From Promethearchaeota archaeon (GTDB lineage Archaea; Asgardarchaeota; Lokiarchaeia; Sigyniarchaeales; SOKP01): a DNA stretch of 11,467 bases. How positions within the stretch are numbered: position 1 is the stretch's first letter; every line of letters begins with the position of its first letter. The notes beneath the pieces were generated by a model. It ran no database searches. It was not told the DNA's origin and saw nothing but the letters and a program-made list of their open reading frames with translations. The position numbers were made by a program, and so were the translations under genes. The stretch is taken from positions 1-11,467 of the forward strand of contig JAHLWH010000056.1 of assembly GCA_019058015.1 (NCBI GenBank), written 5' to 3'. Shown here piece after piece: positions 1-11,467 of this stretch.

Positions 1-257
1 ATAATTAAGATTGTAATGAATAGTGCGAGGATATTAATCCCTGTAATAGAATCAAAAAGAGATATTATTATTAAAGCGAGTCCAGATATCAGTAAGATCA
101 TAGCTGTTTGATGCCAAGAGATATGAAAACCCACTTTTGTCACTTCAGACAAATTAGATTTCTTCACATCTGTAAAAATAAATTTTTTTCCCCAAAAAGT
201 ATGAGCTCCAGATAAAAAAATCGATAATATGCCTCCAATTAGATAAAATAGATTCAT
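1..257 (-). CDS. Partial small integral membrane protein of unknown function (3' end runs off the left edge)
   Basis: Not in the ORF track. Manual translation from ATG at 257 is open to the edge: MNLFYLIGGILSIFLSGAHTFWGKKFIFTDVKKSNLSEVTKVGFHISWHQTAMILLISGLALIIISLFDSITGINILALFITILI. It shows three hydrophobic segments. A TATA-like TTTATAAAA lies ~35 nt upstream. Confidence 0.75.
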   Translation of the reverse strand, partial: MNLFYLIGGILSIFLSGAHTFWGKKFIFTDVKKSNLSEVTKVGFHISWHQTAMILLISGLALIIISLFDSITGINILALFITILI

Positions 258-354
258 AATTTATATTCCTTCTATTTTCAAATTAAAATTTTATAAAGTA
301 TTCTATTAAAATAACATAATCAATAATAATTCTCTATTGATTTATTAATTTAGG

Positions 355-480
355 TTATCAAAATTATTAAAAATGTTAAGAAATGTTAGCAGTTTTTAAT
401 AAAAATTGTTCATGCGAAGTTTGGAACAAATCCCTTATTCGCACAGGCTGAAACCAGCAGCTTCTATCGGATAGATTTTG
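355..480 (-). ncRNA. Putative omegaRNA (reRNA) scaffold overlapping the tnpB 3' end
   Basis: TnpB omegaRNAs are known to be encoded at the element right end. Stems seen here: 438-445 with 411-418 (two G-U pairs valid only on the minus strand), 424-429 with 406-411, and 393-402 with 364-373. Limits approximate. Confidence 0.5.
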
Positions 481-1653
481 AATAAAATCATCTCCGACTA
501 CTTTTCTGAGGATATTTAATGCTCCATTTACGTCTGCATTGAGAAGGTAATTCGAGCCTCTAAATAATCCTCGTTTTATCCGTTTACCAACATAATTTTT
601 ATGCTTCTGAATCGGTTCTAAATCCAATGAGCTACATTTTGAAGTGTAAGACTCATTGACTTCATGAATTTGAATTCCTACAAGCTGAGTTTTATAAGTT
701 ATCATTTGTTTAAGCCTTTGAATGGGGATAGACACGAAATTCTGGTTATTTCGTTTGCCCATTCTGATATTCTGTTTTATATTTTCCAATTTACCTAAAC
801 AAATGTGTCCTATTTGGTTTTTTAAGCAATATCCTACAAGTAAATGAGCTGTATTATGTAAATAGTCAGTAATAACTGAATTTCGATTAATAGTAATATT
901 TTCAAGTCTTTTTGTCCACTTTAGGTTCTGTTTGTCTTTGATAGAATAGAGCCTTGCTTTACGTTTATTCCATTGCCGATTTATAGATTTTAAAATTCTA
1001 CCTGAAATGATAATTGGCTTTAAATTTCTGTTTTCTACTGTAGTTATTAAATTATTCAATCCAAAATCGATTGATAGATATCTCTTTGAATCCAACTTTG
1101 ATTTCTTTACGTCTTTTTTATATACTATTTCGATTTCATAGAAGTTCTTTCTTGGTAAGACCCTTATTTGTTGATAGTGTTCAAAATTCCTATTTTTATA
1201 GTGAGGGATAGATATTTCTATTGGAATCTTAAATTTAGAATATGTTTCTTTAAACAGTTTAGACATCATAAGAATGATTCTATTGTTTTTAATCTTGCTA
1301 TTCTGGTTGGTGAATATTAGAAGATTACTACAGGGTTTCTTATATTTAGGTGGTCTCGGTCTTCCATTGAACTTTTTTCGATTTTCTTTCCATTCTTTTA
1401 TCGCATTGAAGAAACTTTTCCAATTCTTATCTAAAGTTTTAAGAATCTGTTGAGAGGTTTGGGCTTTCAATAATTTATAATGAGTAGAATATTTTAAAAT
1501 GAAATTTAAATCTTCATATCGTAGCCAATTCTCTAGATTAAAAAAATCTTGCCTAACATACCAATTTGCTTGATTATAAAGTTTCTTAGAAATGGAGCAA
1601 AGCAAATCCAGATGCTCAGTCTTAGGGTTCCTGAATTTATACGCTAATTTCAT
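376..1653 (-). CDS. tnpB: RNA-guided endonuclease TnpB (IS607-associated, zinc-finger-less type)
   Basis: RuvC-I LSIDFGLNNL, VNESYTSKC, GKRIKRGLF, RuvC-III NADVNGALNIL, and N-terminal LYNQAN / SQQIL / WKSFF / PPKYK motifs. The track starts at GTG 1665; ATG 1653 (MKLAYKF) is the more likely start and overlaps the tnpA stop. Confidence 0.93.
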   Translation of the reverse strand: MKLAYKFRNPKTEHLDLLCSISKKLYNQANWYVRQDFFNLENWLRYEDLNFILKYSTHYKLLKAQTSQQILKTLDKNWKSFFNAIKEWKENRKKFNGRPRPPKYKKPCSNLLIFTNQNSKIKNNRIILMMSKLFKETYSKFKIPIEISIPHYKNRNFEHYQQIRVLPRKNFYEIEIVYKKDVKKSKLDSKRYLSIDFGLNNLITTVENRNLKPIIISGRILKSINRQWNKRKARLYSIKDKQNLKWTKRLENITINRNSVITDYLHNTAHLLVGYCLKNQIGHICLGKLENIKQNIRMGKRNNQNFVSIPIQRLKQMITYKTQLVGIQIHEVNESYTSKCSSLDLEPIQKHKNYVGKRIKRGLFRGSNYLLNADVNGALNILRKVVGDDFIQNLSDRSCWFQPVRIRDLFQTSHEQFLLKTANIS

Positions 1654-2239
1654 CTTTAAATTCACTTTTCTTTTTTATTATAAATTCTTTTCGTCTCCGT
1701 GAATACATTGACATCGCATAGCAATGCAATAATGATTTAATTTCCTGAAATATCTCCTGTTCCGTGGAAATGTATTCTAAATCATTGATAACGATTATCT
1801 TTGTTCCAAATTCATTAAATAATTTCTGAAATAGCTTAAACCCAATACGACTTAATCTGTCTTTATGAGAAATAATTACTAAATTAATCTTATCATTAAT
1901 TATTTCTTTAATCAAAAAGAGAAGATATTTTCTTTCTAATTTCATACCAGAAGCGATATCTTCATAGATTCCATTAATTACTATACCATTTTGAAAACAA
2001 TAACTCTTTAATGATTGAATTTGGGGTTCTAAATCTTTTTTTTGTTTTCTTGTTGAAACCCTTGCATACAATATATTCTTTCGTGGAATGTCTTTATTCA
2101 TAAAATCATATACAATTTTTTCATCATAATCATAACTCCCATTTGGAAACTTAATCACATTAATGATTCCTTGTTTTACATAATTTGTTAAGGTTGGTCG
2201 TGAAACTCTCAACAGATTTAAGACTTCACACGCTTTCAT
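1637..2239 (-). CDS. tnpA: IS607-family transposase TnpA (N-terminal MerR-like HTH + serine recombinase)
   Basis: N-terminal MKACEVLNLLRVSRPTLTNYVKQG HTH, catalytic YARVSTRKQKKDL, DIASG, KDRLSRIGF and C-terminal YSRRR. Confidence 0.94.
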   Translation of the reverse strand: MKACEVLNLLRVSRPTLTNYVKQGIINVIKFPNGSYDYDEKIVYDFMNKDIPRKNILYARVSTRKQKKDLEPQIQSLKSYCFQNGIVINGIYEDIASGMKLERKYLLFLIKEIINDKINLVIISHKDRLSRIGFKLFQKLFNEFGTKIIVINDLEYISTEQEIFQEIKSLLHCYAMSMYSRRRKEFIIKKKSEFKDEISV

Positions 2240-2410
2240 ATAATAATTTGAATATTTTTTAATAAAAAAATTAAATGAGTGTACTGATTTTTAATAAAAA
2301 GGAGGATGATATCTTTTCAAAATGTCTTTTACTTCATCTTTTAAATTGTACATATCGTGCAAAAATAATCTCATACTTTTCACATATTTGTTCTTACATA
2401 AAAAAAAGGT

Positions 2411-2495
2411 GGGATATAGGGCTCATCTTCCCGCTCCAGAGGTACAGAATTTAAAGTTAGTTTTTATTACTTACGCGGTGGTCTTCCTATATCCC
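2411..2495. repeat. Perfect 10-bp inverted repeat enclosing 65 nt
   Basis: GGGATATAGG (2411-2420) and CCTATATCCC (2486-2495), with inner CCGC/GCGG complementarity. Followed on the minus strand by a T8 run (2400-2407). Confidence 0.7.
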
Positions 2496-2505
2496 TTTTT
2501 CATAT

Positions 2506-2531
2506 AGGTATGTGTGATTACACGCATACTT
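2506..2531. repeat. Tight hairpin downstream of argC, possibly a terminator or part of a structured RNA
   Basis: GTATGTGTG-ATTA-CACGCATAC (2508-2529): 9-bp stem with one G-U pair on the + strand, extendable by 2 bp. Confidence 0.5.
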
Positions 2532-2576
2532 TCTGTTAGTATTCTTTGATGCCAGCAATGTTTTTTTTCAATATAA

Positions 2577-3620
2577 TTAAGTAGGGAATATGGGAATTGC
2601 TTTTAAACCCATATTTTCATCTAGATCGAACATAATATTCATGTTTTGCACGGCTTGTCCTGCGGCTCCTTTGATTAGGTTGTCAATTGCTCCAACAATT
2701 ATTATCCTGCCAGTTCTATTTTCAATTGTAAATCCAATATCACAATAATTTGAACCCTTTACAAATTTAGTCTCTGGAAATACTCCTTTTTTCGTTAGAC
2801 GAATAAAATATTCATAAAAATAATAGTTTTCATAAATCTCCTTTATCTCTTCATAGTCAAAATTATTTTTAAGTTTCCCATAACATGTCGTTAAAATTCC
2901 ACGATTCACAGGGATCAAATGAGGAAAAAAAGTAATAATAATATCAGTTCCACTCAATTCACTCAATTGTTGCTCTATTTCCGGTGTATGACGATGTGAG
3001 GTAATTTTATATGCTTTAATTGATTCATTACATTCTCCAAAAAGGAATTCTAGATTTAAAGTACGTCCTGCCCCTGTAATACCTGATTTTGCATCAATAA
3101 TAATGCTGTTTTCCTTTATAATACCCTCTGCCAATAGAGGTAATAAACATAATATAGTACATGTTGAATAACATCCTGGATTGGCAATTAGGGTTGATTT
3201 TTTAATACTTTCTCTTTTTAATTCACATAGACCATAAACTGCCTTATTCAAAAGATCTCTATTATGATGTTCAGTTTTATACCATTTTTTATAGACTTCT
3301 TTACTGTTTAACCGAAAATCTGCACTAAGATCAATTATTTTTACTTTTTCTAAAATACTTTCCGTTATAAGTATAGACGAAATTCCATGGGGGAGCGCCA
3401 AAAAGATTACATCAACTTCTTTCGCCATAGATTCAATAGTATTTCCAACACATTTAATTTCACAAATTTTTTTGAAATTCTCAAATATCGAATCATATTT
3501 ACATCTAATATGATTTTGTGATGCTAATAATTTTAATTCTACTTTTGGGTGTTGCAATAGTATTCTAACTAATTCTGACCCAACATATCCGGTTGCTCCC
3601 ATAATACCTACTCTAATCAT
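2577..3620 (-). CDS. argC: N-acetyl-gamma-glutamyl-phosphate reductase
   Basis: Rossmann GATGYVG, FLALPHG, IDLSADFR, catalytic ANPGCY, DAKSGITGAGR, HRHTPEI and DNLIKGAAGQAVQNMN. Confidence 0.96.
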   Translation of the reverse strand: MIRVGIMGATGYVGSELVRILLQHPKVELKLLASQNHIRCKYDSIFENFKKICEIKCVGNTIESMAKEVDVIFLALPHGISSILITESILEKVKIIDLSADFRLNSKEVYKKWYKTEHHNRDLLNKAVYGLCELKRESIKKSTLIANPGCYSTCTILCLLPLLAEGIIKENSIIIDAKSGITGAGRTLNLEFLFGECNESIKAYKITSHRHTPEIEQQLSELSGTDIIITFFPHLIPVNRGILTTCYGKLKNNFDYEEIKEIYENYYFYEYFIRLTKKGVFPETKFVKGSNYCDIGFTIENRTGRIIIVGAIDNLIKGAAGQAVQNMNIMFDLDENMGLKAIPIFPT

Positions 3621-3982
3621 ATATATAAACCATTTAAAATAATTATCATAAAAAATAATCTTGCTGAAGATAAGAAGGATAAAATTACTTCAATACTATT
3701 ATTAATATGAAAATTTTAATAGTGTGTAACAAATTTCGGAGTATGTGGTGTTCTAGTCAATATTGATTTCGGATTTCCATAATAAATTTGTTTAATAATT
3801 GAAATCATGATCTTAAACACCAACTTATTAATTAAAAAAGAATTCATAGTATATTAACTTTTCCCATTTCTTTCCCACAAATTCCTTAAAAAAGAATACT
3901 CAAATGATAATTAAAAGTTAAAAAAGAATATAATGTAAGAAAAAAAATCTATTAATATTAAATTCTTATAAGAAAGCATCTA

Positions 3983-4597
3983 ATGAAAGCTGTTTTTTTC
4001 ATAAAATCCGAAACTATTAATCTTAGTAATTATACGCTTAAAGACCCAATAGGTTCTACCGGTCGTTTAGATGTAATTACTCGGTGTGCTTTAGCTGTTT
4101 TATTGAATAATTTTAAGCTTGAACAAAATATTGAATTTTGGGCATTTTTGGACAATTATGGTACCTATATCTTTAAATCCGAATTATTTCAGCAAGAAAT
4201 TTTCCCAATAAGCGAATTAAGATTTATGGATTATTTTGTGGAGATAATCCAAGGCCTAGATAATGAAAATAATACTAAAAATCCTTTAAATAAAGTAATC
4301 ATCTCCGGTATTGATATTTTCGATGCTATTGAAAAATTAAGAAAAAAAGGATTCCAAGGTTATATATTACATGAAGAAGGTACAGAATTCTCCCAAGAGA
4401 AATTCGAGAAAGATAAAAAATATTTTTTTATCATTGGGAACCAATTAGGAAATTTCCTTGATTCAAAGGAATTAAAAAATACTGGAATTCCACGTGTGAG
4501 TTTAGGGACACCTCAATCATATTTAGCATCTTCGGTAATAAAATTAATCAAGCTCCAAATTATTGATTCTTTTACTAATATTAAAAATCTTAAATAA
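3983..4597 (+). CDS. trmY: tRNA (pseudouridine54-N1)-methyltransferase, SPOUT family
   Basis: LKD-x-GSTGRLDVITRC N-terminal signature, SELRF, YILHEEG, FIIGNQLG and VSLG..SYLAS knot motifs; 204 aa. Confidence 0.85.
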   Translation: MKAVFFIKSETINLSNYTLKDPIGSTGRLDVITRCALAVLLNNFKLEQNIEFWAFLDNYGTYIFKSELFQQEIFPISELRFMDYFVEIIQGLDNENNTKNPLNKVIISGIDIFDAIEKLRKKGFQGYILHEEGTEFSQEKFEKDKKYFFIIGNQLGNFLDSKELKNTGIPRVSLGTPQSYLASSVIKLIKLQIIDSFTNIKNLK

Positions 4598-4657
4598 ACT
4601 TAAAATAAAACCTAATCCATACCATATATATATATAAATCATTTTTGGAATCTAATA

Positions 4658-5296
4658 ATGGTTCTCAATAAATACAGACAAAATGCTCAAAATATAATAG
4701 AAAAACGTGTAAATTTTTTTATTAAACACAATATTTCCCCAAATATATTATCATATATGGGTTTATGTTTATCCTTAGGATGTGCCATTTTTCTCGGATT
4801 TGATTTTTTACATCTATCATTATGGCTTGCGTGGATCCCTCCTTTATTACTATTTCTCTCTGGCTCCTTTGATGTCTTTGATGGTGCAGTTGCTCGAAAA
4901 ACTAATTCTGCTTCACAATTCGGTGCATTTTTGGATTCCAATTTAGACAGATTAGCTGATGCAATAATTTTTTTAGGATTTATTTACGGTGGTTATATTG
5001 ACTACCTTACGGGATTTATTTGTTTTTTCCTGAGTTTAATGATTAGTTATATTCGTAGCCGAGCTGAAAATGAGGGCGTGGAAATGCAAGGAGTTGGATT
5101 TTTAGAGCGAGCCGAGCGAATGCTTTTATTATTTGTTGGTATGATTATTGAAGCATGGGTTTATTTCTTTACTAATGCGGAGAATTCATTATTCTTTTTT
5201 ATTTTTATCTGGACTTTCATTCTATTATTAACAATAACGGTATTCCAAAGACTCTTATTTGCATTTAAAGAATTAAAAAAAATGGAAAATCCCTAA
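4658..5296 (+). CDS. CDP-alcohol phosphatidyltransferase, probably archaetidylinositol-phosphate synthase type
   Basis: Signature DVFDGAVAR...GAFLDSNLDRLAD, plus SPN, SYIRSRAE and GFLERAER motifs and several TM helices. Adjacency to rps26e is a familiar archaeal arrangement. Confidence 0.92.
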   Translation: MVLNKYRQNAQNIIEKRVNFFIKHNISPNILSYMGLCLSLGCAIFLGFDFLHLSLWLAWIPPLLLFLSGSFDVFDGAVARKTNSASQFGAFLDSNLDRLADAIIFLGFIYGGYIDYLTGFICFFLSLMISYIRSRAENEGVEMQGVGFLERAERMLLLFVGMIIEAWVYFFTNAENSLFFFIFIWTFILLLTITVFQRLLFAFKELKKMENP

Positions 5297-5409
5297 TAAT
5301 AAGTAAAAAATTTTCGTTTCCATTTAATAAAATTATTATATTTATTCATATTTTTTATCTTAATAAAAGAGATATTTAAAGAGAAATAAGAGAACAAGAG
5401 AAAAAAAAA

Positions 5410-5682
5410 TTGCCAAAAAAACGAAAAAGCGGGGGAAAATCAGCCTCCCACAAAGGACAGAGCACTACAGTGCAGTGTGCAAACTGTGGCAGATTTGTTC
5501 CTAGAAGTAAAGCGAAACAAGTTACAAAACGTGTGTCTTTAGTAGATGGTCGTATATATAAAGAGCTTAGAGATGCGGGTGCTATAATCCAACGTCCAAC
5601 GCAGAGAGTTTATTATTGTATTTCATGTGCAATTCATAAACATAAAATCTCACAGCGTGACAAATCAACTAGAAAAACTTAG
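5410..5682 (+). CDS. rps26e: Small-subunit ribosomal protein eS26 (S26e)
   Basis: MPKKR N-terminus, VQCANCGRFVPRSKA and YYCISCAIH zinc knuckles; TTG start. Confidence 0.95.
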   Translation: MPKKRKSGGKSASHKGQSTTVQCANCGRFVPRSKAKQVTKRVSLVDGRIYKELRDAGAIIQRPTQRVYYCISCAIHKHKISQRDKSTRKT

Positions 5683-5719
5683 CACTCTCTTTTAAGATAT
5701 CCCTCTTAAGTGCCTTTTT
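5682..5719 (+). terminator. Putative terminator after rps26e
   Basis: TTAAGA/TCTTAA (5692-5697/5704-5709) and GCAC/GTGC stems followed by TTTTT, in a convergent intergenic region. Confidence 0.4.
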
Positions 5720-5859
5720 CCGACATTTGATTCCAAAATTCTTTCTCAATTTCGACCATTTTTTTTATCACTTAATTAAAAAAACTTCAATCACCATTTA
5801 TTTTATTAAAGATTTCATACTTATTCTTCAAATAAATAGAATTTAAGTGATAAAAGGAA

Positions 5860-7824
5860 TTAAATATTCATCTGTTTAAAAAAGATCGGGAGATTGTATA
5901 TTACATCAATATATTTTTTATTCTTAATTTCAATGATAGCGCGAATTAGATATTCCTGCTTTAATTCTGTATTTGGAGTGTAAATCCGAACTTTTGCATT
6001 TGTATTTAATTTCAATGAATAATTTTCGGCGACGCCAGAAAGTTCATAATCTCCAAAAATTAAAAAACCTAACAGTCCTAATTCAGTATGAAGTGCAACG
6101 AATAACGTTTTTTCATTAGCTAAAGGCTGTATTTTAATAACTTCGAAGTAATCTTTTAATTTTTTATTAAGATTTTGATATGCTACAACCCGTTTTCCTG
6201 TAAGGAATTGAAATTTAGTGTAATATAATTTATGAAAATCATGGTATTGTCTGATTTGTTCATTATATTTATCAACATTTTTCAATTTGTAGGCTTTTTG
6301 AAATAAAAGATCTACATTTATATCCTCCATGGTATACCCACTTAAAATCGTAGCAATATACGCCCTTTTTAATTTATCAAGAAGTGTAGGTATTTTATAT
6401 TCAAAATTTCCATCGATTGCCATTTCTAGAGATTCATTATAAAGGGAAGCAGAAATTTGAGAGTGCCCCAATGCTAAAAAATAATCTCCTAATTCACTAA
6501 ATACAATCATTGCTTCTTCTAAATATTTTTCTGTATCATAATTAGAGAGTTCTTCAATTATTGAGATTGCTTGCTCTTTATTCTCTTGAGTTCCCATGAA
6601 TAAAGCTAAAGCTTTTCCAATAGTACATTTCAAAATTAGTTTTCTTTCATTATAAACTTCAGCAAGCTGGCTTGTAAAATCATATTGTTTGATAGCTGAA
6701 GTGTAAAAACCATGAAATATTCTAATAAGCGCCTTAAGATAATTTATTGTTAAACCAGTTCTCCAATTATGGATAATTGTTGAAAATAAGGCAGTTCTAT
6801 CAAAAGCTTCCAATGCAGAATTAACTTTTCCGATTTTAATTAATAGAAACCCACGTAAAAACTCCATTTTTGATAATTCTGAGCATATTAATTGATTTAT
6901 AATATCATAATTTCTTCCAGAAGTCTTTCCATGGGCAAGTTGTAATAGAGAAGTTAAAAATGAACTACCTTTTTTTAGATTTTTAACAGAATCTTTAATA
7001 TTTTCATCGATTAGTGAGTTTTTTGAGGAAATTAGATAACTTCGAGCAATCCTCAAATTTTCTAAAAAATTTAAGATCCCTTCAATTTTTTTTTCCTCAC
7101 TTCTCGGTAAATCATGCCCTTGAATAAACTTCTCGCTAATTTCGCATTCTTCCTTTATTGAAGCATCCATAGGCGTTAGAGGAATTCCCTGATCTTCTGA
7201 AATTGAGTCTTTTGTTATAATGGAATTTTCTGTTACTGAAACCGCTCTCTCTATGAGCCAAGTGATTTTCTCCTCTGCGAGATATACTTTTGAGCGCAAT
7301 ATCAAATAGGATAACGTATAATTAAGGCTTTTCCGCCAAATATTTTTAAAATATATTTTTAGCGATGGGTTTGAAACTGTTCTTTGGATTTGCAATAAAA
7401 AACCCGATAGTGACAGAACATTTATTTTACTTTTATAAAGTAGATTAATCTCTCGCACTAACTTAAAATCATCGGTTACAATTGTAATTTTCGCCGAATT
7501 ATCAATTTCAGATAACATATCTGCTAATGCTATTAACGATAAATCCGGATCTTGAGCAGGAAATCTAATTTTACGTCTCTTTAAAGCGTCTTTTATTAGC
7601 TTTATATTTGCATCAGATATTTGTTTTACATGAATAAAACTCTGAAATTTCTCTCGAAAACTAGCATTTACTCCTTTTATTTCAAAAAATACCTTTTCAC
7701 TGATAAAAAATTCAAGACCAAGAAGTTTTCCTGCAGTTTCTAAATTTTCGAGTATTTTTTTAGCACGTATTTCATTCATGCAGATGAAGAAATTTGCATC
7801 GAAAATTGTGATTTGTCTAGTCAT
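5860..7824 (-). CDS. PIN-domain ribonuclease fused to a TPR-like helical repeat region and a beta-rich C-terminal domain
   Basis: PIN acidic tetrad in the expected contexts: IFD9ANF, VFFE48I, DPD94LSLIALA, IVTD118D119FKL. TPR-like helices such as FLRGFLLIKIGKVNSALEAFDRT, YLKALIRIFHGFYTSAIKQYD and FSELGDYFLALGHSQISASLYNESL. Confidence 0.75.
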   Translation of the reverse strand: MTRQITIFDANFFICMNEIRAKKILENLETAGKLLGLEFFISEKVFFEIKGVNASFREKFQSFIHVKQISDANIKLIKDALKRRKIRFPAQDPDLSLIALADMLSEIDNSAKITIVTDDFKLVREINLLYKSKINVLSLSGFLLQIQRTVSNPSLKIYFKNIWRKSLNYTLSYLILRSKVYLAEEKITWLIERAVSVTENSIITKDSISEDQGIPLTPMDASIKEECEISEKFIQGHDLPRSEEKKIEGILNFLENLRIARSYLISSKNSLIDENIKDSVKNLKKGSSFLTSLLQLAHGKTSGRNYDIINQLICSELSKMEFLRGFLLIKIGKVNSALEAFDRTALFSTIIHNWRTGLTINYLKALIRIFHGFYTSAIKQYDFTSQLAEVYNERKLILKCTIGKALALFMGTQENKEQAISIIEELSNYDTEKYLEEAMIVFSELGDYFLALGHSQISASLYNESLEMAIDGNFEYKIPTLLDKLKRAYIATILSGYTMEDINVDLLFQKAYKLKNVDKYNEQIRQYHDFHKLYYTKFQFLTGKRVVAYQNLNKKLKDYFEVIKIQPLANEKTLFVALHTELGLLGFLIFGDYELSGVAENYSLKLNTNAKVRIYTPNTELKQEYLIRAIIEIKNKKYIDVIYNLPIFFKQMNI

Positions 7825-7916
7825 TAAAATATAATTATTAAAAAAAAATATTATATTTATTGAAAAATACTTAAATTTTCAACGGCGTAAAAGGATTTTT
7901 TAATTATGATGGTTTT

Positions 7917-10900
7917 TTATATTTTCGACAAAAAGGCATCTAAATTGTCTTTAGACCCCTTTTTTCTAGTTTTAGAATTTTTTAATCGATGCAATTTATA
8001 ATTATTTTGTTCGTTAAGCTTTTTCAATGTATCAAAACCTCTTAATCTAGTTAATTCAATAATTTCCTTAAATTTCTTCCGATTGTCATTACTTAAATTT
8101 AACAAATCGGCAAAAAGATCCCATTTAATAATTCGAATATTTTCGGGATATTTAATCCCTTTGTCTTTAGGGAGTTTTTTAACTCGACCAATCCAATGAT
8201 GATACCAATATATTCCGACAATAAATAACATAATTTTGGAATGTTGATATTTCTCAATTTTATCCATGATGGTGTTTTTTTTTAGTGAACTGGTATAATC
8301 AAAAAACACTACTTTAATGTGGTCTAATTTTTTAGGATCAATTTTTAACTCTTCAGCAATTCTATCTTTTAGAAGCTTTTGCAGATATTTTTTATCATTT
8401 TTAAATGCATTATCGCAACGTTTTTGATTACTAGGATAAATTTGGGGCTCTGAAAAAAGTATTGGAACATCCGGAGATTTTTTTCTTTTTTCATCTAAAT
8501 CTTGTGTGACTATTTTTTCAATTAATTTATGATTCACCTGCCCTATTATCTTTGATATATCCTCTTGGAATAATTTATTGAATTCTTCTTCTTCCAAGTT
8601 GTCTTGTAATATAACTCTGGCAGTACTCCATGCTACTCTCCATGTTTCTGCAATCTTAGTTATAGTGTCAAGATCTTTGGAGCGACCAGCTTTTATTATG
8701 CCTTCTCGTTGCTCATCGGATACCCAATCTGCAGGCTCTGGAAATTTCTTATGATATACTTTATCTCCCAAGTCATTTTGTATAATATCTATGGCTGTCC
8801 CAATTGCTACTCCAAATTCAGATGCAATCATACGAATAGAGTCAGGGTCTTCGGAGTGACCGGCTTTTATTATGCCTTTTCGTTGCTCATCGGATATTTC
8901 TCTATGAAATTTCGTATGATATTCTTTCTCTCCCAAGTCCTTAATTATTATCTTTCTAACAGTACCAACTGCTACTCCAAATTCATCTGCAATATTATCT
9001 AAAGAATCTGGATTTTTGGAGCGACCAGCTTTTATTATCCCCTCTCGTTGCTCATCGGATACCCAATCATCAGGACTTGGAAACCTCTTTTCATATTCTT
9101 TTTGTGTTAAAATTTTATGACAGATAGTTGTTAATGAACCTCTGCCTATTTTAAAATTCATTTCTTTTAATTTTCTATAAATTTTTTGCTTTGAAAACTT
9201 AGTATATTTGATGTAATGTTCAAGAAGATTATCTATATTTTTATTTTCATTGAATTCATCTATTCTTTTTACTAAATTATTTTTCTCTTCTTTAGTTAGC
9301 GCATCATTTTCTTCACTTTTAATAAATTTAATAAATTTCTTAGTAAAATGAGTACCCTTATAGACAATACCACCATCATATTTTTTTATTAATTCTTTCA
9401 ATTTCGGATCTTTTAAAATCTTAAATTCTTCTATAGCTTTATCAATAAGATCTTCCAAATCTTTTGATTTTGTATCTTTATTTAAATTCTTTGAGTCTAT
9501 TCCTGAATCTTTAATATCATTGTTGTTATGACTTTCTTCATCCCGCTCTGAAGTTGGTTCCGATTCTTTAGCATCTTCTTGGTCTTCTTTCTGTTCTATG
9601 AAAGTTGTGGAAAATGTGGGAGCTATAATTTTTTGGCCTCTCTTGATTCCGATTTGTTTCCATTTCTTATAATATTTTTTCTCTCCCAAGTAATTTTTTA
9701 TAATATCACTAACTTTACCACTTTCTACTTTCCACTTAGCTGCGATCTTATATACGGGAATAACTTTTTCAGAACGGGCGTCTTCTATTATACCTTTTCG
9801 TTGCTCATCGGATACCCGATCTTTAGGCATTAAAAACCTTTTTTCATATTCTTTCAGTGTTAAAATCTTATGTAATTTATATGTTAATGCAAGTTTGGTT
9901 ATTTTAAAATTCATTTCTTCTAATTTTCTACGAATTTTTTCCTTTGAAAAAAAAGTGTATTTGATGTAATGTTCAAGAAGATTATCTATATTTTTATTTT
10001 CATTGAATTCATCTATTCTTTTTACTAAATTATTTTTCTCTTTTATAGTCTGTCCATCATTTTCTTCACTTTTAATAAATTTAATAAATTTCTTAGTAAA
10101 ATGAGTACCCTTATAAGCGAGACCATCATATTTTTTAATTAATTCTTTCAATTTTGGATCTTTGAAAATCTTAAATTCTTTTATAGCTTTATCAATAAGA
10201 TCTTCCAAATCTTCTAATTCTTCTCCTTCTAATTTTACCTCTTCTTCTGTTTTTTTATTTAAATTCTCCGAATCTTTTTCTGAATCTTTAATATCATTGT
10301 TGTTATGACTTTCCTCATTTCGCTCTGAAGTTGGTTCCGATTCTTTATCATCTTCTTGATTATTTTCCTGAACTGTGGAGGTCGTGGAGGATGTGGTAGC
10401 TGTAATTTTTTTATTATCTTTTTTATTTTCCTTTCCTTTTAACGATAGTTCTTGTTCTGGTTCATCTTTTTGGATATCTTGTTCTTTATCCTCAACCTGA
10501 CCCCTAAATTCCCTCTTCAACCTTTCATTCAAATTCTTTCTTTGATCAATAAACCCCCCAAACTCTCTCCTCAACCTCTGCTTTAAATTGAGTGTTTGAT
10601 CAGTAAAACCCGTTCTTTTATAATCCATTTCCATTTGGTTTTCTTTCTCTTGTTCTGATGTTTGTTCCTCTTCTTTAGTATCTTTTTGATTTTCTTTCTG
10701 ATCTGTGGAAGTTGTGGAAGATGTGGTAGCCGTAATTTCTTTACTTTCTTCTCCACTTTCTTTTCCTATTAACGATAATTCTTGTTCTGATGTATCTTGA
10801 TTATTTTTATCTATACTTAAATCATAATTAATCTCATTTTCATTCCCCTCTTCATATAAGTTTTCTATTTGAGGTTCTCTAATATAGTCCTGTCCAAGAG

Positions 10901-11467
10901 TCTTGGTATGCACATTAGTGATATCTATCGTCATAGGTTCAATAACATTTGAAATTTCCAAAGAGTCATCTTCTAAATTATATTGAGTATTTGAGAGATC
11001 TACAAATTCATTTAAGAACATATCTTTAATATTCCAAGATTCATTATCTAACTCCATTAATTCCTCTTTTATTTCTTCTCTTGCTATGTCTTGAGTAATT
11101 TTACTATCTTGAAAATCGCTTGAGGATATATCTTTTATTTCCAATAATTCTCCATCTAATTCAGATAACTCAACTTCTAACAACTCTTGAATAATCGGAG
11201 CTTCTTGAAATTCGCTTGAGATTATATCATCTAATTCTGATAATTCATCTTCTAACATATCTTGAATAACTGGAGTTTCTTTCAATTCATATGAAGATAT
11301 ATCTTCCAATTCAGATAATTCTCCATCCACTTCTGATAACTCATCTTTTAATACGTCTTGAATAACTGGAACTTCTTGAAATTCACTTGAACATATGTCA
11401 TCCATTTCCGGTAAGGCTGCGTCCAATCCAGATAACGCATCTCTTGCTATCTCTTGAACATCTGAAT
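7917..11467 (-). CDS. Large repeat protein (5'-truncated): acidic repeats, duplicated module, six HTH repeats, C-terminal PD-(D/E)XK-like nuclease
   Basis: The frame stays open upstream of the track's TTG at 11426 (SDVQEIARDALSG), and that stretch matches the acidic repeat, so the true start is outside the window. HTH pattern e.g. SLDNIADEFGVAVGTVRKII. Nuclease motifs GQVNHKLIE, SEPQI, KRCDNA and VFFDYTS. Confidence 0.8.
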   Translation of the reverse strand, partial: SDVQEIARDALSGLDAALPEMDDICSSEFQEVPVIQDVLKDELSEVDGELSELEDISSYELKETPVIQDMLEDELSELDDIISSEFQEAPIIQELLEVELSELDGELLEIKDISSSDFQDSKITQDIAREEIKEELMELDNESWNIKDMFLNEFVDLSNTQYNLEDDSLEISNVIEPMTIDITNVHTKTLGQDYIREPQIENLYEEGNENEINYDLSIDKNNQDTSEQELSLIGKESGEESKEITATTSSTTSTDQKENQKDTKEEEQTSEQEKENQMEMDYKRTGFTDQTLNLKQRLRREFGGFIDQRKNLNERLKREFRGQVEDKEQDIQKDEPEQELSLKGKENKKDNKKITATTSSTTSTVQENNQEDDKESEPTSERNEESHNNNDIKDSEKDSENLNKKTEEEVKLEGEELEDLEDLIDKAIKEFKIFKDPKLKELIKKYDGLAYKGTHFTKKFIKFIKSEENDGQTIKEKNNLVKRIDEFNENKNIDNLLEHYIKYTFFSKEKIRRKLEEMNFKITKLALTYKLHKILTLKEYEKRFLMPKDRVSDEQRKGIIEDARSEKVIPVYKIAAKWKVESGKVSDIIKNYLGEKKYYKKWKQIGIKRGQKIIAPTFSTTFIEQKEDQEDAKESEPTSERDEESHNNNDIKDSGIDSKNLNKDTKSKDLEDLIDKAIEEFKILKDPKLKELIKKYDGGIVYKGTHFTKKFIKFIKSEENDALTKEEKNNLVKRIDEFNENKNIDNLLEHYIKYTKFSKQKIYRKLKEMNFKIGRGSLTTICHKILTQKEYEKRFPSPDDWVSDEQREGIIKAGRSKNPDSLDNIADEFGVAVGTVRKIIIKDLGEKEYHTKFHREISDEQRKGIIKAGHSEDPDSIRMIASEFGVAIGTAIDIIQNDLGDKVYHKKFPEPADWVSDEQREGIIKAGRSKDLDTITKIAETWRVAWSTARVILQDNLEEEEFNKLFQEDISKIIGQVNHKLIEKIVTQDLDEKRKKSPDVPILFSEPQIYPSNQKRCDNAFKNDKKYLQKLLKDRIAEELKIDPKKLDHIKVVFFDYTSSLKKNTIMDKIEKYQHSKIMLFIVGIYWYHHWIGRVKKLPKDKGIKYPENIRIIKWDLFADLLNLSNDNRKKFKEIIELTRLRGFDTLKKLNEQNNYKLHRLKNSKTRKKGSKDNLDAFLSKI
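8568..9812 (-). repeat. Four ~51-aa SDEQR-type HTH repeats (9660-9812, 8907-9059, 8742-8894, 8568-8720)
   Basis: The exact 16-mer CGTTGCTCATCGGATA starts at 8707, 8881, 9046 and 9799. The tandem units are spaced 174 and 165 bp. Confidence 0.9.
8907..10411 (-). repeat. Intragenic tandem duplication of ~730-750 bp (9660-10411 and 8907-9634)
   Basis: Offset 777 bp at the N-terminal part and 753 bp after in-frame indels. Identical blocks of 85 bp (9958-10042 = 9205-9289) and 61 bp (10055-10115 = 9302-9362). Confidence 0.95.
10340..10788 (-). repeat. Duplicated Ser/Thr linker (EQELSL..ITATTSSTTST, 330-bp offset) flanking a 2 x 54-bp repeat
   Basis: AACGATA at 10441 and 10771. Inner units 10548-10601 (DQTLNLKQRLRREFGGFI) and 10494-10547 (DQRKNLNERLKREFRGQV). 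Confidence 0.85.
11000..11467 (-). repeat. Acidic 32-aa (96-bp) tandem repeats, at least 5 units, possibly continuing beyond the window
   Basis: TCTTG anchors at 11089, 11185, 11260, 11356 and 11452 (spacing 96, 75, 96, 96). Consensus roughly IQDxLxDELSELDGELxExxDISSSEFQExPx. Confidence 0.88.

Follow-up and report, generated by a model that had tools for sequence, protein, structure and literature searches.

A putative recognition helix rewritten between two recently shared helix–turn–helix-like modules of a giant promethearchaeotal protein: candidate diversifying selection

How two modules of one protein can be almost identical in their framework and almost wholly different over nine consecutive residues is the question raised by a large open reading frame on contig JAHLWH010000056.1 of a Promethearchaeota archaeon (assembly GCA_019058015.1). 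The stretch of DNA analysed, positions 1–11,467 of this contig, is referred to here as the window. The features on which the argument depends are listed below, in the order in which they are encoded, with residue numbers counted from the first residue in the window.

7917–11465, minus strand: whole open reading frame (P0001); 1182 residues plus stop by translation, with the 5′ end truncated at the window edge
10746–11465, minus strand: N-terminal acidic region rich in D, E and S, residues 1–240; tandem repeats with periods of 75 and 96 nt (translation)
9798–10352, minus strand: recently shared block, copy 1 side, residues 372–556, delimited by dS
9831–10217, minus strand: class A module, copy 1, residues 417–545; hmmsearch domain match, i-E 6e-78
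9873–9899, minus strand: predicted HTH helix 3 segment of copy 1, TKLALTYKL, residues 523–531, located by sequence
9657–9824, minus strand: SDEQR repeat S1, residues 548–603, following copy 1; divergent 'IPVYKIA' type
9045–9575, minus strand: recently shared block, copy 2 side, residues 631–807, holding the perfect 85-nt and 61-nt blocks
9078–9467, minus strand: class A module, copy 2, residues 667–796; hmmsearch match and AlphaFold2 (AF2) model
9120–9146, minus strand: predicted HTH helix 3 segment of copy 2, GRGSLTTIC, residues 774–782; model residues 108–116, within the modelled helix 109–119
8904–9071, minus strand: SDEQR repeat S2, residues 799–854; repeat alignment, weak Pfam HTH matches
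8739–8906, minus strand: SDEQR repeat S3, residues 854–909; repeat alignment, 165-nt period
8565–8732, minus strand: SDEQR repeat S4, residues 912–967; repeat alignment
7920–8564, minus strand: C-terminal domain, residues 968–1182; conserved among homologues, no Pfam match

In translation the frame is unbroken from end to end (7917–11465), and the protein is longer than 1182 residues, this figure being a lower bound because the 5′ end lies beyond the window; in the homologues P0005, P0015 and P0016 the N-termini are approximately 135–360 residues longer. P0001 contains acidic repeats, two class A modules of approximately 130 residues, four SDEQR helix–turn–helix (HTH) repeats of 56 residues and a C-terminal domain, and the general order from the N-terminus to the C-terminus is acidic repeats, Thr/Ser linkers, class A, SDEQR and C-terminal domain. 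The last of these is kept in P0005, P0009, P0011, P0013–P0017, P0019 and P0025; a search of PDB sequences returned nothing for it below E = 0.09, and the ESM Atlas yielded only weak PD-(D/E)XK leads, with scores of 0.82–0.86.

Read as the reverse complement, positions 9873–9899 give the codons ACC AAA CTT GCA TTA ACA TAT AAA TTA and positions 9120–9146 give GGC AGA GGT TCA TTA ACA ACT ATC TGT, both in frame within the same minus-strand open reading frame. The two segments differ at 12 of 27 nucleotides and in seven of nine residues; the Leu-Thr pair is retained, and the third base is unchanged in five of the seven altered codons. Beside them, at an offset of 753 nt, lie two perfect blocks, 9205–9289 (85 nt) and 9302–9362 (61 nt). 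The two segments, their differences and the lengths of the perfect blocks agree with the first-pass annotation, which had also described the surrounding duplication as otherwise near-identical. That description holds for a block of approximately 555 nt (176 aligned codons, with 60 of 528 nucleotides different) but not for the remainder of the 753-nt unit: over the whole duplicated unit 133 of 738 nucleotides differ, and dS is 0.15–0.30 within the shared block versus 0.65–0.76 in its flanks. Divergence between the repeats S1 and S2 matches that of the helix, reaching as many as 15 differences in nine codons at a dS of 0.65, and the linker between the units has a dS of 0.76.

Within the shared block, the helix is the nine-codon window with the most differences between the two copies. 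The P value of 12 differences was 0.016 when codons were shuffled (100,000 shuffles, the window having been chosen post hoc on this pair) and 0.0008 when nucleotides were shuffled (20,000 shuffles), while a binomial comparison with the background of 9.6% gave 2.6e-6. Copies 1 and 2 are sisters in the tree (92% UFBoot), copy 1 being placed on a long branch (0.21), and their core identity of 88% is the highest among 91 pairs of modules, whereas their helices share just two of nine residues; modules of different proteins with core identities of 81–85% share six to nine of the nine. Divergence following duplication is not automatic in this family, since helix 3 has stayed identical between SDEQR repeats that were duplicated recently in P0005, P0013 and P0015.

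The identity of the variable segment was approached through structure prediction and profile comparison. The AF2 model of copy 2, calculated from an alignment of 16 sequences (pLDDT 87, pTM 0.72), contains helices at residues 77–88, 93–102 and 109–119, with block pLDDT values of 83–94, in a three-helix layout with the HTH in the last two, and the variable segment corresponds to the start of the third. An hhalign comparison of the class A C-terminus with 47 SDEQR repeats gave a probability of 96.3% (E = 1.8e-9) over 26 columns, which comprise helix 3 and the KEY..RFP tail, so that the variable segment is aligned with SDEQR helix 3; with full-length class A against just eight SDEQR repeats the profile comparison returned 35.8% (E = 3.8e-4). 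The model and the profile match support the assignment of the variable segment, predicted earlier to be a recognition helix, to the third helix of a three-helix, HTH-like unit. By homology to HTH domains, this helix would contact DNA and its variable residues would face it.

The class A module is in other respects unusual. Its turn between helices 2 and 3 comprises six residues, classical HTH turns having three or four, and it carries an additional N-terminal helical part and a β-hairpin, the HTH accounting for the last third. Neither the class A modules of the window nor those of the 16 aligned members reached the cut-off of a Pfam family, the only match being to the N-terminal part of DDE_Tnp_ISAZ013 (four of 16 members, best E = 0.014). 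The class A model had no match at E ≤ 0.001 in the PDB or BFVD, nor did a single-sequence AF2 model of residues 667–967 (pLDDT 67.5) in the PDB; Foldseek returned local, HTH-sized and non-significant matches to class A, such as 6xgx_A (47 columns, r.m.s.d. 2.4, E = 8.2), and the ESM Atlas contained no usable match. Searched against PDB sequences, the class A and SDEQR profiles returned nothing below E = 0.09, the closest sequence to the SDEQR profile being that of SpoIIID (2l0k, E = 0.098).

The affinities of the SDEQR repeats are clearer in homologues than in the window, where they remain under the Pfam cut-offs (HTH_23, 18.0 versus 24.6 bits; HTH_38, 16.7 versus 27). SDEQR repeats exceed the cut-offs in P0005 (HTH_23, 37.7 versus 24.6 bits), P0015 (HTH_SB, 53.2 versus 43), P0009 (Sigma70_r4, 42.2) and P0012 (many HTH families); those of P0013 and P0011 have no Pfam HTH match at E ≤ 0.01. 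A kinship with homeodomain-like and transposase-type HTH domains (HTH_23, HTH_38, HTH_SB, HTH_Tnp_ISL3, Sigma70_r4 and CENP-B_N) is consistent with the homologous SDEQR repeats that pass these cut-offs, with the alignment of class A helix 3 and tail to SDEQR and with the modelled three-helix layout. Class A departs from such domains in its length of approximately 130 residues, its lack of Pfam, PDB and BFVD matches and its six-residue turn, and the protein itself differs in carrying five or six HTH units in more than 1180 residues, together with an acidic N-terminus and the C-terminal domain. Several HTH units of approximately 50 residues also occur in tandem in Drosophila Pipsqueak-type proteins, and in duplicated homeobox genes such as OdsH the DNA-binding domain changes faster after duplication. 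The archaeal family resembles the former in its tandem units and the latter in the acceleration of a putative DNA-binding domain following duplication, but these systems are eukaryotic and share no detectable sequence relation with it.

Variation among homologues is not spread evenly over the module, a pattern that would have spoken against the earlier proposal, but peaks exactly at the helix. Among 14 closely related class A modules, entropy is highest in the nine-residue windows at columns 107–115 (1.71 bits) and 108–116 (1.69 bits), compared with a domain mean of 0.73, and maximum-likelihood site rates are 1.75 for the helix against 0.91 for the other positions (Mann–Whitney p = 5.6e-4). 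Leu112 and the residues flanking the helix are conserved.

The changes in the helix are predominantly nonsynonymous. The comparison of copies 1 and 2 counts 11.5 nonsynonymous differences in it against 0.5 synonymous ones (pN 0.57, pS 0.07), while the core has a dN of 0.064 and a dS of 0.147, these values deriving from NG86 counting, which may misjudge synonymous sites in a genome of 29% GC. For the four class A DNA sequences on which the codon tests are based (copy 1, copy 2 and the loci L001 and L002), helix pN (0.44–0.61) exceeds helix pS (0.07–0.36) over the nine codons in six of six pairs, which are not independent of one another; in the rest of the domain the same pairs have dN values of 0.07–0.19 and dS values of 0.22–0.43. 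Direct position counts point in the same direction. Outside the helix, copies 1 and 2 differ at none of 11 fourfold sites and at four of 86 silent-type third positions (approximately 5%), whereas ten of 18 first and second codon positions of the helix differ (P = 1.5e-9 versus silent sites); in the independent pair L001–L002 the corresponding counts are 11 of 18 and 16 of 71 (P = 4.8e-4). Fisher tests of nonsynonymous to synonymous changes in the helix and in the rest, pooled over the two independent pairs, gave p = 0.005–0.025. Nonsynonymous change in the helix far in excess of silent change is therefore borne out by pairwise rates, position counts and pooled tests alike.

These observations can be accommodated in the following sequence of events. 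A segment of approximately 555 nt bearing class A would have been duplicated or homogenized very recently, as suggested by a silent divergence of approximately 5%. The nine residues opening HTH helix 3 would later have been replaced almost entirely, chiefly on the fast-evolving copy 1, by diversifying (positive) selection acting on the ligand specificity of the helix, presumably for a DNA sequence, so that two modules of the same protein would come to have different targets; module gain and loss would additionally have altered the array. Recent duplication or homogenization followed by diversifying selection on helix 3 specificity is, in our judgement, probable by a modest measure. The duplication, the site of variability, the nonsynonymous excess and the HTH-like fold and homology are the established elements from which it starts, and specificity would be the trait under selection. 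If confirmed, this would represent a rare prokaryotic case, in an Asgard archaeon, of diversifying selection on the recognition residues of a DNA-reading array, within frameworks that are kept alike, an evolutionary mode best known in animal zinc-finger genes. With a core identity of 88% and helix 3 as nearly the sole difference, the two copies also form a natural pair of modules suited to testing an HTH specificity code.

The first-pass annotation had offered cassette exchange among paralogues beside diversifying selection, and both survive the analysis: the nonsynonymous excess in the helix fits selection, while residues shared with P0016 hint at exchange. In an exchange, the cores of copies 1 and 2 would owe their similarity to a recent duplication or a gene conversion event, and helix 3 of copy 1 would be a short patch acquired through the conserved flanks from a family member with a 'TKL.L...L' helix. 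Thr108, Leu110 and Leu116 are common exclusively to copy 1 and P0016 among the 14 modules; this is the top cluster of exclusively shared residues of all pairs, with all three inside the nine-residue helix and none elsewhere, and it fits an import better than change in situ. The two helices agree in five of nine residues against a core identity of merely 66%, the third positions of the helix (two of nine different between copies 1 and 2) are compatible with the silent divergence of 12–23% among family members, and three helix types appear, by eye, to recur: S.YT(L/I)..IS, K(K/R)..L.K(M/K)C and TKL.L...L. The unit is also a mosaic, 'IPVYKIA' being found in S1 and in a repeat of P0017, with S1 and S2 as far apart as described above. 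However, a residue specific to copies 1 and 2 is found at column 105 (EMNF), three residues from the helix, and HKILT follows directly, so that a patch could have spanned approximately 30 nt at most. The match to P0016 extends to just five of nine residues, and convergent change towards a similar target would look no different. The window contains no donor copy, and a single family locus was found in each of the two reference genomes. Exchange is thus regarded as possible, if on the unlikely side.

Neutral drift of an unconstrained surface stretch, without selection for a new specificity, would agree with the segment being the most variable in homologues as well, and with the Fisher test for the single pair of copies 1 and 2, which is not significant (p = 0.05–0.15). 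Under drift, nonsynonymous divergence of the helix should approximate silent divergence, but 39–61% of first and second positions were found to differ, against 5–23% of silent sites, and binomial tests of omega = 1 gave P = 3.5e-4 for copies 1 and 2 and P = 0.006 for L001–L002. The conservation of Leu112 and of the helix flanks, in a segment that is modelled as a helix with block pLDDT values of 83–91, likewise speaks against relaxed constraint, which we hold to be very unlikely.

A tandem duplication created during assembly, from two strain alleles fused into a chimera or from a repeat joined wrongly, would find some encouragement in the database protein P0003, a 650-residue gene call that begins right after the helix of copy 1, with Met for Lys of the window, and whose start could mark a break in a contig or a gene call. 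P0003, however, matches residues 534–1182 of P0001 and, by eye, continues over the junction of the units into the second copy. No exact repeat is longer than 85 nt, below usual read lengths and final k-mers, and the units are joined by unique sequence that is diverged both in the dS of its linker and in residues (IIAPTFSTTF in the unit 2 linker versus ITATTSSTTS). The intact reading frame, and the two or three class A-type modules of P0004 and P0017, make an artefact highly improbable.

Programmed hypermutation through a diversity-generating retroelement (DGR), in which one of the copies would be the template and its counterpart the variable repeat, would account for two near-identical repeats that differ in a short patch, and DGR variable proteins do share a short hypervariable patch between conserved flanks, but the search suggested earlier for a reverse transcriptase or template repeat led to rejection of this practically negligible alternative: a reverse-transcriptase domain was found neither in the nine open reading frames of the window nor in the 17 of L001 and L002, helix mismatches fall on A in six of 12 cases for copy 1 and one of 12 for copy 2 (22 and 18 of 60 in the block) in a coding strand that is 48% A, and are thus not adenine-specific, the differences are spread over the entire unit, and the fold is another. 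Inverted repeats that could provoke template-switch mutation at the helices were limited to a weak palindrome in the vicinity of copy 2, copy 1 having none close by.

Returning to diversifying selection on helix 3, the likeness to PRDM9 and KRAB zinc-finger arrays drawn in the first-pass annotation is an analogy of evolutionary mode and does not extend further. The common traits are small modules in tandem, which here would read DNA by inference from homology, shifts in unit number among close relatives (one to four SDEQR repeats and one to three class A modules), near-identical frameworks, variability at putative DNA-reading residues and nonsynonymous change exceeding synonymous change. Positive selection at the DNA-recognition positions of PRDM9 is reported (PMC3890296). 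P0001, on the other hand, has a predicted HTH fold, lacks KRAB and SET domains and shows neither a zinc-finger Pfam match nor a Cys2His2 pattern in its translation; its host is an archaeon without meiosis, and its array is far shorter. A broader proposal may be ventured, in which the giant HTH-array proteins of Promethearchaeota would evolve in a KRAB/PRDM9-like manner, recombination adding, removing and homogenizing modules and the recognition helix being driven apart by positive selection or shuffled in cassettes, perhaps because mobile DNA or viruses engage it in an arms race, and the C-terminal domain, given its weak nuclease-like leads, acting on the recognized DNA; this is a speculation that we consider unlikely as it stands.

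The multi-HTH giant protein appears, from sequence searches, to belong to a lineage-specific family restricted to Promethearchaeota (Asgard archaea), which are the closest prokaryotic relatives of eukaryotes. Few homologues were found among the 1.84e9 and 5.8e9 proteins searched, and literature searches returned no description of the family, which defines a module of approximately 130 residues and a C-terminal domain, both without a relative in Pfam, the PDB or BFVD. Its members carry one to three class A modules, and SDEQR repeats, at most four in the close family, are more numerous in distant relatives; these counts support an evolution of the array by module gain and loss. The downstream open reading frame of P0005 encodes an NFACT protein unrelated to P0002 of the window. 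A search of genome contigs yielded the two loci L001 and L002, both from Promethearchaeota or Promethearchaeia metagenome-assembled genomes, where the neighbours are unrelated housekeeping genes without shared synteny. The class A copy of L002 lies in a short open reading frame of 202 residues and may be a remnant.

P0001, the giant HTH-array protein encoded on the minus strand of the window, is composed of acidic repeats, Thr/Ser-rich linkers, two units, two further SDEQR repeats and a C-terminal domain, in that order. Each unit contains a linker, an acidic stretch, a class A module of ~130 residues (copy 1 and copy 2, respectively) and a 56-residue repeat starting with SDEQR (S1 and S2); the TS-linker and acidic stretch are found three times in the protein (aa 244, 354 and 613).

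P0001 open reading frame: 7917-11465, minus strand, open at the window end; 1182 aa translated
Acidic repeats: P0001 aa 1-240, N-terminal
Unit 1: P0001 aa 348-603, with its class A module at aa 417-545
Unit 2: P0001 aa 607-853, with its class A module at aa 667-796
Conserved C-terminal domain of ~215 aa: 7920-8564, minus strand, P0001 aa 968-1182

A nine-residue segment of the class A module (columns 108-116) reads TKLALTYKL in copy 1 (9873-9899, minus strand) and GRGSLTTIC in copy 2 (9120-9146, minus strand), with 12 of 27 nucleotides and seven of nine residues changed and a Leu-Thr pair kept, while two blocks, 9205-9289 (85 nt) and 9302-9362 (61 nt), are perfectly conserved between the copies, which are offset by 753 nt. 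The sequences, coordinates, difference counts and block lengths in the first-pass annotation were all correct on recomputation, and the difference between the copies is real. The duplication, described there as near-identical, is a mosaic, in which 133 of 738 nt differ across 246 aligned codons. Regional dS and dN values indicate that a block of ~555 nt (aa 372-556 versus 631-807) was recently shared and that both flanks are old, so that near-identity applies to the block and not to the linker or the rest of the SDEQR repeat; S1 differs from S2 as much as any two SDEQR repeats do from each other.

Divergence between copy 1 and copy 2 by region (copy 1 numbering)
Linker: dS 0.76, dN 0.41
Acidic stretch: dS 0.24, dN 0.12
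Class A core: dS 0.147, dN 0.064
Tail, aa 532-556: dS 0.30, dN 0.135
Rest of the SDEQR repeat: dS 0.65, dN 0.43

Within the recently shared block, where 60 of 528 nt differ, the variable segment is the nine-codon window with the most differences (12; P=0.016 in codon shuffles and P=0.0008 in nucleotide shuffles), with a binomial probability of 2.6e-6 against the 9.6% background.

The assignment of this segment to helix 3 of an HTH-like unit is supported by structure prediction and profile comparison. The AF2 model of copy 2, built from a 16-row alignment (pLDDT 87, pTM 0.72), ends in helices 77-88, 93-102 and 109-119, the segment corresponding to residues 108-116. Profile alignment matches the C-terminus of class A to the SDEQR repeats across helix 3 and the KEY..RFP tail, with a probability of 96.3% (E 1.8e-9) against 47 repeats and of 35.8% (E 3.8e-4) against a profile of just eight. 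The SDEQR repeats of homologues surpass the thresholds of HTH_23, HTH_SB, Sigma70_r4 and further Pfam families, no Pfam HTH match being obtained in two of the six homologue proteins scanned, and the repeats of the window score below threshold; the best PDB sequence match of the repeat is SpoIIID (E 0.098), with helix 2, turn and helix 3 aligned. Class A itself yielded no match in Pfam or among PDB sequences, and Foldseek returned nothing significant from PDB or BFVD. The earlier description of a recognition helix is therefore backed as regards helix 3, whereas its predicted orientation towards DNA derives from HTH domains in general.

Among 14 close class A modules, the nine-residue windows of highest entropy are columns 107-115 (1.71 bits) and 108-116 (1.69 bits), compared with a domain mean of 0.73 bits, and maximum-likelihood site rates are higher in the helix (1.75) than elsewhere (0.91; p=5.6e-4); variation among homologues is thus concentrated at the helix rather than evenly spread. 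The SDEQR repeats behave alike, their top-entropy window being the start of helix 3 (1.78 versus 1.10 bits). Helix identity follows core identity overall (Mantel r=0.39, p=0.004), and six to nine of the nine helix residues are conserved in pairs from different proteins whose cores are 81-85% identical. Copies 1 and 2, which are sisters (92% UFBoot) with a longer branch in copy 1 (0.21 versus 0.05), are an outlier, combining the highest core identity of 91 pairs (88%) with a helix identity of just 2/9.

Codon tests were pairwise counts on the nine helix codons of four DNA sequences: copy 1, copy 2 and the modules at L001 and L002, two homologous loci in MAGs. In all six pairs, pN in the helix (0.44-0.61) is higher than pS (0.07-0.36), and the rest of the module displays dN of 0.07-0.19 and dS of 0.22-0.43. 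Between copy 1 and copy 2, none of 11 four-fold and four of 86 silent-type third positions differ outside the helix, against 10 of the 18 first and second positions within it (P=1.5e-9). The corresponding counts for L001 and L002 are 16/71 third positions and 11/18 (P=4.8e-4), an independent test since the helix window was not picked on that pair; the weakest of the six pairs gave P=0.079. A binomial with omega=1 on module pS gave 3.5e-4 for copy 1 versus copy 2 and 0.006 for L001 versus L002, and Fisher tests of N:S in the helix versus the rest gave 0.005-0.025 when pooled and 0.05-0.15 for copy 1 versus copy 2 alone. Hypervariability of the helix, where nonsynonymous change outweighs silent change, holds family-wide. 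The third base is indeed unchanged in five of the seven altered helix codons between copies 1 and 2; such retention is expected from the low silent divergence throughout the family, and is equally compatible with in-situ change and with import.

The best explanation, in which we place moderate confidence, is diversifying selection on helix 3 specificity in a modular HTH array evolving by module duplication. The proposed resemblance to PRDM9/KRAB zinc-finger arrays applies to the evolutionary mode (for PRDM9, PMC3890296 states positive selection at DNA-recognition positions) and not to family membership, P0001 lying outside that family.

The main rival, a cassette-type import of the copy 1 helix, is considered less likely. 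The helix closest to that of copy 1 belongs to the database relative P0016 (5/9), though their core identity is 66%, and the three residues unique to these two modules are confined to the helix, a clustering that no other pair equals and that fits either patch import or convergence. However, residues specific to the window copies (EMNF, column 105) are found within three residues of the helix, and an imported patch would therefore span about 30 nt at most. Relaxed constraint alone was rejected, as it leaves nonsynonymous change several-fold above silent change unexplained. An assembly chimera is unlikely, given that exact repeats between the copies do not exceed 85 nt, that the junction between the units is diverged unique sequence, that the database protein P0003 matches the window across this junction (compared by eye) and that several class A modules also occur in homologues. 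A DGR origin, for which a search had been suggested, was discarded: no reverse transcriptase was detected among the ORFs scanned in the window and at L001 and L002, and mismatches show no adenine specificity.

Searched exhaustively with HMMER, 1.84e9 representatives yielded 10 proteins (six at E<=1e-30); word-indexed searches contributed a few others, and a scan of genome contigs located L001 (encoding P0005) and L002 (encoding P0007), each in a MAG of Promethearchaeota or Promethearchaeia. The family is thus small and confined to Asgard archaea, and literature searches revealed no description of it. Members contain one to three class A-type modules and, in the close family, one to four SDEQR repeats (up to eight in distant relatives), and the genomic neighbourhoods of the window, L001 and L002 are unlike one another. 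Adjoining SDEQR repeats of P0005 (aa 904-959 and 960-1015; L001 10562-10897, plus strand) are identical in protein sequence, and P0013 and P0015 harbour near-identical SDEQR repeats with identical helix 3, pointing to ongoing or recent unit gain and to a divergence of helix 3 that does not automatically follow duplication.

P0003 (650 aa, on a 10,223-nt contig) matches window aa 534-1182 by eye, its initial Met falling at window Lys533, just past the copy 1 helix; the contig may end there, or this start could reflect a variant or an artefact of gene calling. At L002 (9902-10510, plus strand; ABR01 MAG), a 202-aa ORF comprises one SDEQR repeat and a class A module whose N-terminal end is divergent; the AT-rich sequence beyond it contains no long ORF. 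A C-terminal-domain protein, P0024 (211 aa), is a separate gene call, and its longest contig equals that of L002 in length. This copy of the gene is possibly fragmented or in decay. P0016 carries, upstream of its class A module, an extra insert (aa ~690-820) that is absent from P0001 and contains a Cys-rich, C..H....C..C-like motif that may form a zinc ribbon.

The C-terminal domain is kept in all full-length relatives and in the minimal 303-aa P0025, which appears to consist of this domain and one HTH. Neither Pfam nor PDB offered a match to the C-terminal domain, and an atlas search gave weak leads, under evidence level, to PD-(D/E)XK-type nucleases (Flu_PA, PDDEXK_3 and PDDEXK_11; scores 0.82-0.86). 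The N-terminus of homologues is acidic and non-hydrophobic (P0005) and reads as lacking a signal peptide, and the protein is thus probably intracellular. Further internal repeats occur in the P0001 gene at 10500-10611 and 11153-11442 (minus strand), namely a 54-nt unit (REFGGFIDQRKNL-type) and acidic units of 75 and 96 nt.

Directly downstream of the HTH-array gene lies P0002, a 654-aa ORF (5860-7824, minus strand) with no Pfam match and no counterpart beside P0005 in L001. Other genes of the window include two that, alongside the homologues in Promethearchaeota, indicate that the window derives from the chromosome of an Asgard archaeon:

Ribosomal protein S26e: 5410-5682, plus strand
ArgC-type semialdehyde dehydrogenase: 2577-3620, minus strand

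An IS607-type pair (376-2239, minus strand) consists of a serine resolvase (1637-2239; Pfam Resolvase match plus weak HTH_17) overlapping a TnpB/OrfB_IS605 and Cas12f1-like TNB protein (376-1665). The window, with a GC content of ~29%, also encodes a CDP-alcohol phosphatidyltransferase and an RNA methyltransferase.

Follow-up and report, generated by a model that had tools for sequence, protein, structure and literature searches.

A modular array of helix-turn-helix repeats joined to a restriction-endonuclease-like domain in Promethearchaeota: a candidate DNA-targeting nuclease

Type IIS enzymes such as FokI place an N-terminal DNA reader ahead of a separate C-terminal PD-(D/E)XK cleavage domain, and the FokI recognition domain contains helix-turn-helix (HTH)-like subdomains. 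Homing endonucleases of the I-TevI and I-HmuI type (NUMOD/HTH) consist of a nuclease tethered to small DNA-binding modules and have long, tolerant targets. In the R2 non-LTR retrotransposon, a C-terminal PD-(D/E)XK-like domain works with N-terminal Myb/zinc-finger DNA readers. The Asgard protein described here resembles FokI in layout, with a multi-HTH array followed by a domain of predicted restriction-endonuclease-like fold. However, the FokI reader is fixed and tripartite, whereas the Asgard one consists of near-identical repeats that vary in number up to eight; the Asgard protein also has an acidic N-terminus of ~800 aa and a Thr at the catalytic lysine position, and no sequence relationship to FokI was found. 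A nuclease-like domain tethered to small DNA-binding modules is likewise reminiscent of the I-TevI/I-HmuI type, but the Asgard fold is restriction-endonuclease-like and not GIY-YIG or HNH.

The window, an 11,467-nt stretch of DNA that constitutes the entire contig C45 of its assembly, carries an open frame on the minus strand from 7917 to its last bases (1,182 codons plus a stop, 5′-open). Since this 5′-open frame meets the end of the contig, the start of the gene lies off it. A candidate for the matching 5′ gene end is found at the end of contig C26, with a start codon and ~387 initial codons that encode a P0003-like protein; this contig probably holds the full 5′ end. The earlier note had drawn the left limit of the feature at 10411, where there is no gene boundary; the frame continues to the contig end. 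Its module order, A-B...A-B-B-B, was correct (class A at aa 492 and 743; class B, marked by SDEQR, at aa 552, 803, 858, and 916). An acidic low-complexity region is followed by six helical modules of ~55 aa and then by the 217-aa C-terminal domain:

7917..11465, minus strand: open reading frame, 3′ part of the gene, 1,182 codons followed by a stop at 7917-7919 (5′ side cut by the contig end)
10146..11465, minus strand: acidic low-complexity region (aa 1-440 of the encoded part), net charge -75, with 171-nt tandem repeats inside
9834..9992, minus strand: class A module, copy 1 (aa 492-544), taken to be helical because copy 2 is modeled so
9654..9824, minus strand: class B HTH repeat 1 (aa 548-604), from the repeat HMM
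9075..9239, minus strand: class A module, copy 2 (aa 743-797), from the iterated HMM, with four helices in the model
8898..9071, minus strand: class B HTH repeat 2 (aa 799-856), from sequence repeat and structure model
8736..8897, minus strand: class B HTH repeat 3 (aa 857-910), from sequence repeat and structure model
8571..8732, minus strand: class B HTH repeat 4 (aa 912-965), from sequence repeat and structure model, adjoining the C-terminal domain
7920..8570, minus strand: C-terminal 217-aa domain (aa 966-1182) of restriction-endonuclease-like fold, from model fold and conservation
9013..10411, minus strand: segmental duplication that takes in the linker with the pre-A helices, A, and the beginning of B, with copies 753-777 nt apart and 84-94% identical

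The N-terminus is likewise acidic in the full-length relative P0003, with a net charge of -164 over aa 1-790. A DNA repeat search located the duplicated stretches at about 9013-9634 and 9766-10411 and recovered the B unit as four in-register DNA copies spaced by 174, 165, and 753 nt; the first A-B pair is thus a product of the 753-nt internal duplication. Logan contigs from four runs, fragmented and none spanning the gene, were compared with this region. Those of two runs cover 9507-9987 and 8394-9234 with no or few differences, and none spans the whole duplication; the two runs that matched best possibly stem from the source sample itself. An HD domain was considered for the helices preceding the A module and set aside: the NCBIfam model "HD domain, cyanamide hydratase" matched aa 473-543 (E 1.9e-4) at only 21 versus 109.85 bits, a structure search (VIA) paired these helices with YpgQ, an HD protein, at a low score (Z 5.6), and no H...HD motif is seen in the stretch.

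An AlphaFold2 model of the array (pLDDT 80) shows each B repeat as three helices plus a short fourth (e.g., helices 115-126, 133-140, and 144-155 of the array model, pLDDT 80-94), forming a homeodomain-like three-helix bundle with helix-turn-helix geometry. The best structural match of a single repeat was the DNA-binding domain of Tc3 transposase (1u78_A, Z 6.2), accompanied by the HTH of Sin recombinase (2r0q_C, Z 5.9, rmsd 1.7, 45 aligned) and a second Tc3 structure (1tc3_C, Z 5.8, rmsd 2.3, 47 aligned), these Z-scores being limited by the small size of the domain. The HTHs of GcrA, Sin, and Tn3 resolvase superimpose with an rmsd of 1.7-2.8 over 45 residues, and Myb repeats and homeodomains were also among the matches. 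Neither rigid solenoid nor superhelical packing is predicted, as inter-repeat geometry was modeled without confidence (pTM 0.39), and a Foldseek search with the array model returned no match at E ≤ 0.001.

At the level of sequence families, the HTH_23 match of the contig C45 protein (17.6 bits) falls below the Pfam cut-off of 24.6. Ten of 58 scanned homologues do pass Pfam HTH cut-offs (HTH_23, HTH_28, Sigma70_r4, and others), with P0011 reaching 67.2 bits for HTH_23, and these are tied to the contig C45 repeats by the repeat HMM. Together with the tri-helical models, these matches speak for the earlier proposal that the repeats are HTHs, as far as class B is concerned. For class A, the iterated repeat HMM matched copy 2 at aa 751-796 (HMM positions 12-53 of 53, 3.8e-6) and gave no match to copy 1 at the 0.001 cut-off; from these sequence matches, we tentatively place class A as a diverged HTH member of the same repeat family. 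The B repeats are acidic to neutral overall, with net charges of -2, -3, and -5 for B2, B3, and B4, and basic residues are absent from the B3 recognition helix.

Variation among the repeats was analyzed on 31 B repeats from the contig C45 protein and eight close relatives. Helix 1 (SDEQREGIIKAGRS) is almost invariant (entropy 0-0.8 bits), while entropy rises to 2-3.4 bits at columns 25, 29, 34-36, and 39, peaking where helix 2 begins and at helix 3 positions 1, 2, 5, and 6. A crude pairwise count on 19 B repeats, which is not a phylogenetic test, gave an overall pS of 0.43 and a ratio of pN to mean pS of 0-0.4 in helix 1 and above 1 at columns 25, 34, 35, 36, and 39, columns that fall where helix 2 begins, in the turn, and in helix 3. 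Repeat number varies as well: the repeat HMM found one to seven repeats in 48 of 132 proteins, and L011 has eight. For only nine of the 31 repeats does the closest relative belong to the same protein, and closest relatives often occupy other places in the array; in P0003, repeats 2 and 3 are identical. The arrays of C45, C111, C163, and P0003 have repeat types in common but in differing order. In its evolution, the array gains repeats by tandem duplication, loses them, and changes their order, and it diversifies at recognition-helix positions 1, 2, 5, and 6. This behavior, with one to eight repeats and varying recognition helices upstream of a conserved C-terminal domain (74-79% identity; dN/dS of 0.24-0.35 in 15 of 15 pairs), agrees with what had been anticipated from the single sequence. 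The accompanying suggestion that each repeat reads a different subsite is something we can only infer, since some arrays hold identical repeats.

In how they may work, though only in that respect, such arrays recall TALEs: tandem near-identical repeats with few variable positions are gained, lost, and re-ordered. The units differ, being tri-helical HTHs of ~55 aa with about 8-10 variable positions per repeat in the Asgard array versus 34-aa two-helix units with two variable positions in TALEs. Unlike in TALENs, the nuclease-like domain is naturally fused, and the array lacks a predicted superhelix.

The C-terminal 217 aa were modeled with high confidence (AlphaFold2, pLDDT 90.9, pTM 0.89) as an alpha-beta-beta-beta-alpha-beta core composed of helix 2-31, strands 38-42, 54-57, and 87-93, helix 98-108, and strand 113-119. 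A structure search against representatives (VIA) returned nuclease-type titles in 38 of the top 50 rows, as judged from the titles; its best row was McrC (6hz4_M, Z 5.6, rmsd 3.5, 113 aligned) within a range of Z 4.2-5.6, and a second structure search yielded HerA-DUF4297 (9c1m_G, Z 6.7, rmsd 4.3, 133 aligned), all of these Z-scores lying below 8 and denoting a match at the fold level only. The 38 titles name restriction, CRISPR/CBASS-associated, repair, and cap-snatching endonucleases or read "restriction endonuclease-like". Can2 and R2 also appear among the fold matches (Z 5-6.7), as does the FokI cleavage domain (2fok_A, Z 4.2). Foldseek gave no match at E ≤ 0.001 for the C-terminal model, its weak top rows being the R2 restriction-like endonuclease (RLE), MspJI, Bax1, and Ecl18kI. 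Searches of Pfam, NCBIfam, PADLOC, and PHROGs with the domain yielded no match; profiles A1 and A2 against PDB sequences found only unrelated proteins (best E 0.83 and 0.2), and the ESM Atlas leads, Flu_PA, PDDEXK_3, and PDDEXK_11 (0.82-0.83), were all below 0.9. A homodimer prediction scored 0.10 against a mark of 0.42 and carries no weight either way. The model and its mostly PD-(D/E)XK matches uphold the restriction-endonuclease-like fold that the earlier note had expected at the C-terminus, and the domain is best described as a divergent member of the PD-(D/E)XK superfamily, an assignment made at the fold level only.

The R2 RLE is the leading Foldseek match and scores Z 5.0-5.6 by VIA; with E-values of 0.03-0.5 and Z below 6, homology is not established, and, in contrast to R2, the Asgard proteins gave no reverse transcriptase match in Pfam scans. 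The best structural matches overall are defence nucleases, namely McrC, Can2/Card1, Cap4, NucC, Avs3, and HerA-DUF4297 (Z 5.5-6.7), and the patchy, multi-copy distribution of the Asgard family is typical of conflict genes. In contrast to those nucleases, no CARF, SAVED, AAA+, or STAND domain was detected in the Asgard proteins, PADLOC gave no match, and targeting would come from the HTH array.

Candidate site residues, given by domain number with protein number in brackets, are H14 (979), E41 (1006), D53 (1018), D91 (1056), T93 (1058), K104 (1069), K107 (1072), Q109 (1074), and N144 (1109). D53 directly precedes strand 54-57 and D91 lies inside strand 87-93, which are the acidic positions expected on strands 2 and 3. 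Position 53 is Asp in 76 of 94 sequences, and position 91 is Asp in 72 and Glu in 11 of 116, and Asp or Glu in all 48 HTH-fused members. The (D/E)xK motif lacks its lysine, with Thr at position 93 in 102 of the 116 sequences, Ser in 10, and Lys in none. The PD-(D/E)XK nuclease called in the earlier note therefore stands as to fold and is weakened as to catalysis by the missing lysine and by Z-scores below 8. Variant active-site motifs do occur in the superfamily, for example in BamHI, BglII, and Cfr10I/NgoMIV. On the helix that follows, the conserved K104/K107 might take the place of the missing lysine, judging from position in the sequence.

The C-terminal domain family comprises 126 representative clusters, and related loci are Promethearchaeota MAGs. 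A scan of the phylum found matches in 29 of 301 genomes, 27 of them among the 68 genomes of the family to which the source genome belongs and one among 232 elsewhere; the family is thus almost confined to one family of Promethearchaeota. Genomes of the same genus hold one, three, seven, and seven matches. Housekeeping genes flank the gene and differ at every locus examined, and at the paralogous or orthologous loci L001-L011 no other ORF of contig C45 is met again as a neighbor. Unlike for FokI, no methyltransferase partner was found, nor an immunity-like one, by Pfam among the eight ORFs of contig C45 and 15 ORFs around L001, L007, and L008; the only methyltransferase, encoded at a distance of 3.3 kb, falls in the SPOUT-type RNA methyltransferase family PF04013. 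Full-text literature searches, judged by their hit lists, retrieved no description of the family, which supplementary tables of papers on Asgard defence and mobilomes might list. A polymorphic toxin was considered and set aside: in full-length orthologues of the HTH type the N-terminal sequence is acidic and non-hydrophobic and by eye has no signal peptide, and the conserved part is the C-terminus with the variable part upstream, the reverse of polymorphic toxins.

The most likely reading, to which we give roughly an even chance, is that this protein is a nuclease directed to DNA by a modular HTH reader that evolves fast. The array, as beads on a string, would bind DNA and pick the site, and the C-terminal domain would cut nearby, with two or three acidic residues binding metal and a lysine of the helix after strand 3 standing in for that of (D/E)xK. 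Duplication, loss, and re-ordering of repeats, along with changes at recognition positions 1, 2, 5, and 6, would shift the target. On account of its patchy distribution, variable copy number, and lack of fixed neighbors, the protein is most likely engaged in genome conflict, whether it defends against foreign DNA or is itself a selfish nuclease. That neither a methyltransferase nor an immunity-like partner was found speaks against this reading, since an active nuclease would leave the host with no evident protection; the net acidic charge of repeats B2-B4 and the array model's lack of confident geometry count against it as well. If active, the protein would offer a third natural way, beside zinc fingers and TAL repeats, to compose long DNA targets from small modules, and one in which the modules are already joined to a putative cleavage domain, which is of interest to genome-conflict biology and protein engineering.

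A rival with a real, if minority, claim is that of a non-catalytic DNA-binding regulator or chromatin protein, in which the C-terminal domain would serve as a dimerization, DNA-clamping, or partner-binding module, the acidic tail would be activating or autoinhibitory, and membrane-anchored relatives would be signaling partners. The missing catalytic lysine and the lack of a protective methyltransferase or immunity gene nearby are in keeping with it, as are the TBP-interacting protein Tk-TIP26 among the fold matches (Z 5.4) and the fusion to TFIIB cyclin repeats, a transcription-factor module, in P0101 and in the C184 ORF of the source genome. It also draws on a clade in which the same domain follows a transmembrane helix that separates it from LamG, DUF2341, or Ig-like parts. 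Among these 13 membrane-anchored relatives, the E41-D53-D91 triad occurs in none of the eight that cover the sites, 12 of 13 have Ile or Val at position 91, and other residues stand in place of K104. By its residues this clade is evidently non-catalytic, so the fold can serve another role. However, the HTH-fused proteins keep [E/D]41-D53-[D/E]91 in 43 of the 45 that cover the sites and K107 in 47 of 48, and the joint loss of the triad in the membrane-anchored clade is as a functional site predicts and is hard to reconcile with a purely structural role. Fusions to an RNase_T exonuclease (6 of the 58 scanned homologues) suggest nucleic-acid cutting instead, and diversification at recognition positions, patchiness, and swings in copy number are unusual among housekeeping regulators. 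The C-terminal domain forms a so-far unmodeled branch of the restriction-endonuclease-like fold, expanded in one Asgard lineage and recruited to HTH arrays, TFIIB repeats, and exonucleases and, where apparently inactivated, to large surface proteins, in their cytoplasmic tails.

Returning to the DNA-targeting nuclease, a bolder version of it strikes us as unlikely. The protein would be a natural, self-diversifying "programmable" Asgard nuclease, in which each ~55-aa repeat would read a short DNA subsite via recognition-helix positions 1, 2, 5, and 6, a limited repeat vocabulary would be duplicated and re-ordered to retarget the nuclease against changing foreign DNA, the acidic tail of ~800 aa would spare host DNA, and dead membrane-anchored copies would pair with it as regulators.

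Less probable again is a selfish element that spreads its own copies, be it a homing endonuclease that stands alone or a nuclease resembling a transposase, in which Tc3/IS630-style HTHs are joined to a cutting domain. The source genome has at least six paralogous genes and seven matches, and contigs break inside five of six copies; the repeats are most like transposase and resolvase HTHs, R2 endonuclease domains are among the best fold matches, and a duplicated fragment of the start of the downstream gene is present upstream of another copy, on contig C26. A weak NUMOD1 match was seen in the homologue P0011 (20.8 bits versus a cut-off of 22.8). Yet DNA similarity between paralogues stops within a few bases of the stop codon, leaving no common 3′ flank or terminal repeat, and the copies have diverged (dS 0.3-0.47) and are not near-identical recent insertions. 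A scan of IMG/VR viral contigs with two peptide patterns, a weak negative, found no relative. At the loci examined, with their differing housekeeping neighbors, no intron, intein, or recognized mobile-element context was seen, unlike for homing endonucleases, and the homing-type element envisaged in the earlier note is accordingly not borne out.

FASTK proteins of eukaryotic organelles join helical repeats to a PD-(D/E)XK-like RAP domain (PMC12687428), and by this precedent the repeats could bind RNA and the C-terminal domain act as an endoribonuclease. The acidic to neutral B repeats, the RNase_T fusions, and the RNA-cutting folds among the matches (Can2/Card1, cap-snatching endonucleases) would suit such a protein, but it is very improbable, since the repeats are tri-helical DNA-type HTHs whose matches were solved on DNA and Pfam scans of the contig C45 protein and 58 homologues gave no RAP or FAST match. 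Kinship with FASTK/RAP was itself rejected, leaving a loose analogy, as the "HTH repeats" of FASTK are helical-hairpin solenoids and not DNA-type HTHs (PMC12687428). Among the 58 scanned homologues, there are also weak, below-cut-off matches to the treble-clef zinc finger family DUF4379, which, like the TFIIB repeats, are DNA-oriented partners and count against an RNA-directed protein.

The gene of interest lies on contig C45 (11,467 nt), which the window covers in full, part of a 3.84 Mb assembly of 283 contigs with 29% G+C. Its modules comprise class A (NIDNLLEHY-type) and class B (SDEQR-type) units, arranged as follows.

Layout of the HTH-array gene (positions in the window or in its translation)
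Stop 7917-7919 to contig end, minus strand: ORF of 1,182 codons, 5'-open
aa 1-440, minus strand: acidic low-complexity part, net charge -75
aa 441-610 and 691-857, minus strand: two copies of the unit helical head, class A, class B (translation)
After the second unit copy, minus strand: two more class B repeats (translation)
aa 966-1182, minus strand: C-terminal domain, 217 aa (translation)

NIDN motifs start at aa 492 and 743 and SDEQR motifs at aa 552, 803, 858, and 916, confirming exactly the module positions of the earlier note. A DNA repeat search recovered the B unit four times in register and placed the first A-B unit within an internal duplication of 753-777 nt (84-94% identical). Because the close orthologues P0003 and P0131 carry one A and four B modules, the arrangement of six modules is specific to this copy. 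Independent contigs from public sequencing runs cover the B1-linker (9507-9987) and A2-B4-domain (8394-9234) junctions; no contig spans the whole gene, and the best of these runs could derive from the source sample itself. Contig C26, which breaks off within the initial ~387 codons of a gene of this type, probably carries the missing 5' end. Full-length relatives are 1,286-1,338 aa long, with an acidic stretch of ~800 residues at the N-terminus (net charge -164 in P0003) and no hydrophobic leader. The HTH-array/nuclease-like gene is a real feature. Two antisense ORFs within the repeat region, 8709-9002 (+, 97 codons) and 9579-9833 (+, 84 codons), are most likely spurious; the former reappears on the antisense strand of the C111 paralogue as a mere consequence of the recurring DNA repeats.

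Against Pfam, the protein returned HTH_23 alone, below threshold (17.6 versus a cutoff of 24.6 bits). Modeling of aa 690-969 by AlphaFold2 from a 16-row alignment (pLDDT 80) yielded three helices plus a short fourth in every B repeat. In an exhaustive structure comparison, single repeats resembled classic DNA-binding HTHs, for example the bipartite domain of Tc3 transposase (1u78_A, Z 6.2), GcrA, the HTHs of the Sin and Tn3 resolvases (rmsd 1.7-2.8 Å over 45 residues), Myb repeats, and homeodomains. Repeats of homologues exceeded Pfam cutoffs (HTH_23, HTH_28, Sigma70_r4, HTH_IclR, and others) in 10 of the 58 proteins scanned out of 126 found. These results favor the proposal that class B is an HTH. 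No fixed inter-repeat geometry is predicted, given an array pTM of 0.39, and whole-array Foldseek matches were weak (sigma factors, Mu transposase, AraC/Rns, and the DUX4 double homeodomain, all E ≥ 0.15). An iterated repeat HMM matched class A at aa 751-796 (3.8e-6), as well as its counterparts in C111, C163, and P0003 (3e-7 to 1.5e-4); the first class A copy went unmatched, and the single-repeat comparison gave no HTH structure over class A. Class A may tentatively be viewed as a diverged member of the repeat family, and its HTH status is equally tentative.

The array varies in both length and sequence. By the iterated HMM, 48 of 132 family proteins contain 1-7 repeats, and one related locus (L011) reaches 8; in full-length domain matches, the last repeat ends a few residues from the domain start. 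A comparison of 31 B repeats, drawn from nine close proteins, shows a nearly unchanged helix 1 and variation in columns 25-26, 29-30, 34-36, 39-40, and 43-44, corresponding to the first residues of helix 2 and to positions 1, 2, 5, 6, 9, and 10 of helix 3, counted from a conserved G-V-S turn. In classical HTHs, these faces contact bases. A crude Nei-Gojobori count on 19 repeats gave an overall pS of 0.43, and the invariance of helix 1 therefore reflects purifying selection rather than recent copying. The ratio of pN to mean pS in the same set was 1.05-1.70 at columns 25, 34, 35, 36, and 39 versus 0-0.4 in helix 1, a pattern that is only suggestive of focused diversification, given the nonindependence of the repeats. 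Some repeats have been duplicated in place (2 and 3 of P0003 are identical; 1 and 2 of P0128 and 1 and 3 of P0131 are each 94% identical), and others have changed position: the first of two in C163 is nearest the fourth of four in P0003, itself nearest the first of P0132. The nearest relative lies in the same protein for only 9 of the 31 repeats. The C-terminal domain displays dN/dS of 0.24-0.35 in 15 of 15 pairs, indicating constraint.

This domain has no match in Pfam, NCBIfam, PADLOC, PHROGs, or PDB sequences. A profile built from the six copies of this genome, searched against 1.84 billion representative proteins, recovered 126 proteins (100 at E ≤ 1e-10), with the domain within 40 residues of the C-terminus in 62 of 79 near-full matches. 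Its AlphaFold2 model (34 sequences; pLDDT 90.9, pTM 0.89) has the topology helix, three strands, helix, strand. Foldseek returned nothing at E ≤ 0.001, its top rows above that value being the R2 restriction-like endonuclease, MspJI, Bax1, and Ecl18kI. VIA-align against 48,161 representatives gave Z 4.2-5.6; going by titles, endonucleases (restriction, CRISPR/CBASS-ancillary, repair, or cap-snatching) or proteins called "restriction endonuclease-like" fill 38 of the top 50 rows, among them McrC, Can2, Avs3, Bax1, SgrAI, Bse634I, NucC, BglII, Cfr10I, EcoRII, and FokI. A second look placed HerA-DUF4297 highest (9c1m_G, Z 6.7, rmsd 4.3, 133 aligned). All these Z values lie under the trust level advised for VIA-align, and the fold assignment therefore leans on the uniform match list and the residue pattern.

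That pattern comprises, family-wide, H14 (59/60), E41 (60/88), D53 (76/94), D or E at position 91 (72 and 11 of 116, respectively), T93 (102/116), K104 (84/119), K107 (97/119), Q109 (89/119), and N144 (117/131). In the model, D53 immediately precedes strand 54-57 and D91-x-T93 lies within strand 87-93, which correspond to the sites of the "D" and "(D/E)xK" motifs. None of the 116 aligned sequences has lysine at the lysine position of the latter. For the PD-(D/E)XK domain proposed earlier, the resemblance in fold holds at modest Z and the canonical lysine is lacking. This superfamily has known cases of relocated catalytic residues (Cfr10I/NgoMIV, BamHI, BglII), and K104 or K107 may stand in for the strand-3 lysine.

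Retention of these residues follows architecture. HTH-fused proteins covering the sites have [E/D]41-D53-[D/E]91 in 43 of 45 and K107 in 47 of 48. The triad is present in 4 of 6 fusions to an RNase_T (DEDD) exonuclease domain, which follows the domain in P0033, P0037, P0049, P0053, P0078, and P0085. In 13 proteins with a transmembrane helix upstream of the domain, the triad occurs in none of the 8 that cover the sites, position 91 is I/V in 12, K104 is replaced, K107 survives in just 4, and no alignment is obtained for helix 1 with its H14. This loss as a block in one clade versus strict retention in others is the best evidence for a functional site in HTH-fused proteins, where the charged constellation is probably catalytic.

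Further architectures were recovered. The membrane-anchored clade includes P0035, P0039, P0042, P0081, P0023, P0058, and P0066 (for P0035, the NCBI name is that of a DUF2341 protein, from a Lokiarchaeota MAG). From N to C, its proteins contain a hydrophobic segment (in most), large LamG/DUF2341/Ig-like domains, one transmembrane helix, a ~100-aa helical linker, and a degenerate domain lacking the acidic residues and lysines, which by its residues appears clearly noncatalytic. TFIIB cyclin repeats follow the domain, above cutoff, in two distant members: P0101 (85.1 bits) and the protein (27.5 bits) encoded on contig C184 of the window's assembly (12276-13979, minus strand; L013:2277-3980), whose N-terminal ~70-aa repeats are of another type, common to the C83 ORF. 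One cluster member of the RNase_T fusions bears the source name "DNA polymerase III epsilon subunit-like protein", and two other members weakly match a treble-clef zinc finger family (DUF4379) below cutoff. By eye, P0130 has a cysteine/histidine-rich insert in place of the linker of other orthologues. In a Promethearchaeia MAG, the domain is a stand-alone 211-aa ORF (L008, 5953-6588, +), with an AAA_5 (McrB/MoxR-like) ATPase gene and a 577-aa ORF ~1.7 kb downstream.

The simplest reading, which we hold with moderate confidence, is a nuclease aimed by its HTH array: the array would be the fast-evolving specificity part, directing the nuclease-like domain. HTH readers joined to PD-(D/E)XK cutters are already known from FokI and many restriction enzymes, as are homing endonucleases with tandem modules; new here is a reader formed by a variable array of up to 8 near-identical HTH repeats with focused diversification. 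The missing canonical lysine, the modest structural scores, the acidity of B2, B3, and B4 (net charges -2, -3, and -5, with no basic residue in the B3 recognition helix), the absence of any protection partner among the genes found, and the clearly noncatalytic clade count against this reading or leave it open. The main rival is therefore a noncatalytic DNA-binding regulator, whose domain would mediate pairing, possibly with membrane-anchored relatives; we consider it unlikely, though a serious candidate. A selfish homing or transposase-like element is improbable, and an RNA-directed protein, for which FASTK proteins offer an analogy (PMC12687428), very improbable.

Several other features are new: a domain family absent from every library searched, nearly confined to a single Asgard lineage and expanded there; a ~800-aa acidic tail; and a seemingly inactivated form of the domain recruited to the cytoplasmic ends of surface proteins. 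Judged by their result listings, full-text literature searches found no description of the family, which supplements of Asgard defense and mobilome papers might list.

The full domain occurs in six ORFs of this genome (C45, C111, C163, C28, C222, C36), four of them truncated by a contig end and the other two at most 36 nt from one, alongside two distant members (C83, C184) and one fragment. Related loci in named genomes are all from Promethearchaeota or Promethearchaeia MAGs; 29 of 301 sampled phylum genomes contain a match (27 of 68 in the window's family, 1 of 232 elsewhere), with 1, 3, 7, and 7 matches, not exact copy numbers, in same-genus genomes. An IMG/VR pattern scan found no relative. 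DNA similarity between paralogues ends within a few bases of the stop codon. The other genes of the window encode an IS607-like resolvase and TnpB, aspartate-semialdehyde dehydrogenase, a SPOUT methyltransferase, a CDP-alcohol phosphatidyltransferase, S26e, and a 654-aa ORF; none recurs near paralogues or orthologues at the loci compared, where neighbors include PyrI, NFACT, GDPD, aldolase, and subtilase.

Selected neighboring features of the window
376-2239, minus strand: apparent IS607-like pair, a serine recombinase (Resolvase, 3.6e-19) with N-terminal HTH_17, overlapping a downstream OrfB_IS605/TnpB-type protein
5410-5682, plus strand: ribosomal protein S26e gene (5.6e-18)
5860-7824, minus strand: 654-aa ORF directly downstream of the HTH-nuclease gene

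The IS607-like pair, whose TnpB-type protein has a Cas12f1-like TNB domain, lies ~5.7 kb from the HTH-nuclease gene with no apparent link between them, and the S26e gene fits an archaeal (Asgard) origin of the contig. The 654-aa ORF is unmatched in Pfam, PADLOC, and PHROGs. Its first 38 codons and upstream DNA (7709-7865) are duplicated on C26 at 1682-1836, where the duplicate precedes the start codon of another HTH-nuclease gene copy by ~1 kb, which hints at a past tandem arrangement.
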